Shown piece after piece: positions 1 to 64,000 of a DNA stretch of 64,000 nucleotides (positions are counted from its first letter, which is position 1; each line of letters begins with the position of its first letter). The notes under the pieces are model-generated. The model was not told the origin of the DNA and ran no database searches. It worked only from the letters and a program-made list of their open reading frames with translations. The stretch is from Candidatus Magasanikiibacteriota bacterium (GTDB lineage Bacteria; Patescibacteriota; Patescibacteriia; Magasanikbacterales; GWA2-37-8), in NCBI GenBank assembly GCA_963840935.1, contig CAWJAS010000001.1, positions 128,875 through 192,874 of the forward strand. The letters are read 5' to 3'. A program made the translations under genes and the position numbers.

Positions 1-935
<935 letters not shown>

Positions 936-964
936 TAATTTCATCTTCAAATAATAAAAAAAAT

Positions 965-3900
965 ATGTATCGCGACACACAAAAAACTTTAAATTTTGAT
1001 GCCATTCGTTTAAAAATAGCTTCTCCCGAAGTTATTCGCGGGTGGTCGCACGGCGAAGTGCGCAAACCGGAAACAATTAATTATCGCACCCAAAAACCGG
1101 AAAAAGGCGGTTTGTTCGCCGAAGAAATTTTTGGTCCGACCAAGGATTGGGAGTGTTATTGTGGAAAATATAAAAAAATCCGCTACAAAGGAATTGTCTG
1201 CGATAAATGCGGAGTGGAAGTTACCACTTCTTTAGTCAGACGCGAGCGAATGGGTCATATTGAATTGGTTACGCCAGTGGCGCATATTTGGTTTTTACGT
1301 TCAGTTCCAAGCAAAGTCGGATTGGTTTTGGATTTGTCGGCGCAAGCTTTGGAAAAAGTTATTTATTTTGCTTCTTTTATTATTACCAATGTTGATGAAG
1401 TCGGTAAAAAGCAGACATTTGATTTGCTTAAACAAGAATTCAAAAGCAAAAAGAAGCAGATTGAGAATGAATATAATGTTGCCGTTAAAAAAGCCAACGA
1501 GGATAAAGCCGGCGCCAAAGCGATGGATGCCATTCGCGACGAGTACGAAAGAAAAACAAAAGCGCTGGAAGCTGATTTTCAAGCGGCGGAAAAAGAACTG
1601 CGTGAAATTAATGTTTTACATATTATTTCCGAAAATAAATATCAGGAGTTGTCTTTGCGCTATGGCCATTTATTTGAGGCAAAAATCGGAGCCGAATCTG
1701 TTTTTGAACTTTTATCAAGAGTTAATTTGGCAGAGACAATAAAAAAATTAAGTGAAGAACAATTGACGGTAAAAGGAGCCAAGCTCGAGCGAATAATCAG
1801 AAGAAAAAAATTATTAAAAAGTTTATTGATGAATGATATCAGACCGGAATGGATGGTTATGAAATGTATTCCGGTTATACCTCCGGATTTGCGACCAATG
1901 GTCGCGCTTGACGGTGGTCGGTTTGCTACCTCTGATTTGAATGATTTATATCGCCGTGTTATTAACCGCAACAATCGCTTGGCCAGATTAGTCGAATTAA
2001 ACGCGCCTGAAGTTATTTGCCGAAATGAAAAACGTATGTTGCAAGAAGCGGTTGATGCTTTGATTGATAACAACGCGCGCCACGCAAAAACAGTAACCGC
2101 CTCAACCGGTCAAAAGCGTCAATTGCGATCTTTGGCCGATATTTTGAAGGGGAAACAAGGCAGGTTCCGTCAGAATTTGCTCGGTAAAAGAGTTGATTAC
2201 TCCGGTCGTTCAGTTATCGTTATCGGACCGAATTTAAATATTGATGAATGCGGTTTGCCAAAAAGAATGGCTTTGGAATTGTTCAAGCCTTTTATTATGG
2301 CGCAAATTATCAAACGAGAATTGGCTCACAATGTTAGAAGTGCCGGCAGATTTATCGAATCGGAAAAAGATGAAGTTTGGGATATTTTGGAAGAATTAAC
2401 CAGAACCACCAGAGTATTGTTAAATCGCGCCCCGACCCTGCACCGTTTGGGTATTCAGGCTTTTCATCCGCGCTTGGTTGAAGGCAACGCCATTCAACTG
2501 CACCCGTTAGTGTGTACTGCTTTTAATGCCGACTTTGATGGTGACCAAATGGCTGTTCATTTACCGCTTTCCAAAGAAGCCAAGGCTGAGGCGGAAAATT
2601 TAATGGCCGCGGAAAAAAATATTTTGAAGCCTGCCACCGGTTCACCGGTAATTACGCCTAACCAGGATATCGTTCTTGGGTGTTTTTATCTTACTCGCAT
2701 CAATGAAAACAATGAGCAGAAGCGTAAGCATTTTTCCAATGAAAAAGAAGCGATGTTCGCCTATAAAAATAGAATTATCGGTTTGCAGGAATTAATAAAA
2801 GTCAGGTTTACGGATTTGACAAAATTCCCTAGCAACGAAGGTGAACTGATTGAAACAACAATCGGCAGAATGATTTTCAATTCCGTATTGCCGGATAAAA
2901 TGGCTTATTATAATGAAGTGGTTGGTAAGAAAAAATTAAGCAGTATTATCTCGTTATTTTTGGAATTCTATGGCCAAGAAAAAACCGCTTTATTTTTGGA
3001 TGAATTAAAAAATCTTGGGTTTAGATACGCCACCAAATCCGGTTATTCGTTGGGTATGGACGACTTCCCCAAGGTGGTTGAAAAAGACGCTATTATTAAA
3101 GAAGCGGAAAATACCATTCGTTTGGTTGAAGAACAATATCAGGAAGGTTTGCTCACTCAGGCCGAAAGACACGCTAAAATAATTGAAATTTGGACTGAAA
3201 CAAAAGATAAAGTTGTGGCCGGTAATCAATTTACATTAAGCAAAGATAGTTCGGTTTACGCCATGATTGAATCCGGTGCCAGAGGCTCTTGGGGGCAACT
3301 CGGCCAAGTTATAGGCATGAAAGGTCTCGTCGCTTCACCTTCGGGGGACATTATGGAATTGCCGGTTAAAGGCAACTTTAAAGAAGGGTTTAATTCGCTG
3401 GAATATTTTATTTCTTCACACGGCACCCGCAAAGGCTTGTCTGATACCGCTCTCCGAACATCGGGCGCCGGTTATCTGACCCGTCGTTTGGTGGACGTTT
3501 GCCAAGATGTGGTAGTGCTTGAAGAAGATTGTGGCGACACAATCGGAGAAATATTCACAGCCACGCAATCTCAAGAGATGGGTGAACAATTGGCCGACCG
3601 CATTTGGGGCAGATACGCCATGGAAAATATCAAAGTCGGCAACAAAATATTGGTTAAAGCAGGCGAAATTATTGACGATAAAGCCGCTCGTGAAATTGCC
3701 GCCAATAAGATTGAATCGGTTCATGTCCGTTCTGTTTTGCAATGCAAATTGCCGAAAGGAGTTTGTCAAAAGTGTTATGGTTTCGACCTGTCATACAATA
3801 AACCGGTTTCTCTCGGCACTGCTGTTGGTGTTATTGCCGCTCAATCAATCGGCGAGCCCGGCACCCAGCTTACTTTGAGAACTTTTCACACTGGTGGTGT

Positions 3901-4834
3901 GGCCGGTTCGGATATCACTCAAGGTTTGCCTCGAGTTGAAGAATTATTTGAATGTCGCAATCCCAAACACCAGGCGACTCTTGCTGATGTTGAAGGCACG
4001 ATTGAAATCGAAGACGCTGACGGAAAAATTATTACTTCGCCTTCAGGCAAAAAAATATTTGAAGGACGCCGTGGCCAAAAAATAATCAAAATTCTTTTCG
4101 AAGGCATGGATGAAACAAAAATTAAATTTACGGCTGAAGACGAATTGCTGGTGAAAGATGGCGAGATGATTGATACCGATGCCGTAATTTTGGTGCGCGG
4201 TTCATCCGGCGATGAAATCAAAGCCAAATACCCGAGCCAGATTAAAGTTGGCAAAAATACCGTGACGCTGTCATATAATGGCCCAAAAGTTCGTGAATAT
4301 ATTATTCCACTCGGGTATAAGTTGTATGTCAAAAACGGCCAGAAAGTGGAAAAAGGCGAGCAACTCACGGATGGTTCGGTAAATTTGCATGAATTATTTG
4401 AATTAAGAGGAAGACCCGCCGTACAAAGATATATTTTGGAAGAAGTCCAGAATATTTATTCTTCGCAAGGTCAGAAAGTAAACGACAAACACATGGAATT
4501 GATTATCAGGCAAATGTTCAGTCGTGTTTATGTGGAGGATGCGGGTGATACTGATTTATTGCCGGGTGAAGTGGTTGAAAAAGCGCAGTTGGAATTTTCT
4601 AATCGGCAGACTTTGAAAGATGGCGGTAAAGAATCAGCCGGTCGGGAATTATTGCTTGGTATTTCGCGCGTTTCCCTCTCCACGCAAAGCTTTTTGTCGG
4701 CAGCGTCGTTTCAAGAAACCGCCCGCGTGCTTATTAACACGGCTATAACCGGCAAGATTGATTACCTGGAAGGATTAAAAGAAAATGTAATTATCGGTCG
4801 CTTAATTCCATCGGGTACGGGTTTTCGAGGGTAA
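965..4834 (+). CDS. rpoC: DNA-directed RNA polymerase subunit beta-prime
   Basis: 1289 aa. Zinc-finger CYCGKYKKIRYKGIVCDKCG near the N-terminus. Catalytic NADFDGDQMAVHLPLS motif. Sits immediately downstream of rpoB. Confidence 0.97.
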   Translation: MYRDTQKTLNFDAIRLKIASPEVIRGWSHGEVRKPETINYRTQKPEKGGLFAEEIFGPTKDWECYCGKYKKIRYKGIVCDKCGVEVTTSLVRRERMGHIELVTPVAHIWFLRSVPSKVGLVLDLSAQALEKVIYFASFIITNVDEVGKKQTFDLLKQEFKSKKKQIENEYNVAVKKANEDKAGAKAMDAIRDEYERKTKALEADFQAAEKELREINVLHIISENKYQELSLRYGHLFEAKIGAESVFELLSRVNLAETIKKLSEEQLTVKGAKLERIIRRKKLLKSLLMNDIRPEWMVMKCIPVIPPDLRPMVALDGGRFATSDLNDLYRRVINRNNRLARLVELNAPEVICRNEKRMLQEAVDALIDNNARHAKTVTASTGQKRQLRSLADILKGKQGRFRQNLLGKRVDYSGRSVIVIGPNLNIDECGLPKRMALELFKPFIMAQIIKRELAHNVRSAGRFIESEKDEVWDILEELTRTTRVLLNRAPTLHRLGIQAFHPRLVEGNAIQLHPLVCTAFNADFDGDQMAVHLPLSKEAKAEAENLMAAEKNILKPATGSPVITPNQDIVLGCFYLTRINENNEQKRKHFSNEKEAMFAYKNRIIGLQELIKVRFTDLTKFPSNEGELIETTIGRMIFNSVLPDKMAYYNEVVGKKKLSSIISLFLEFYGQEKTALFLDELKNLGFRYATKSGYSLGMDDFPKVVEKDAIIKEAENTIRLVEEQYQEGLLTQAERHAKIIEIWTETKDKVVAGNQFTLSKDSSVYAMIESGARGSWGQLGQVIGMKGLVASPSGDIMELPVKGNFKEGFNSLEYFISSHGTRKGLSDTALRTSGAGYLTRRLVDVCQDVVVLEEDCGDTIGEIFTATQSQEMGEQLADRIWGRYAMENIKVGNKILVKAGEIIDDKAAREIAANKIESVHVRSVLQCKLPKGVCQKCYGFDLSYNKPVSLGTAVGVIAAQSIGEPGTQLTLRTFHTGGVAGSDITQGLPRVEELFECRNPKHQATLADVEGTIEIEDADGKIITSPSGKKIFEGRRGQKIIKILFEGMDETKIKFTAEDELLVKDGEMIDTDAVILVRGSSGDEIKAKYPSQIKVGKNTVTLSYNGPKVREYIIPLGYKLYVKNGQKVEKGEQLTDGSVNLHELFELRGRPAVQRYILEEVQNIYSSQGQKVNDKHMELIIRQMFSRVYVEDAGDTDLLPGEVVEKAQLEFSNRQTLKDGGKESAGRELLLGISRVSLSTQSFLSAASFQETARVLINTAITGKIDYLEGLKENVIIGRLIPSGTGFRG

Positions 4835-4848
4835 AAAATATTTAATAA

Positions 4849-4880
4849 AAAAATCCCCCTTTTTCGGGGATTTTTTTGTT
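4849..4880 (+). terminator. Rho-independent terminator after rpoC
   Basis: AAATCCCCctttttcGGGGATTT stem-loop followed by a T-run. Confidence 0.7.
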
Positions 4881-4952
4881 TAGCTTGATTGAGAATAGTA
4901 TTTATTATAAGATAAAAGCTGGGATTGCTTTTTTGTTCTAGTGTTTTAATGT

Positions 4953-5095
4953 TTTTGCCTATGTCCGGTCATTCTAAATGGCACCCCAGTCATCAAAACC
5001 TTCGGTTTTGAGACGGGGCGAGACTCAGACATTAATTATTATTCCAATATATCCACTACATTCATTTGCCTATGTCCGGTCATTCTAAATGGCAC
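4953..5095. repeat. Two direct copies of a 31-bp sequence (TTTGCCTATGTCCGGTCATTCTAAATGGCAC) around an ~80-bp insert; the second copy is the true start of the yebC-family gene
   Basis: Copies at ~4955-4985 and ~5062-5095, identical by eye. Confidence 0.8.
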
Positions 5096-5797
5096 AATAT
5101 ACAAGCGAGGAAAGGAAAACAAGATGCTTTAAAAAGCAACGTTTTTTCAAAGCTTTCCAAAGTAATATCTGTTTCCGCTCGCGGGGGTAGTGACCCGGTT
5201 ATGAATTTTTCATTGCGTTTGGCCATAGAAAAAGCCAAATCAGCCGGCATGCCCAAAGACAATATTGATCGCGCGATAAAAAAAGGTGCCGGAGAAACCG
5301 GAGGCGCGCAGATGGAAGAAGTATTATATGAGGCTTATGGACCGGGTGGTGTTGCCATTATTGTCAAAGGAATTACCGATAACAAGAATCGAACTTTACA
5401 GGAAGTAAAACATATATTATCCAAAAATGGTGGTTCGCTTGGAAATGCCGGGGCGGTTCTTTGGATGTTTGAACAATTTGGTTTTACAACTGTTACTTCT
5501 GATACAATAGAAAAAATCGGCCGAGATGAATTAGAGTTGGCGTTGATTGATGCCGGTGCCGAAGATATTAAGAACGGCGATGAAAATATGGTTGAAATAA
5601 AAACAAAAGTTGAAAATTTCAAAAAAATAATGGATAAGCTAAAGGAATTAGAAATCGAGCCAAGAGAGTCCGGACTTATTTGGGAAGCTAAAGATAAGAT
5701 AGATGTGTCGGAAGATGTGCGGATGAAGCTTGAAAATATATTTTCGGAATTTGAATCCAATGACGATATTGATGATTGGTACACTAACGCTGAATAA
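5066..5797 (+). CDS. YebC/PmpR family DNA-binding transcriptional regulator
   Basis: N-terminus MSGHSKWHNIQARKGKQDALKSNVFSKLSK...NIDRAIKKG is the hallmark of the YebC/DUF28 family. Confidence 0.9.
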   Translation: MPMSGHSKWHNIQARKGKQDALKSNVFSKLSKVISVSARGGSDPVMNFSLRLAIEKAKSAGMPKDNIDRAIKKGAGETGGAQMEEVLYEAYGPGGVAIIVKGITDNKNRTLQEVKHILSKNGGSLGNAGAVLWMFEQFGFTTVTSDTIEKIGRDELELALIDAGAEDIKNGDENMVEIKTKVENFKKIMDKLKELEIEPRESGLIWEAKDKIDVSEDVRMKLENIFSEFESNDDIDDWYTNAE

Positions 5798-5798
5798 T

Positions 5799-6299
5799 AT
5801 GAATGGAGAAATAATTATTGGTATCGACCCGGGTTATGGCAGAATTGGCTATGGTGTTATTGAAAAATTGAAAGGAAGGGAGTGGAGAGCGCTTGATTAC
5901 GGTTGTATTGAGACACCGGTTAATGGAGTTTTCATTGATCGAATTGCCGAACTTCATAAAAAATTATTAAAATTAATAAAAACGTACAAGCCCACGAGAA
6001 TGGCGGTTGAGGATTTGTTTTTTTTCAAAAATGCAAAAACCGCAATAAAAGTAGGGCAGGCAAGGGGAGTGATTCTTCTTACGGCGGTTGAAAATAATTT
6101 AGCGGTTGATGAATTTACCCCGCTTCAGGTGAAGCAAGCGATAACCGGCTATGGCAAGGCGGAAAAAGCGCAAATGCAAAAAATGGTTGCCACTATATTA
6201 GGGGTAAAAGAAAAAATAAAATCAGATGACGCGGCAGACGCGCTGGCCGTGGCCTTATGCGCCGGCCAAAGTCTTTGGAAGAAGAAATTAAAAGAATAA
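5799..6299 (+). CDS. ruvC: Crossover junction endodeoxyribonuclease RuvC
   Basis: IIGIDPGYGRIGYGVIE, MAVEDLFF, ADALAVALC. ATG at 5799 is in frame with the ORF-track ORF that starts at 5730, and lies right after the yebC stop. Follows yebC as in many bacteria. Confidence 0.9.
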   Translation: MNGEIIIGIDPGYGRIGYGVIEKLKGREWRALDYGCIETPVNGVFIDRIAELHKKLLKLIKTYKPTRMAVEDLFFFKNAKTAIKVGQARGVILLTAVENNLAVDEFTPLQVKQAITGYGKAEKAQMQKMVATILGVKEKIKSDDAADALAVALCAGQSLWKKKLKE

Positions 6300-6337
6300 T
6301 GGTTAAAAATTATAGTTTTGGTGTATAATTATTAAAT

Positions 6338-7177
6338 ATGGCCATCACGCACGAGCGAAAAGTCGAAAAATTTTATTCTCATGGTTCAAAAAGACGGTCG
6401 CAAATAGCCGGTGGTTTTTTATCGTTCGGTTATTGGGATAACGATACAAAAGATTATTATGAAGCAGCCGAAAAATTGGTAGATTTTTTTCTTTCCGAAG
6501 CTAACATAGATAATCCTGAAAATATTTTGAATGTTGCTTGCGGTTATAGCGCAGAATCATTTAGATTTTTTGAAACAATTAAGCCAAAGCAGATGCGCTG
6601 TATTGATATAACACAAGCGCACATCGATTATGCAAAAAATATTGCCAAAGAAAAAAATCTCGAAGATAGGCTCATATTTGAAAAAAAAGATGCCTGCCGG
6701 ACGGGTTATCCCGATAATTTTTTTAGCCATATTTTGGGAATTGAGGGACCGGCCCATTTTCGAACCAGAAAAGATTTTTTTCGTGAATGTTATCGTTTAC
6801 TGAAAGAAAAAGGCAAATTAATGATTACTGATATTATTTTTGACCCGACCGCCTCAAAAAAGAATTTTATATTGAATAAATTAACCGAATTGGGGTCGCA
6901 GAGATGGCACATGCCGAAAGAGAATTGGGCAAATATAGAAGGCTATTGCGAGCAACTTCGCGAGGCCGGGTTTAAGGTGGAAAAAGTATTAAAAATTGGC
7001 GATAAAGTTTTTCCGGCTTTTGCCAGATATAATACCCGAATTAAGTCAATTGTTCGCGGTGTTAAAACCAGAGGTTTTTTTATTGGGATAGGGCTTTCAT
7101 TCATTTCTTGGCTTTTGGGCTTTGGCTACAGGCATGGAGTGATTGACTATGTTTTTATAAAAGCCGAAAAAATTTAA
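6338..7177 (+). CDS. Class I SAM-dependent methyltransferase-like protein with C-terminal hydrophobic segment
   Basis: Motif-I-like ILNVACGYSAESF. Overall methyltransferase-fold spacing. Weak. Confidence 0.45.
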   Translation: MAITHERKVEKFYSHGSKRRSQIAGGFLSFGYWDNDTKDYYEAAEKLVDFFLSEANIDNPENILNVACGYSAESFRFFETIKPKQMRCIDITQAHIDYAKNIAKEKNLEDRLIFEKKDACRTGYPDNFFSHILGIEGPAHFRTRKDFFRECYRLLKEKGKLMITDIIFDPTASKKNFILNKLTELGSQRWHMPKENWANIEGYCEQLREAGFKVEKVLKIGDKVFPAFARYNTRIKSIVRGVKTRGFFIGIGLSFISWLLGFGYRHGVIDYVFIKAEKI

Positions 7178-7232
7178 TTTTACAATAAAAAACCGCCCGA
7201 ATATTTTCGAGCGGTTTTTATATTTTTTATTT

Positions 7233-7808
7233 TTAGTAATTTTCCGTCCAAACTTCAAAGTAAGCTTGAGGATGAAGGCATGACGGGCATTTTTCTAACG
7301 CTTTGTCTCCCTCATGCAAATAACCGCAATTTCGGCATTTCCAAATTATTTTATTATCTTTTACAAATACTTTTCCGCTTTCCAAATTTTCGTAAAGTTT
7401 CAAATAACGGGCCTCATGAGCTTTTTCAACCTTGGCGATATTTGTAAAAGCGTCGGCCACTTCTTTAAATCCTTCTTCTTCGGCAATTTTTGCGAATTCA
7501 GGATAAAGTTTTGTCCATTCTTCGTTTTCTCCTTCTGCCGCGGCTTTCAGGTTTTCCATGGTGGTGCCGATTTTACCGGCTGGGTACATGGCGGTAATTT
7601 CTACCATACCTCCCTCCAAAAATTTAAAAAATCTTTTGGCGTGCTCCTTTTCATTAAGAGCGGTTTCAGTGAATATGGCGCTCATTTGCTCAAGACCTTC
7701 TTTTTTTGCGACGCTGGCAAAGTAATCATAGCGCATTCTCGCCTGCGATTCGCCGGCAAAAGCTTTCAACAAGTTTTGCTCGGTTTTGGTGCCTTTTAGT
7801 GTAGCCAT
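7233..7808 (-). CDS. Rubrerythrin (ferritin-like diiron domain plus C-terminal rubredoxin-like CxxC...CxxC)
   Basis: [22 protein letters not shown]...[17 protein letters not shown]-terminal [20 protein letters not shown]. Confidence 0.9.
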
Positions 7809-7818
7809 AAAAAATTAA

Positions 7819-8307
7819 TTATTTAATATTATCTATTTTGTTTGTTTTGATAAAAGAAAACCAGTCTTTTCTGTCGATGAAAACTTCTCCAAGTATGGCG
7901 AATGGCAGAGTGACTAAAGTGACGATTAAAACCGTATTTATAGTAAAAATTTCGCCGGTAAGAATACTGATGGCAATTAAGTCTTCAACTACGCCCATTA
8001 CCATCCCAAAAATCATAAATTCCAAAAAAATTTCAAGATGCTTAATATATTTATTTTTACTAATTTTTGGAAGTAGATGTGTCCGATCGACAATTATTTC
8101 CCCGATTATTGCGAAAGGAATGGCAACTAAAATGGCGACGTAAACGGCTCGGGCATTGATGGTATAATCGGTCGCATAATAAATGGCGATCAAATCTTCA
8201 ATTACGCTTATAGCAATGCCAAAAATTAAGAAACCCAAAAAAATTTTTAATGATTTTTTGAGCGCCATTTTTAATTTAACCCTTTTAATTTTCAAAAAAA
8301 TACACAC
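7819..8307 (-). CDS. Small membrane protein made of two tandem homologous 2-TM halves
   Basis: First half IFLGFLIFGIAISVIEDLIAIYYATDYTINA...PFAIIGEIIVDR. Second half IFLEFMIFGMVMGVVEDLIAISILTGEIFTINT...PFAILGEVFIDR. Confidence 0.5.
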   Translation of the reverse strand: MCIFLKIKRVKLKMALKKSLKIFLGFLIFGIAISVIEDLIAIYYATDYTINARAVYVAILVAIPFAIIGEIIVDRTHLLPKISKNKYIKHLEIFLEFMIFGMVMGVVEDLIAISILTGEIFTINTVLIVTLVTLPFAILGEVFIDRKDWFSFIKTNKIDNIK

Positions 8308-8377
8308 AAATTCAAAGATTTATTTATTATTTAGTTCTTTAATATTATCAAAAAATACGGGTTTTGGCCAGTATTAC

Positions 8378-9523
8378 TTATTTTTTAATATATATTCTCC
8401 CATCTCCTTTATCTACGGTAAATGAATGGTGTTTGAGTCCGGTTGTGATGTCTTCCATTTCTTCTTCAAAATTCACAATGACGTTCGCATAAGGAGCGCT
8501 CACAACAATGCCTTTTTCGAATTCTCTAAAATAAGCATTGTTTTTTTGATAATATTTGCCTTTGGGGTCGCCCAAGTCGGCGTCATATTCCGGGAACCAC
8601 CATGCCTGCCCATGGTCGCGGGGTCCAAAATCATAAGTAAAATAAGTATTATCGTTAAGCAGACTCAAAGTCAAACCAAGCCTCATTTTCTTTAGATCTT
8701 TTTGGCCGGTGTCGTCGGTGTCAACGGCATAAATAATAAAATGACTGTCGTCAGATGCTTTTAAACCGTCATCAAAATTTGCTTTTAATTGATTACCCAA
8801 TAAATTTTCCATCAAATAACCGTCAAAATATTCTTTGAACTCATCAATGTCATAAATATCTTTGCCGGCGTTGAAAACAACTAATTTATTATTGGTATTG
8901 AGCTGTTTTATTTTTGCAAAAATATTTTTTGTCGTGTCTAGCCATTCGTCATTACTGATTGATTCGGGACACCACCATTGTTTTTCCGTAATCATATCGA
9001 CAATAATTCCATCGTGTTGCGGTTGTTTTAGAACGTTGTCGTAGAATGAAACTATAAGCTCAGTCCATTTTTTATTTCTTAAGTCCATCGCATAAATTTC
9101 TTCATGCCCCCATTTGTCAGAAGCCCATCCAAACGCGCATCGTTCACCGTTAGGCTTGTGTAAATACATGTCTTCCGTTATTTCAATTGGTTTTTTTTTA
9201 TCATAATTTGCAACAGTCGTAAGAAATGACATCCAATCTTTATTATCCCATGTCCAATTTACAGATAATCCGGCCAAAAGTTTAGCTTCAGGATTGGTTG
9301 TTTTAATTTCATCCGCCTCTTCTTGCGTGAACCATCCGGACATAACAAGCGAATATGGTTTTTTGCTCGATATTATTTCCTCTTTTTTTGCTAACCAACT
9401 GGCAATTTTGGGGAAGTCAGCTTTTTTTGCCTCTGGCGATTGAGTTTGTTCTTGTTCGCATCCACATAAAAAAAATACTCCAATAATCGTCCATGTTAAA
9501 AATATTTTTTTTATTTTGGTCAT
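8378..9523 (-). CDS. Putative lipoprotein, unknown function
   Basis: Signal peptide with lipobox-like FLCGC. Trp/Asp-rich body. No confident family call. Confidence 0.5.
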   Translation of the reverse strand: MTKIKKIFLTWTIIGVFFLCGCEQEQTQSPEAKKADFPKIASWLAKKEEIISSKKPYSLVMSGWFTQEEADEIKTTNPEAKLLAGLSVNWTWDNKDWMSFLTTVANYDKKKPIEITEDMYLHKPNGERCAFGWASDKWGHEEIYAMDLRNKKWTELIVSFYDNVLKQPQHDGIIVDMITEKQWWCPESISNDEWLDTTKNIFAKIKQLNTNNKLVVFNAGKDIYDIDEFKEYFDGYLMENLLGNQLKANFDDGLKASDDSHFIIYAVDTDDTGQKDLKKMRLGLTLSLLNDNTYFTYDFGPRDHGQAWWFPEYDADLGDPKGKYYQKNNAYFREFEKGIVVSAPYANVIVNFEEEMEDITTGLKHHSFTVDKGDGRIYIKK

Positions 9524-9598
9524 AAATTTAGTGGGAGTTTGCGCGCCGGAATGGCAGACCTGTCGCGAAAATATTTAAATTTCTAATTTTTTTGCTGG

Positions 9599-10069
9599 TT
9601 ATATTTTTTCGGGTTTGGTAAGCACATATTTTTCTTTTTGGTAATCGTTTTCGTATCTTGCATTACTTACTTTTTGTATGCCGGGTATTTTTTTAACGGC
9701 TTTAAGTGAGGGTGTATTATCTAAATTGATTGTGAATATGACAGATGGCAAATTCAGGGTATCTATTATGGCGTGGGTACATTTAGCCGAGAGCCCTTGC
9801 CCTCTGTATTCCGGTCTGATGACATAGTGAATGATATTTTTATCATCCTCGGTATCATAGACGCCGACAATTCCAATTTTTTCCCCATCTTCTGCGCATG
9901 CCGTAAAATAGCGTTGATTCGTGCAGTTTTCTTGCCCGAGTGCTATCCAGCCGCCTTCTCCTTCCAGCGATTTGAAATAATCCATATCAAAGTCATCCAG
10001 CTTGATATTGTCGATTTTATTTGCTGTTTCTCGTCGTATTCCATGATTGTGCCTATGTGTTTCAGACAT
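9599..10069 (-). CDS. GNAT family N-acetyltransferase (cassette-borne)
   Basis: VIRPEYRGQGLSAKCTHAIIDTL acetyl-CoA binding-like segment. Confidence 0.6.
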   Translation of the reverse strand: MSETHRHNHGIRRETANKIDNIKLDDFDMDYFKSLEGEGGWIALGQENCTNQRYFTACAEDGEKIGIVGVYDTEDDKNIIHYVIRPEYRGQGLSAKCTHAIIDTLNLPSVIFTINLDNTPSLKAVKKIPGIQKVSNARYENDYQKEKYVLTKPEKI

Positions 10070-10152
10070 AGTCTTTATAAAAATAAATTATCAAAATTTT
10101 ATTACAAGTAAATTCTATATAATGTTGCCGAATGTTATGGAACGAGGTTGGA

Positions 10153-10401
10153 TTATCTGTCATTTATCCTTTTTTTATATTTAAGATATCTTACAGTACC
10201 ATAAATAAATAATACAATTCCAAAAAGTATTGAGACCAAAGCCAATATGATGGAATATATTGCGGGAACAAACTTGATTAGAAATGCTCCTAAAACTAAT
10301 AATGCGAGTGCGGTTCTCCAATATGCCAAAAGCGTTCTCTCATTTGCCAGATGAGTTCTGTCTTGTGCCAAATAATCCCTTCGCGTATATTGTTCTTTCA
10401 T
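10153..10401 (-). CDS. DUF202/YidH-family small membrane protein
   Basis: RDYLAQDRTHLANERTLLAYWRTALALLVLGAF is the DUF202 signature. Two TM segments. Confidence 0.6.
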   Translation of the reverse strand: MKEQYTRRDYLAQDRTHLANERTLLAYWRTALALLVLGAFLIKFVPAIYSIILALVSILFGIVLFIYGTVRYLKYKKRINDR

Positions 10402-10465
10402 GTTTTTACTTTTTATTTTGTTAGTTAAATAATAATCGTCTATTAAATCCGGGCAATATTATCCA

Positions 10466-10552
10466 CAATGGGCGCGCTTATCCAATCGTTTCGCCCGGGC
10501 ACGAACTTTATGCTCGGGCGGGATGTTGGATAATCGTTGTTCGGCGATGTCG
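10466..10552. repeat. attC-like imperfect palindromic cassette-boundary repeat, family member 1
   Basis: acaATGGGCGCGCTTATCCAATCGTTTCGCCCGGGCACGAACTTTATGCTCGGGCGGGATGTTGGATAATCGTTGTTCGGCGATGT. Shares ends and GC-rich inner hairpin with copies at 15284-15348, 15790-15880 and 11649-11762. Confidence 0.7.
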
Positions 10553-10762
10553 TCGAATGTATCTGTATATTCGAATTTTTTTGCTTCTCTTTCATATTAT
10601 ATCAATAAAGAGTAAAGAAGCAAAAAATTGGGTGGAGTAAGCGAATGTATTGTTCTTCAGGCGTTAGCCTGCCGGCGATTTAGCCAGCAAAAAAGTGCTT
10701 TTGGGGAATTGGGGAAGCCATATTTCTGGCTTCCCCGTGTTGTGAATTGGATCATAGATTTG

Positions 10763-10945
10763 TTACTCCTCCTTTTTTTTCTTTTGCTCTAATTCCGGAA
10801 TGAGCGAAACATTTGCGTTTATGCCACAGAAAGGGCAACCATCTTCGTTTGGAGAAAATGTACGTCCACAACAATGACACATATGGCTGTCTGGTGTGAT
10901 AGCTTCGGTCGCTATCATATTTAACAATTGTTTAATCGCATGCAT
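10763..10945 (-). CDS. Small zinc-ribbon protein
   Basis: CHCCGRTFSPNEDGCPFCG. The CCGTGTTGTGaattgg core motif (10735-10750) immediately precedes its stop, as for other cassette genes. Confidence 0.4.
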   Translation of the reverse strand: MHAIKQLLNMIATEAITPDSHMCHCCGRTFSPNEDGCPFCGINANVSLIPELEQKKKKEE

Positions 10946-11240
10946 ACCAATCCTCCTTTTTTGATTTCATGAATCCAATTCCCTAAAAGTATTTTTTTAA
11001 AGAGCAATGTTTTTGATAGTGTATCCCGGCATGCAAAGTTCGCTTTGTAGATTTATTGACTATTGTTTGGACACCCGAATACTATTTTAGCTGGTTTTCG
11101 TTAAAATTGACACTTAATTAAGAAAAGCGAGTTTAGGGAAAAGGCGAGCCGAGCCTTTTCCCGGATATTAGGCGTTATGCGAAGGTGGGCGCACCGTCCT
11201 CGTTGCGTTTTCTCTCATCTTATTTTTTGCGGTCGTGGAC

Positions 11241-11269
11241 TTGACAGAATAGCTGTTATCCACTATATT
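11241..11269 (+). promoter_or_regulatory. Near-consensus sigma70-type promoter: TTGACA, 17 bp spacer, TATATT
   Basis: ttgacagaatagctgttatccactatatt. Followed by RBS AAAGGAGG and ATG at 11368. Confidence 0.6.
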
Positions 11270-11367
11270 AAAATGTCAATAGTTGAGAAATCATCTTTAA
11301 ACAAAAAGAGTGATTTCTCGTTATCGCGAGGATCCGCTCTTTAACAAAACCCAAAGGAGGCGTAAAA

Positions 11368-11559
11368 ATGAAGTTCGATGAAGCAAAAATGTTGGCTTCA
11401 CAGTGTGTGAAAGCTGCCAAGGAAGCTTGGTATGCGAATTTCGAAAATACCTATCACTCAGGCGATCTCAATAGAGAGGCTGTTGGCAGAATTGCAAATA
11501 CGCTTCTCGAGCGTTGTCTGGGGTCAGAGGGTGTGGAGAGACCCTCCAAAACTGAATAA
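11368..11559 (+). CDS. Small hypothetical protein (63 aa) in a self-contained promoter-RBS-ORF-terminator unit, opposite to the array orientation
   Basis: Strong promoter. RBS aaaggagg 8 nt upstream. Terminator immediately downstream. Confidence 0.5.
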   Translation: MKFDEAKMLASQCVKAAKEAWYANFENTYHSGDLNREAVGRIANTLLERCLGSEGVERPSKTE

Positions 11560-11576
11560 GAGCATATTCGGTTCAA

Positions 11577-11612
11577 ACGCAAGGCGTTGGCTATACAGTC
11601 GACGCCTTTTTT
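11577..11612 (+). terminator. Rho-independent terminator
   Basis: AAGGCGTtggctatacagtcgACGCCTTTTTTTAT. Confidence 0.7.
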
Positions 11613-11648
11613 TATGAGCAAAAAATAATTTGAAAGAAAATGTAGCCG

Positions 11649-11762
11649 AATGGGCGCGCTTATCCAATGAGTGTCGAAATTTGGGCCGAAGACAATTGAC
11701 ACTCATTTGAAATATAAATGTGTCAATTTTCTCTGAGCCAGATATGCCGTGTTGTGCGATGT
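11649..11762. repeat. attC-like cassette-boundary repeat (variant with different inner hairpin AATGAGTGTC...GACACTCATT)
   Basis: Starts aATGGGCGCGCTTATCCAAT. Ends GATATGCCGTGTTGTGCGATGT directly before the stop of the 11769-12146 gene. Confidence 0.65.
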
Positions 11763-11768
11763 TTAATT

Positions 11769-12146
11769 TCAATTCCGTAACGCTGATAAAGCACTGTCTA
11801 GTTTTTCAATCAGGTCTTCTTTGTCTGTATATTCTATAAAATTTTTACATACTACTTTCAGAGAACCAGATATTTTTGAACCTTTACGATAAATGCAGAT
11901 AATTGGACGCCCAAAAGAATCAGCCCAACCCAACTCAATCCCCAATCCAGTAGCAGGAAATGAAACTTCCGCAACCATTACATCGCACTTTTTTATAATG
12001 TCTTTCGTGACGAAATCACTTGCTTCTTGATAAATTTCATGTGGCAATATTATCTCATTTTCAGAGTTGAGCTTACTTTCTCTGATAGGTAAATATAATT
12101 CTTCCTTATAATTCAATTCTTTTGAGTGTCCAATGTATATTTTCAT
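11769..12146 (-). CDS. Nucleoside 2-deoxyribosyltransferase-like (flavodoxin-like fold) protein
   Basis: MKIYIGHSKELNY... N-terminus and size typical of the Nuc_deoxyri_tr2-like family. Weak. Loosely similar to the 15349-15762 product. Confidence 0.4.
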   Translation of the reverse strand: MKIYIGHSKELNYKEELYLPIRESKLNSENEIILPHEIYQEASDFVTKDIIKKCDVMVAEVSFPATGLGIELGWADSFGRPIICIYRKGSKISGSLKVVCKNFIEYTDKEDLIEKLDSALSALRN

Positions 12147-12164
12147 AAATAGTAATTAAAATTA

Positions 12165-12252
12165 AATTTCGTACAACGTATCGGCATATCTGATGTTGCG
12201 TAATAATATTGGCGAAACGTAGTGTAGCTAGATATACGCTGTTATCGGATAT
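12165..12252. repeat. attC-like cassette-boundary repeat
   Basis: aatttCGTACAACGtatcggcatatctgatgttgcg...GATATACGCTGTTATCGGATAT. Ends ~12 bp before the stop of the 12269-12760 gene. Confidence 0.55.
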
Positions 12253-12268
12253 AATCAAAATTTGATAC

Positions 12269-12760
12269 TCATTTGGGGCTAATTTTATTCAAAACCATTT
12301 TTAATGTAACAGGTCGATACCTGTTTTCTGGATATTTTTTTAATCTCTTTTTTACAAAGCCGCAAGACTCATATGCTTTAATAGCACGAATATTTTCAGG
12401 TCTGACTTCTAAATATGATTTTGAATACCCAAGCTTGCCAAATCCTAATGATAAGACCTTTTTGATTGCTTTCGTGCCAATTCCCTTATTCCAATACTCT
12501 TTTTCACCAATGACTATTGTAATTTCAAACGTATTTGAATCTTTATGCATTAATGCGAGATGGCCTATTGCTTTTTCATCATATTGAATAATGTAATGAT
12601 GATCTTTTTTGCTCTCAAACATTTTGAAAAAATATCCAGGGAGTTTTTCATCGAATTCATCAAAATTACCGCTGGTTAGAGCAATTAAATCATGATCTTT
12701 CCACCACTTGAGAAAGAGAGGAAGGTCTGTTTTTTTGATTTTTCTGAGCTTAATAGACAT
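12269..12760 (-). CDS. GNAT family N-acetyltransferase
   Basis: EKEYWNKGIGTKAIKKVLSLGF...AYESCGF. Confidence 0.8.
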   Translation of the reverse strand: MSIKLRKIKKTDLPLFLKWWKDHDLIALTSGNFDEFDEKLPGYFFKMFESKKDHHYIIQYDEKAIGHLALMHKDSNTFEITIVIGEKEYWNKGIGTKAIKKVLSLGFGKLGYSKSYLEVRPENIRAIKAYESCGFVKKRLKKYPENRYRPVTLKMVLNKISPK

Positions 12761-12812
12761 TTGTTAGTATAAAATTAGCCCCAATTACTTTAAATTAAAT
12801 TTTGATTATTTC

Positions 12813-12835
12813 CGATAAACGCTGTTAGGCGATGT
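12813..12835. repeat. Cassette-boundary core motif containing a perfect integron core-site heptamer GTTAGGC
   Basis: cgataaaCGCTGTTAGGCGATGT, 12 bp before the stop of the 12847-13341 gene. Confidence 0.55.
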
Positions 12836-12846
12836 AATAAAAAATA

Positions 12847-13341
12847 TTAGAAATCTGTTTCGCTTGGATCTATTGGTGCTGAAACAATCTTTGCCCTTTC
12901 TTGTTCAGTGATAAAGCTGCCTTCTTTGGGGACAATAGTCGCAAAGGGAGCGATGTGAACATCATCTGTTCCATTATCCAATCTCCAAAAACCGTACACT
13001 ACCCTGTGGCCAGGGTCTGTCACAGCCGCGTGTGCAATTTCATGTTCCATTAATTTATCAATGATATTTTTTTTACCACCAGCATCGATGAGGAATTTCC
13101 TCATCTCTTCAGCGGTATCAAATTCGTAGCAATCATCCTCATTCAGAATCGTTTCATATTTTTTTCGCAGTTCCTCACTTCTACCAGCTATTTCTTTTTT
13201 ATCTTTTATTCCAGCTTGGATAATTTCGCGCGTAATCGAAGTACGTTCACGAAGCCATCTTTTATAGTCATCAAGTTTTGTTTTTGGTTTTTTCATTTGT
13301 CTTGTTTCAGCATCCGTTTGTTCGATATGTGAGTGCTCCAT
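12847..13341 (-). CDS. Hypothetical protein with HExxH motif (MEHEIAHAAV), putative zinc metallopeptidase-like
   Basis: HEIAH motif. No other family assignment. Confidence 0.45.
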   Translation of the reverse strand: MEHSHIEQTDAETRQMKKPKTKLDDYKRWLRERTSITREIIQAGIKDKKEIAGRSEELRKKYETILNEDDCYEFDTAEEMRKFLIDAGGKKNIIDKLMEHEIAHAAVTDPGHRVVYGFWRLDNGTDDVHIAPFATIVPKEGSFITEQERAKIVSAPIDPSETDF

Positions 13342-13639
13342 ATAATTATTGAGGTTATTTTTTATTATGTCGCCGAATGTGTCCGAGTGTGCGAAGTTGG
13401 CTTTTCGGATTTATTGATTACTATTTTAGCTGGTTTTCGCTTAAATTACCACCAAACAAAGAAAGGCGAATTTGGGAAAAAGTTGAGCCGAGCAATTTTC
13501 CTTTTATCCCTTGTTATATGACCCGAACGGAATGAAATGGAGTGAGAGCGCATCGTGGCGCGACTGGAAGGAGCGAATTTTGCCAAACAAATAATTACCT
13601 TATTATTAGAGCTCTTTTGAAATTTTTCGGTGGGTGGGT

Positions 13640-13668
13640 TTGACATTTTTAACTGGATGTGATTTAAT
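13640..13668 (+). promoter_or_regulatory. Sigma70-type promoter: TTGACA, 17 bp spacer, TTTAAT
   Basis: ttgacatttttaactggatgtgatttaat. RBS caggagaaagcc before ATG at 13717. Confidence 0.5.
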
Positions 13669-13716
13669 TTACTATTCCGGCTCTGGTAGTTAGCCGGATA
13701 AACACAGGAGAAAGCC

Positions 13717-14094
13717 ATGCTTTACGCAATTGTTCTAGGGGCAGCGTCAGTGTCGGTAATTGTTGTTCTTTCATTTTTCTGCAACAAAATAGTGGAACGG
13801 CTAGAGTTAGGCCTGTCTTTATTCTACCATCCCTCGTGGATGATGCTGCGTCCATTAAATACACCTAGAAAAGTAATGATTTTTTTCTTTCGGTGGTTGC
13901 CAACGGCGCTATATTTAGTCGCGATAGTATTGTATGGTATCTTCAACCCATCAGAGGGGCTTGGAGACAAATTAATCCTTATCGGCGTTTTTTTTGCGTC
14001 GCAGGTGTTGGTTTCGTGTATTCTGTTGAGGGCTCATACGCACATTCTGGTCAAGAAGTACAGTAAATTAATTTCAAGTAGGTGCAAGCAGTAA
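13717..14094 (+). CDS. Hypothetical 4-TM membrane protein in a second self-contained reverse-oriented unit
   Basis: Hydrophobic segments. Own promoter and terminator. Confidence 0.5.
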   Translation: MLYAIVLGAASVSVIVVLSFFCNKIVERLELGLSLFYHPSWMMLRPLNTPRKVMIFFFRWLPTALYLVAIVLYGIFNPSEGLGDKLILIGVFFASQVLVSCILLRAHTHILVKKYSKLISSRCKQ

Positions 14095-14111
14095 AAGAGC
14101 CAAGGTTCCAT

Positions 14112-14145
14112 GCCCGCATAGATTAACATCTGCGGGCTTTTTTTA
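14112..14145 (+). terminator. Rho-independent terminator
   Basis: GCCCGCatagattaacatctGCGGGCTTTTTTT. Confidence 0.75.
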
Positions 14146-14414
14146 AAAAATTTTAAAAAAGAGCTTAATTCAAATTGTCAAAATTATTTGTTTGGCAAAA
14201 TTGCGAATAACAGTCAGGAATATCCGATGTTTTTGCGACCAACGGAAGCAAAAATATGGGTGAGATAATTTTTTATTCCTTATTATAATTTATATTGAAA
14301 AATTATTGAACCAGATATTCCTTGTTATCTGATGTAAATTTTTATCTTCGTCTTTGATGAACTTAATCTTGTTTTCGCACTAAAAATTTTTGTTTTGCCG
14401 AATGGCAAAACAGA

Positions 14415-15191
14415 TTATTTGGGGGTATTTATTATTTTTTTTAATTGTTCAATGTGTAATTCTTTTATTTCTTCAAATTCTTGTGAGGTATTTTTACCAT
14501 CCTTCATGATTGAAAATGTTTCAAGTAATATCGTACCGTCATATCCAATTGAATTCAGCTTGGAAATAATTCCATCGACTTTGGCTTGATTATCATAGAA
14601 TAAATGATCAAAATCTCCAATATTATCATGAAGATGAATATGTCCAATTTTGCCGCTAAAAATATCAATAAACTTATTCAACTCAGAGATTCTGTTGGCG
14701 TGTCCAATATCAAGGGTGATATTTGCATTAGGAATTTTTTCCAATAATTTCAAAATATTGTCGGCGGAATTATATGGCGCGCTTGAAACATTTTCAATCA
14801 ATAACTGCATGTTATTTTTTTGCAAAACAATATTTATTTCATTAAAGATTTCAGCATTTTCCTCTGTGTTCAAATTTTGATGCGGGTGAATCGTAATTTT
14901 TTTTGCACCCAAATCTCTCAATATCTCGATATTTTTTACGATTTCATCAAATTTAACAATATCCCAATGAATATGTCCTAAAACTTCAAAGTTTGTAGTC
15001 GCATTTTTTAAGTCGAAAAAAATATCATCGATGGTTTTTAGCACTTCTGGCTGAATAGTGATTTCCGTAAAATCAAAATATTGTTTTGCAAATTCAATTT
15101 CTGTGAGTAGGTCTCCTCTAAAACCCGACATATATCCAAATTTCATATTTTCGTTATTAAAAAAATAAAAAATATCTCTAAATAATTCCAC
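14415..15191 (-). CDS. Sugar phosphate isomerase/epimerase, xylose isomerase-like TIM barrel (AP endonuclease 2 fold)
   Basis: ITIHPHQN, DIGHANRISE, GHIHLHDN, metal-ligand pattern of the family. Confidence 0.75.
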   Translation of the reverse strand: MELFRDIFYFFNNENMKFGYMSGFRGDLLTEIEFAKQYFDFTEITIQPEVLKTIDDIFFDLKNATTNFEVLGHIHWDIVKFDEIVKNIEILRDLGAKKITIHPHQNLNTEENAEIFNEINIVLQKNNMQLLIENVSSAPYNSADNILKLLEKIPNANITLDIGHANRISELNKFIDIFSGKIGHIHLHDNIGDFDHLFYDNQAKVDGIISKLNSIGYDGTILLETFSIMKDGKNTSQEFEEIKELHIEQLKKIINTPK

Positions 15192-15283
15192 CTTTGACGG
15201 AAAACTTATAAAAAAACAAATTTTCGTCCTCGTTCAACGCACCAGAGCCTGAAATTATTACAAAGATAAAAATTTATTTCACA

Positions 15284-15348
15284 TAATGGGTCGCGGTTAT
15301 CCCATCGTCCCGCCCGGGCACGAACCTCATATTCGGTGTTGTACGATG
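15284..15348. repeat. attC-like cassette-boundary repeat, deletion variant lacking the right inner arm
   Basis: cataATGGGTCGCGGTTATCCCATCGTCCCGCCCGGGCACGAACCTCATATTCGG|TGTTGTACGATGT. Ends at the stop of the 15349-15762 gene. Confidence 0.7.
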
Positions 15349-15762
15349 TTAAATAATTTTTTTCAAATCACCATTAATAATAATCGGCTTAACTGCCTCA
15401 ATTTCAGTTTTACAATAAGGCATTTCGGGAATTGGGTTTAGCATGAAAACCTTTTGATTTAACACGTAGGCAAAACCGATTTCCATTAAAGTATTGCCGC
15501 CTACATAATTTTGGACGCCATTTTTATCAAGATTCAAAACAAGCACGGCATCTGCTCCTTGCATCATACGCCAAAATTCACGGATGGCGTCCATATTGTA
15601 TTTTTGGTGAAGTTTGATTTCTTCAATTTCGGAATCGGTTTTGCCCACCATTGCCTTATGCAAATCCGTGACAAATGCGTCATGCCCCAATTCCCGAAGT
15701 TTTTCACGATACTCAAGCATTTTATCGGTAAATTGCATTGAGCCGATTATTCCTATTTTCAT
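15349..15762 (-). CDS. Nucleoside 2-deoxyribosyltransferase-like protein
   Basis: MKIGIIGSMQFTDKMLEYREKLRELGHDAF...LVLNLD. Flavodoxin-like pattern. Confidence 0.45.
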   Translation of the reverse strand: MKIGIIGSMQFTDKMLEYREKLRELGHDAFVTDLHKAMVGKTDSEIEEIKLHQKYNMDAIREFWRMMQGADAVLVLNLDKNGVQNYVGGNTLMEIGFAYVLNQKVFMLNPIPEMPYCKTEIEAVKPIIINGDLKKII

Positions 15763-15789
15763 AAAAGATTTGAAAAAAATTATTTAATT

Positions 15790-15955
15790 TCGTACAATGG
15801 GTCGCGGTTATCCCATCGTCCCGCCCGGGCACGAACCTCATGTTCGGGCGGGATGTGGGATAACCGCTGTTATGCGATGTCGCGCGAGCAACTCGCAGAA
15901 CAGCGGGCACCGCGACCCATTATGCAAAATCGCTCACGCGATTTTGCATAATGTT
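15790..15955. repeat. Full-length attC-like palindrome plus additional nested hairpins; gene-less cassette-like segment
   Basis: cgtacaATGGGTCGCGGTTATCCCATCGTCCCGCCCGGGCACGAACCTCATGTTCGGGCGGGATGTGGGATAACCGCTGTTATGCGATGT. Then GCGCGAGcaaCTCGC, an inverted copy CCGCGACCCATT, and a perfect hairpin ATGCAAAATCGCtcacGCGATTTTGCAT. Confidence 0.7.
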
Positions 15956-16315
15956 TTTGGACATGCGAAGTTAAAAAACCCCGCCACCTTGACTTAATTG
16001 TATCAAAAAGAGCGGGGTTTTTCAATTTGGGAGGGGGCTTTCGAGGAAAGCCCGAACCGCATGTCCAGTGTTATGTGATTTATACTTTTCCTTTTATCCG
16101 TTAGGGTCGCTTTTCTATTTTAGGGCAAATTTGGTTTTGTCTTTCTTTGAGCTGAGAGGTTGGAGCGGATGCCCAAAAGTAAAGACGCATTATTGGAAGT
16201 TAGTAAGAAAAACGTCCGAAATTGAAGAAGGGGTCGCAACATCTGTTGCGACCCCTTTGGGGTTTTGCTGGCCTCCCGAGTTTCCTCAGCTTGCCAGACG
16301 GCGTAGCCGATCTCG

Positions 16316-16753
16316 TCACTCCACGACGGTCGTTTGACCGCGGCCAAACTTGCCATGGTTCCAGCCCGCACCGTTGATGTCAGTCACGGAGTGAACGTGT
16401 ATGGAGAGCAATTGGTCGAAGGCTTGGTCTGTATCGGGGTTCCCCGTGCGGTACTCGATCCACATGGGCTGGCCGACCGGCACATCATGAAAGGTCTCTG
16501 GAATATTGCCGTAACACCCTTGTCCGAAGGAATACTGAGCGACAGTGCCATCCGGCTTCTCCATGAGAAAGGTGTAACGCGACGGTTCGTGCATCAGGAC
16601 GCGAGAAACACCATCCATGCGCTTGGTCTCGGTCCAATCTATTGCACCAAGGGTCCGGTAGACGAAGGCCATGAGACCTAAGGACACAACCAGGAGAATG
16701 GAGACGGACAGGATGATCAAAGGAACATGAAACTTTTCCCTAATACGCTTCAT
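16316..16753 (-). CDS. Hypothetical N-terminally membrane-anchored protein; visibly GC-rich relative to flanks
   Basis: N-terminal TM segment. Codons are G/C-ending. Two consecutive hairpins downstream at ~16228-16262. Confidence 0.5.
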   Translation of the reverse strand: MKRIREKFHVPLIILSVSILLVVSLGLMAFVYRTLGAIDWTETKRMDGVSRVLMHEPSRYTFLMEKPDGTVAQYSFGQGCYGNIPETFHDVPVGQPMWIEYRTGNPDTDQAFDQLLSIHVHSVTDINGAGWNHGKFGRGQTTVVE

Positions 16754-16989
16754 TGTAATTTCCTCCGTGTGTGGTGAGGTCGCTTTATCGTGTAAAGCGA
16801 CACATAATTATATCACAAAAAAACGACCCTGTCAAGAGTCGCGCATCAAAAATCTTCTTAATTTAGCCAAAATTTAGAAAATCGTCCCGCCGAGAATACG
16901 GCGGGTTACCATATTCTCCCCTCTATAAAAAATGAAAAATCAAATTTGCCCAATATAGAAAAGCGAAAGGGCATTCGGCCCTTAAAAGG

Positions 16990-17101
16990 AAAAGTGTATT
17001 TCACATAACGTTTCGGGATATCCGACGTTTCGCCACTTCCATTAAAAAATAATTTAGTGTGGCGAAATGTGGCTTTAGCCCTTGCGGATATCCCGTGTTG
17101 T
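16990..17101. repeat. attC-like imperfect palindrome with perfect CGGATATCCG palindromic boxes
   Basis: cacataACGTTTCGGGATATCCGACGTTTCGCCAC...GTGGCGAAATG...GCGGATATCCCGTGTTGTGCGAC. Ends ~30 bp before the stop of the 17133-17690 gene. Confidence 0.7.
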
Positions 17102-17132
17102 GCGACCCGAAGGGCTTGAGTTGCAAAAACTT

Positions 17133-17690
17133 TTATTCCTTATTTTTGTTTTGATTTCTATTAAAAATAGCCATGGATAAAAAGTCATAAAACTTTCCTT
17201 TGTAAAAAACTTCATCTTTCATCTTGCCTTCGATAACAAAGCCTAAAGATTTATACAAGTTAACTGCTGGAGTATTATCTTTGATGACGCCTAAATTAAT
17301 CTTATGAAGTTTTTGTTTTGTAAATCCATAATCGATTATCCATTCCATGGCAATTTTTCCAATTCCCTTACCGCGATAGTCGTCTTCTCCAATAGCAATA
17401 AACAAATCTGCATTTTTATTCGGTTTACTAATGTTTGATAGTCCTATAAATCCTATTGGCTTAGAATTATCACAAATAGTGAAAAACTTTTTGTTTTTAG
17501 CTTTTTTATAATTAGCAAACCATTCCTTTTCTTTTTGCAGATTTGTTTTTTGCCCCAATTCATCACCAATAAACTTATTGACATTGGGATTGCTCAACCA
17601 CTTGACGCGGCAAGGGATATCTTTTTCTAAATGTTTTCTTATTTTTATCATAAAGAAATCAAAACAAATTAAATTTAAAAGTTTTTGCAA
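17133..17690 (-). CDS. GNAT family N-acetyltransferase (RimJ/RimL-like); first cassette next to the recombinase remnant
   Basis: KVKWLSNPNV, DYRGKGIGKIAMEWIIDYGF, LYKSLGF. Confidence 0.75.
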   Translation of the reverse strand: MQKLLNLICFDFFMIKIRKHLEKDIPCRVKWLSNPNVNKFIGDELGQKTNLQKEKEWFANYKKAKNKKFFTICDNSKPIGFIGLSNISKPNKNADLFIAIGEDDYRGKGIGKIAMEWIIDYGFTKQKLHKINLGVIKDNTPAVNLYKSLGFVIEGKMKDEVFYKGKFYDFLSMAIFNRNQNKNKE

Positions 17691-17877
17691 TTTCGCACAA
17701 CTACCTTTATCATGACTAGTGGTAAAAACCGCTAAAATATGATAAAATTTTTGAGAAATTGGGGTTATAGGCGACGAAGGTGAGAGAAAAGCAAATTGAT
17801 TTGCTTTTCCGAGCCAAGGAGCTTATATACTGTGTATATAGCCCCTGGGGGTATAACGGATTAATATTATCAAGAAT

Positions 17878-18311
17878 TATGAAGGAGGGCAACACTTTTG
17901 ATAATTTGGCTAGGGAATTGCGTATTCGCAATTACAGCAAAAAAACCGCTAATTCATATATTCGGTATAATCAGGAGTTTTTGCGGTTTTGCGAAAAAGA
18001 CCCGCGTGAAGCAACGGCCGAGGATATAAAGAATTATTTGGATTATTTAGCTCAAGAATGGTCGTGGAAGCAGATTAACCGAATCAACTATACAAAAAAT
18101 CGTGGTTTCAACAGCCAAAAAAGCGGGGATTGCCAAAAATGTGACACCGCATACCTTGCGCCATTCGTTTGCCACGCATTTGCTAGAAAATGGCACGGAT
18201 ATACGGTATATTCAAGAATTGTTGGGGCATGCCAAGCTTCAGACCACCCAAATCTACACTCATGTGGCAAATAATAATTTAAAAAATATTGTGAGCCCGC
18301 TCGATGTATGA
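17878..18311 (+). pseudogene. intI-like: Integron-integrase-like tyrosine recombinase remnant: N-terminal SAM-like domain fused out of frame to the C-terminal catalytic tail; ~180 codons of the central domain are missing
   Basis: N-terminal part [61 protein letters not shown] parallels IntI1 [30 protein letters not shown]...EVEAFLSWLANE. After a frame change near 18050, [61 protein letters not shown]...VSPLDV matches the IntI/Xer C-terminus, including the HxxR and catalytic Tyr regions and the SPLD ending. Confidence 0.7.
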
Positions 18312-18430
18312 ATGGGCGTGGTTGGATTCCCGCTTTCGCGAGAATGACAAGACGATAATTATTGTTGACAAAAAACTTTCTATAAGATTAAATAGGTTCA
18401 ACAAACCGTTCTTTTAACCAGGAGAAAAAA

Positions 18431-18652
18431 ATGAAGTACGCAGTGTCGTATCGATTGCTTACGCATGACAGCGATGGCCCGATACCGGAAAGCAGGGAAT
18501 ACGAGGCGGAAAGTCTGAAAGAGGCATACGCCAAAGGAGAAAGGATAGCTCAAGACCGCGCTGCCCAAATCAGGAAGGATGGCGGAGTCGCCGAGGTGTC
18601 GAACATCCACATCAAGCGGTTTCACAAGCGCGCCTCAAAAAAATCCCGATAG
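18431..18652 (+). CDS. Small hypothetical protein (73 aa), GC-rich, with strong RBS
   Basis: aggagaaaaaaATG. Terminator at 18683-18715 (AGCCGCCAGCCGTGGCGGCTTTT). Confidence 0.4.
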   Translation: MKYAVSYRLLTHDSDGPIPESREYEAESLKEAYAKGERIAQDRAAQIRKDGGVAEVSNIHIKRFHKRASKKSR

Positions 18653-18749
18653 TTCTTACGATATCTGACCCCTATACTGTACAATCAAGCCGCCAGCCGT
18701 GGCGGCTTTTGCTTTCTTAAAAACAGTATGATACGATTTTATAAAATAT

Positions 18750-19211
18750 ATGAAAGAAAAATTTGTTTTGGTTTTGCCTGATATCAGAAGCGCGCATAAT
18801 GTGGGCGCTATGTTTCGGACCGCGGATGGCGCGGGTGTAGAAAAAATATATTTATGCGGATATACCGCTCGTCCGCCTCATCCGCAATTAGACAAAGTAT
18901 CTTTGGGCGCTGAAAAATGGATAAAATGGGAATATTACCGTCAAACATGGCGCGCGCTTAAAGAATTGAAGAAAAAAGGGTATAATATAGTGGCGCTGGA
19001 ATTAACCGAAGGCAGTCAAAATATTTTTAAGTGGAAGTCAAAGTTTCCTTTGGCCTTGGTGGTTGGCAATGAAAAAACCGGCGTGACAAAAAAATTATTA
19101 AAATATTGTGATAGTGCCGTTCACATCCCCATGTTCGGCAAAAAAAGCAGTTTGAATGTTAGTGTGGCCACCGGCATTGCCGTTTATCAAATTGGCCAAC
19201 AAATAAAATAA
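18750..19211 (+). CDS. SpoU/TrmH-family RNA 2-prime-O-methyltransferase (TrmL-like)
   Basis: HNVGAMFRTADGAG, VVGNEKTGV, SLNVSVATGIAVY SPOUT motifs. Confidence 0.8.
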   Translation: MKEKFVLVLPDIRSAHNVGAMFRTADGAGVEKIYLCGYTARPPHPQLDKVSLGAEKWIKWEYYRQTWRALKELKKKGYNIVALELTEGSQNIFKWKSKFPLALVVGNEKTGVTKKLLKYCDSAVHIPMFGKKSSLNVSVATGIAVYQIGQQIK

Positions 19212-19212
19212 T

Positions 19213-19938
19213 ATGGCAAAATTTACTTTATCAATATTTGAGCAATTGACGGCTACTTTGCCCCCGATGTTTCCTTTGGGAATCGCGCAAAAAATGAGTT
19301 TTGCCATTGATCAAATCAAAAACGACCCTCGCGCCAATCGAAAGATGATTGAAGACACCATGATTCGTTTTGGTTATGATTTGTGGCCGTGGCGACAGGC
19401 TTTTAACGATTTTTTGGGATTAAATGATGGTAAATTAGGCGAGCAATTCTTTTTGTCTCATTTGCCAAAAGACCTTGGTGAAAATTATATGAAATACAAA
19501 GAATACGGCCTTTCTTGGAAGGACTTGTATTCAGGCCGGGCGATAAAATATTTTGATAACAACGACAGGGTGGCGTTATTTGAAGCGCTTGTAAAAACAA
19601 AAAATGATTTATTCAGTTTTACAAAAAGAGAAGTTTCGGGATTATTAAAAAATCAGTATTTGCAAAAAGTGGAAGAATACAAAAATACTTTGCAGAAAAT
19701 TGGCGATATTATATCTCAGATGAGATCAATGGCCGACGAAGAGCAGTATCATCCGATTTTGGCCGGTGAATTAAGGGCAAAAATTAACGCTTTTGAATGT
19801 GGTTTATGCGCCTTGGCGCCGAGTTCAAGTTTGGACGATGTAATGAACGCTTTGGAATTTTTTGTAGAACGCAAAATGCATTTGAATATGATGCGCGGAA
19901 TTGACAAACAAGTATCCGTGGATTTTTATAACAGTTAA
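19213..19938 (+). CDS. Hypothetical protein
   Basis: Long ORF, tightly coupled to neighbours. No family recognised. Confidence 0.5.
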   Translation: MAKFTLSIFEQLTATLPPMFPLGIAQKMSFAIDQIKNDPRANRKMIEDTMIRFGYDLWPWRQAFNDFLGLNDGKLGEQFFLSHLPKDLGENYMKYKEYGLSWKDLYSGRAIKYFDNNDRVALFEALVKTKNDLFSFTKREVSGLLKNQYLQKVEEYKNTLQKIGDIISQMRSMADEEQYHPILAGELRAKINAFECGLCALAPSSSLDDVMNALEFFVERKMHLNMMRGIDKQVSVDFYNS

Positions 19939-19939
19939 T

Positions 19940-20458
19940 ATGAAAAAAATTATTTTATTCATTGCCCACGAAGGGTTTCAACCGGTTGAATATTTTGAAG
20001 CCAAAAAAGTTTTGGATTCCGCCGGTTTTGAGGTAATTACCGCAAGCGACAAGACCGGCCAAGCAATGCCTTCGGCCGGAACTGACTTTGTTGATGTTGA
20101 TTATGAAATTTGCGAGATCAAACCGGAAGATTATGACGGTTTGTTTATTATTGGAGGGCATGGGGCCATGGATTTTTTAAATACCGGCGAAGTTTATGAT
20201 TTATTCCAGTCTGCCGAAGAAAAAGGTAAGTTTGTGGGTGCTATTTGTATTGCCCCTCGGATTTTGGCCGAAGCCGGAATTTTGAAATCAAAAAAAGCCA
20301 CCGGTTGGGACGGCGACAATAAGCTGGGAGAGGTTTTGGCAAACGCGGGGGCTGAATATGTTCGCGTGCCGGTTGTTACAGACGGCAAATTAATTACCGC
20401 GGACGGCCCTTCGTCTGCGCGAGATTGGGGTTTGGCGATTGTAAAAGCGCTCAAATAA
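19940..20458 (+). CDS. DJ-1/PfpI family protein
   Basis: IGGHGAMDFL, GAICIAPRILAEAGIL with nucleophile-elbow Cys, ITADGPSSARDWGLAIV. Confidence 0.85.
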   Translation: MKKIILFIAHEGFQPVEYFEAKKVLDSAGFEVITASDKTGQAMPSAGTDFVDVDYEICEIKPEDYDGLFIIGGHGAMDFLNTGEVYDLFQSAEEKGKFVGAICIAPRILAEAGILKSKKATGWDGDNKLGEVLANAGAEYVRVPVVTDGKLITADGPSSARDWGLAIVKALK

Positions 20459-20459
20459 T

Positions 20460-20705
20460 ATGTCTCCAAAATTGGTTTGGCTTTTAACAATAATCTTTAT
20501 ACTCGTTGGTGTTTATACAATTCTTACTTTTTATTCAAAAATTAACGGACCGCCGGTTATAAAGATATTCAATTGCCCCAGTTTTTCGCAAAAAGCGACA
20601 TGTCTTACGCAAGAAATGCTCAACAATGGGTTTCAAAAAATACTGCCTCAAAAAAACGAGGAATTGATAAAAAAGTTTTCACCGCAATCGAACAAAGAAA
20701 ATTAA
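20460..20705 (+). CDS. Small membrane protein, hypothetical
   Basis: One TM segment. Followed by bidirectional terminator CCCCGTCActtgtaacTGACGGGGTTTTTTT (20706-20740). Confidence 0.4.
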   Translation: MSPKLVWLLTIIFILVGVYTILTFYSKINGPPVIKIFNCPSFSQKATCLTQEMLNNGFQKILPQKNEELIKKFSPQSNKEN

Positions 20706-20734
20706 CCCCGTCACTTGTAACTGACGGGGTTTTT

Positions 20735-21721
20735 TTATCGTAATTTTTTCGGAAAGATATTTTTGTGTTTTTTGATGAATTTCTCAATTGTATTTTTATC
20801 CAATAAACCGTTTTGAGGGCCGTCCAACGCAATAACGCTCGTGCTGTTGGCAATGCCCCATGAGAGAGCCGTTCTCAAATCATGGCCCATATTTCTTGCC
20901 GCCAAATATCCGGCAGAAAAAGCGTCACCCGCTCCGGTTTTTGAAATCACTTTTGTTGGAAGCACATCCATGCGCCAAATTTCATCTTCATCTCCGGTAT
21001 ATGCTCCGCGTTCAGCGTCTGTGATGGCCACTTCCCGCGCGCCAAGGACCAAAAGTTTATTGATTAAAGCCTCAATTGATTTTTCTTTTTCCAAAGTGGT
21101 ATTCAAAATAATTTCCGCTTCTTCCAAGTTGAGGATAAGCAAATCAACAAGCGGAATAATTTCACGGACTTCTTTGATGGATTTTTTTAATTGGAACGAA
21201 CCGGGGTTAAAAGCCAATTTGATGGTTGGATGACGAGAAATTTCCACCATTAATTTTTCTTGAAACGGTTGGAATCCTTCACTTAAGCTCGAGTAATATA
21301 TCCACGATGTTGCCGGTAATTTTGTCGGCAGTTTGTAATTTCTTTTTTCGTGATATGACAAAATCGTTCTTTCACTTTTAAAATTTAAAACGATTGAATA
21401 GCGTGTTTTTGTTTTATTATCAAAATGCAATAAAGATGTGTCAACATTATTTTTTTTGAGTTCATTTTGAATCATGCGTCCGTTAGAATCACTGCCTAAA
21501 GTGCTGATAATGGCGGTATTTAATCCCAGTTTTGCCAAACCGCAGGCCGTATTTGCCGCATTGCCACCAAGTGCTTGGAAGGTATCGGTAATTGGAATTT
21601 TGCTGGCATAATCAAGGCATAATTTGCATGCCCGGCTATCCACATCGCAATCCACCGATGCATTATCGATATTAACATGAGTATCGATTACCGCATCTCC
21701 GATTGTGATTACATCAAACAT
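20735..21721 (-). CDS. PfkB-family carbohydrate kinase (ribokinase-like)
   Basis: ALGGNAANTACGLAKLG, TGAGDAFSAGYLAA. Confidence 0.85.
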   Translation of the reverse strand: MFDVITIGDAVIDTHVNIDNASVDCDVDSRACKLCLDYASKIPITDTFQALGGNAANTACGLAKLGLNTAIISTLGSDSNGRMIQNELKKNNVDTSLLHFDNKTKTRYSIVLNFKSERTILSYHEKRNYKLPTKLPATSWIYYSSLSEGFQPFQEKLMVEISRHPTIKLAFNPGSFQLKKSIKEVREIIPLVDLLILNLEEAEIILNTTLEKEKSIEALINKLLVLGAREVAITDAERGAYTGDEDEIWRMDVLPTKVISKTGAGDAFSAGYLAARNMGHDLRTALSWGIANSTSVIALDGPQNGLLDKNTIEKFIKKHKNIFPKKLR

Positions 21722-21757
21722 ATATTTATTTTAAAAATCAAAATTCGCGGATTTGAA

Positions 21758-22039
21758 TTATTCAGCGCTTTTTCTTTTGTGAAGCATTATTTCAACCAGT
21801 TCCACGGCGCTGGCTACAAAAAAACCGGTCATAGCGATGGAAAAAATCGCGTTTCCAATCCAAAGCGCATAAACCAAAAGACATGCCGAACCGACAACAA
21901 ATACGGCATCTTGCCTTTTTTCCGCTTCCAAAAAAATTCCATAAGTTAAAAGAATAGCGCCAAGTCCGGCCACTATGTTTAAAATTATTTCCATCGCAGT
22001 CCACGGCAATGTTGGTAAAAAATTAGATAGTGGTTCCAT
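21758..22039 (-). CDS. Small membrane protein, hypothetical
   Basis: Three hydrophobic segments. Confidence 0.4.
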   Translation of the reverse strand: MEPLSNFLPTLPWTAMEIILNIVAGLGAILLTYGIFLEAEKRQDAVFVVGSACLLVYALWIGNAIFSIAMTGFFVASAVELVEIMLHKRKSAE

Positions 22040-22040
22040 A

Positions 22041-22982
22041 TTATTTTAGTTTATTGATATATTCAATTGAAGCAAGCGCCGCGACAATTCCTTGCCCGGT
22101 GGCGATGCCGATTTGTTTGTAGGGAATATTTGTTACGTCACCGGCGGCGAAAATTCCCGGAATTGATGTTTGGCATTTTTGATCCACAATAATTTGCCCG
22201 AATTTGTCTTTTTCCGCTTCATTCAAAAGCGCTGAATTGGGCACCATACCAATGTGAACCATAACTCCATCAATCGCGATTTCTTGTTCACCTGATGCGT
22301 CGCGATATCGCAGGCCTTTTACATTATTTTCACCGAATATTTCATAGGTTTTTGCTTCATATATAACTTCAATATTTGGCGCGGATTTGATTTTATCGAT
22401 TAAGACATTTTCCCCGGTAGGGAAGCCGTGATTTTTTTCTTCGGTGTTTGGTTCAATGGTTAAAAGATAAACTTTTTTGGCAATTCCCGCCATCATAATG
22501 GCTGATTCTAAAGCGCTGTTGCCACCGCCGACCACAGCCACGGTTTTGTTTTTGTATAATGGGCCGTCGCAAACAGTGCAATAGGTTACTCCTTTGCGGT
22601 CAAATTCTTCTTCGCCCGGAATACCCAGTTTTCTTGGATGAATGCCTGTAGCCACAATTATCGACTTGGCTTGGTATATATTTTCTTCATTTTTTGCGTT
22701 ATTAGCGGTGATTTCAAAAAAATTATTAGCTTTTTTAATATTCGTTACCCGCCAACCTTCGTTAATTTTTACGTCAAATGAGCGAACATGGTCGGCAAAA
22801 TTTTGCGCCAATTCAAAACCGTGAATTTTTTTGATTCCCGGCCAATTTTCCACTTCACCGGATAACGCTACTTCACCGCCGATGTTATCGGTGACTATTT
22901 CAAAGCTCAGTTTTCTTCTGGCTGCGTAAATCGCCGAGCTACATCCGGCTGCTGACGCGCCGACTATTAATAAATCAAGCAT
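22041..22982 (-). CDS. trxB: Thioredoxin-disulfide reductase
   Basis: LLIVGASAAGCSSAIYAAR FAD motif, redox-active CTVCDG, VVGGGNSALE NADPH motif, AAGDV. Confidence 0.85.
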   Translation of the reverse strand: MLDLLIVGASAAGCSSAIYAARRKLSFEIVTDNIGGEVALSGEVENWPGIKKIHGFELAQNFADHVRSFDVKINEGWRVTNIKKANNFFEITANNAKNEENIYQAKSIIVATGIHPRKLGIPGEEEFDRKGVTYCTVCDGPLYKNKTVAVVGGGNSALESAIMMAGIAKKVYLLTIEPNTEEKNHGFPTGENVLIDKIKSAPNIEVIYEAKTYEIFGENNVKGLRYRDASGEQEIAIDGVMVHIGMVPNSALLNEAEKDKFGQIIVDQKCQTSIPGIFAAGDVTNIPYKQIGIATGQGIVAALASIEYINKLK

Positions 22983-23023
22983 AATAATACAATTTTTAAT
23001 CTGTCGCTCACGAGCGACGGGTT

Positions 23024-23659
23024 TTAATTTTTTATTAATTTATCTCGTGCTATTTTTATATCATCCGCCATAGTCAAATAACTGCCAACACAAAATATTT
23101 CCACTCCCCATGATTTTATTTCGGCGATATTACCGGCATTGATTCCGCCATCAACGGCGATAAGCGGGCGCGGGTCTAATTTGGCGAATTCTTTGATTTT
23201 CTCGCCAACTTCAGGCAAAAAAGGTGAGCCTTGTTTGCCCGGATTAACCGTCAAAAATAAAATCTCGTTAATTTTTTCAAGATAGGGTAGTATTTTTTTG
23301 ATAGGAGTTTCAGGATTAATGGCTATTCCCACCTGCCAACATTTTCCACGGGCAAAATTTATTATTTGGCCGGGGTCATCATCGGATTCAATGTGAAAAA
23401 TAATTTTTTTTATATTTTTTATATTCGTCCATTTTTCCAGTTCCGCCAAAGGATATTTAACCATTAAATGAAGCTCCAAATCAGGCAAGTTTTCGATTTC
23501 ATTTATTTTTTCAATTTCTTCAAACGATTTATTGGGCACAAATTTTCCATCCATCACATCAATTTGCGCCAAATCAAAAATTCCTTCCAAACGGTTAATT
23601 TGTTCTTTAAATTGTTCAAATGTCGGGACAAGAATGGCGGGAATTATTTTTGTATTCAT
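23024..23659 (-). CDS. rpe: Ribulose-phosphate 3-epimerase
   Basis: IIPAILV, DVMDGKFVPN, HLMV, VNPGKQGSPF, AVDGGIN. Start taken at MNTKII, which overlaps the rpiB stop by 4 nt. Confidence 0.85.
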   Translation of the reverse strand: MNTKIIPAILVPTFEQFKEQINRLEGIFDLAQIDVMDGKFVPNKSFEEIEKINEIENLPDLELHLMVKYPLAELEKWTNIKNIKKIIFHIESDDDPGQIINFARGKCWQVGIAINPETPIKKILPYLEKINEILFLTVNPGKQGSPFLPEVGEKIKEFAKLDPRPLIAVDGGINAGNIAEIKSWGVEIFCVGSYLTMADDIKIARDKLIKN

Positions 23660-23663
23660 ACCA

Positions 23664-24107
23664 TTATTTTTCCAATTCAGCAATTTTTTCATTTCGCCTG
23701 ATAAAACGAACTTCGTTTTTAAATTCAGTTTCAAGGAATTTTTTTGTAATCGCTTCGGCGTGGTCTTTGGAGAGAATTCGTCCGGCAAGGCAAAGCACAT
23801 TCGCATCATTATGTTGCCGACCGAATTCGGCACCGGAAATACTGTAGCCGATTATCGCTCTGATTCCTTTGATTTTATTGGCTGTTATGCACATGCCGTG
23901 CCCAGATCCACAGATTAAAATTCCTTTTGATTTTGTGTCTGAAGCGACTTTTTGCGCTAGTTTAACCGCATAATCCACAAAATCATCGTCTTTGTCATAT
24001 TCTTTTGGCCCCAGGTCAGTGGTTTCAAGACCTAATTTTTTGGCCAAAAAATCAACTAATTCTTTTTTTAACTGATATCCAGCGTGGTCTGCGGAAATAT
24101 ATATCAT
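23664..24107 (-). CDS. rpiB: Ribose-5-phosphate isomerase B
   Basis: ILICGSGHGMCITANK, RpiB/LacAB fold signature. Confidence 0.9.
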   Translation of the reverse strand: MIYISADHAGYQLKKELVDFLAKKLGLETTDLGPKEYDKDDDFVDYAVKLAQKVASDTKSKGILICGSGHGMCITANKIKGIRAIIGYSISGAEFGRQHNDANVLCLAGRILSKDHAEAITKKFLETEFKNEVRFIRRNEKIAELEK

Positions 24108-24183
24108 ATATATAGACTTTAAGTATGGCTATATTATACATTAAAGCGCGCAATTATTGAAATAGTCGTATTTTTGTCTTTCA

Positions 24184-24212
24184 TTGACAAAAAGTCGTAA
24201 ATAAATTAGAAT
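24184..24212 (+). promoter_or_regulatory. Sigma70-type promoter for ileS leader: TTGACA, 17 bp spacer, TAGAAT
   Basis: ttgacaaaaagtcgtaaataaattagaat. Confidence 0.6.
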
Positions 24213-24224
24213 AAAGCAATAATA

Positions 24225-24395
24225 ATAAAGGCGTTTGACCTGTAATCAACAGGAAGCCGGAAGAAGAAACTTCGCTCGCGCGAGGGAGTAGAACTTCCCG
24301 GGTAAGCCCGTAAAAGCCGTGATTAAGTTAAAGCCGAAGATGGTACCGTCCCGACCTTGCGTCGCGGACTCTTGGCACGCTGAAATAGCGTGTTT
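24225..24395 (+). ncRNA. Structured GC-rich leader upstream of ileS with terminator hairpin; candidate short T-box riboswitch
   Basis: AGATGGTACCGTCCCG resembles the T-box core GGUGGUACCGCG. Terminator CACGCTGAAATAGCGTGTTTTATTTTTT at ~24363-24395, immediately before the ileS start. Confidence 0.4.
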
Positions 24396-24421
24396 TATTT
24401 TTTAATAATTATATATAAATT

Positions 24422-27364
24422 ATGTTTAACGCCAACAAAGAAGAAAATGAGATACTCAAGTATTGGGATGAGCATAAATGTTTTGAAAAATCAGTTTCCG
24501 AACGTTCGGAAGACAAGGAGTATTCTTTTTATGACGGCCCGCCTTTTGCCACAGGCACCCCGCACTATGGCCATATCGTCGCCTCCCTTATGAAAGACAT
24601 TGTTCCGCGGTATTTTACCATGCGCGGGTTTAGAGTTGAGCGCCGTTGGGGTTGGGATTGCCACGGTTTGCCGGTTGAAAATATTATCGAAAGAGATTTG
24701 CGGTTAAAAAATAAAAAAGATATTGAGAATTTTGGAATTGATAAGTTTAATGAGGCTTGCCGGTCAACGGTCATGACTTATGCGAGTGAGTGGAAAAGTA
24801 CTATCAGGCGTATGGGGCGCTGGGTTGATATGGAAAATGATTATAAAACCATGGATTTGTCTTTTATGGAAAGTGTTTGGTGGGTATTCAATGAACTTTG
24901 GAAAAATAACTTGGTTTACAAAGGATACAAGCCGATGCATATCTGCCCAAGGTGCGAAACTCCTTTATCGAATTTTGAAGTTACTTTGGAATACAAAAAT
25001 GTTGAGGATATTTCCGCGATAGCCAAATTTAAATTAAAGGAACCGGAGAAAATAAAAGTATTTGGTGATATAAAAGACAAGGCGGTTTTTGCGCTTGCTT
25101 GGACAACAACGCCGTGGACATTGCCCGGCAATGTGTTGCTTGCAGTTAATGATCGGGTGGATTATGCGCTTGTGGAAATTGAAGGTGAGAATGATTTATA
25201 TATTTTGGGGCTTGAACGAGTAGAGGAAATTATTAAAGATCGAAAAGTTAAAGTGTTAAAAGAATTTTTGGGACGCGATTTGATTGGGATAAATTACGAG
25301 CCATTATTCCCGTATTTTGCGCAAATACCGAATGCGTTTCATATTACCGTGGCGGATTTTGTGACAGTTGAAGACGGTACCGGCGTGGTGCATATTGCAC
25401 CGGCGTTCGGTCAAGAGGACTTTATGGTGGGTGAGCGCGAGGGTTTGCCTTTGGTTCAGCATGTGAATATGGATGGCAGGTTTACGGCGGAAGTGGTTGA
25501 TTTTGCAGGTATGGAGGTTAAACCAAAAGAAAATACAATGGAAACGGACGAGAAAGTCGTTGCTTGGCTTCGTGAAAACAAAAAACTATTTGCCGAAGAA
25601 AAAGTACTTCATAGTTATCCGCATTGTTGGCGTTGTGATACTCCGCTTTTAAATTACGCCACCGCCAGTTGGTTTGTTAAAGTAACTGATTTTAAAGATG
25701 ATTTGTTAAAAAACAATCAACTGACACATTGGGTTCCGGACCATATGAAAGAAGGGCGTTTTGGTCAATGGCTTGAAGGAGCGCGCGATTGGGCGATATC
25801 TCGCAATCGTTTTTGGGGTACGCCATTACCGATTTGGGTTTCGGATGACGGTGATTACATCTGCGTCGGTTCGGTTGAAGAATTAGAAAAATTATCCGGT
25901 GAAAAAGTTTCTGATTTGCACAAGCATAATGTTGATAAAATTATTTTTCAAAAAGACGGCAAAGAGTATCGTCGTATTCCCGAAGTATTGGATTGTTGGT
26001 TTGAATCAGGCTCAATGCCTTATGCACAAATGCATTATCCGTTTGAAAATAAAGAAAAATTTGAAAGAAATTTTCCGGCTGAATTTATTGCCGAAGGACA
26101 AGATCAAACTCGAGGTTGGTTTTATACCCTTCATGTTTTAGCAACCGCTTTGACTCGCTTGCCGAATTCTTCCATACCGGTCGCGCACGGTGAGCCGGCT
26201 TTCAAACACTGCGTTGTTAATGGTATTGTGCTTGCCGAAGACGGCAAAAAAATGGCTAAAAAATTAAAGAATTATCCGGACCCCGATGTATTGCTTGAAA
26301 AATACGGCGCTGACGCTTTGCGTTATTATTTGGCCACATCTCCGGTTATGGAAGCGGAAAATTTAAATTTTTCGGAAATCGGAGTTAAAGAATCATATAA
26401 TAAATTAATAAATATTTTGTGGAATGTGGTTGAATTTTACAAATTGTATTCCATAGAAAACGAGGGCGATGAATTTAACGGACAGCCGAAGAATTTACTC
26501 GATAAGTGGATATTGGCGAAGTTGAATGACTTGATTAACACAGTTACCGAAAATATGGAAGGTTATCGCCTGATTGCCGCGAGCAGGCCGATTCAGGATT
26601 TTGTGACAGAATTATCGCAGTGGTATGTGCGTCGTTCCCGTGATAGGTTCAAAATTGGAGAAGCTGATGACAAGCGCGAGGCCTTATCGGTTTTGCGCCA
26701 TACTCTTTTGACCCTCGCCAAAGTAATGGCACCGTTCACCCCTTTTATCGCCGAAAAAATTTATTTGGAATTGGGTGGAAAAGAAGAGAGTGTCCATTTG
26801 GATTTGTGGCCCGAAGCAAAGAAAGAGTTGATCGACAGTTCCATTATCACAGAAATGACTGAAGCAAGAAAAATAGTGGAAATGGGGTTGTCGGCCAGAG
26901 CGGAAAAGGGAATTAAAGTTCGTCAACCGCTCGGGCGAATTGCAATATCCGGTCTTGAGAAAATGTCTGATGCTCTGAAAGAAATAATTGCCGATGAGCT
27001 GAATATTAAAGAGTTGACCTTGGAAGAAAATTTACCCACAGGCGATAATTGGGCGATTAAAGAAGAGGCTAAAATTAAAATTGCGCTCGATATTCAAATT
27101 AATGATGAACTGAAAAAAGAAGGTGTTTCTCGAGAGTTGGTAAGAACTATAAATCAAATGCGTAAAGAGCAAAAATTAACGGTTAATGATAAAGTTGATT
27201 TGATTTATAAAACCGAGAGCGAACAAATTAAACAGGTTTTTTCTGAATATGGAGAAAAAATCAAAACAAGCGTAGCCGCATTGTCTATTATCGAAGGCGA
27301 AGCGTCGGGTGTTGAATTGGAAATTGAAGGGAATAAGGTTATAATACAAATAATGAAAAAATAA
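24422..27364 (+). CDS. ileS: Isoleucine--tRNA ligase (type 2)
   Basis: PPFATGTPHYGHI (HIGH), GWDCHGLPVE, KMAKKLKN (KMSKS variant). 980 aa. Confidence 0.93.
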   Translation: MFNANKEENEILKYWDEHKCFEKSVSERSEDKEYSFYDGPPFATGTPHYGHIVASLMKDIVPRYFTMRGFRVERRWGWDCHGLPVENIIERDLRLKNKKDIENFGIDKFNEACRSTVMTYASEWKSTIRRMGRWVDMENDYKTMDLSFMESVWWVFNELWKNNLVYKGYKPMHICPRCETPLSNFEVTLEYKNVEDISAIAKFKLKEPEKIKVFGDIKDKAVFALAWTTTPWTLPGNVLLAVNDRVDYALVEIEGENDLYILGLERVEEIIKDRKVKVLKEFLGRDLIGINYEPLFPYFAQIPNAFHITVADFVTVEDGTGVVHIAPAFGQEDFMVGEREGLPLVQHVNMDGRFTAEVVDFAGMEVKPKENTMETDEKVVAWLRENKKLFAEEKVLHSYPHCWRCDTPLLNYATASWFVKVTDFKDDLLKNNQLTHWVPDHMKEGRFGQWLEGARDWAISRNRFWGTPLPIWVSDDGDYICVGSVEELEKLSGEKVSDLHKHNVDKIIFQKDGKEYRRIPEVLDCWFESGSMPYAQMHYPFENKEKFERNFPAEFIAEGQDQTRGWFYTLHVLATALTRLPNSSIPVAHGEPAFKHCVVNGIVLAEDGKKMAKKLKNYPDPDVLLEKYGADALRYYLATSPVMEAENLNFSEIGVKESYNKLINILWNVVEFYKLYSIENEGDEFNGQPKNLLDKWILAKLNDLINTVTENMEGYRLIAASRPIQDFVTELSQWYVRRSRDRFKIGEADDKREALSVLRHTLLTLAKVMAPFTPFIAEKIYLELGGKEESVHLDLWPEAKKELIDSSIITEMTEARKIVEMGLSARAEKGIKVRQPLGRIAISGLEKMSDALKEIIADELNIKELTLEENLPTGDNWAIKEEAKIKIALDIQINDELKKEGVSRELVRTINQMRKEQKLTVNDKVDLIYKTESEQIKQVFSEYGEKIKTSVAALSIIEGEASGVELEIEGNKVIIQIMKK

Positions 27365-27365
27365 T

Positions 27366-28340
27366 ATGATGACAATCGGACAAATTTATGATTTGGGTTT
27401 GAAAATGGCCATAAACGCGGATCCGCGCGGTGTTTTGGGGGTAAAAAAATATCTTGGACGAGCAAGAAAAGACTATGAATCTCTCAAAAACGATGAAAAA
27501 GAATTTTTTGATGTGGAAACGGTAAAAAATCCGTATTCCGACAGCCGAGTTCATTTGGGAGAAAATAAAAATAAAGTGAAACGCGTGCTTGCCGGAATTG
27601 ATATTGGGTCGGCCGAAATTTTGCTTGCCAGTCAATTAGGTGAACGAGGCAAGCAAATTAATTTGGTCATTGCGCACCATCCGATTGGAAAATCATTGGC
27701 TGATTTGCACGGAGTGCTTGATATGGCTATTGATGTTTATGAAAGCTATGGCGTGCCGGTTCATTTGGCCGAAAAATTAATGGATGAGAGAACCAAAGAA
27801 GTGGGCAGGAGTTTGCATCCAAGCAACCATTTTCAGATTATTGATTTGGCGCGTCTGCTTAATGTTGATTTGATGAATACGCATACTTTTACCGACAATT
27901 TGGTTAATAAATATTTGAATGATTTTATTACCACCAAAAAACCGGAAACAGTCGGCGACTTGATAAAATTATTAAATCAGATTCCCGAGTATTCGGAAGG
28001 TAGAAGACGCGGAGCCGGCCCCAAAATTTTTGCCGGTTCGCCAAAAAACCGTTTGGGCAAATGCATGCTTGAAATGACCGGCGGAACCAATCCTTCAAAC
28101 GAAGTTTACCAGGAATTGTCGCGCGCCGGAGTGAGTACAATTGTTGGCATGCACATGAAAGACGATGCCATGAAAAAAGCTAATGAATTCCATATGAATG
28201 TGGTTATCGCCGGTCATATTTCGTCGGATTCGCTCGGTATGAATTTGTTTTTGGATGAACTGGAAAAGGGCGGAGTGGAAGTGATTACTTGTGGCGGATT
28301 AATAAGAGTCAGTCGGGCTAAAAAATCAACAAAAAAATAA
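27366..28340 (+). CDS. Nif3-family dinuclear metal centre protein
   Basis: VIAHHPIG and VVIAGHISSDSLG motifs. Confidence 0.65.
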   Translation: MMTIGQIYDLGLKMAINADPRGVLGVKKYLGRARKDYESLKNDEKEFFDVETVKNPYSDSRVHLGENKNKVKRVLAGIDIGSAEILLASQLGERGKQINLVIAHHPIGKSLADLHGVLDMAIDVYESYGVPVHLAEKLMDERTKEVGRSLHPSNHFQIIDLARLLNVDLMNTHTFTDNLVNKYLNDFITTKKPETVGDLIKLLNQIPEYSEGRRRGAGPKIFAGSPKNRLGKCMLEMTGGTNPSNEVYQELSRAGVSTIVGMHMKDDAMKKANEFHMNVVIAGHISSDSLGMNLFLDELEKGGVEVITCGGLIRVSRAKKSTKK

Positions 28341-28351
28341 TCCTGATAAAT

Positions 28352-28921
28352 ATGATTGCAATTATTACGGGCAAAATTATTTCAAATAACGGACCGGAAA
28401 TAGTGGTAATGACTTCGGGCGGAGTCGGTTACAAAATTTTTGTTAATCCGGCAAAAAGCGACCGTTGGGCAATTGGCGCGGAAGCTCAAATTTTTACATA
28501 TTTGGCGGTGCGCGAAGATGCCATGGATTTGTTCGGTTTTGGCGCGGAAAACGAACGCCAATTATTTTTAAAATTGTTGTCAGTCAGCGGAATCGGCCCC
28601 AAAAGCGCTTTGCATGTTTTGTCTTTGGGGGAGGTAGACGAAATTAACTCCGCCATTGCCAGAGGGGACGCCGATTATATGACAAAAGTGAGCGGAATCG
28701 GGCGCAAAACCGCCGAAAGAATTGTGGTGGAATTAAAATCAAAGATGATAAGTATCGGCACTGTTCTTGGCGAAACCAGTGGCAAGATGGCTGAAGTGAT
28801 TGAGGGACTTATTGCCCTTGGCTATTCGGCGTCAGACGCGCGCGAAGCGGTTAAGGATTTATCTGAAGATTTGCCACCGGAATTAATCATCAGAGAGGCC
28901 TTAAAAAAATTTAGAAAATAA
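28352..28921 (+). CDS. ruvA: Holliday junction branch migration protein RuvA
   Basis: GYKIFV, LLSVSGIGPKSAL and VSGIGRKTAERIVVELK HhH motifs. Confidence 0.9.
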   Translation: MIAIITGKIISNNGPEIVVMTSGGVGYKIFVNPAKSDRWAIGAEAQIFTYLAVREDAMDLFGFGAENERQLFLKLLSVSGIGPKSALHVLSLGEVDEINSAIARGDADYMTKVSGIGRKTAERIVVELKSKMISIGTVLGETSGKMAEVIEGLIALGYSASDAREAVKDLSEDLPPELIIREALKKFRK

Positions 28922-28922
28922 A

Positions 28923-29678
28923 ATGCTTTCAAAAAATAAAATTAAAATCATTAATTCTCTGGCCAACAAAAAACACAGAGATGAGTTTGGTTTGTTTGTG
29001 GCAGAGGGTGAAAAAATCGTTGGCGAATTACTGGATTCTCATTTTCAAATTGAGGAGATTTTTTGTTTGCCCGAGTGGAAGCAAAAAAATCCAAAAGCAA
29101 AAAATGTTGTTGAAATAAGCGAAGGCGAATTAAAAAAAATTAGCTCAATGAGCGCGCCAAATCAAGTTCTGGCTTTGGTAAAGATTCCCAAATATGATTT
29201 GGGTTATGATGAATTGACCGATAGTTTAATTTTGGGGCTTGATGATGTGCAAGACCCGGGGAACTTGGGGACAATTGTGAGAACGGCTGATTGGTTTGGT
29301 ATAAAAGATATTATTTGCAGTAAAAAATCCGTTGATATATATAATTCAAAAACAATTCAGGCAACCATGGGCGCTTTTTGTCGGGCGAGAGTACATTATG
29401 TTGATTTGATGGAATTCATAAAAAAAATAAAAAAGCTGAAAAAGGATTTTTTGGTCTATGGCACATTTATGAAGGGTGCCAATATTTATGAAGAAAAATT
29501 AAACAAAAACGGCATGATTTTGTTTGGCAATGAATCATCGGGTCTTTCGCGCCAAATTGAAGAGGTTGTCGATAAAAAATTGTTTATTCCGGATTACCCC
29601 GCGGGGAACCAATCTTCTTCGTTGAATGTGGCCGTCGCTACCGCAATTGTCTGTTCGGAATTTAGGCGAAGAATGTAA
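28923..29678 (+). CDS. TrmH/SpoU-family RNA methyltransferase (RlmB-like)
   Basis: DDVQDPGNLGTIVRTADWFG, FGNESSGLS, SLNVAVATAIV. Confidence 0.8.
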   Translation: MLSKNKIKIINSLANKKHRDEFGLFVAEGEKIVGELLDSHFQIEEIFCLPEWKQKNPKAKNVVEISEGELKKISSMSAPNQVLALVKIPKYDLGYDELTDSLILGLDDVQDPGNLGTIVRTADWFGIKDIICSKKSVDIYNSKTIQATMGAFCRARVHYVDLMEFIKKIKKLKKDFLVYGTFMKGANIYEEKLNKNGMILFGNESSGLSRQIEEVVDKKLFIPDYPAGNQSSSLNVAVATAIVCSEFRRRM

Positions 29679-29704
29679 AAATTGTTAAAATAAGGCAATT
29701 TTTT

Positions 29705-29740
29705 TTAAAAATCCCACATTTTGTGGGATTTATTTTATTT
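29705..29740. terminator. Bidirectional rho-independent terminator between convergent genes
   Basis: AAAAATCCCACAttttGTGGGATTTATTTT. Confidence 0.7.
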
Positions 29741-30031
29741 GGCTTGTTTTATGTCTTCGGGTGCTTTCTTTTTAAACAAATTTTTTGTCATGGCCACAAC
29801 CCAATCGAGATGCAGAATGTAGTGAATAATCGCTAGAATAATAAAGCTTAATCCGGCCCAATTATGCAAAGTAGACCATGTATGTTTTGTGATTCCAAGG
29901 ACTTCCTGGTAACCACCTTGTCTAACTCCGCTTGGTAGAAAGAAAAAAATAATGATTGCGGTAAAAGAAGTTATAATAATGGAAATTAAAAGTATGATAT
30001 CTAACCAATAATTTATTTTTGTTTTGTTCAT
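29735..30031 (-). CDS. Small membrane protein (DUF4405-like)
   Basis: Two TM segments, His-containing. Confidence 0.4.
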   Translation of the reverse strand: MNKTKINYWLDIILLISIIITSFTAIIIFFFLPSGVRQGGYQEVLGITKHTWSTLHNWAGLSFIILAIIHYILHLDWVVAMTKNLFKKKAPEDIKQAK

Positions 30032-30033
30032 AA

Positions 30034-31620
30034 TTAATTTAGTTTTCCTCTTAGTAATTTTTCGGCCACGACGGGGTCGGCTGAGCCCTCGGACGCTCGC
30101 ATAATCATGCCCAGCAAGAATTTGATGATCGGTTCTTTGCCGGCTTTGAAATGTGCCACTTGTTCGGGGTAGCTTCTTATTACCTCATCAATTATTTTTT
30201 CAATGGCGCCTTCATCGCTTATTTGGCCATAACCTTTTTCTTCCATAATGTGGGTCGGGTCTTTGTCAACGCCAGAATCAAGCATTTCGGCAAGAATTTT
30301 TTGGGCATTAGTTGAATTGACTCGGCCGGTATAAATCAAAGCGACAAGTTCAGCAAAATTTTCCGGCTTTATTTTTAAAATTTTAATATCAATTTTTCGC
30401 TCAGCCATGGCGCCCATCAGTTTGGTGGTAATCCAACCGCCGGCAAGTTTGGCCAACTCTTTTTGTTTTTGGGTTGTGAGGTCTTCAGCCATTTTTTTTG
30501 ATTCCGGCAAACTTGCAAGCCACTCTAAAAGCTCGCTCATAACTTGCTCGGTATATTCGCTCCAGTTTGAATCAGAGGTCAGAATAAAAGCGTCGGCAAA
30601 AGAAAAACCATATTCATCGACAAATCTTTTTCGGCGTGCGGGCGGAAGTTCCGGCAAAGTAAACGGGTCTGATCCCGACGCAAGGTCGGGATGCCGATTT
30701 AACATCGGCATTTTTTCCGGTTCAAACGGAGGGATATCCGGTTCCGGAAAATATCGGTAATCGGCTGATGTTTCTTTTTCGCGCTGGAGATATGTTTCGC
30801 CTTTGGCATCGTTCCATCCGCGGGTTTGCTGTATCCAAGTTTCGCCTTTTTCAATCATGGCAATTTGACGGTCAATTTCATAATCAATCGCTTTTTCAAT
30901 TGCTTTAAATGAGTTTATATTTTTGAGCTCAACCTTTGGATTAAGCGTATAATCTTTTGATGCGGTTATTTGCCCTTTTTCAATTTTATATTTCCCTTCT
31001 TCCTGCATTGATATGTTGGCTTCACAACGCATGTGACCTTTTTCCATGTCAGCGTCAGCCACACTCAAATAGCGCAAAATTATTTGCAGTTCTTGGCAAT
31101 ATGCTTTTGCTTCAAGCGCTGTTTGGATGTCGGGGTCTGAGACTATCTCAACCAAAGGCACACCGGCGCGATTAAAATCAACCAAGGTCTCGCCTTTTTC
31201 TCCGTGCACTAATTTTGCCGTGTCTTCTTCCAAGTGCACCCGGGTAATGCCTATTTTGGCCGCTGCCCTGGGATTTTCGGAGACGCGCAAATCAAGTTCC
31301 AAAAAACCCTTTTCACCGATTGGCTCGTCGAACTGGGAGATTTGGTAACCCTTTGGCAGGTCGGGATAAAAATAATGTTTGCGGTCAAATTTACTTGTTT
31401 TATTAATCGAGCAACCAAGGGCTTTGGCAATTTTTACAGTATCAATAATTGCCTGTTTGTTTGGAACAGGCAAGGTGCCCGGATGAGCCAGGCAGATTTC
31501 ACAGATATTGGTATTGGGCGCTTCACGTTCGGGATTATTGGGGCATGAACAAAACATTTTGCTTTTTGTTTTGAGCTCTACATGAATTTCCATGCCTATT
31601 ATGGGGATAAGTTTTGGCAT
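30034..31620 (-). CDS. gatB: Aspartyl/glutamyl-tRNA(Asn/Gln) amidotransferase subunit B
   Basis: GMEIHVEL, HYFYPDLPKGYQISQ, GatB catalytic core plus YqeY-like tail. Confidence 0.9.
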   Translation of the reverse strand: MPKLIPIIGMEIHVELKTKSKMFCSCPNNPEREAPNTNICEICLAHPGTLPVPNKQAIIDTVKIAKALGCSINKTSKFDRKHYFYPDLPKGYQISQFDEPIGEKGFLELDLRVSENPRAAAKIGITRVHLEEDTAKLVHGEKGETLVDFNRAGVPLVEIVSDPDIQTALEAKAYCQELQIILRYLSVADADMEKGHMRCEANISMQEEGKYKIEKGQITASKDYTLNPKVELKNINSFKAIEKAIDYEIDRQIAMIEKGETWIQQTRGWNDAKGETYLQREKETSADYRYFPEPDIPPFEPEKMPMLNRHPDLASGSDPFTLPELPPARRKRFVDEYGFSFADAFILTSDSNWSEYTEQVMSELLEWLASLPESKKMAEDLTTQKQKELAKLAGGWITTKLMGAMAERKIDIKILKIKPENFAELVALIYTGRVNSTNAQKILAEMLDSGVDKDPTHIMEEKGYGQISDEGAIEKIIDEVIRSYPEQVAHFKAGKEPIIKFLLGMIMRASEGSADPVVAEKLLRGKLN

Positions 31621-31712
31621 AAATATTTATTATTTAATTTAATTTTAGCAAAATAGGACGGATTAAGCAAATTAAAAAACCGCCTCATATTTGAGACGGT
31701 TTTTTTAATGGT

Positions 31713-32471
31713 TTATTTATTTTTTTCTTTTGCAACAACCGGCGCCGGAGTTTCTTTTGCTTTAAAATAAAGAATAATAGTGGCCAAAGCGGTCAAAGGC
31801 GAAACAATCACGCTAAGAATGCTTGTAAGAATTCCATTAACAATATAAAAGGAAAGGCCGGAAAAAATCAAATCAATAATAAATGAAACGGTGTAGCTGA
31901 TAATCAAAAATATAACGCCGAAAAAAATACTGGGCGCAAAAATACGCCATAAAATAGACCACCATCTTCCGGTAACTAATTTTTTGCTCTCCATTAAAGC
32001 TTCCACACCGCGTTTTTCTTCGTAGATAATGACTAAATAAGTGAAGGAAAACCACACCATAAATATGATTCCGGGGATGATTAGCAATAATGTTCCGCCC
32101 ATTATTATCAACAATAAAAGCAAGAAAGTGTAAATGGTTGGCCAGATTAAGTGGGAAGTTAATGAAAAAGTATCTTTGTACGCGACAAACGGTTTTTTGT
32201 TGACAATATTGCCAAGATTTTTCGCCAGAGCCATAGTCGCCCAAAGAGTGAAAATAAGACAAACAGTCAGAATTGCCAGCACAATAAGATTATTGCTTAA
32301 AATAAAAAGTCCCGAAGTGGCGAAACGGTCGAGATAGAGCGAAATAATACCAGTTACACCCAAAATAAAATTTGGCAAAAACATAAAGAGCATGTATGGC
32401 CAAAGTTTTTTAAAATTTTTGGTATACATTTCCCAGCTGTTCAATATGATATCGCCGACTTTGATAAGCAT
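31713..32471 (-). CDS. Polytopic membrane protein, hypothetical
   Basis: 6-7 hydrophobic segments. Confidence 0.5.
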   Translation of the reverse strand: MLIKVGDIILNSWEMYTKNFKKLWPYMLFMFLPNFILGVTGIISLYLDRFATSGLFILSNNLIVLAILTVCLIFTLWATMALAKNLGNIVNKKPFVAYKDTFSLTSHLIWPTIYTFLLLLLIIMGGTLLLIIPGIIFMVWFSFTYLVIIYEEKRGVEALMESKKLVTGRWWSILWRIFAPSIFFGVIFLIISYTVSFIIDLIFSGLSFYIVNGILTSILSVIVSPLTALATIILYFKAKETPAPVVAKEKNK

Positions 32472-32480
32472 AAGTTTTGA

Positions 32481-33188
32481 TTAGTTGGATAAAATTCGCC
32501 GAAGTAAAATTACGGCTTGCTCCTTCATTATATCAATATTTACGTTTGTGGGCAATTGTTTGATGTTTGTGCCCCGGTCGATAAATAGATTTCTGTATTC
32601 GTCCGATTGATATTGTTGTTGTAATTTACGTAAAAAATCTAGGCGTTCAAAGATGGCATCATCCTTTTTGCTGTCGCGACCCCCAAGGCGAGTGATTGCT
32701 TCTTCGGCCGATAATTCCAAGAGGACCAAATAATCAGGTCGATATTCCATGGCTAGTTGATTGCCCGGCAGTTCAAGTAAGCGCAAAAAAGTAAGGTCTT
32801 CATCGTGTGTCGATTGATAAGCGAGTGAAGAACTAACTCCGCGGTCTTGAATAACACATTTGCCTTCCTTGAGCAGAGGGACAATAATTTTGTTATACAA
32901 AACTAAGCGATCCAAAGAAAATGCTTCGGCCACGGCAAGCGGAGGGTAACTGGTACCCTCGCGCACCAGCTCCTCGCGGATTACCTTGCCGACCCCGACG
33001 TAAGTCGGTTCACAAGAAAAAATAAATTCATACGAGCGCAATTCTTTGATATCCGGATATTCGCCTTTTTCCTGCCAGTATTTTTTTAAATCAAAAATCG
33101 CGTTTCCTTCGTCGGTAATGAATTCTTTCCAAGTATTTAAGATTGTGCTTTTTCCGGAGCCGTCTATGCCATCAAGCATTATGAACAT
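32481..33188 (-). CDS. Thymidylate kinase-like P-loop kinase
   Basis: IMLDGIDGSGKST P-loop as in Tmk. Adjacent to DHFR, thyA and dut. Confidence 0.6.
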   Translation of the reverse strand: MFIMLDGIDGSGKSTILNTWKEFITDEGNAIFDLKKYWQEKGEYPDIKELRSYEFIFSCEPTYVGVGKVIREELVREGTSYPPLAVAEAFSLDRLVLYNKIIVPLLKEGKCVIQDRGVSSSLAYQSTHDEDLTFLRLLELPGNQLAMEYRPDYLVLLELSAEEAITRLGGRDSKKDDAIFERLDFLRKLQQQYQSDEYRNLFIDRGTNIKQLPTNVNIDIMKEQAVILLRRILSN

Positions 33189-33217
33189 AATATTAAAATG
33201 TTAAAAAAGTAATGTGG

Positions 33218-33727
33218 TTATTTGATAACTTTGTATCTCACGTGTAAAACATTGTCGGCGATTTTTTCAACGTTTAATAATTCCAAATTGAGATTCACGC
33301 TAGCGGTGTTGAATAATGATAGACCTTCGCCAAAAATTTTTGGTTCAATGGTTAACCATATTTCATCAATCAAATTATCTTTGAGAAACGAACCATTAAC
33401 CGTGGCTCCGCCTCCGAGTATTATTGTTTCAAAACCGCGTTGTTTGAGGCCGGCTATAATTTCTTTTGGTTCGGCCTTGATAAATTCCAAACTGCCGGGA
33501 ATATTTTCGCGTTTTTCCGGTTCAAGCGACAAAATTAAATTCAGTCGGCCGGGCAGGGGACGACCGATGGTATTGTATGTGGTTTCGCCCATCACAATTA
33601 CACCGGCTTTTTTTGTTTCGGCGACAAATATTTTTTTGTCTGCTTTGCTTGTCCAGTCGGCCAGTTCGGTTGTGTGTTTGGCGATTTTACCATCAAGGGT
33701 AATAGCCATTAATAAGACAACTTTCAT
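33218..33727 (-). CDS. Dihydrofolate reductase family protein (RibD C-terminal-like)
   Basis: VLLMAITLDGKIA, VIVMGETTYNTIGRPLPGR, ILGGGATV. Overlaps the thyA stop. Confidence 0.75.
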   Translation of the reverse strand: MKVVLLMAITLDGKIAKHTTELADWTSKADKKIFVAETKKAGVIVMGETTYNTIGRPLPGRLNLILSLEPEKRENIPGSLEFIKAEPKEIIAGLKQRGFETIILGGGATVNGSFLKDNLIDEIWLTIEPKIFGEGLSLFNTASVNLNLELLNVEKIADNVLHVRYKVIK

Positions 33728-34596
33728 ACGGCAATGGGAAATTCAATTTTTGGATAGCTTTCATAATCGGTCAGTTTTGTCTCTTCGGCTTTCCAATCAA
33801 AAATAGAAGTAAAATTTTCTGAAATAATTTGTGGTAATCGGTAAGTGTTTGGGTCGCGCGAGAGTTGTTCTTTGGCGCCGTCCAAATGATTAACATAAAT
33901 ATGAGTGTCTGCCAAAAATCCGACCAGTTTTCCTTCTTTGAGACCTGATTCTTTGGCAAGCAAATGCAAAAGCAAAGCGTATGAAGCGATATTAAACGGC
34001 AGACCAAGCATGGTGTCAACCGAACGCTGGTTCCAAAGTAGGTTAAGTTTGCCGTTGATTACCGTCACTTGAAAAGCGTAGTGGCATGGCGGTAGGGCCA
34101 TGTCGGGAATGGCGATCGGGTTCCAGGCAGACACTATCATACGACGGTCGCTTGGATTTGATTTTAATTTTTCAACAACTTGTTTTAGCTGGTCAATACC
34201 TTTATTTGCATAGTCGGTTTCATATGAATCATACTCAGCGTTAAAATGGCGCCACTGGAATCCATAAATCGGGCCCAAGTCGCGTTCGGCCGCCATTTTT
34301 GTTTTTGTTTCTTCGTCGTGTCCATAAGGCACTTTTTTTGGGCTGGCCCATTCATCCCAGATATGACATTTTCTTTCTTTGAGCCATTCTTTGTCAGTCA
34401 GTCCTTTAATAAAGAATTCCAATTCATTAGCCATTACTTTAAAAGGCATTTTTTTTGTGGTCAATAGAGGAAAACCGTTGGACATATCGTGTTCAAACAT
34501 GGCGCCAGCAATAGAAATTGCATCAACACCAGTGCGGTTTTCTTTGCGTTCGCCGGTGTCAATTATTTTTTTGACAATATCAAGGTATGTTTTCAT
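33724..34596 (-). CDS. thyA: Thymidylate synthase
   Basis: RTGVDAIS, SAWNPIAIPDMALPPCH, LPFNIASYALLLHLLA, DTHIYVNH. Confidence 0.95.
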   Translation of the reverse strand: MKTYLDIVKKIIDTGERKENRTGVDAISIAGAMFEHDMSNGFPLLTTKKMPFKVMANELEFFIKGLTDKEWLKERKCHIWDEWASPKKVPYGHDEETKTKMAAERDLGPIYGFQWRHFNAEYDSYETDYANKGIDQLKQVVEKLKSNPSDRRMIVSAWNPIAIPDMALPPCHYAFQVTVINGKLNLLWNQRSVDTMLGLPFNIASYALLLHLLAKESGLKEGKLVGFLADTHIYVNHLDGAKEQLSRDPNTYRLPQIISENFTSIFDWKAEETKLTDYESYPKIEFPIAV

Positions 34597-34598
34597 AA

Positions 34599-34895
34599 TT
34601 AATTCATATTTTCAATTTGTTGTTTTTTATTTTTTATTTCTTCTTCCCAGCGCGCTCTGTCTGCGGCAATTTGTTCCGGTGATAATATTACTGCGTGTCC
34701 TTTTTTTATTTTCTCGGCTATTTTTGCGGCTTGTTTAGCTTCTTGCTCTGTTTGCTCAGCATCTCGTACAGCTTTTTCAGCGTTAAATTTAGCAACAGCC
34801 GCACGGGATTCCGGAGTATCTGGCACCTTCATGCCAATCGGTAATCTTTTACGCGGATTAAAATATTGTTGTGGTTGTGGTGTCTCGAATGACAT
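34599..34895 (-). CDS. Small Lys/Glu/Ala-rich hypothetical protein
   Basis: Coiled-coil-like charged sequence. Coupled to thyA. Confidence 0.4.
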   Translation of the reverse strand: MSFETPQPQQYFNPRKRLPIGMKVPDTPESRAAVAKFNAEKAVRDAEQTEQEAKQAAKIAEKIKKGHAVILSPEQIAADRARWEEEIKNKKQQIENMN

Positions 34896-34960
34896 AAAAT
34901 TTATAATTAATTTTTTATTATTTTAGCGTCCGGTAACGCTGAGCGTTCCTATCAGGACGC

Positions 34961-35392
34961 TTAGCGTCCGGTACTGCCAAATCTGCCTTCACCGCGCGCG
35001 CTTTCGGATAATTCGTTTACTTCTTCAAGTTCGGCAATAACAATAGGGTAAATTATTAATTGGGCGAGTTTATCTCCCTTTTTTATTTCATATGGCTCTT
35101 GCCCTAGATTAATTAACTGAACATTATATTCACCGCGGTAACCGGCGTCATAAACTCCACCCAAAGTGTGGAGTCCGCCGTTTTTTGGCAAACTGCCCTT
35201 GTCTTTTACAATTACGGCAAAACCCGGCTCAAATTCGGTGGCAAAACCCAAATTAAAAACTTTTCTTTCCCCAGGTTGCAAAACATAATTTTCAATGGAA
35301 TATAAATCCATTCCCACATCGCCCGGGTGCGCGTAGGTCGGCAAAATTGCGTCGGGATTTATTTTTTTAATTTTTATCTGCATATTTTTCAA
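34961..35392 (-). CDS. dut: dUTP diphosphatase
   Basis: HPGDVGMDLY, GVYDAGYRGE, RGEGRFGSTGR C-terminal motif V. Confidence 0.9.
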   Translation of the reverse strand: MKNMQIKIKKINPDAILPTYAHPGDVGMDLYSIENYVLQPGERKVFNLGFATEFEPGFAVIVKDKGSLPKNGGLHTLGGVYDAGYRGEYNVQLINLGQEPYEIKKGDKLAQLIIYPIVIAELEEVNELSESARGEGRFGSTGR

Positions 35393-35933
35393 TCAAGGCG
35401 TCAATTTGCGCGTATAATTCTTCAAATGTTCCATTGTTATCAATTTTTTCTTTGGCAAAAGGTAAAACATCATTGATAGTAACCTCGGTTGAACGTTTAT
35501 GGTCAGCCAAAAATTCTTCAAAAGTTTTTGTGGCGTCGTCTGTTTTTTCTTTTCTTTCAACTAGTCGTTCGTATCTGATTTTTGGTTCGGCGAATATTTC
35601 CACCAAAACAAAATTTTTCAGATCTTTTAATTTTTCAATGTCACCAAGCCGACGGATTCCGTCAATGACAATCAGATTATTTTGGTTATTAACCGCGTCG
35701 CTGGCTATTGTCTCGGCCAAAATGTTATCGCCAAAAGCGCCACGAACAGCTTCTGACATTTTGATTAAATTATCACGGTTTTTTGGCAAATATAAACGCG
35801 TGCAAATATCACCCAAAATTGAAGAAAATCTATATGAACCGGCTTTATATTTGGCATTGAGATAAGCGGCCGATGTGCCCTTGCCACTAGCAAGTAGTCC
35901 AACAAAACCAAAAATTATTTTATTGGTTATCAT
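35367..35933 (-). CDS. P-loop nucleotide/nucleoside kinase-like protein
   Basis: FGFVGLLASGKGTSAAYL Walker A. Overlaps dut and dCMP deaminase. Possibly a (d)NMP kinase. Confidence 0.5.
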   Translation of the reverse strand: MITNKIIFGFVGLLASGKGTSAAYLNAKYKAGSYRFSSILGDICTRLYLPKNRDNLIKMSEAVRGAFGDNILAETIASDAVNNQNNLIVIDGIRRLGDIEKLKDLKNFVLVEIFAEPKIRYERLVERKEKTDDATKTFEEFLADHKRSTEVTINDVLPFAKEKIDNNGTFEELYAQIDALIEKYADKN

Positions 35934-36411
35934 ATTTTTCTATCGATTCATCAAAATATTCAATGACGACCCCTGCTTCACGGAATAAACTTTCGGATTC
36001 TTCAGCCACGTGATATCGTTTTTCACAGACCACCCGTTCAATGCCGGCGTTTATAATCATTTTGGCACATGCGGAACATGGCGTCATTTTGCAATAAAGC
36101 GTGGCGCCGTCAATTGCTACGCCGATTTTCGCGGCTTGCACAATGGCATTTTGTTCAGCGTGACAGGTTCGCATACAATGATGAGTGGTGTGTCCATCTT
36201 CATGTGTGACACTTTTCATCAAATGACCGACTTCGTCGCAATGTGCTATTCCTTTGGGCGAGCCAACATAGCCGGTAACAAGGATTTGTTTGTCGCGGGC
36301 GATAACACAACCGCTTCGACCTCTGTCACAGGTCGCTCTTTTGGCCACGGCACGACAGATTTCCATAAAGTATTCATCCCAACTTGGGCGGATATATTTT
36401 GCTTCTTCCAT
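35920..36411 (-). CDS. dCMP deaminase (cytidine/deoxycytidylate deaminase zinc-binding)
   Basis: HCMRTCHAEQNAI and PCSACAKMII zinc ligands. Confidence 0.85.
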   Translation of the reverse strand: MEEAKYIRPSWDEYFMEICRAVAKRATCDRGRSGCVIARDKQILVTGYVGSPKGIAHCDEVGHLMKSVTHEDGHTTHHCMRTCHAEQNAIVQAAKIGVAIDGATLYCKMTPCSACAKMIINAGIERVVCEKRYHVAEESESLFREAGVVIEYFDESIEKYDNQ

Positions 36412-36413
36412 AA

Positions 36414-36809
36414 TTATTGTTTTTTATCATTTATATTAGACAATTGGATATCAGTAAACTGTTCAAGCATTTCAAAGGCCTTTTGCCATCCTTTTTCTTT
36501 TGCTGTTCTGGGTATTATGCCATAAATCCAGCGAGCAAACATTTCATCGGCGGAAAATTCCACTTGCACATTGCGGGATGGTTTTGTTATGTGATTAACG
36601 GCGTTTACCAGCTTAGTGTCCGGTTCTGGCAGAACGACTTCGTGCCCCATAGAGAGTTCTTTCAAATAATCATTCAATCTGATTATTTCGCCTATTTTTT
36701 TATAATCAAATTTATTAGCCATTAGAATATCAACTTTTTGCATTACTTTTTCCCACAGAACGTCGCTTTCTTTGGGCGGTTTTAGATTTTCAGGGTAGTG
36801 TTTTTCCAT
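36414..36809 (-). CDS. Hypothetical protein at the head of the dTMP-synthesis gene string
   Basis: No recognisable motif. Stop is 2 nt from the deaminase start. Confidence 0.4.
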   Translation of the reverse strand: MEKHYPENLKPPKESDVLWEKVMQKVDILMANKFDYKKIGEIIRLNDYLKELSMGHEVVLPEPDTKLVNAVNHITKPSRNVQVEFSADEMFARWIYGIIPRTAKEKGWQKAFEMLEQFTDIQLSNINDKKQ

Positions 36810-36875
36810 ATTTTTTACATTATGGTTTTGTTTAATGTTATCAATTTAAACAATATGTGGCAAGCGTTGTTTTGG

Positions 36876-36904
36876 CTTGACAAAATAACCGCTTTTTGGT
36901 ATAA
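36876..36904 (+). promoter_or_regulatory. Sigma70-type promoter for rplA: TTGACA, 17 bp spacer, TATAAA
   Basis: ttgacaaaataaccgctttttggtataaa. Confidence 0.55.
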
Positions 36905-36924
36905 ATTAACAACATTTATTCAGG

Positions 36925-36960
36925 TGGGACCCCGATCAAGCATCGGGGGCTATTACCACT
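36925..36960 (+). promoter_or_regulatory. Hairpin in the rplA 5-prime leader; candidate L1 autoregulatory binding site
   Basis: GGGACCCCGATcaagcATCGGGGGCT stem-loop 10 nt upstream of the start. Confidence 0.35.
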
Positions 36961-36972
36961 TAATCTATTTAT

Positions 36973-37650
36973 ATGTCCAAAAGAATGACGGCGCTACGCG
37001 CCAAGATAGACGCCAATCGCGTTTATACCGTTGACGAGGCCTTTGCTTTGCTCACGGAAACTTCATCGGTTAAGTTTGACGCCTCAGTAGAGGTGCACGC
37101 CAATTTGGGTATTGACCCCAAAAAAGGCGACCAGCAAGTTAGAGCAACGATTTTAATGCCGAATGGAACAGGTAAAGTATTGAAAGTCGCCGCGTTTGTG
37201 TCACCGGAAAAAGAAAAAGAAGCAAAAGAGGCCGGAGCGGATTTTGTTTATGGTGAAGAAGAGATTAAAAAAATTAAAGACACCGGCAAGATTGAATTTG
37301 ATATTGCCGTGACCACACCAGACATGATGCCAAAGCTTGCCGCGGTGGCAAAAGTGCTTGGCCCAAAAGGATTGATGCCGAATGCAAAAACAGAAACGGT
37401 TAGCCCGAATGTGAAAAAAATGATTGAGGATTTGAAAAAAGGCAAGGCCTCTTTCAAAAATGATGATACCGGCAATATTCATATTGCCATCGGCAAAGTC
37501 AGCTTTGGAACGGAGAAATTAAAAGAAAATTATTTGGCGTTTGTTGAAATGTTGAACCAGATTAAACCGGCCGGACAAAAAGGAACATACATCAAATCGC
37601 TTCATATCTGCGCCAGCATGGGACCTTCCATCAAAATCGCAGAAAAATAA
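36973..37650 (+). CDS. rplA: 50S ribosomal protein L1
   Basis: VDEAFALLTE, FDASVEVHANLGIDPKKGDQQVR, VLGPKGLMPN. Confidence 0.95.
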   Translation: MSKRMTALRAKIDANRVYTVDEAFALLTETSSVKFDASVEVHANLGIDPKKGDQQVRATILMPNGTGKVLKVAAFVSPEKEKEAKEAGADFVYGEEEIKKIKDTGKIEFDIAVTTPDMMPKLAAVAKVLGPKGLMPNAKTETVSPNVKKMIEDLKKGKASFKNDDTGNIHIAIGKVSFGTEKLKENYLAFVEMLNQIKPAGQKGTYIKSLHICASMGPSIKIAEK

Positions 37651-37714
37651 TCAGACAAAAAATAAATTAAAAAATCCGGGTTTACGCTCGGATTTTTTTG
37701 TATGTTTTAAGAAT

Positions 37715-37912
37715 GTTATCGCCGGTGTTCTAATCTTCGCATAGAGCCTGCTCTCGACCGAAGTCTGGTACACGTTCCGGAAGCTCGGCTTGCTCGCCGA
37801 CCCAGCCGTCCAGATCCGTGCGGTCTAGCCACCGAGTTAAGGCCTTCACCCTGTTCCTTCATGGGCAACCCCCGACAAGACTAGTCTCTTCCGGGGGTTG
37901 AATTTTTTCAAT
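37715..37912 (+). ncRNA. GC-rich structured RNA element (~190 nt) ending in an intrinsic terminator; candidate riboswitch leader or small ncRNA
   Basis: Strong compositional contrast with AT-rich flanks. No ORF. Internal hairpins AGAGCctgCTCT and TCGGCttgctcGCCGA. 3-prime CAACCCCCGacaagactagtctcttcCGGGGGTTG plus TTTTTT at 37866-37912. Sits 40 nt upstream of the 37950 gene. Confidence 0.45.
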
Positions 37913-37949
37913 TTAATTATTCGAAATACAATGTTATAATTATATATAT

Positions 37950-38405
37950 ATGAATATGCAATTACGAAAAAAAACTGATAAAAATGTCCTTACTGTTCTT
38001 GGTGTCCTCAATGATGAAATTCATGGTGATGCGCGATCTGCCATGAACAAGTTGACCAAAGATTACACAATGACTTGGATATATCGCCATCCAAAAAACG
38101 GAAAACTTTTTCCTCGTACAAAAAAAGATATAAAGGCCGGCCTTAAAAAAGTCTACCCAACCAAAGGGAGGCATTATGATATAAAAAATATCGCCACGGG
38201 GAATAACGTTGTTATAGTGGAATTGGTGGAGAGCTACCCCGATCCAAAAACCAAAAAAGTGTACCGAACGCCGTTAGTTTTGGTGCTTGAGATGAAAAAA
38301 GGAAAAATTCAAACGGGTCGCCATTATTGTGACCCGAATTTGTCGTATCTTCATTTAACAAAAAAACAAGTGGCGAATGCTTACGTCAAAACAAGAAAAG
38401 TGTGA
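37950..38405 (+). CDS. Hypothetical protein (possibly NTF2-like fold)
   Basis: 151 aa, basic. No confident family. Confidence 0.4.
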   Translation: MNMQLRKKTDKNVLTVLGVLNDEIHGDARSAMNKLTKDYTMTWIYRHPKNGKLFPRTKKDIKAGLKKVYPTKGRHYDIKNIATGNNVVIVELVESYPDPKTKKVYRTPLVLVLEMKKGKIQTGRHYCDPNLSYLHLTKKQVANAYVKTRKV

Positions 38406-38518
38406 GTGTTTTGAGTAATTTTAAATATTTTATATAAAAATTCTCGGCTTCGGGCTGCGAGCTTTTTGTTTTGAAAGTGCCACCACAGTATTTAATCGCG
38501 AAATTCTTAACAAATATT

Positions 38519-38545
38519 AAAGAGGCGTCGGGTGACGCCTCTTTG
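38519..38545. repeat. Hairpin AAGAGGCGtcgggtgaCGCCTCTTT, left boundary of the GC-rich island; direct copy of the hairpin at 39792-39822
   Basis: Compare AAAGAGGCGTCGGGTGACGCCTCTTT with AAAGAGGCGCCACGAGGCGCCTTT. Confidence 0.6.
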
Positions 38546-38576
38546 GGATGGAATGATCTGGGATGAAAAGAGCGGG

Positions 38577-39662
38577 CTACTCGCCGTTCGCGGCGATGGC
38601 GGCTTCGACCTCCTCGGCCGAAACCACCGACTCCTGGCGACCGACGAGGCGGCGCGTGCGCTTGCCGCTATTCACGTGGTCGAGGAGCAGGGTGTAGAGG
38701 ATCTTGTGCGCCGTACCGCCCGCGCTGGCCAGGTTGCGTACCTGCGGGTCGTTGATCGGGAATTGGGCGATCTTGCGCGCCAGATCCCTTTCGATGTAGA
38801 GGCGCTTGTCCCGCCAGAAGGTGGTGTGGCGCGAGAGCAGGAGCGCCAGGCACATCAGGAAGGTGAGGCGCAGGTGCGTCGCGCCCTCTTTGAAGGTGAC
38901 GACCCTGATGCCCCAGGCCTTGTCGACCAGGTCGAAGAAGGTCCTGATGTTCTCGCGCAGGATGTTGCGCCCGACGCGGTTGTGGATCACTTCGATGCCA
39001 CGACCGAGTTCCCGCCAGCCGTTGCTGAGACCGGGACCGACATGCGAGTGCAGGGCGCCGATGACCTTGGCGAAGGACACGGCGCTGATCAGCTGCTCGC
39101 GCGTCTGGCGCTGGCACCAGGATACGCGGTTGACGAGCACGAAGTCCGGGTCGAAGAGCGTCAGGTTGTAGATCGTCTCGATGGCTGGGATGTCCGCCCG
39201 CATGTTGCGCAGGAGGATGTTCGAGTTGACCTTGGTCCGGTCGGCGTTGAGGATGCGGAAGCGCTCGCGCTCCCACTCCTCGTTGGAGTTGAAGTGCACC
39301 GTGGCTCCGAGCCGGGGTTTGGCGTCCTCGTAGCGGCGCATCATCTCGCGGGCCGCGGTTACCCGTTGGAGCCCGTCGATGATGTAGACGTCGTTCGGCA
39401 GGACGAAGACGCCCGGCTCGCGCTCGCGGAAGTTCCCTCCCCGGGCCCCGAGATCGATGTCGGGAATGGGGTCGCCCTTGACCATCGCGTCGATAATCTC
39501 GTTGATGGTCTGAATGGGGAGAACCTCGCGCTGGTACTCGGCCTGCTTGAACAGACCGAAGGAGTCCGGATCGATCACCCCGCGTAGGATGATCGTGCCT
39601 CCGGACACCTCGTCCAGTGCTCCGTGGTACAGCTTCACACAGTCCCTGTCCTTGTTGCCCAT
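38577..39662 (-). CDS. ParB/sulfiredoxin-fold DGQHR/DndB-like (DUF262-like) domain protein, GC-rich foreign gene
   Basis: VYIIDGLQRVTAARE core resembling the DGQHR/DGQQR motif of DndB/DUF262 ParB-like nuclease domains. ~360 aa as in DndB. Start taken at MGNKDRD with RBS aaaggagcccaacATG. The plus-strand ORF 38532-39587 is the antisense shadow. Confidence 0.5.
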   Translation of the reverse strand: MGNKDRDCVKLYHGALDEVSGGTIILRGVIDPDSFGLFKQAEYQREVLPIQTINEIIDAMVKGDPIPDIDLGARGGNFREREPGVFVLPNDVYIIDGLQRVTAAREMMRRYEDAKPRLGATVHFNSNEEWERERFRILNADRTKVNSNILLRNMRADIPAIETIYNLTLFDPDFVLVNRVSWCQRQTREQLISAVSFAKVIGALHSHVGPGLSNGWRELGRGIEVIHNRVGRNILRENIRTFFDLVDKAWGIRVVTFKEGATHLRLTFLMCLALLLSRHTTFWRDKRLYIERDLARKIAQFPINDPQVRNLASAGGTAHKILYTLLLDHVNSGKRTRRLVGRQESVVSAEEVEAAIAANGE

Positions 39663-39791
39663 GTTGGGCTCCTTTCTTGTGCGGGGTATGGCTCCCGAAG
39701 GATAGCTACCCGCACATGTTGTAAGAAACGCGTTCAAAGTAACACATTTTGCGCTTTTTGTCAAGACACCAGGAGCCGACGTCGGTTTGTA

Positions 39792-39822
39792 TAAAAAGAG
39801 GCGCCACGAGGCGCCTTTACGT
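39792..39822. repeat. Hairpin AAAGAGGCGccacgagGCGCCTTT, right boundary of the GC-rich island; also acts as the minus-strand terminator for the 39837-40190 gene
   Basis: See 38519-38545. Confidence 0.6.
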
Positions 39823-39836
39823 ATTTTTAATGATTT

Positions 39837-40190
39837 TTATGTCATTTTTTTAAATCTTACGGTGAAAATGGGCTCGAATTTATTGTTATATTCATCGGTT
39901 ATTTCCACGCTTTCACCTTTCATTAATTTGGTCATGGCCGCGTCCGACAAAAGCATGCTATCGGATTTAATATCAAGCGCGTATTCTTCCATTTTTTCCA
40001 ATTCACCGGAAAAATCCGCTCTGATGGCCGCTTCAATTTGCTGCTTTTTTATTCTTGATGCTTTTATTTTGTCGAGAATTTCCTGATACTCGGCCGATGA
40101 CATTAAAGCTTCTTTGAGGGCGCTTCTGATATCTTTTTGTTTCTTTTTTGTTTCTTGCAGGCGGTTGTAAACTTCTTGGAGATTGGCCAT
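39837..40190 (-). CDS. Hypothetical charged protein
   Basis: 117 aa. No motif recognised. Confidence 0.45.
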   Translation of the reverse strand: MANLQEVYNRLQETKKKQKDIRSALKEALMSSAEYQEILDKIKASRIKKQQIEAAIRADFSGELEKMEEYALDIKSDSMLLSDAAMTKLMKGESVEITDEYNNKFEPIFTVRFKKMT

Positions 40191-40280
40191 AGAATATTTT
40201 GTTATTTTTAATAGAGCATATTATAGCACACGGTGAGTAATAAAAAAAGACGCCTAGGATGGCGCCTTTTTTGGCAGTGT

Positions 40281-40658
40281 TTATTGTGATTTCCAGAGTC
40301 CGTGCACGTTGCAATAGGCGCGGGCCTGAATATTTTGCACGTCAACGCAGAATTCGGCTTCGGGCGCTTCGTTTGGTTGCAAGAATTTTCTGTAAACTTT
40401 TTTATCGGCGATAATTTCAATCCATTCAATAAAGTGTTTTTCTTCCATCGGGTGGGGGATTGAGCCGATTTTCACTTTTACGCCGTTTTCGATTCGCTCA
40501 ATTACCGGGACGTGTTTTTCCCCACCTTCATCATTTATTTTTTCTTCTTGTAGTTTCATTGGTTGTCCGCAACAGACAAGTTCACCCGCGCCTTCATGCA
40601 CCATTTCGACTATGTTTCCGCAAACTTCACATTTGTATACTTGGTTAATTTGGGTCAT
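40281..40658 (-). CDS. dfx: Desulfoferrodoxin (2Fe superoxide reductase)
   Basis: N-terminal desulforedoxin [26 protein letters not shown]-terminal neelaredoxin-type domain with KHVPV and His/Cys ligands. Confidence 0.85.
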
Positions 40659-40667
40659 ATTATTTAA

Positions 40668-41640
40668 TTATTTTTTATAGGCCACATAAATATCCGCTTC
40701 AATCATTATACCATTTTCATAATAATGATGCACAAAGTAAATGTTTCCCGCCTCGTCCAGAGTTGGTTCGCCGGCAAATTGCGAAATAATTAATTCCGGC
40801 TCGCTCCAAACGCCGTTACTTTTTATAGAGCGAAAAATCGCAGGTGTTCCCTTGTAAGTTCGTGTGAACCATAATTCATTTCCGTCTGACGACACAAATG
40901 GCCAGCCTTCAGGTTCTTCACTGTTCACATTTTCAATATTTTTCGGTTCGCTCCAAGCGTTTCCGTTTCTTGTGGTCGTCCATATATCGTAAAGGCCGAA
41001 ATCCACCCGGTCGATCCGAATGAAAATACAGTTCATTGCCGTGAATATGGACTTCTCCAATTTTCAATTCTTTCATCAATCGGTCGCCGGAATATTTCCA
41101 GTTTGTCCAAACATTATTTTTTAATTCAGCGGTGAACATGTTTACATCTTCAAATCCTTCTCTGGCCGAAGCAAACCACATTTCATTATTTTGTATGACA
41201 ACAGCGCCGTCTAGTGAAAGTTTGCCTGGTTTTTCAAGCCAAATTCGTTCGGCTTCTCGCCATTCATTGTTAATTTTGCTCGAAACCCAGACGCCGGTCA
41301 CACTGTCCAATATTTGTTTTTCAACCGGTATTCGCACATCAGGGGTAAAAAAGAAATACAAAGTATTGCCATCCGGAAGTACAAAAGGGGAATCTTCCGC
41401 TCCGGAAGTGTTTATGGCTGAAGCAAGCGGTATGGGCTTTTCATATTCTTTGGAATGAAGAATCGGCGGATGAACATCTGTTTTTGGTTCTCTTTTCGTA
41501 ATATCCGCAGGCAGTTTATCGGTTCGATTTATTTTTGGGTATGTTTCGTCCGGTGTTTTTTGCGCGCAACCGAAAGTGAAAAGCGTCAAAGCCAATAATC
41601 CAAAAATTAAAAAATATTTATTGTTTATTTTTTGAAGCAT
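40668..41640 (-). pseudogene. TolB-like beta-propeller (PD40 repeat) lipoprotein interrupted by a +1 frameshift in a T3 run; split into ORFs 40933-41640 and 40668-41060
   Basis: Signal peptide with lipobox LTLFTFGC. PD40-like repeats NELYFHSDRPGG / FGLYDIW continue across the frame change at ~41018-41026. Removing one T restores PGGFGLYDIW. Confidence 0.6.
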
Positions 41641-41928
41641 AGTAGAAAATAATTCATAAATTAAATTATACTTTGTTTTTTATTATACCAATAATGCCGA
41701 TGGCGACTATAATGAGTCCGAGTAGTTGTGCTCCCGGGCTATCATCATATCCACCATACACAAACAAAAAAATACCACATGGCACAATAAAAATGAAAAA
41801 TAATATTTTTATTTTATTCATATAGAAATCATAACATATCATCTCTTTAAAAAAAAGATGGAATAGTGTGGCAATAAAAAAGCCGCCAGCAATAAATTGC
41901 CAGCGGCGAGACGTTGAAAACTCGAGAA

Positions 41929-42279
41929 TTAACCCGGATTTTTGCTTATCGGTTTTTCCTCGTTATCCATTTTGATGGCGAGAGCCAAAAGTACAATCGC
42001 ATTACGAACGCGCAGGCTTAGACCACCACCATGATAAGTGCGAAATCTTAATGACCCGCCTTCGCTCGGAGCGTCAATCCACATGTGAGTATCGCCGTCA
42101 CCGCTGATAATCACATTAATTTTACCGGTGCGGGTCCCGTTGTCGTCGTCGTGATTTCTTGTGTATCGGCACATTGTATTCAAATCATTGAGCCAATACG
42201 CGCCCTCTAGCAAGTTTATTACTTGCTGGCGAAGTTCTTCATCGTTCAGTTTTTCCGGTATTATTTTTTTGCTCGGCAT
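41929..42279 (-). CDS. Hypothetical protein
   Basis: 116 aa. No motif recognised. Confidence 0.4.
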   Translation of the reverse strand: MPSKKIIPEKLNDEELRQQVINLLEGAYWLNDLNTMCRYTRNHDDDNGTRTGKINVIISGDGDTHMWIDAPSEGGSLRFRTYHGGGLSLRVRNAIVLLALAIKMDNEEKPISKNPG

Positions 42280-42358
42280 TGATTATTTCTCCTTTTTTGC
42301 GAAAAGATCAGTTTAAAAAATAGCATTTATTTAATGCTGTGTCAATGCTTTGCGGGAT

Positions 42359-42372
42359 GGTTTTGGTTTTTC
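42359..42372. repeat. Second copy of the tRNA-Asn 3-prime end (GCTCTAGGGGtAGc) 78 bp downstream of the tRNA
   Basis: gctctaggggcagg at 42437-42450 versus gctctaggggtagc at 42359-42372. Confidence 0.5.
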
Positions 42373-42438
42373 TTTCGCTCGCTCTAGGGGTAGCCCCGAG
42401 ATAAACTCGGGGCGCTAAAGCGGATTCGAATAATTTTG

Positions 42439-42511
42439 CTCTAGGGGCAGGACTCGAACCTGCAACTACTTCGTTAACAGCGAAGCGTTCTACCAATTGA
42501 ACTACCCTAGA
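42439..42511 (-). tRNA. tRNA-Asn (anticodon GUU)
   Basis: Reverse complement folds as a cloverleaf. Acceptor TCTAGGG/CCCTAGA. D-arm GTTCaattggtaGAAC. Anticodon stem CTTCG/CGAAG with loop CTGTTAA. T-arm GCAGGttcgagtCCTGC. No encoded CCA. Confidence 0.85.
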
Positions 42512-42639
42512 ATATCAAAAAACCCGCCTATAGCGGGTCTGTTTTTGCAAATAAAAACTCACCCGCTAGGCAGTATTAGAATTATTATTATTTGTGCGAG
42601 TAATTTTTATCATACTTCTGTAGTATAGCATAAAAACGG

Positions 42640-43110
42640 CTATTTGTCAAGCTCCTTAACTTCAAATTTTTCAATTATACTGCCATCTTCGTTAAAGTAG
42701 AATGAACCTTTTAATTTTTTACCCGCGATCATTGACGGTACCCAATATTTGTCATCAATCCACATGTTGTCATATGGCAAAGCTGTTTTTTCAAACCACT
42801 GTGGTATCATCTCATCAGATTCAATCGGTTCGCCGATCCAGTTTTCAATTGTGTAAATAAACACTTGTTGATCCCAATCCGGCTTCCCGTTAAAATGAAA
42901 TGCTATGTCGCCGACCTCACGCAGATCATTCGGTTCAACATGTACGCCTATTTCCTCTTTTGTTTCACGGACAGCGGCAATTTCTTTTGTTTCATCCTGT
43001 TGTACCTTGCCTCCGACACCATTCCACTTACCAACGCCAAAACCGCGCTTTTTCATAGCGAGCAGTATTTCCTTTTCTTTAAGCAGAAAACACAAAGTAC
43101 ACATTCTCAT
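42640..43110 (-). CDS. NUDIX hydrolase (MutT-like)
   Basis: Nudix box GKWNGVGGKVQQDETKEIAAVRETKEEIGV. Confidence 0.85.
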   Translation of the reverse strand: MRMCTLCFLLKEKEILLAMKKRGFGVGKWNGVGGKVQQDETKEIAAVRETKEEIGVHVEPNDLREVGDIAFHFNGKPDWDQQVFIYTIENWIGEPIESDEMIPQWFEKTALPYDNMWIDDKYWVPSMIAGKKLKGSFYFNEDGSIIEKFEVKELDK

Positions 43111-43111
43111 A

Positions 43112-43741
43112 CTATCTACTGTAAAGCCCTGTTAAAGTCGCCTCCGTAATAATGTGGTTTTGCATGGCGTTTAATAATACTGTTTTTGTTGCATCTTTTG
43201 GCAGGTTGAGCATTGTATCAAGCGCGTATAGTTTGAAGCGATAATGATGGGTGCCTTCAGGCGGGCAAGGACCGTTGTATTTATTGGCGCCAAAGTCAGT
43301 CGTGCCTTGGATGGCAGTCGGTGGAACAGAATTATCGTTTATTGATTCGGTTGTTGGCAAAATATCCCAGACAATCCAATGCGACCAGTCGCCCGAAATC
43401 GCATCCGGGTCGTCAACAATCAAAGCTAATGACTTGGCGCCGGGTGGGATGTCGGTAAAGTGAAGAGCCGGGTTGATATTCAATCCATCGCAAGTGTATT
43501 TGGCGGGTATTACGCCGTTTGGTTCAAAGGCGTCCGAAGTGATAATCATAGGTATGGTTATTATTGGCGTTTGCGGTGCTTCATGCTTGGCGATTTCTTC
43601 AATTGGCTTGGTTTTGTAATAAATTAAAACTCCGCCGATAAGCGCGACAAACAACACAATGCCGATGACAATAAAATGCTTGCGCAGTTTTTGCCACAAG
43701 CCCGGTTCGGGCAAAAATAATTGATTCAAATTATTTTCCAT
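43112..43741 (-). CDS. YbhB/YbcL (PEBP) family protein with N-terminal membrane anchor
   Basis: YTCDGLNINPALHF, LALIVDDPDA, HHYRFKLYALD. Confidence 0.75.
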   Translation of the reverse strand: MENNLNQLFLPEPGLWQKLRKHFIVIGIVLFVALIGGVLIYYKTKPIEEIAKHEAPQTPIITIPMIITSDAFEPNGVIPAKYTCDGLNINPALHFTDIPPGAKSLALIVDDPDAISGDWSHWIVWDILPTTESINDNSVPPTAIQGTTDFGANKYNGPCPPEGTHHYRFKLYALDTMLNLPKDATKTVLLNAMQNHIITEATLTGLYSR

Positions 43742-43742
43742 T

Positions 43743-44723
43743 TTAAATTATTTTTATTCCGATTTTGCTTTTTACTTCGACCATTTTTTTGCCGGCGATA
43801 TCATTTGCTTTCCTTGCGCTTTCTATAAACATTTTTTTCACCTCTGAATCTTTTATCTTATTAAACTTATCTTGAAAATCACTTAAGAAATCCGTTACTA
43901 TTATTTGCAATCCGTTTTTGAAATCAGCATAACCCTTGTCTTCGTATTCTTTTTCAATATCTTTTATTTCACGATTTTCAAGTAACGAATAAATTGTGAG
44001 CAGGTTGGTCAGGGCCGGTTTATCGGCGCCTGATTTGATTTCACTTCCGGAATCGGTGACCGCGCGTTTAATTTTTTTGCCGGATACAGTTGGGTTATCC
44101 AAAAGAGAAATATAATTGTTGGGATTGGGAGCTGATTTGCTCATTTTTTTGCTCGGGTCGTCTAGCCCCATTATTCTTCCGCCGTATTTACTCACCGTGA
44201 AGTCGGGGACAGTAAAAGTTTGGCCATAAAGACGATTGAATCTTTCGGCCAGCGTCCGGGCAAGTTCAATATGTTGAATTTGGTCTTCGCCGACCGGTAC
44301 CAAGTTTGTGTCATAAAGCAAAATGTCGGCCGCCATCAGCACCGGATAATCAAACAAACCCATGTTGATGTTGTCTTTATGCTGTTTGGCTTTGTCTTTG
44401 AATTGCGTCATTCGCTCAAGCTCGGAAACTTTGGCGATGGTGTTCAAAATCCATGCCAGTTCGGTATGGGCCGAAACATCGGATTGACGAAAAATTACTG
44501 ATTTATTAGGGTCGATACCGAGCGCCAAATAAGTTTTGGCCATCATTATAATATTTTCATTGAATGTTTTTGGATCGGTTTTGACAGTTAAAGCGTGCAG
44601 GTCAACAATAGAAAAAAAACATTCATATTTGTTTTGCAGTTCAATCCAATTTTTTATGGCGCCCAAATAATTACCGATGTGGAGAATGTTGGTTGGTTGA
44701 ATACCGGAAAAAACGCGTTGCAT
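43743..44723 (-). CDS. trpS: Tryptophan--tRNA ligase
   Basis: FSGIQPTNILHIGNYLGA, KMSKSAPN. Confidence 0.95.
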   Translation of the reverse strand: MQRVFSGIQPTNILHIGNYLGAIKNWIELQNKYECFFSIVDLHALTVKTDPKTFNENIIMMAKTYLALGIDPNKSVIFRQSDVSAHTELAWILNTIAKVSELERMTQFKDKAKQHKDNINMGLFDYPVLMAADILLYDTNLVPVGEDQIQHIELARTLAERFNRLYGQTFTVPDFTVSKYGGRIMGLDDPSKKMSKSAPNPNNYISLLDNPTVSGKKIKRAVTDSGSEIKSGADKPALTNLLTIYSLLENREIKDIEKEYEDKGYADFKNGLQIIVTDFLSDFQDKFNKIKDSEVKKMFIESARKANDIAGKKMVEVKSKIGIKII

Positions 44724-44783
44724 AGAAGTAAAATAGATGATTTATGGCTGGTATTTTATCGCAGATCGGGTAAAAGGTCAAAA

Positions 44784-45263
44784 TCAATAATGATATTTTT
44801 TACCCGCGTTTATGGTCATTGCCCGATAGATTTGCTCAAGCAAAAATACTCGGGCCATTTGATGAGTGAAAGTCATTGCCGAAAGCGAAAGAGTCGTGTC
44901 GGCGATTTTTTTTATGTATTCGTCAAGCCCCAAAGGCCCGCCCAAGATAAAAATAAAATTATTGACTTGCCTGTTTGAAAAGTCGCTGAATTTATCGGCC
45001 AGTTGTTTTGAAGACAATGAATCGCCATGTTCATCAAGCACAATAATATGACATTCGGTTTTTCCGACTAATGTTTTTTTAATTTTTTCCGCTTCTTTGC
45101 GTTTGATAATTTCCGGATCATCTTTTTCGCTAAACGGCTCTTCTTTTAATTCTTTAATTTCAATTTTGGCAAAAGGAGAGAGACGCTTCAAATATTCGAC
45201 TTCGGCCGAGCGCCAATATTTTTCTTTGAGTTTGCCCAGGCAAATTATGGTAATATGAAACAT
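44784..45263 (-). CDS. rlmH: 23S rRNA (pseudouridine1915-N3)-methyltransferase RlmH
   Basis: SPOUT_MTase RlmH pattern LDEHGDSLSSKQLA, FILGGPLGLD, LSLSAMTFTHQMARVFLLEQIYRA. Confidence 0.9.
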   Translation of the reverse strand: MFHITIICLGKLKEKYWRSAEVEYLKRLSPFAKIEIKELKEEPFSEKDDPEIIKRKEAEKIKKTLVGKTECHIIVLDEHGDSLSSKQLADKFSDFSNRQVNNFIFILGGPLGLDEYIKKIADTTLSLSAMTFTHQMARVFLLEQIYRAMTINAGKKYHY

Positions 45264-45333
45264 ATGGAGTTATTTATTGAAATTATACTGGTTATACGAT
45301 AGAATAACAATAGATTGATATTAATAAAAAAAT

Positions 45334-45729
45334 ATGAAAAAAGTTATTTGGGGACTCGTTATTGCCATTTTGGTGGCGATTTTGGCTTTGATTATTGTGC
45401 TCGTTTTTAATCCGTTTAATTCACGGACAAAATTAATCGGTGGAATAATCAATAGTTATTTGAGTTCAAAAATTGAGGGTTATACTCCGCTTGATAAAAC
45501 TGCAGTACCAAGCGGGTCAACCAACCAAAATCCTTTGCTTTCCGCGGACCAAGAAACGGCTTTGACAGATTTGGGAGTTGATGTGAGTCAATTACCGACA
45601 GAAATTACACCCACGATGCAGGTGTGTTTTGTGGAAAAATTGGGCGAGGAAAGAGCGGCTGAATTGGTAGCCGGCGCCACGCCTTCAGCCATGGATTTGT
45701 TAAAAGCGGGAAGTTGTATAGGGCAATAA
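45334..45729 (+). CDS. Hypothetical small secreted/membrane-anchored protein
   Basis: N-terminal TM segment. Confidence 0.4.
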   Translation: MKKVIWGLVIAILVAILALIIVLVFNPFNSRTKLIGGIINSYLSSKIEGYTPLDKTAVPSGSTNQNPLLSADQETALTDLGVDVSQLPTEITPTMQVCFVEKLGEERAAELVAGATPSAMDLLKAGSCIGQ

Positions 45730-45867
45730 AAATATTTTTAGTTAATAATTTAATTTTTTAAGAGTCCAGCAAAACCGGAGATATCACATTGGGGAGGGAG
45801 TTTTACCGAAGATAAGTTTGGTACAAGCGATAATCCAAGAACGCGGGATGGTAAATACAAAGAAGCG

Positions 45868-46233
45868 GTGGATAAAGGGCTGAATCCCGAGGAAGAACTG
45901 TTAGCAAAAGAAAAGGACTCAGAAAGTGAAGAAGGCTTCGATTCTTCCGATTTTTCATATGTTCGAGCCGATGGAGTAGAAAAATCTTTTGAAAAAGAAA
46001 GACGGGCGCGTCGGAACGCGGAAGAAGAAGCTGGTTGGTCACCGAGAAAAGGTGTGGTTGTGCGTGAGGCGCCCGATGAGTTGCATTCAGAAGCGGTGAG
46101 GAAAATAGCTGCGGAAAAAGCGCGATTTTTAAGAAACAAGGGGCAAACAAGAGGAGTACACGGAGAAGCAGGCAAGCGTCCGGCGCAAAAACCGGTCGGC
46201 AAGCCACAGGCTGACAAACGAAGGGCAGCATAA
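45868..46233 (+). CDS. Hypothetical highly charged protein
   Basis: RBS-like ggagggag upstream region. Competing antisense ORFs look spurious. Bidirectional terminator AATCCTCAGCCCTTGGCCGAGGATT at 46236-46262. Confidence 0.35.
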   Translation: MDKGLNPEEELLAKEKDSESEEGFDSSDFSYVRADGVEKSFEKERRARRNAEEEAGWSPRKGVVVREAPDELHSEAVRKIAAEKARFLRNKGQTRGVHGEAGKRPAQKPVGKPQADKRRAA

Positions 46234-46270
46234 GTTCAATCAAAAAAAATCCTCAGCCCTTGGCCGAGGA

Positions 46271-47497
46271 TTATTTATTTATGTATTCCGCGTATCCGTC
46301 TTCCAAAATCGCTTTGCGTGCCTCGCGCATAAGGTTCAGCATAAAGTGAATGTTGTGGATTGTTGCCAGGCGTTGACCGGTTAATTCTTCCGCGTTAAAT
46401 AAATGATGAATATAGCTTCGGGAATAATTTTTGCACGTTGGACAAGAACAATTTTTTTCAATCGGGCCCGCGTCTTTGGCAAATTTGGCGTTGGTGATAT
46501 TAATTCTTCCTTCTTTGCCAGTAACATAAAGCATGCCATGGCGGGCGAGTCGAGTTGGCGCCACGCAGTCAAACATATCCGCGCCCATTCCCACGACTTT
46601 TAATAAATCTTTTGGCGAAAGCCCCACTCCCATTGTGTAGCGGGGATTTTCTTTTGGCAAAATCGGCGCGAGCCAGCCCATTATTTCTGCGGTCGCTTCC
46701 ATATTATAGCCGATTGATTCACCACCGATGGCAATGCCGTCAAAATCAAGAGAGGCAATAAAGCGGGCTGATTCCTCGCGCAGGTCTTTGTGGCCCGCGC
46801 CTTGGATGATACCAAAAAGAAATTGGTTGTGCGGTTTGTCATCCCGAGCGTTAGCGAAGGATCTGTCACTAGCGCCAAAAGATTCTTCACTACTCCGCTT
46901 AACAGCGGGTCCGCTCAGAATGACATTTTGAAGTTTTTTGTGTTCCAAAAGACATCTCTCGGCCCAGCGGTGAGTGCGTTCCATTGCCTCTTTTGCATAT
47001 TCGCGCGGTGCCGTATCCGGAGTGCATTCGTCAAAAGCCATTATGATATCCGCGCCGAGTTTGTGTTGAATTTGGATGGCTGATTCCGGAGTAAAACGAT
47101 GAGTTGAACCATCCAAATGAGATTTGAAAGTGGCGCCGTCCTCATCAATTTGAATAAGTCCGCCTTGTCCGCGCGCTTCTTTTTGCAATCCGAAACTAAA
47201 AACCTGAAATCCGCCAGAATCGGTTAGAATCGGTTTGTCCCAATTCATAAATTTATGCAGTCCGCCTATTTCGGCGATTAAATCTTCGCCCGGGCGCAAA
47301 TGCAGGTGATAGGTATTGCCAAGTATTATTTGCGCTCCCAAATTATTCAAATCGGTTTGGTCCAAAGTTTTTACGGTTGCCTGAGTTCCGACCGGCATAA
47401 AACAAGGCGTTTCAATGTCGCCGTGGTCGGTGTGCATAATGCCGGCTCGCGCGCCGGTTTTTTTGTCTTCGTGGATTAGCTCAAAAAATGTTGGCAT
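46271..47497 (-). CDS. tgt: Queuine tRNA-ribosyltransferase
   Basis: ETPCFMPVGTQATVK, LTDSGGFQVFSF, zinc site CSCPTCKNYSRSYIHHL. Confidence 0.9.
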   Translation of the reverse strand: MPTFFELIHEDKKTGARAGIMHTDHGDIETPCFMPVGTQATVKTLDQTDLNNLGAQIILGNTYHLHLRPGEDLIAEIGGLHKFMNWDKPILTDSGGFQVFSFGLQKEARGQGGLIQIDEDGATFKSHLDGSTHRFTPESAIQIQHKLGADIIMAFDECTPDTAPREYAKEAMERTHRWAERCLLEHKKLQNVILSGPAVKRSSEESFGASDRSFANARDDKPHNQFLFGIIQGAGHKDLREESARFIASLDFDGIAIGGESIGYNMEATAEIMGWLAPILPKENPRYTMGVGLSPKDLLKVVGMGADMFDCVAPTRLARHGMLYVTGKEGRINITNAKFAKDAGPIEKNCSCPTCKNYSRSYIHHLFNAEELTGQRLATIHNIHFMLNLMREARKAILEDGYAEYINK

Positions 47498-47588
47498 GGT
47501 ATTGATTATTTACTCTTTAGCATCATATATATCACATTTTGACCCGTTAATCAATATTTGATAGGATAGTGGTGCTAATAAATATTTT

Positions 47589-48218
47589 ATGAGTGAAAAA
47601 TTTAACCCGATTATTATTGAAGGCGAAAAGGAAAAAGAATATCCTTTTGTTATTAATGAGCAAGGAGAACTCAGGATTCCCGGGTTCGGCGATATTAATG
47701 AGCCATACAACGCCGACGCGCATGAAGTTGATGATACGGGAGTGAGCAGAGCAGAACGTTTTCTTGATGTCATGAAAGATGAAAATGGAAAATACGTTAA
47801 AGCGCGATATAAAAATGAAAAAGAATTTAAAGGAAGAATGATTGAGCAAGCCAATAAAGGCGCCCAGGTGACAAAAGAAGTCCACAAAAAAATTGTTAGG
47901 CGATTAACTGGGATGCGGGAAGAAGCACCAAAAGTAAAAGATGCCAGGTCATTTGAAAATGTTTTATCCGATTATTTTGATTCAGACCCATGGTTTAGGG
48001 GTATGATTCTTGGTTGGGATGTGAAGACCATGAAATCAAAAACAACTGAGCCATCATATAAATTGTCGGTAATTTTTGAGGACAACTTGTATAAACAAGG
48101 CAAAAGAAAAGTACATTTTACCGGCACGTATGCGGAAATAGTGGATAAATTAGAGAAAAAAATTAATGAATATGAAGCGCCATTAAGATTGGTTCAGGAA
48201 GAAGAGGAAGCGGTATGA
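47589..48218 (+). CDS. Hypothetical protein
   Basis: Stop overlaps the helicase start by 4 nt. Confidence 0.5.
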   Translation: MSEKFNPIIIEGEKEKEYPFVINEQGELRIPGFGDINEPYNADAHEVDDTGVSRAERFLDVMKDENGKYVKARYKNEKEFKGRMIEQANKGAQVTKEVHKKIVRRLTGMREEAPKVKDARSFENVLSDYFDSDPWFRGMILGWDVKTMKSKTTEPSYKLSVIFEDNLYKQGKRKVHFTGTYAEIVDKLEKKINEYEAPLRLVQEEEEAV

Positions 48219-50296
48219 TTGATTTTAAAAATGAACTTAATGATGAACAGTTGGCCGTTGTCCTTAAAGGCGACGGCCCTTGTTTAGTTCTTGCTGGCGC
48301 CGGTTCGGGCAAGACGCGCACGATTACTTATCGAGTGGCGTTTTTGCTTGAGCGGGGGGTTAGCCCGGAAAATATTTTGCTCGTCACTTTTACCAATAAA
48401 GCGGCCGGGGAGATGATTAATCGGGTTCAAGAAATAACCGGTATGAAACAGAAATTACCCTGGGCCGGGACTTTTCACAGTATTGCCAATAAAATTTTGC
48501 GCGCGCATGCTTTGGCAATCGGCTATAAACCGAATTTTACAATTCTCGACACTGACGACAGTGAATCGCTTGTCAAAATTTGCCTAAAAAAAATCGCTCC
48601 TGAGACAAATGGCGATAAATTTCCTTCGGCCAGAGTGATAAAAAATATAATCAGTTTTGCCAGAAACGCCGAAACAACAATTGAAGATGTTTTGGACATG
48701 AAATATCCGAGCTGGTTTTGCTATTCCGATGAAATAAAACAAATCGCCGAAGAATATGAAAAGAAAAAGCGAGAGGCCAATGCCATGGATTTTGATGATT
48801 TGCTGACAAATTTTTTGGTTTTATTAAACCAGCCGGAAATCGCGCAAAAATATTCCCGTCAATTCAAATACATTTTAGTCGATGAGTACCAAGACACAAA
48901 TCGCATTCAATCAAACATTGTAAAAAAATTAGCCGAGATTCATAAAAATCTTTTGGTGGTGGGCGATGACGCGCAAAGTATTTATTCTTTCCGCGGGGCG
49001 GACATTGAAAATATTTTGAATTTTGAGCGTTATTTTCCATCGGCGAAAGTTTTTAAACTGGAAACCAATTATCGTTCCAGTCAAGAAATTTTGTCTTTGG
49101 CCAACAATGTTATTGAGAACAATGTAAAACAATACCAAAAAAATTTGCGCACGGTTTTTGAGTCCGGCGTAAAACCGGAACTCCGCCCACAAATGGATCA
49201 ATCGGCCGAAGCGGAGTTTGTCAGGCAAAAAATCAGTGAGGCCTTGGAATCGGGAATTCCGCCAAAAGAAATTGCCGTGCTTTTTCGCGCCTCGCACCAT
49301 TCACAGCAATTGGAAATGACGCTTGCCAAAGCCGGAATCGCCTATGACTATCGGGGTGGTTTACGGTTTTTTGAGCGAGCGCACATCAAAGATGTGCTTG
49401 CCTATTTGCGTTTGATGACAAATTTGGCGGATACTACTGCTTGGATGCGCGTGCTTTTGAAAGAAGAGGGAATTGGCACAGTTGGGGCGGAGAGAATTAT
49501 CGAGGCGGTTAGACAACATGTCATCCTGACCCGCCAGTTGGCGGGGAAGGATCTTTCAATTTTAGAACAAAAAGATTCTTCGGTCGCTATGCTTCCTCAG
49601 AATGACATTAAAAATATTTTAGGCGAGCGGGCGAAAGTCGGTTGGAATAATTTTGTCCGTATTTGGGAAGAGATGCTCAATGTGGGAATTGGCAATCCTT
49701 CGGAGTTGGTCAAGGCGATTTTAAAAACAGGTTACAGCGATTATTTGGAGGCCGAATATATTGACAGCAGAGAGCGGACGGCTGATGTGGGACAACTCGC
49801 CGTGTTCGCCGAAAAGTTTGATGATCTGAATGAATTTTTATCTGAAGCTGGACTGAATGAAGATTATGGCCAAAAAAATCAAAAAAATAAATCCAGTGAA
49901 GAAAAAATTATTCTTTCAACCATTCATCAGGCCAAAGGTTTGGAATGGAATCATGTTTTTATAATTAATCTTTCAAGCGCCGGTTTTCCCAATGGCCGGG
50001 CGCTCGGCGAGCGGGGCGGACTTGAAGAAGAACGCCGTTTGTTTTATGTGGCACTTACCCGAGCCAAACGAAATTTATTTTTGACGTATCCTTTGTCGGG
50101 CGGGGGATTTGGCGACATGACAAGCGGGCCGTCCATGTTTTTGGAGGAAATCGATCCGGACTTACTCAAAGATTATTCACTCTTGCCCGAACGGGGAAGT
50201 TTGGTTTTGGATGATGATGAAATAACTTATGTTTCTGAAGACGAGCCAATAAAAATAACACCCGGATTTTTGCTCCGGGATGTTGATGATTTGTAA
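48215..50296 (+). CDS. UvrD/PcrA/Rep-family ATP-dependent DNA helicase
   Basis: LVLAGAGSGKTRTITYRVAFLL, VTFTNKAAGEM, VDEYQDTN, helicase motifs to the C-terminus. Confidence 0.9.
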   Translation: MIDFKNELNDEQLAVVLKGDGPCLVLAGAGSGKTRTITYRVAFLLERGVSPENILLVTFTNKAAGEMINRVQEITGMKQKLPWAGTFHSIANKILRAHALAIGYKPNFTILDTDDSESLVKICLKKIAPETNGDKFPSARVIKNIISFARNAETTIEDVLDMKYPSWFCYSDEIKQIAEEYEKKKREANAMDFDDLLTNFLVLLNQPEIAQKYSRQFKYILVDEYQDTNRIQSNIVKKLAEIHKNLLVVGDDAQSIYSFRGADIENILNFERYFPSAKVFKLETNYRSSQEILSLANNVIENNVKQYQKNLRTVFESGVKPELRPQMDQSAEAEFVRQKISEALESGIPPKEIAVLFRASHHSQQLEMTLAKAGIAYDYRGGLRFFERAHIKDVLAYLRLMTNLADTTAWMRVLLKEEGIGTVGAERIIEAVRQHVILTRQLAGKDLSILEQKDSSVAMLPQNDIKNILGERAKVGWNNFVRIWEEMLNVGIGNPSELVKAILKTGYSDYLEAEYIDSRERTADVGQLAVFAEKFDDLNEFLSEAGLNEDYGQKNQKNKSSEEKIILSTIHQAKGLEWNHVFIINLSSAGFPNGRALGERGGLEEERRLFYVALTRAKRNLFLTYPLSGGGFGDMTSGPSMFLEEIDPDLLKDYSLLPERGSLVLDDDEITYVSEDEPIKITPGFLLRDVDDL

Positions 50297-50297
50297 T
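50250..50297. repeat. Left copy of a 47-bp direct repeat (the last 47 bp of the uvrD-like ORF)
   Basis: ATAAAAATAACACCCGGATTTTTGCTCCGGGATGTTGATGATTTGTAA. Second copy at 51320-51366 differs at 2 positions. Confidence 0.85.
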
Positions 50298-50593
50298 TAC
50301 CCTGTCATTCCGATCGGATCTTTGTTGGCAGATTTCGGCTTCGTCTCGCTATGCGGGATTTCGCTGAGAAGGGCAGGTCAAAAGCTTAAAAAACGGGCTT
50401 TTTATTTTTATGATTTTGGCTAATTTTAGATAATAAATACTCTTGACAAAACCGCCAAAATGTACTATAGAATATTGGTGATTGCGATGGAAAGCTCTTT
50501 TTAGGAAGTCAAGAGAAAAAACAAAAACGGTAAGCCTTGGGTCTCGGCATAATGTCGGAACAAGAGGCGCGCCAAAGCGAAGGAGATAGAATC

Positions 50594-51235
50594 ATGAGTC
50601 GGAAAGACAAGAAGGAATGGACGCTGGAGACACTGCTCTCGGTGGTCGGGTTCTTGTTCGAACTGTTGCGCGTGGTCGTCAACGCTCTGCGTGCCCGCAA
50701 TGGTACGGTGGACGACCTGCGTCGCCTGATCAGGGAGCCGAAGCTCGTCGATGATGTCTTTGACCTTATCGTCGGCGCGAAGAAACTCATCGGCTTCCAG
50801 GTCACCTACGATCAAGCCAAGGGATTGACGGAACTCATCAGGCGCGCCCTCGGTCCAAAAAACGTTAATAACTTCAATCACGACATGATGCCGTCGCGGT
50901 TCCCGCTCAAGGGGAGGAATGTCCGGACGGTTAACGTCCGGGTCGAACCTTTCCTTTCCGGTGAGACAGGCGAAGAGGCCGCGAAGCGCCTGACCGCCAC
51001 CGGCCACACCCTGGCCAACACCGGCGACTTGGTCGGCTTCCTCCATGAACATCCTAAGGAGGTGGAAAATTGGAGCTGGGTCATTTCTTTGAGCGGTGAC
51101 TCCCGTTGGAAGGACCCGAACGGCTATATCCTCGTGCCGTGCGCCCGCGTGAATGGTGCGTATCGCTTCTTTCGCCTTGACGACTTCGATGAAATATTCG
51201 GCTTCGACCGTGGCGTCCTCGTCCTTTGTGAGTAG
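50594..51235 (+). CDS. GC-rich hypothetical protein A (paralog family with B and C)
   Basis: RBS gaaggagatagaatcATG. G/C-rich third positions. C-terminal block RVNGAYRFFRLDDFDEIFGFDRGVLV. Confidence 0.55.
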   Translation: MSRKDKKEWTLETLLSVVGFLFELLRVVVNALRARNGTVDDLRRLIREPKLVDDVFDLIVGAKKLIGFQVTYDQAKGLTELIRRALGPKNVNNFNHDMMPSRFPLKGRNVRTVNVRVEPFLSGETGEEAAKRLTATGHTLANTGDLVGFLHEHPKEVENWSWVISLSGDSRWKDPNGYILVPCARVNGAYRFFRLDDFDEIFGFDRGVLVLCE

Positions 51236-51287
51236 ATAGTCTTGGTCCTGCCAAAGGCGGGCAGGTCTAGTTATTTAATGTTCATTC

Positions 51288-51320
51288 GGCCCGACATAAA
51301 ATGTGTCGGGCTTTTTTTAT
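51288..51320 (+). terminator. Rho-independent terminator
   Basis: GGCCCGACAtaaaaTGTGTCGGGCTTTTTTT. Confidence 0.75.
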
Positions 51321-51366
51321 AAAAATAACACCCGGATTTTTACTCCGGGATGTTGATGATTTGTGA
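51320..51366. repeat. Right copy of the 47-bp direct repeat
   Basis: ATAAAAATAACACCCGGATTTTTACTCCGGGATGTTGATGATTTGTGA. Confidence 0.85.
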
Positions 51367-51368
51367 AG

Positions 51369-51749
51369 CTATCCAATTATTCTATAGACTTGGCTCAAAT
51401 GCTGGTCAAAATTGTTGGGCAAGTTTGCTTGTGTTTTTGCGTCCCAAACTTTTAATAAAAATTGGTCCATATTCATCGGTTCTTTTTCTGCACCAAACCT
51501 GTTTATCAGTTCGTCGATTTTTCTTGGTTTTACGTCGGTCAGAATCAAAAAGTATTCGGTTGATTTTTTGCCGTCTATTTTAAAAAATTGGACATGATTT
51601 CCAAACATCTCCGCTTCTTCGGGGGTGGTGTTTTCCGCAATCAGGTCGTGCCAAGATTTGTAAATATTTTCCACGGACGGCAAAATTTCACCGGTTCTTT
51701 CTTGACCTTCGGAATCAATATATGTAAATGATGGGCTTTCTGAAGTCAT
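51369..51749 (-). CDS. Hypothetical protein (AT-rich, host-like)
   Basis: Convergent with the helicase. Its stop abuts the right repeat copy, whose reverse complement forms a hairpin plus T-run. Confidence 0.5.
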   Translation of the reverse strand: MTSESPSFTYIDSEGQERTGEILPSVENIYKSWHDLIAENTTPEEAEMFGNHVQFFKIDGKKSTEYFLILTDVKPRKIDELINRFGAEKEPMNMDQFLLKVWDAKTQANLPNNFDQHLSQVYRIIG

Positions 51750-51950
51750 ATGCGATTATTGTAAAATAATCGCTGAATTTTGTAAATATTAATTCCGTCG
51801 TTCACGAGCGACTGGATTGACAAAACAACAAAAAAATGTAATATTTTGTTTGACTGTTCATTTTAAAATCCAAAAAATCCCGCCAATTCGGCGGGTTCCT
51901 GGCCCGGGATTAGGGCATGGAGGCGGGCGATAACAAGCCCGAGGAGAGCA

Positions 51951-52562
51951 ATGTCGAAACCGTTGGAGGAAGTGAAGAAACTGACCATTGGCCAGCTGGC
52001 CGCGCTCGTGCACGCCATCGGCGGGCTTGTCGCGGTCAAGGCAATTCTTCGTGACAAGGGTCTGGCCAAACGGGTGGCCGAGTTCATCTGTAATGACGAG
52101 AAGGGAATCGTTAAAGTTGTCGGCATGTTCACGGCATTCGTGGATTACGCCAACCCGTCGTACCAAGAGCTCAAGTCGGCCTTCGATTGGGTCGATGACT
52201 GGTATGATCGGGCGATGTTCAAGACAATCGACATCTGTAAATCGGTTAGTCGTGAGCCCTGTGTAGTGGGGTTCGTCTACGTCCATATGGACCGCACCGC
52301 TTCCAGTAATGAGGTTTACGCCACGATGGAGACACGTGGATTGCGTCCGGCACTATACGAGGAACTCCTGGCGTTCGCCAAGGCCTACCCTGACGAGCAG
52401 AGGAAGTTTCATATTATCGCTCTTGGATCTTTCTGTGTGGGTGTGAGCGGTGGTCGCTACGTGGCGTACCTCAGCGATGTTGGCTATGGTCGTCGCCTGC
52501 GCCTGGATTTTTTTGAGCACGACTGGTTTGACAATTGCCGTTTTCTCGCTGTCAGCAAGTAA
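51951..52562 (+). CDS. GC-rich hypothetical protein B (paralog family)
   Basis: RBS ggaggagagcaATG. C-terminal block SDVGYGRRLRLDFFEHDWFDNCRFLAV. Confidence 0.55.
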   Translation: MSKPLEEVKKLTIGQLAALVHAIGGLVAVKAILRDKGLAKRVAEFICNDEKGIVKVVGMFTAFVDYANPSYQELKSAFDWVDDWYDRAMFKTIDICKSVSREPCVVGFVYVHMDRTASSNEVYATMETRGLRPALYEELLAFAKAYPDEQRKFHIIALGSFCVGVSGGRYVAYLSDVGYGRRLRLDFFEHDWFDNCRFLAVSK

Positions 52563-52600
52563 CGGTCATTGGCAACTTGGCTACTTGGTTCTTTCGTTTA

Positions 52601-52650
52601 CTTTTGGGCCCTTGGTACTTTGGTACCTTGGGCCCTTTTTTATTTTAAGT
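52601..52650 (+). terminator. Terminator hairpin GGGCCCTTGGTACtttGGTACCTTGGGCCC plus T-run; repeated at 53940-53990
   Basis: Same sequence follows gene C (gggtccttggtactttggtatcttgggccctttttt). Confidence 0.7.
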
Positions 52651-52729
52651 TATCTCTAAATATTAATTGCAAATAAAAAAGGACCCACTTTACCCCGGGT
52701 CCAATAGGGTCTGTGCCTTTTTGGAACAC

Positions 52730-52830
52730 TGTTGGTCGCGAGATGCGATGCTGGTTTGTGTTCGCATGCGACACATTTTTGGTCGCCACGACATTTGGTC
52801 GCAGTGCGACAACACGTTGTTCCTTAGGCG
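52730..52830. repeat. Cluster of 3-4 direct iteron-like repeats TTGGTCGC-N-CGACA
   Basis: ttggtcgcgagatgcgatg / tgttcgcatgcgacaca / ttggtcgccacgaca / ttggtcgcagtgcgacaaca. Confidence 0.55.
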
Positions 52831-53034
52831 GTCCTTCGCACGCCGGTTTGGTTTCGCGCTAGGTCTGCCGGCTCATCATGACGTGCCTGCCTCCTTCTCT
52901 GTATTGGTTAGAGGTTTTTGGAATCTGAATAAAATGATAACATATTTTTTTGCAGATTGACAAGAGTTTCAAAATGTAATATGTTATTTTGTTAAATAGC
53001 GTTCTTTTTTATATCTCGGTTTTCTTTGGGCCAA

Positions 53035-53100
53035 TATCATTGTCATTCCCGCGAAGGCGGGAATCTGAGAAACGTGGATCCCCGATCAGGTCGGGGATGA
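53035..53100. repeat. Inverted pair of TGTCAT(T/C)CCCG boxes, each with its own hairpin; related box TGTCATTCCGATCGG at 50302-50316
   Basis: TGTCATTCCCGCGAAGGCGGGAATC ... GATCCCCGATCAGGTCGGGGATGACA. Confidence 0.55.
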
Positions 53101-53195
53101 CAGTTGTTGATCAAAAGAAGACCGGGATACAAAACCGGCATCCTTTCGGCCAGTTTGGTCGGAAGTATTTCCCACTTTGGGAAAGGAGAACGCAA

Positions 53196-53906
53196 ATGAA
53201 CAGAAAAGTGTCGTTCAATGCCATTGCCCGTTTTATGGTGGAGCTTTCGGACGAGGAACAGCGGGCGATAGTGGAGAATCCCGGGCTCGTTCGGTTTTTT
53301 TTGGCTGATTTGGCCCGCGAGAAGGAGGATAACACCTTCTTCACCCACATCGCCGACAAGGACGCCCCGGCGCATCTCATAGACACGGTCGCCAAGTGGC
53401 GCAAGCTCGCGAGCGACATGGGCTACACCGGTCCGGTGCTCTGGCTGGTCAAAGCCGGCTTCACCCTGAAGAAGCATGCCCCGCTCGCTGGTCCCTGCTA
53501 CGAACAGTTCAAGTACCTGCAGGACTGGATCTTTCAGAACTACGAACCTACGGTCGACTCTACGGTGTTCTTCGTCCCTCGCATCATCGCGACGGGGAAG
53601 GACGCCGAGGAGCAGAAGCAGGTTCTCTCCAAGCTTCGCGCGAAGTACAAACTGTCGGCAAACCACTGCGACTCGTTCGGTTCGGTCGCACTCATCAGCG
53701 GTCTCATACTCGCGCACTTCAAGCGTACGGGCGAGCGCGCCCCTCTCAACGACGAGTGGGTGCGCACCAACACCTTCGACTCGGTCGGCGACCGGCTCTA
53801 CCTCGGCGGCTTCAACGAGTATGGGCTCAGCTGCGGCCGCCACTGGAGTGTCATCAGCCGTGGCCGACTCGGGGCTTTCCCGCTGGGGATCGAGTCGCTC
53901 GTCTAG
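53196..53906 (+). CDS. GC-rich hypothetical protein C (paralog family)
   Basis: RBS gaaaggagaacgcaaATG. C-terminal block DSVGDRLYLGGFNEYGLSCGRHWSV. Minus-strand ORF 53043-54056 is its antisense shadow. Confidence 0.55.
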   Translation: MNRKVSFNAIARFMVELSDEEQRAIVENPGLVRFFLADLAREKEDNTFFTHIADKDAPAHLIDTVAKWRKLASDMGYTGPVLWLVKAGFTLKKHAPLAGPCYEQFKYLQDWIFQNYEPTVDSTVFFVPRIIATGKDAEEQKQVLSKLRAKYKLSANHCDSFGSVALISGLILAHFKRTGERAPLNDEWVRTNTFDSVGDRLYLGGFNEYGLSCGRHWSVISRGRLGAFPLGIESLV

Positions 53907-53939
53907 GCCGATTTGCTCTTTCATCATCTTTTGCCTGTC

Positions 53940-53990
53940 GGCAGGCAAGCTTGGGTCCTTGGTACTTTGGTATCTTGGGCCCTTTTTTAT
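53940..53990 (+). terminator. Second copy of the GGTACTTTGGTA-type terminator hairpin
   Basis: GGGTCCTTGGTACTTTGGTATCTTGGGCCCTTTTTTATT. Confidence 0.7.
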
Positions 53991-54134
53991 TCCCTTGACA
54001 AACTCCGCCTCATCATATATCCTATTCACGAACGTTAAAACTTTGCCTTGGCCCATCTAACCAAGGCAAAGAGTAAACCTTTAGCAAAAATCGTGGCTGA
54101 TTTTAACAAAGGTCAGCTTTTTTATTTAAAAATT

Positions 54135-54563
54135 ATGCCAACAATTAACCAAGTGCTTCGGAAAGGACGCAAAGACAAGGTCACCAAGTCAAAGACTCCG
54201 GCTTTGCAGTTCATGACCGACAACCTGCACCGCAAGAAAACCGTGCTCGCCAAGGGTTCGGCTTTCAAACGCGGAGTGTGCACCAAGGTGTACACTACCA
54301 CTCCAAAGAAACCGAACTCGGCTCTTCGCAAAGTCGCCAAAGTCCGTTTGAGTAACGGCATGGAAGTAATCGCCTATATTCCGGGCGAAGGACACAACCT
54401 TCAAGAACACTCCATCGTGCTTTTGCGTGGTGGTCGTGTGAAAGATTTGCCGGGCGTGCGCTATCACATTGTGCGCGGAGTTTATGATACTCAAGGAATT
54501 GAATCTCGCCGACGCGGTCGAAGCGTCTACGGCACCAAGCGTCCGAAAGCGAAGAAAGCGTAA
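54135..54563 (+). CDS. rpsL: 30S ribosomal protein S12
   Basis: [43 protein letters not shown]. Confidence 0.95.
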
Positions 54564-54584
54564 TGATACATAACATATAATACT

Positions 54585-55061
54585 ATGCGTGGAAAAAAAG
54601 CAGTAAAGCGCCTTGTAATGCCTGACGCAAAATACGGCAACGCGCTTTTGGGAAAATTTATAAATTATTTGATGGTTGGCGGAAAAAAGTCCACAGCCCA
54701 AAAAATCGTTTATGGCGCTTTGGAAAAAGCATCCGCTGAATCAAAAAAAGACGCCATAAAATTATTTGAAGAGGCGATTAGAACTGTCGCGCCTCAAGTT
54801 GAGGTTCGCTCAAAAAGAGTCGGCGGAGCAAATTATCAAGTGCCGTTGCCGGTTAGGGGTGAACGCCAAAACGCTTTGGCTTTTCGCTGGATTATTGACG
54901 CGGCCAGAGCCAAAAAAGGCCAGCCGATGCTTGATAGACTCGCGACCGTTCTTAATGAATCGGCGCAAGGTTTGGGAGACGCCATCAAAAAACGTGATGA
55001 CGTTCACAGAATGGCCGAAGCCAACAAGGCCTTCGCTCATTTTGCGCGCTTCGCCAAATAA
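54585..55061 (+). CDS. rpsG: 30S ribosomal protein S7
   Basis: KRVGGANYQVPLPVRGERQNALAFRWII. Confidence 0.95.
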   Translation: MRGKKAVKRLVMPDAKYGNALLGKFINYLMVGGKKSTAQKIVYGALEKASAESKKDAIKLFEEAIRTVAPQVEVRSKRVGGANYQVPLPVRGERQNALAFRWIIDAARAKKGQPMLDRLATVLNESAQGLGDAIKKRDDVHRMAEANKAFAHFARFAK

Positions 55062-55085
55062 ATTCAAAAATTATAATTTTAATTT

Positions 55086-57161
55086 ATGCCTCGTGAATAT
55101 ACATTAGAAAAAACACGAAATATCGGCATCATGGCTCATATCGATGCCGGGAAAACAACAATTTCCGAGCGTGTTTTGTTTTACACCGGTAAAAAACATA
55201 AGATCGGCGAAGTGCATGAAGGCGCGGCTGAAATGGATTGGATGGAACAAGAAAAGGAACGCGGTATCACCATTACTTCCGCCGCCACCACTTGTTTTTG
55301 GAAAAGCCATCGCATTAACTTGATTGACACTCCAGGACACGTGGATTTTACCGTGGAAGTGGAGCGCTCGCTCCGCGTGCTTGATGGCGCGGTCGCTGTT
55401 TTTGACGGTTCGCAGGGTGTTGAACCGCAATCAGAAACCGTTTGGCATCAGGCCTCAAAATATCATGTTCCCCGAATCGCTTTTGTAAATAAAATGGATA
55501 AGATGGGCGCGGATTTTTATATGAGTTTGGATTCCATTCGCGAACGCTTGTCAGAGGAAGCATATGCCATTGAATTGCCGATTGGCGCCGAGGGAACTTT
55601 TAGCGGAGTGATTGATTTGATTGAAGAAAAGGCCTATAAGTTTGAAGGAAAAAATGGAGAAATAATGACAGAAATTCCCATCCCTGATGATATGACGGAA
55701 AAGGTAAAAGAATATCGCGCCAAATTAATGGAAAAAATCGCTGAAGCGAATGATGAGTCAATGAATAAATATTTGAACGGTGAAACTTTTTCTCCGGAAG
55801 AAGCAAAAAAATTGATTCGTGAAATGGCTTTGGCTAACAGATTAAACCCGGTAATGTGCGGTTCGGCTTTGGCAAATATTGGCATCCAATTGATGCTTGA
55901 CGCGGTCATCGCCTATTTGCCGGCTCCGACCGATTTGCCTCCGATTGAAGGAACCGACATGGATAGCGGAGAAAAAATAACTCGTCAGGCGACTGATGAA
56001 GAACATTTTTCCGCCTTGGCTTTTAAAGTGGCCACCGACCCGTTTGTCGGTAAATTAATTTTCTTCCGAGTTTATTCCGGTTCGGTAAGCGCCGGTTCAT
56101 ACATATATAATTCTTCAAACGGTGAAAAAGAACGCATCGGGCGAATTGTTCGTTTGCATGCCAATCACCGAGAAGACGTGACCGATGTTTATTCCGGAGA
56201 GATTGCCGCCGCCATCGGGCTCAAAGCCACGGTGACAGGGGACACTCTTTGTGATGAGAATCATCCTATAGTTTTGGAAAAAATTATTTTCCCGGAACCG
56301 GTTATTTCGGTCGCTATTGAACCAAAAACCAAAGTTGACCAAGAAAAAATCGGCATGGCCATGCAAAAATTGGCCGAAGAAGACCCGACTTTCAAAGTCC
56401 ACACCGATGAAGAAACTTTACAGACGATTATTGCCGGCATGGGTGAATTGCACTTGGATATTTTGGTTGACAGAATGAAGCGCGAATTCAAAGTAGAGGC
56501 CAATGTTGGCGCTCCGCAGGTGGCCTACAAAGAAACTGTTCGCAATTCCGCGGAAGCCGAAGGCAAATACATCAAGCAATCGGGCGGACGCGGACAATAT
56601 GGTCATTGCTATTTGCGAGTAGAACCGCAAGAGCCGGGCAAGAGTTTTGAATTTATTGATGAAATTAAAGGCGGTGTAATTCCGCGTGAATATATTCCGG
56701 CGATTGAAAAGGGTGTTAAGGAATCTTTGACTCGAGGTATTCAGGCCGGTTATCCGGTGGTTGATGTTAAAGTGACTTGTTTTGACGGTTCATATCACGA
56801 AGTTGACTCTTCGGAAGCGGCCTTTAAAATGGCCGGTTCAATGGCCTTCCAAGACGCTTGCAGAAAAGCCAATCCGGTAATTTTGGAACCGGTTATGAAA
56901 GTGGAAGTGGTGACACCGGAAAGTTTTATGGGCGATGTGATTGGCGACTTGAACTCCAAGCGCGGGCAGATTGAAGAAATGACAGACCGCGGTCCGATGA
57001 AAGTGGTCAAAGCCAAAGTACCGCTTGCCTCAATGTTTGGTTATGTCACTTCTCTGCGCAACATGAGTCAGGGCAGGGCAAACTCCACCATGGAATTCAG
57101 CCATTATGCCGAAGTTCCGAATAATGTGGCTCAGCAGATTATTGAAGGAAAGAAAAAATAA
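55086..57161 (+). CDS. fusA: Elongation factor G
   Basis: [27 protein letters not shown], full EF-G domain series. Confidence 0.97.
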
Positions 57162-57189
57162 ACCCGTCGCTCTCGAGCGGCAGGTTAAA

Positions 57190-57228
57190 TTAAAAAAACA
57201 CCTTGACGAGTATCAAGGTGTTTTTAAT
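57190..57228. terminator. Bidirectional terminator after fusA
   Basis: ACACCTTGAcgagtaTCAAGGTGTTTTTAATT. Confidence 0.7.
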
Positions 57229-57230
57229 TA

Positions 57231-57434
57231 TTACGCGGCTTTTTTAAACCAACCTTTTTCTAAATCTGTTTCGGCGACACCATCTGTTTCGGCGACACCA
57301 TCTGTATTATCGACATCAGTAACCGTCTCAGCGGTAATGTCTCCATCGGTTGGCAATTTTTCTTTTTCAACGCTTTTGTCTTCTATAAACCACTCTTTTT
57401 CTTGTGGGTCAAGGCCCGGTGTTTCTCCGATCAT
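57231..57434 (-). CDS. Small acidic hypothetical protein containing a 21-bp tandem duplication (DGVAETD x2)
   Basis: tctgtttcggcgacaccatctg repeated in tandem at ~57277-57318. Confidence 0.3.
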   Translation of the reverse strand: MIGETPGLDPQEKEWFIEDKSVEKEKLPTDGDITAETVTDVDNTDGVAETDGVAETDLEKGWFKKAA

Positions 57435-57463
57435 ATTTTAGTTATTATAGGCATAACATGCCT

Positions 57464-57703
57464 TTATTTAGATTTTTTTTCACTATAATTTTTTGCCATT
57501 ATTTCCTCCCATAATTTTTTTAGTCGAGCTCTATCTTCTGTGTGTTGCCTCAATTTTTCTTCTGTTTCCAAATTTTCATCAATTTCATCGTCCAGTTGTT
57601 TTTGAAATTCTTCAACCGGGTCCCATGAACCCAACTCTCTTGTATCAATTAAATGAGATCCTTCTCCCGACCTCTTCATGTATAACGGGTTTTGTTTTTC
57701 CAT
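57464..57703 (-). CDS. Hypothetical charged protein
   Basis: 79 aa. Confidence 0.35.
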   Translation of the reverse strand: MEKQNPLYMKRSGEGSHLIDTRELGSWDPVEEFQKQLDDEIDENLETEEKLRQHTEDRARLKKLWEEIMAKNYSEKKSK

Positions 57704-57738
57704 ATTATTTTTTTATCACGGCTTATTTGCCGTATAAT

Positions 57739-58131
57739 TTATGCCGCTTTTTCGTGGCGGTGTGGAAATTGTTCGATTTGAGTTTCTTTATCGTCTTCAC
57801 CAAATGAAACATCTAAAGCTCCTTCCATATCAACTTGATGTTTTAAATTAGTAAACGCTTCGCGAGTTCCGGATTGAGTGTTGTCGCTTGGACCGCCTGT
57901 TCGTATTCTTTTATCCCAATCTTCGGCGACAGCTTTTTCTTCAATTCTGTTCGCATCCCAGCCCGGACGATACTTATCGCTGGTTGTAACCGTGGAAACC
58001 ATTTCATTTCTTATATCTCCCGGCGGATATTGAAGCGCTGATTCGTCGGTTGGCAGTTTTTCTGATGGTCGTGCTTTTGGCGCTTTCCATTCTCGATTTT
58101 GTTTTTTTGCTCCAAAAAATGATTTAAACAT
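57739..58131 (-). CDS. Hypothetical protein
   Basis: 130 aa. Confidence 0.4.
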   Translation of the reverse strand: MFKSFFGAKKQNREWKAPKARPSEKLPTDESALQYPPGDIRNEMVSTVTTSDKYRPGWDANRIEEKAVAEDWDKRIRTGGPSDNTQSGTREAFTNLKHQVDMEGALDVSFGEDDKETQIEQFPHRHEKAA

Positions 58132-58182
58132 ATATAAATATTAAGATAACCTATATATTATACCATATTTTTTGGGTTTTGT

Positions 58183-58200
58183 CAATACCCATTTGGCTAA
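58183..58200. promoter_or_regulatory. Perfect 18-bp palindrome TTGGCTAAAATTAGCCAA upstream of purF; candidate operator
   Basis: Related CTAAAATTAGCCAAAAA 17-mer recurs at 60412-60428 upstream of the tuf promoter. TTGGCTAATTTTAG is at ~50418. Confidence 0.4.
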
Positions 58201-58351
58201 AATTAGCCAAAAAGCATATTTTATTATTAAAAAATTAATTGTTAACAAGTTAAAGTTAAAAAAGCATTGACTAAACAACGCGGGAGGTTTAAGATTATTT
58301 GGTTCGATTTTATAGTTCATTTACAATCGGTTTCACAAAAAAGGAGGGAAA

Positions 58352-59734
58352 ATGTGCGGGATTGTGGGTGTGATCGGCGATCCGTTCGCCGGCGTTATTT
58401 GCCTTGAAGGGGCGAGGGGAATCAACCATCGCGGGCAAGATGGCGCCGGTATCGCGTGGGCCGATTCAAAAAAACGGAATTCATTGCTTGTGAAGAAGGG
58501 TGTCGGGCTTGTCCGTGAAGTATTTGCCGAAGAAAGTTTCAAAAAAGAGCTTTCGGGCGATATTTCAATCGGCCATGTCCGGTACTCAACAACAGGCGGG
58601 ATTACGGAGGAATCTTGCCATCCTTTTTCTATCAACAGTTTTGCTCTTGCCGCTAACGGCAACTTGGTGCCGAGCGCGATAACTCGTCTTCAAGGTTTGC
58701 TCAAATCTGAGCAACATCAAATCAAAAGCGATTCCGATTCCGAGTTGATGGCCTTGTTCATTTATCGTTATCTCAACGAAGGCAATTCTTTGGTTGATGT
58801 TATTACTGAGGTGATGCAAACTTTTGTTGGCGCATATTCAATAGTGATGATTTACAATGACCTGATGATTGCTTTTCGCGACCCTTTGGGTATCAGGCCT
58901 TTGCATTTTGGCAAGTACCAAAAGAGCGACCGAGCAAACGACCGCACATGGTTTGTTGCCTCGGAAACAGTCGCTTTTGATCGTGTTCGGGCAGTTCCCA
59001 CGCGAGCGGTCAGACCGGGTGAGATGATTGTTTTTCGGGCCGACGGGACCGAGCCTGAATACCACCAGCTTGTTTCAGGACTTAAACCGAAACGTTGTTT
59101 GCTTGAGGACTGCTATTTTTCTCGTCCGGATTCTGTTGACGATTACCCCATTGGTTATTGTCGCGAGGTCTGCGGTCGTTTTATGGCCGAGAATCATCCA
59201 GCAGTAGCAAACATCGTTGTCTCTGTCCCGGATTTAAGCCTCTTGTTTGCCGAAGGATTTTCTATTGGCGCGGGAATTTTTTTGCGTCACGGCTTTATCC
59301 GAAGCCATGATGCTGGCCGGACATTCATTGACGGACGCACCCAAGATGAGTCCGTTAGGCACAAATATAACCTAATGCGTTATATTTTGGACGGTAAGAT
59401 GATAGTTTTGTGCGATGATTCGCTCATTCGCGGAAAAACAATGATTAGCTTGGTGCGCATGCTCAAAGATAGCGGAAAGGTAAAAGAGGTTCATTTGAGG
59501 CTCAGTTTCCCGGAAGTCATTTCCGAGTGCTACTACGGCATCAACATTGCCACCAAAAAAGAATTGTTGGCCAACCGCATTCCCGATATTCGCGCGCGAA
59601 CTGATTTTCTTGGCGTTAATTCGCTCGCCTATCCGTCGATAGACGAAATGACCGAGATACTTTCCGAACTCGGCTGTTCCATCGATAACTACTGCACCGC
59701 CTGCTGTACCGGAGAATACCCCACAAAATTGTGA
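58352..59734 (+). CDS. purF: Amidophosphoribosyltransferase
   Basis: MCGIVGV N-terminal nucleophile, GQDGAGIAW, PRTase motif VLCDDSLIRGKTM. RBS aaaaaggaggg. Confidence 0.92.
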   Translation: MCGIVGVIGDPFAGVICLEGARGINHRGQDGAGIAWADSKKRNSLLVKKGVGLVREVFAEESFKKELSGDISIGHVRYSTTGGITEESCHPFSINSFALAANGNLVPSAITRLQGLLKSEQHQIKSDSDSELMALFIYRYLNEGNSLVDVITEVMQTFVGAYSIVMIYNDLMIAFRDPLGIRPLHFGKYQKSDRANDRTWFVASETVAFDRVRAVPTRAVRPGEMIVFRADGTEPEYHQLVSGLKPKRCLLEDCYFSRPDSVDDYPIGYCREVCGRFMAENHPAVANIVVSVPDLSLLFAEGFSIGAGIFLRHGFIRSHDAGRTFIDGRTQDESVRHKYNLMRYILDGKMIVLCDDSLIRGKTMISLVRMLKDSGKVKEVHLRLSFPEVISECYYGINIATKKELLANRIPDIRARTDFLGVNSLAYPSIDEMTEILSELGCSIDNYCTACCTGEYPTKL

Positions 59735-59756
59735 AACCCGCCGGTTCTTTCACGTC

Positions 59757-59792
59757 ATAACCGCCTCGTTTTTTCGAGGCGGTTTTCTTGAC
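59757..59792 (+). terminator. Rho-independent terminator after purF
   Basis: AACCGCCTCGttttttCGAGGCGGTTTTCTT. Confidence 0.75.
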
Positions 59793-59842
59793 TTTTTTTA
59801 TAAAAATAATATATACTGGTCAAGAGTAAATAATAATAATTT

Positions 59843-60301
59843 ATGCAACCAAAACAATTAAAAAGGATTTTTAATTTAATTCAGAAAACCGGCGACAGAT
59901 TAATTGTGGCCGATAGTTCTACCGATGAAGTTTTTGCCATAATGAATATTGATGATTATGAATCACTGGTTGATTATGACCGAGACTCTTGGGAAGACGA
60001 TGTTTGCGATTGCGAAGAAAGCGAATGTGATATTTGCGATTGTCAAAAAGAAATTTCTGATTTGACCGAGCAAGAAATGCTCAAAAAAATCAATAACGAT
60101 ATTGCCGAATGGAGAGACGCCCAAAAGAAAAAAAATGATGAAGAGTTGGCTGAAGAGATTTTGGAAGAAAATGTTAAGGATGAATTGCCGGCTGTGGGCG
60201 AAGTTAAAGACGAAAAAATTAATGAGGAGGTGAGAGTTGAAATTAAGCCGGCTTTTGCCAGTTTGAGCGAAGTGCTTACGGATGAAAAATATTTGAATTG
60301 A
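59843..60301 (+). CDS. Hypothetical acidic protein with CxC-rich patch (N-terminus loosely antitoxin Phd/YefM-like)
   Basis: DDVCDCEESECDICDC. No firm family. Confidence 0.4.
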   Translation: MQPKQLKRIFNLIQKTGDRLIVADSSTDEVFAIMNIDDYESLVDYDRDSWEDDVCDCEESECDICDCQKEISDLTEQEMLKKINNDIAEWRDAQKKKNDEELAEEILEENVKDELPAVGEVKDEKINEEVRVEIKPAFASLSEVLTDEKYLN

Positions 60302-60457
60302 CAGTTTGATGACAGTCCTAGGGTAAATCAGATTGAAGAAGAAGACCTGAGTGGCGTGGAACATACTGAAGAAAAATTTTATTTGGAACCGGTAGAATAA
60401 AGGATTAGCTCTAAAATTAGCCAAAAAATGATTTTTGGCAGTCCACATGTTTGCCTC

Positions 60458-60486
60458 TTGCAATATTTTTTGGTTTCTGTTATAAT
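60458..60486 (+). promoter_or_regulatory. Sigma70-type promoter for tuf: TTGCAA, 17 bp spacer, TATAAT
   Basis: ttgcaatattttttggtttctgttataat. Confidence 0.6.
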
Positions 60487-60631
60487 GGCGTGAGATAAAT
60501 TAAAGCGAGTAGCTCGATTTTTTTGAGTAGCCCGTAAAATTTATTGATAATTTATATATTTTTTGAGACGGCTGGATAACAAATCTGCACCGACCACTCG
60601 GGAGCAGTGCCGTGTAAATTTAATCCATATG

Positions 60632-61819
60632 GCTGAGTTTGTAAGAACCAAGCCACACGTCAATGTTGGCACAATCGGCCACGTTGATCACGGTAAGACT
60701 ACGCTTACCGCCGCTATTTTGGCGGTTTTAGGCGCGCGCGGTATGAGCGCGCAAACAAAAGGCGTCGAGGATTTAGATAAAGCCCCGGAATCCAAATCCC
60801 GTGGTATTACTATTTCCACCGCTCATGTTGAATATGAGTCGGAAAAACGCCATTATGCTCACGTTGATTGCCCGGGCCATGCTGATTATGTTAAAAACAT
60901 GATTACCGGCGCGGCTCAAATGGATGGAGCTATTTTAGTCGTTTCCGCCGCCGATGGTCCGATGCCTCAGACCCGTGAACACATTGTGCTTGCCCGTCAG
61001 GTTGGCGTGCCTCACATTGTTGTTTATTTAAACAAAGTTGACCAAGTATCTGACCCGGAATTGATTGATTTGGTTGAAGCCGAAGTTCGCGATTTGCTCA
61101 CAAAATACGAATTTCCTGGCGACACCACCCCGATTATCCGCGGTTCAGCCCTTCAAGCTCTCCAAAATCCGAGTGATGAAGCCGCTTCAAAATCTATCAT
61201 GGAACTTATTAATACCATTGATGAATATATTCCGGAACCTGTTCGCGCCATTGACCAGCCTTTCTTAATGCCTGTTGAAGACGTGTTTTCAATTGAAGGC
61301 AGAGGAACCGTGGTTACCGGTCGTATTGAACGCGGTGTCATCAAGATAAACGATGAAATTGAAATTGTCGGTTTGAATGAAGAAAAAATGAAAACAGTTG
61401 TTACCGGCATTGAAATGTTTAACAAGCAATTGAAAGAAGGCCAAGCTGGTGATAACGCCGGAATCTTGCTTCGCGGTACCAAAAAGGAAGAAGTGGAACG
61501 CGGTATGGTTCTTGCCAAACCCGGTACCATTAATCCTCATACTGAATTTGAAGCTCAGGTTGTCGTTTTGACTAAAGAAGAAGGTGGACGACACAAACCG
61601 TTTTTCAAAGGCTACAAGCCTCAGTTCTACATCAGAACAACTGATGTGACCGGTGAAGTTGTTTTGCCGGAAGGAACAGAAATGGTTATGCCTGGTGATA
61701 CAATCAATTTTATTGTTAAATTGATTAAGCCGGTAGCTATTGAAGAAAAAATGAAATTCGCCATTCGCGAAGGCGGAAGAACCGTCGGCGCGGGTGTGGT
61801 AACAAAAATTATTAAGTAA
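60632..61819 (+). CDS. tuf: Elongation factor Tu
   Basis: [35 protein letters not shown]. Confidence 0.97.
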
Positions 61820-61821
61820 AT

Positions 61822-61856
61822 CATGCGAGAGGGGACGCTTAGCGTCCCCTCTTTGC
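61822..61856 (+). terminator. Terminator after tuf
   Basis: GAGGGGACGCttaGCGTCCCCTCTTT. Confidence 0.6.
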
Positions 61857-61865
61857 AATGAAATA

Positions 61866-62213
61866 ATGTTCTTTACCATGACCTCAGCAACCACAAAGAA
61901 AACAGTCGAAGCCACAAGGATCCGTATCAAGATTCGGGCTTATGACAACAAGATTATTGACCAGGCAACAAAAATGATTATTGAAACAGCAGAACGAAAT
62001 GACGCAAAAGTCATTGGTCCTGTTCCGTTGCCGACCGAAAAATCAAAGTTCACCGTTAATCGGTCAACTTTTGTCCACAAGAATGCGCGTGAACAATTCG
62101 AAATGCGTGTTCATAAGCGTTTGATTGACATCATGAACGCCTCGCCCAAATGCGTTGACGCGCTCATGAGTTTGAGTTTACCGTCCGGAGTGGATGTGGA
62201 AATAAAAATGTAG
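61866..62213 (+). CDS. rpsJ: 30S ribosomal protein S10 (exact start uncertain)
   Basis: [41 protein letters not shown]. Confidence 0.9.
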
Positions 62214-62229
62214 TTCAAGAGTGAATTTA

Positions 62230-62658
62230 GCTTAATTTAGCTAAAAAAAGCAGAATTATCAGTTGCGCGCGAAAGTTAGGCTTAGCTATTGACAATTTTG
62301 TAATTTTTTTGTAAGATTGAGCTCGGGATTAATTTTGGTCTTTTTCGTTCAAAGAAATAAGATTCTCCGCCGATGGCGGACGAAAAACATTTATTTGAGA
62401 GCAAAAAAGATCGGAGGCAAATTTATAACATAAAAGTAAAAAGCCAGTTTAATTCGTTTTACGGATTTATTCGTTTTGCGCGAGCGCGCGGACGAATTCG
62501 CTTCACGCGAGAATGGCTAGAAGCAATAGCATTGAAGAATTTTAGTGTTATCGCTTCTAGTTTTTTGTTAGATGAATAATTTATTAACCGGTTATCTCCG
62601 CTATTCGGGATGGGCTCTGCCTTGCAGAGTTAAGGCGGAGCAATGACAAACGAAGAAT
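62230..62658 (+). promoter_or_regulatory. Unusual ~430-bp structured spacer between rpsJ and rplC, with promoter-like TTGACA, 17 bp spacer, TAAGAT and several hairpins
   Basis: ttgacaattttgtaatttttttgtaagat at ~62291. Hairpins TCCGCCgatGGCGGA and GCGCGAGCGCGC. Nested CTCCGC...CTCTGCcttGCAGAG...GCGGAG just before the rplC RBS. Confidence 0.45.
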
Positions 62659-63426
62659 ATGAAATTCATTATTGGAAAAAAAGTAGGCATGACACAGGTA
62701 TTCTCTTCATCGGGTGAAGTGGTACCGGTGACTCGGGTTAAAGCGGGTCCGTGTATGGTCGTGCAAATCAAAACAAAAGGCAAAGACAATGCCCAAGGCG
62801 TTGAAATTGGCTTTGAAGATATAAAAGAATACAAAATTAACAAACCAAAAGCCGGGCATTTAAAAGATTTGAAGCCCCTTCGTCATTTGATTTCCTTTAA
62901 CACGGAAAAAACAGATGAAATAAAGCGAGGCGACGAAATTACAGTAGGTACTTTTGAAGTGGGAGATAAAATCACAGTTCAGGGAGTATCAAAAGGGCGC
63001 GGTTTTGCCGGTGTTGTTAAAAGATATCATTTTAGAGGCGGACATGCTTCGCATGGCGGTAAACATGATTTGCGAGCACCCGGTTCAATTGGCGCCGGTG
63101 GAGTACAACGAGTTTTCAAGGGAATGCGCATGGCCGGCAGAATGGGCGGAGCGCCGGTTACCGTAAAAAATTTGGAAATTATCGAAATTAACCCGGAAAA
63201 TAATGAATTGCTAATCAAAGGAGCAATTCCCGGGGCGCGCAATGGAATTTTACGAATATATGGAGATGGTGAATTGGTGATTAAAAAAGATAATCCTGTT
63301 GTTGCTCCGGAAGCCGTGGAAGAATCAGTTGCGCCGGTAAGCGAGGCGCAAGCTCCGGTTGAAACAATTGTTCAAGAAGAAACGGCCGGCGAACAGGAAG
63401 CGGCTCCGGCGGAAGATAAAAATTAA
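62659..63426 (+). CDS. rplC: 50S ribosomal protein L3 with ~45-aa Ala/Glu/Pro-rich C-terminal extension
   Basis: GKKVGMTQVF, GVSKGRGFAGVVKRYHFRGGHASHG. Confidence 0.9.
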   Translation: MKFIIGKKVGMTQVFSSSGEVVPVTRVKAGPCMVVQIKTKGKDNAQGVEIGFEDIKEYKINKPKAGHLKDLKPLRHLISFNTEKTDEIKRGDEITVGTFEVGDKITVQGVSKGRGFAGVVKRYHFRGGHASHGGKHDLRAPGSIGAGGVQRVFKGMRMAGRMGGAPVTVKNLEIIEINPENNELLIKGAIPGARNGILRIYGDGELVIKKDNPVVAPEAVEESVAPVSEAQAPVETIVQEETAGEQEAAPAEDKN

Positions 63427-63452
63427 TTTTCTCGCCTAATTATAACAGTCAA

Positions 63453-64000
63453 TATGAAAATTAAAGTTTACAATTTAGCGGGAAATGAAACCGGAGAAAT
63501 TTCTTTAAATGAAAAAGTTTTTGGCGTTAAAATTAAACCGGAAGTTGTTCATGAAGTTTATGTGGCGCAAATGAGCAATGCGCGAGAACCGTGGGCGCAC
63601 ACAAAAACAAAAGGTGAAGTGAGAGGTGGAGGAAAGAAACCATGGAAGCAAAAAGGAACCGGTCGCGCCAGACATGGTTCAATTCGTTCTCCGATTTGGA
63701 CCGGCGGTGGTATAACATTTGGTCCTCTTTCAGAACGTAACTACAAATCAAAAATAAATAAAAAAACACGCCAAGTGGCAACAAGAATGTGTTTGACCGA
63801 TAAAGCAACTGGTGGCGCGTTGTTCGCGATTGAAGATTTTAATTTTGGCGATTTGAAAACAAAAAATTTCGCCGGATTAGTCAAAAAATTACCGGCCGGA
63901 TTCAAATCATTTTTGGTTTTAACCGGTGGCGATGAAAATAAAAATGTATACAGAATCACCAGAAATTTAAAAAAAATCGAAACCGCAAAAGCCGTTGACG
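63453..64000 (+). CDS. rplD: 50S ribosomal protein L4 (3-prime partial, runs off the window)
   Basis: Translated by hand: MKIKVYNLAGNETGEISLNEKVFG...KQKGTGRARHGSIRSPIWTGGGITFGP. Confidence 0.85.

Follow-up and report, generated by a model that had tools for sequence, protein, structure and literature searches.

The window analysed here, a 64-kb stretch of DNA from a Patescibacteria (CPR) genome, carries three GC-rich genes, A, B and C, whose neighbours include tgt, a helicase gene, rpsL, rpsG and fusA (Table 1). A sequence-only reading of the window had listed these ORFs and described their codons as G/C-saturated and unlike those of the host, and both statements hold. The ORFs exist, their GC content is 0.54-0.60 against a window mean of 0.41, their GC3 is 0.66-0.77 as compared with ~0.40 in the host, and the frequency of A at third positions is 0.05-0.09 versus 0.21-0.37 in host genes. 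Beyond what that reading had noted, the window holds two more single-gene modules that are GC-rich and have this type of promoter, at 16316-16753 and 38577-39662, both on the minus strand.

Table 1. Coordinates of the genes, predicted VRs, expression signals and flanking sequences, as positions in the 64-kb window
Feature	Position	Strand	Description
Direct repeat copy 1, left flank of A	50249-50294	+	Last 46 nt of UvrD-type helicase gene
Spacer with inverted-repeat ends	50297-50388		Helicase stop to cassette A; part of inserted DNA
Cassette A upstream module and promoter	50389-50473	+	TTGACA at 50443; box TTGACAAAACCGCCAAAATGTACTATAGAAT
Cassette A 5′ leader	50478-50593	+	~116 nt, start inferred from -10 position; RBS GAAGGAG
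Gene A	50594-51235	+	213 aa; N-terminal ~60-aa helical/hydrophobic module and A-type lectin-fold domain
Predicted VR of A	51104-51232	+	Aligned to L007 VR 8811-8940 and TR 9326-9455
Cassette A hairpin and intrinsic terminator	51247-51318	+	Hairpin 51247-51265; terminator 51288-51312 and T-run
Direct repeat copy 2, right flank of A	51319-51364	+	Ancestral context: TGA, 2 nt, convergent 126-aa ORF stop
12-nt direct repeat TAAATATTAATT, left flank of B	51783-51794	+	Repeat search of window
Cassette B promoter and leader	51817-51950	+	TTGACA-17-AATATT with TG; ~99-nt structured leader
Gene B	51951-52562	+	203 aa; variable N-terminal helices and B-type C-type-lectin-fold domain
Predicted VR of B	52428-52553	+	Residues ~160-201; mapped from six homologue TR/VR pairs
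B 3′ module	52563-52644	+	8-nt periodic TTGG repeats, TTCTTTCGTT, hairpin/terminator GGGCCCTTGGTAC..GTACCTTGGGCCC and T-run
12-nt direct repeat TAAATATTAATT, right flank of B	52657-52668	+	Repeat search of window
~250-nt element	52681-52927	-	Promoter, SD, 6-codon ORF, GC hairpins, terminator
Cassette C promoter and leader	52957-53195	+	TTGACA-17-TATGTT; ~204-nt leader
Gene C	53196-53906	+	236 aa; C-type-lectin-fold DGR variable protein, C-type family
Predicted VR of C	53772-53892	+	Aligned to L001 VRs and TR
C 3′ module	53929-53991	+	Hairpin TTGCCTG-TCGG-CAGGCAA (53929-53946), TTGG 8-nt repeats, terminator

Each gene is flanked by its own expression signals, and the promoters, leaders and 3′ modules of these cassettes are conserved in other genomes. 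In the 64 kb there are exactly three copies of the 11-mer AAATGTAMTAT, one ahead of each gene, which agrees with the promoter box seen by the sequence-only reading. The box is a host consensus -35 plus TG-extended -10 promoter, and this architecture is not specific to the cassettes, as host promoters in the window share its form (e.g., TTGACAAAACCCAAAAAATATGGTATAAT at 58185 on the minus strand). Positions 50387-50576 of cassette A share 75% identity with the L005 cassette over its promoter and leader (9767-9959), the leader of B is 89% identical to the L002 leader, and blocks of the C leader are 76-84% identical to the L001 leader. The C leader is broken at 53040-53105 by a palindromic repeat element that is missing from the L001 leader. 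Long structured 5′ UTRs had been proposed for all three genes, and by comparison with shuffled sequences this is borne out for B (z -3.6) and for the 5′ part of C (z -6.8), which folds well largely because the palindromic element is inserted there, but not for A, which folds no better than its shuffles (z -1.0).

At the 3′ side, the terminators of A and of the L005 cassette share 92.5% identity. The terminator that the sequence-only reading saw in both B and C is indeed common to them, as a 41-nt hairpin and T-run with 95% identity between 52604-52644 (hairpin at 52606-52637) and 53951-53991; these 41 nt may be nothing more than a 3′ module that both genes have in common. Between the B module and the 3′ modules of the two C-type cassettes in L001, identity is 84-91%.

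To place the three proteins, we compared their profiles and predicted structures. Pairwise BLASTP among A, B and C gave nothing significant, and the paralogy that had been proposed from the sequence stands for A and B, which are remote homologues over ~197 columns by hhalign profile comparison (Prob 95.7%, E 9e-9), but not for C, which shows no detectable sequence kinship to them by the same comparison (Prob 0.4% and 8.9%). The structures that AF2 predicts for B and C, with confident pLDDT values of 91.7 and 85.1, have the C-type-lectin fold seen in the diversity-generating retroelement (DGR) variable proteins TvpA (Treponema denticola variable protein 1, PDB 2y3c) and Mtd (Bordetella phage BPP-1, PDB 1yu0). 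C has only this fold in common with A and B. Identity to TvpA and Mtd is 11-14%, and the window proteins differ from them in being much smaller (203-236 aa), in having a different N-terminal module and in having neither a lipoprotein signal nor a phage tail-fibre context. The N-terminal module of A occurs on several C-terminal types, about six by reading of the sequences, and N-terminal modules and lectin domains are shuffled among cassettes.

The identity of the proteins comes from their relatives. In other genomes, members of each of the three families have bAvd and a DGR reverse transcriptase (RT) as neighbours, and in these relatives the last ~120-130 nt of the gene are a variable region (VR) that matches a template repeat (TR). 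In nine TR/VR pairs, which cover all three families, 166 of 171 mismatches are at TR adenines. At the C-type locus L001, the last 121 nt of two homologues match a TR that has bAvd and an RVT_1 reverse transcriptase next to it, with 15/16 and 17/18 mismatches on TR adenines; this one TR serves two targets 3.9 kb apart, and the target at a distance of 3.9 kb retains its match to this TR. For the A-type, of which 27 homologues were found, P0112 of L007 adjoins TR, bAvd and RT, and its VR has 19 of 21 mismatches on TR adenines. For the B-type, Avd and/or RT stand beside the gene in 18 of 61 metagenome loci (both in 12), and six TR/VR pairs place 115 of 116 mismatches at adenines.

In the alignments of all three families, the hypervariable columns lie exactly within the predicted VRs, where they alternate with fixed scaffold residues over the last ~40 residues, and the variation between homologues is concentrated at VR codons that correspond to AAC/AAT codons of the TR. 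The VR sits on a C-type-lectin-fold scaffold that tolerates variation, as a DGR target should. The C-terminal block noticed earlier is real as the VR scaffold of the lectin fold but is not a conserved sequence, and the proteins that had seemed unrecognisable belong to families of DGR variable proteins. We consider it very probable that A, B and C are themselves DGR target genes; the earlier description of diversifying single-gene modules with their own expression signals came close to this.

The sequence-only reading had also suggested a novel cassette system or polymorphic effector/immunity genes, that is, genes unrelated to retroelements. The shuffling of N- and C-terminal parts does recall polymorphic toxins, and the genes are single-gene units with their own signals. 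However, searches of Pfam, NCBIfam, PADLOC and PHROG returned no toxin, immunity, defence or phage match for A, B or C (the Pfam scan within 47000-57000 covered these ORFs and the 126-aa ORF), paired immunity genes are not found, and what varies in these proteins is a lectin-fold VR, which in relatives shows the adenine signature of DGRs. As the linkage of TR, VR and RT in all three families contradicts this reading, we find it scarcely credible, and a polymorphic toxin/immunity cassette was rejected on the missing database matches and the lectin-type binding fold.

In DGRs, TR RNA is copied by the reverse transcriptase with the help of Avd, with misincorporation opposite template adenines, and the cDNA takes the place of the VR, so that the ligand-binding face is rewritten while the scaffold is kept. 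Each of the three proteins joins a short helical module at its N terminus to a C-type-lectin-fold domain whose last ~40 codons are the VR, and each is encoded in an autonomous cassette of four parts: a host-consensus promoter, a leader, the coding sequence, and a 3′ module of CTYGG 8-nt repeats and a hairpin terminator. Cassettes trade their 5′ and 3′ modules by recombination.

An RT, Avd or TR was found nowhere in the 64-kb window, either by tblastn or by the adenine-aware scan. The three genes are thus either remote targets or orphaned ones, and since their VRs differ at the DNA level they would need three different TRs. Nor did any fetched locus contain a cognate TR for these VRs; the nearest candidate differs from them at 21 or more positions that are not adenines. 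Remote targets are common among B-type loci, as RT and Avd are absent from the flanks of 8 of the 13 loci that extend 5 kb or more to each side. We infer that A, B and C are diversified now, or were recently, by a cognate TR and RT elsewhere in the ~771-kb genome. There is somewhat less than an even chance that they are instead relics which descend from DGR targets but have lost the cognate TR/RT for some or all of them, and which are kept as fixed-sequence lectin-fold binders for their present specificity. The empty 64 kb, the need for three TRs and the 8 of 13 B-type loci without a nearby RT favor such relics, as does third-position T, which is raised to 0.40 in the VR of B and 0.24 in that of A versus 0.02-0.19 in re-templated relatives and could reflect drift without re-templating. 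The raised T could also reflect AAT codons of a putative TR, as these occur in the L014 TR, and in composition the VR of C equals the L001 VRs, which are demonstrably templated. Moreover, the three ORFs are intact, the promoters are strong, the 3′ modules are conserved, and L001 shows that a distant TR can match a remote target.

The chromosomal positions of the cassettes vary among related genomes, and A and C are missing at the syntenic site of the relative L002. The two 46-nt copies that flank A are 98% identical, whereas L002 has a single copy at the helicase end and reads helicase-TGA-ag-stop of ORF126 with no cassette in between. The spacer ahead of cassette A is single copy in the window and absent from this empty site. 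The 12-nt repeat around B has only two copies in the 64 kb versus 0.09 expected, and the cassette B junctions were compared with L002. The ~250-nt element between B and C has no match in Rfam; its L002 counterpart lies immediately ahead of the 126-aa ORF and shares its strand, and it is probably the ancestral leader of that ORF, outside any cassette.

One account of these flanks is that promoter-to-terminator target cassettes are mobile units, copied to new sites either when an RT inserts read-through transcripts by target priming or through hairpin-directed recombination, and leaving direct repeats of variable length (46 nt around A, 12 nt around B), with the CTYGG array as a clade-specific signal that recruits the DGR machinery and the GC excess as a by-product. 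We regard this account as unlikely. Another takes A, B and C for foreign genes that arrived recently, as morons or in a genomic islet, from a phage or a GC-rich donor and are lectin-like by chance, their GC excess marking recent transfer. Their high GC3, the absence of A and C from the L002 site and the direct repeats that border the insertions all speak for this. Against it, target-gene GC (0.55-0.65 vs 0.42-0.49) is in excess in every host examined, and the partner RT and Avd genes, unlike the GC-rich targets, are host-like, as are the promoters and leaders. The three families are confined to Patescibacteria in that all homologues with a source name, which most lack, come from Patescibacteria groups, except for one MAG labelled Elusimicrobiota. 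No relatives of any of the three families were found among IMG/VR viral contigs, no phage, integrase or transposase gene was found near the cassettes, and nothing like an integrase was seen among the ORFs listed for 47000-57000. The foreign origin proposed by the sequence-only reading is doubtful because GC-richness is family-wide while the partner RT and Avd are host-like and because the promoter is of the host consensus type, and recent acquisition seems to us quite improbable.

The first survey of Patescibacteria/CPR DGR variable proteins is reportedly that of Paul et al. from 2017. CPR DGRs form their own clade (RT clade 2), their targets typically have no recognisable domains, and surveys based on RT-adjacent VRs by their own statement miss remote targets (Roux et al. 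2021, PMC8144416). The window genes resemble CPR DGR variable proteins in host group, in the Avd, RT and TR beside many family members, in the C-terminal VR with adenine-specific mismatches in relatives, and in having no recognisable Pfam domain or clear membrane signal, but unlike the surveyed targets they have no RT or TR within 64 kb. Remote and multiple DGR targets are known, e.g., in Treponema denticola (PMC4891356), where there are likewise several per genome, some far from the RT; the three window targets differ from these in carrying three unrelated VRs and not copies of one VR.

In BPP-1, DGR target recognition uses the IMH and a hairpin/cruciform downstream of the VR (Guo et al. 2011, PMC3240598). 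Here, too, a GC-rich VR end is followed by conserved structured DNA past the stop, with a hairpin in each 3′ region (Table 1), but the conserved element is an NNNCTYGG array, with a computed periodicity of 8 nt, and a terminator hairpin; the TR copies in relatives are followed by a different GC hairpin. We infer that this 3′ module serves target recognition, and its homing role is putative.

As single-gene units between host genes the cassettes also recall integron cassettes and phage morons, the latter of which bring their own promoter and terminator. An integron gene cassette was rejected, as the window cassettes have their own consensus promoters, unlike integron cassettes, and no attC, no integrase-like ORF was seen at 47000-57000, and the flanking repeats are copies of host sequence. 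A prophage moron was rejected on the host-gene flanks and the lack of phage context and of viral relatives in IMG/VR.

We found no published description of the cassette promoter, leader and 3′ module, the GC excess or the positional polymorphism, and so the cassettes are a known kind of system with a few features that we did not find described. If the cassettes are mobile, or if the CTYGG array is a homing signal, this would add to the DGR mechanism; otherwise they are a well-explained case of known biology. Three hypothetical genes and ~270 unannotated or hypothetical relatives become recognisable as DGR variable proteins in an ultra-small symbiotic bacterium. DGR-type targets can lie tens of kilobases from any reverse transcriptase, and RT-anchored surveys miss such genes. 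The three sequence families, the shuffled N-terminal module and the conserved 3′ repeat element provide handles for study that could help explain the CPR repertoires of hypervariable binding proteins.

The sequence-only reading described three GC-rich plus-strand genes, A, B and C, as paralogous mobile or diversifying modules, perhaps of foreign origin. Both the open reading frames and the GC excess hold when measured (see the table): GC is 0.54-0.60 against a window mean of 0.41, GC3 is 0.66-0.77 against a host GC3 of ~0.40, and third-position A is 0.05-0.09, compared with 0.21-0.37 in host genes. The paralogy is borne out, as remote homology, for one pair. BLASTP among the three proteins gave no significant similarity, so direct paralogy by this route was dropped and we used profile and fold comparison instead. 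When profiles of homologues are compared with hhalign, A and B are remote homologues across ~197 columns (probability 95.7%, E 9e-9), and C shows no detectable sequence relation to A or to B.

Searches of Pfam, PHROGs, NCBIfam and PADLOC returned zero matches for A, B or C, which leaves the proposal of effector/immunity genes unsupported. The identity of the families is settled by the genomic context of their relatives, which form 104, 27 (gene A) and >137 clusters; the majority are unnamed, and the named ones are hypothetical proteins of Patescibacteria groups and of one MAG labelled Elusimicrobiota. In L001, a Patescibacteria MAG, the 121-nt 3′ ends of two C homologues match a third copy, the template repeat (TR), which adjoins genes for bAvd and an RVT_1 reverse transcriptase (RT), and 15/16 and 17/18 of the mismatches fall on adenines of the third copy. 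At locus L007, a TR, bAvd (the RT partner) and RT come after an A homologue, and 19/21 mismatches are at TR adenines. Avd and/or RT accompany the B-type gene in 18 of the 61 metagenome-scan loci (both in 12), mostly 0.5-1.5 kb downstream, and TR/variable region (VR) pairs of 122-126 nt in six of those 18 loci differ at TR adenines in 115 of 116 mismatches. Adenine-restricted TR/VR mismatches beside Avd and RT are the defining signature of diversity-generating retroelements (DGRs). From this context we conclude that the three families consist of DGR variable proteins and that A, B and C themselves are very probably DGR variable-protein genes. In the family alignments, fixed scaffold positions are interleaved with hypervariable ones over the last ~40 residues, and the C-terminal block picked out earlier by eye is the VR scaffold of a C-type-lectin fold. 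The description as diversifying single-gene modules with their own expression signals was thus essentially right, and that of a novel cassette system is unsupported.

Coordinates of the genes, predicted variable regions and other elements (window positions unless a locus is named)
Feature	Position	Strand	Basis
Gene A ORF	50594-51235	+	ORF listing of region
Gene B ORF	51951-52562	+	ORF listing of region
Gene C ORF	53196-53906	+	ORF listing of region
VR of A, predicted	~51104-51232	+	homology
VR of B, predicted	~52428-52553	+	homology
VR of C, predicted	~53772-53892	+	homology
NNNCTYGG arrays	52563-52644 and 53947-53991; also L009, L014, L018, L021, L025, L026, L028, others		
Palindromic element in C leader	53040-53105		
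Palindromic element, other copies	18325-18350 (partial); L001 10220-10282; also L002, L005, L045, L055		
Minus-strand element	52681-52927	-	
Its L002 counterpart	L002 7892-8133		
Flanking duplicate in L007	L007 6209-6454 and 7781-8059		
Tandem B-type array in L006	L006 9551-12916		
Gene D	16316-16753	-	
Gene E	38577-39662	-	
GC-rich intergenic repeats, two families	10470-10552, 15252-15336, 15763-15882; 11020-11162, 13378-13501		

Neither tblastn nor a custom scan tolerating adenine mismatches found an RT, an Avd or a TR for any of the three VRs in the 64-kb window, part of a contig of ~771 kb, and the same adenine-tolerant scan found no cognate TR in the 69 fetched loci. Remote targets are common in the A, B and C families: of the 13 B-type loci with flanks of 5 kb or more on each side, 8 lack RT and Avd there, and a target in L001 that lies 3.9 kb away from the TR still matches it. 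Third-codon-position T is 0.40 in the VR of B and 0.24 in that of A, compared with 0.02-0.19 in relatives, an excess that hints at orphaning; the VR of C, at 0.10, resembles the templated VRs of L001. We put the chance that A, B and C are currently being diversified at about even.

A, B and C each come with a separate promoter, leader and terminator, all of which have conserved counterparts in other genomes. The promoter box noted before each gene contains an 11-mer, AAATGTAMTAT, with exactly three occurrences in the 64 kb, one ahead of each of the genes. Targets in L001, L002, L005, L007, L009, L013, L021, L025 and others have promoters of the form TTGACA(A)...WWTGTnnTAnnnT, and the same -35 and TG-extended -10 architecture is seen in host promoters of the window, for example at 58185(-), TTGACAAAACCCAAAAAATATGGTATAAT, and 42650(-). 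We therefore reject the idea that the box is specific to the cassettes; in the earlier reading's own terms it is generic, although the 11-mer in its exact form is restricted to A, B and C. The leader of B has 89% identity to its counterpart in L002 (a relative syntenic with the window), that of C has two blocks in common with L001, and promoter and leader of A have 75% identity to an L005 cassette. Long structured leaders had been proposed for all three genes. Folding better than that of shuffles bears this out for B (z -3.6) and, in the 5′ part of its leader, for C (z -6.8), but not for A (z -1.0). The C score is largely due to an inserted palindromic element (TGTCATTCCCGCGAAGGCGGGAATC ... 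CCCCGATCAGGTCGGGGATGACA) that is missing from the homologous L001 leader; another copy lies within the RT reading frame of L001. Rfam searches of the leaders and the whole window gave a tRNA as the sole match at threshold level.

The terminator said to be common to B and C is confirmed as a 41-nt hairpin plus T-run, 95% identical between the two. It recurs on L001 cassettes, and the A terminator recurs on L005 and L002 cassettes; a hairpin-pattern scan of GTDB representatives matched only the L001 contig. Reading the 41-nt repeat as a target-site duplication is doubtful because L001 cassettes carry the same 3′ module, and the repeat is probably a shared cassette end. Directly after the stop codon, past the VR, many target cassettes have NNNCTYGG repeated every 8 nt (in L009, for instance, GCACTTGG TGCCTTGG ACACTCGG). 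The spacing of 8 dominates (30/71 intervals), and the density is 1.94 motifs per 90 nt versus 0.43 in shuffles (4.5-fold). TR copies are followed by a GC hairpin in place of the array. In BPP-1, efficient homing needs a hairpin/cruciform downstream of the VR (PMC3240598), and by analogy the CTYGG array may play this role.

The positions of the cassettes can be compared with L002, whose housekeeping proteins are 77-100% identical to those of the window and whose order is tgt, a 210-aa ORF, the helicase, a 126-aa ORF(-), a ~250-nt minus-strand element, a B-type cassette and rpsL. Cassettes A and C are not present in this syntenic region. Cassette A is inserted at the helicase stop, with the final 46 nt of the helicase gene duplicated on its far side; this second, downstream duplicate retains the ancestral junction with the 126-aa ORF. 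Cassette B separates the 126-aa ORF from the minus-strand element and is flanked by a 12-nt repeat with no other copy in the window (0.09 expected). A contig from sequencing run ERR15459710 carries gene B as well, and there too the genes run A-like ORF, 126-aa ORF, B. Cassette C occupies the slot of the L002 B-type cassette, and the B genes of window and L002 are just 59% identical, which is consistent with non-orthologous placement of the two. No integrase or transposase was noticed in the list of neighbouring ORFs. Relatives of the three families were not found in viral contigs, and a phage origin was rejected on this ground.

The minus-strand element matches no Rfam family. It carries its own promoter (TTGTCA-18-TATCAT) and terminator, a 6-codon ORF (MMSRQT*; MNRRQT* in L002), a Shine-Dalgarno site, and several GTCGC..GCGAC hairpins, after each of which comes CAAA. 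Its L002 counterpart, 74-80% identical, shares the strand of the 126-aa ORF and immediately precedes it, much as a leader or attenuator would; in the window, cassette B intervenes. In L007, a ~250-nt duplicate of the upstream gene's 3′ end and terminator surrounds one target cassette, and two adjacent cassettes have a 71-nt promoter region in common (94% identity). These repeats suggest that a cassette was gained in L007 through duplication or insertion that left long repeats on its flanks, much like the situation at the window helicase end. Locus L006, 20 kb long and with no RT, has six short B-type lectin-domain genes in tandem (101-156 aa, ~610-nt period), and every one of them comes with a leader and a 3′ module of its own.

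The GC excess belongs to the families and not to this genome: target genes have 0.55-0.65 GC within loci of 0.42-0.49, and RT and Avd genes have 0.43-0.46. This makes the proposed foreign origin doubtful. Adenine-specific depletion by an RT copying mRNA would be another cause, and third-position A is indeed depleted; T is depleted too, as in ordinary high-GC codon usage, and both are likewise depleted in two further GC-rich genes that do not resemble DGR targets, D and E, so we reject it. E (361 aa, GC 0.64, GC3 0.90) has a DGLQR motif, no VR-like C-terminus and only weak, nuclease-type matches (GmrSD_N/DGQHR); D (145 aa, GC3 0.66) has an N-terminal transmembrane helix. Both have the same consensus promoter type as the cassettes, and thus GC-rich genes with strong promoters are not limited to DGR cassettes. 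The window also has two families of GC-rich intergenic repeats of 49-86 nt, for example GGGTCGCGGTTATCCCATCGTCCCGCCCGGGCACGAAC..TTCGGGCGGGATGTGGGATAACCGC, which is internally palindromic; they have no Rfam match at the gathering threshold.

The N-terminal ~60 residues of A (MSRKDKKEW..LLSVVGFLFELLRVVVNALR..DDLRRL..LVD..FDLIV) are found in 30 representative clusters and, by our reading of the sequences, are fused to about six VR-bearing C-terminal types, including the B-type; A-type lectin domains also occur with other N-termini. In the syntenic slot between Polysacc_synt and SpoIID, a shared N-module and leader precede an A-type domain in L003 and a C-type domain in L001. Over 300 nt, the L001 copy has 95% identity to the RT-proximal target, which suggests gene conversion, a process that would create new remote targets. 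The hydrophobic helix of the N-module, ~19 residues long, is borderline, with Kyte-Doolittle values of 2.0 for A and 1.9 for B, and C has no such helix; it could possibly serve as a membrane anchor.

We found no description of several features and regard them as noteworthy: the autonomy of the cassettes, the shuffling of modules and in-situ domain swaps, positional polymorphism with flanking repeats of 12-46 nt, the GC excess across the families, and the 8-nt periodic CTYGG array after VR and stop codon. RT-anchored surveys state that remote targets escape them (PMC8144416). DGRs are enriched in CPR bacteria, with a CPR-specific RT clade and targets without recognisable domains (PMC8144416), and A, B and C are therefore further members of a known system.
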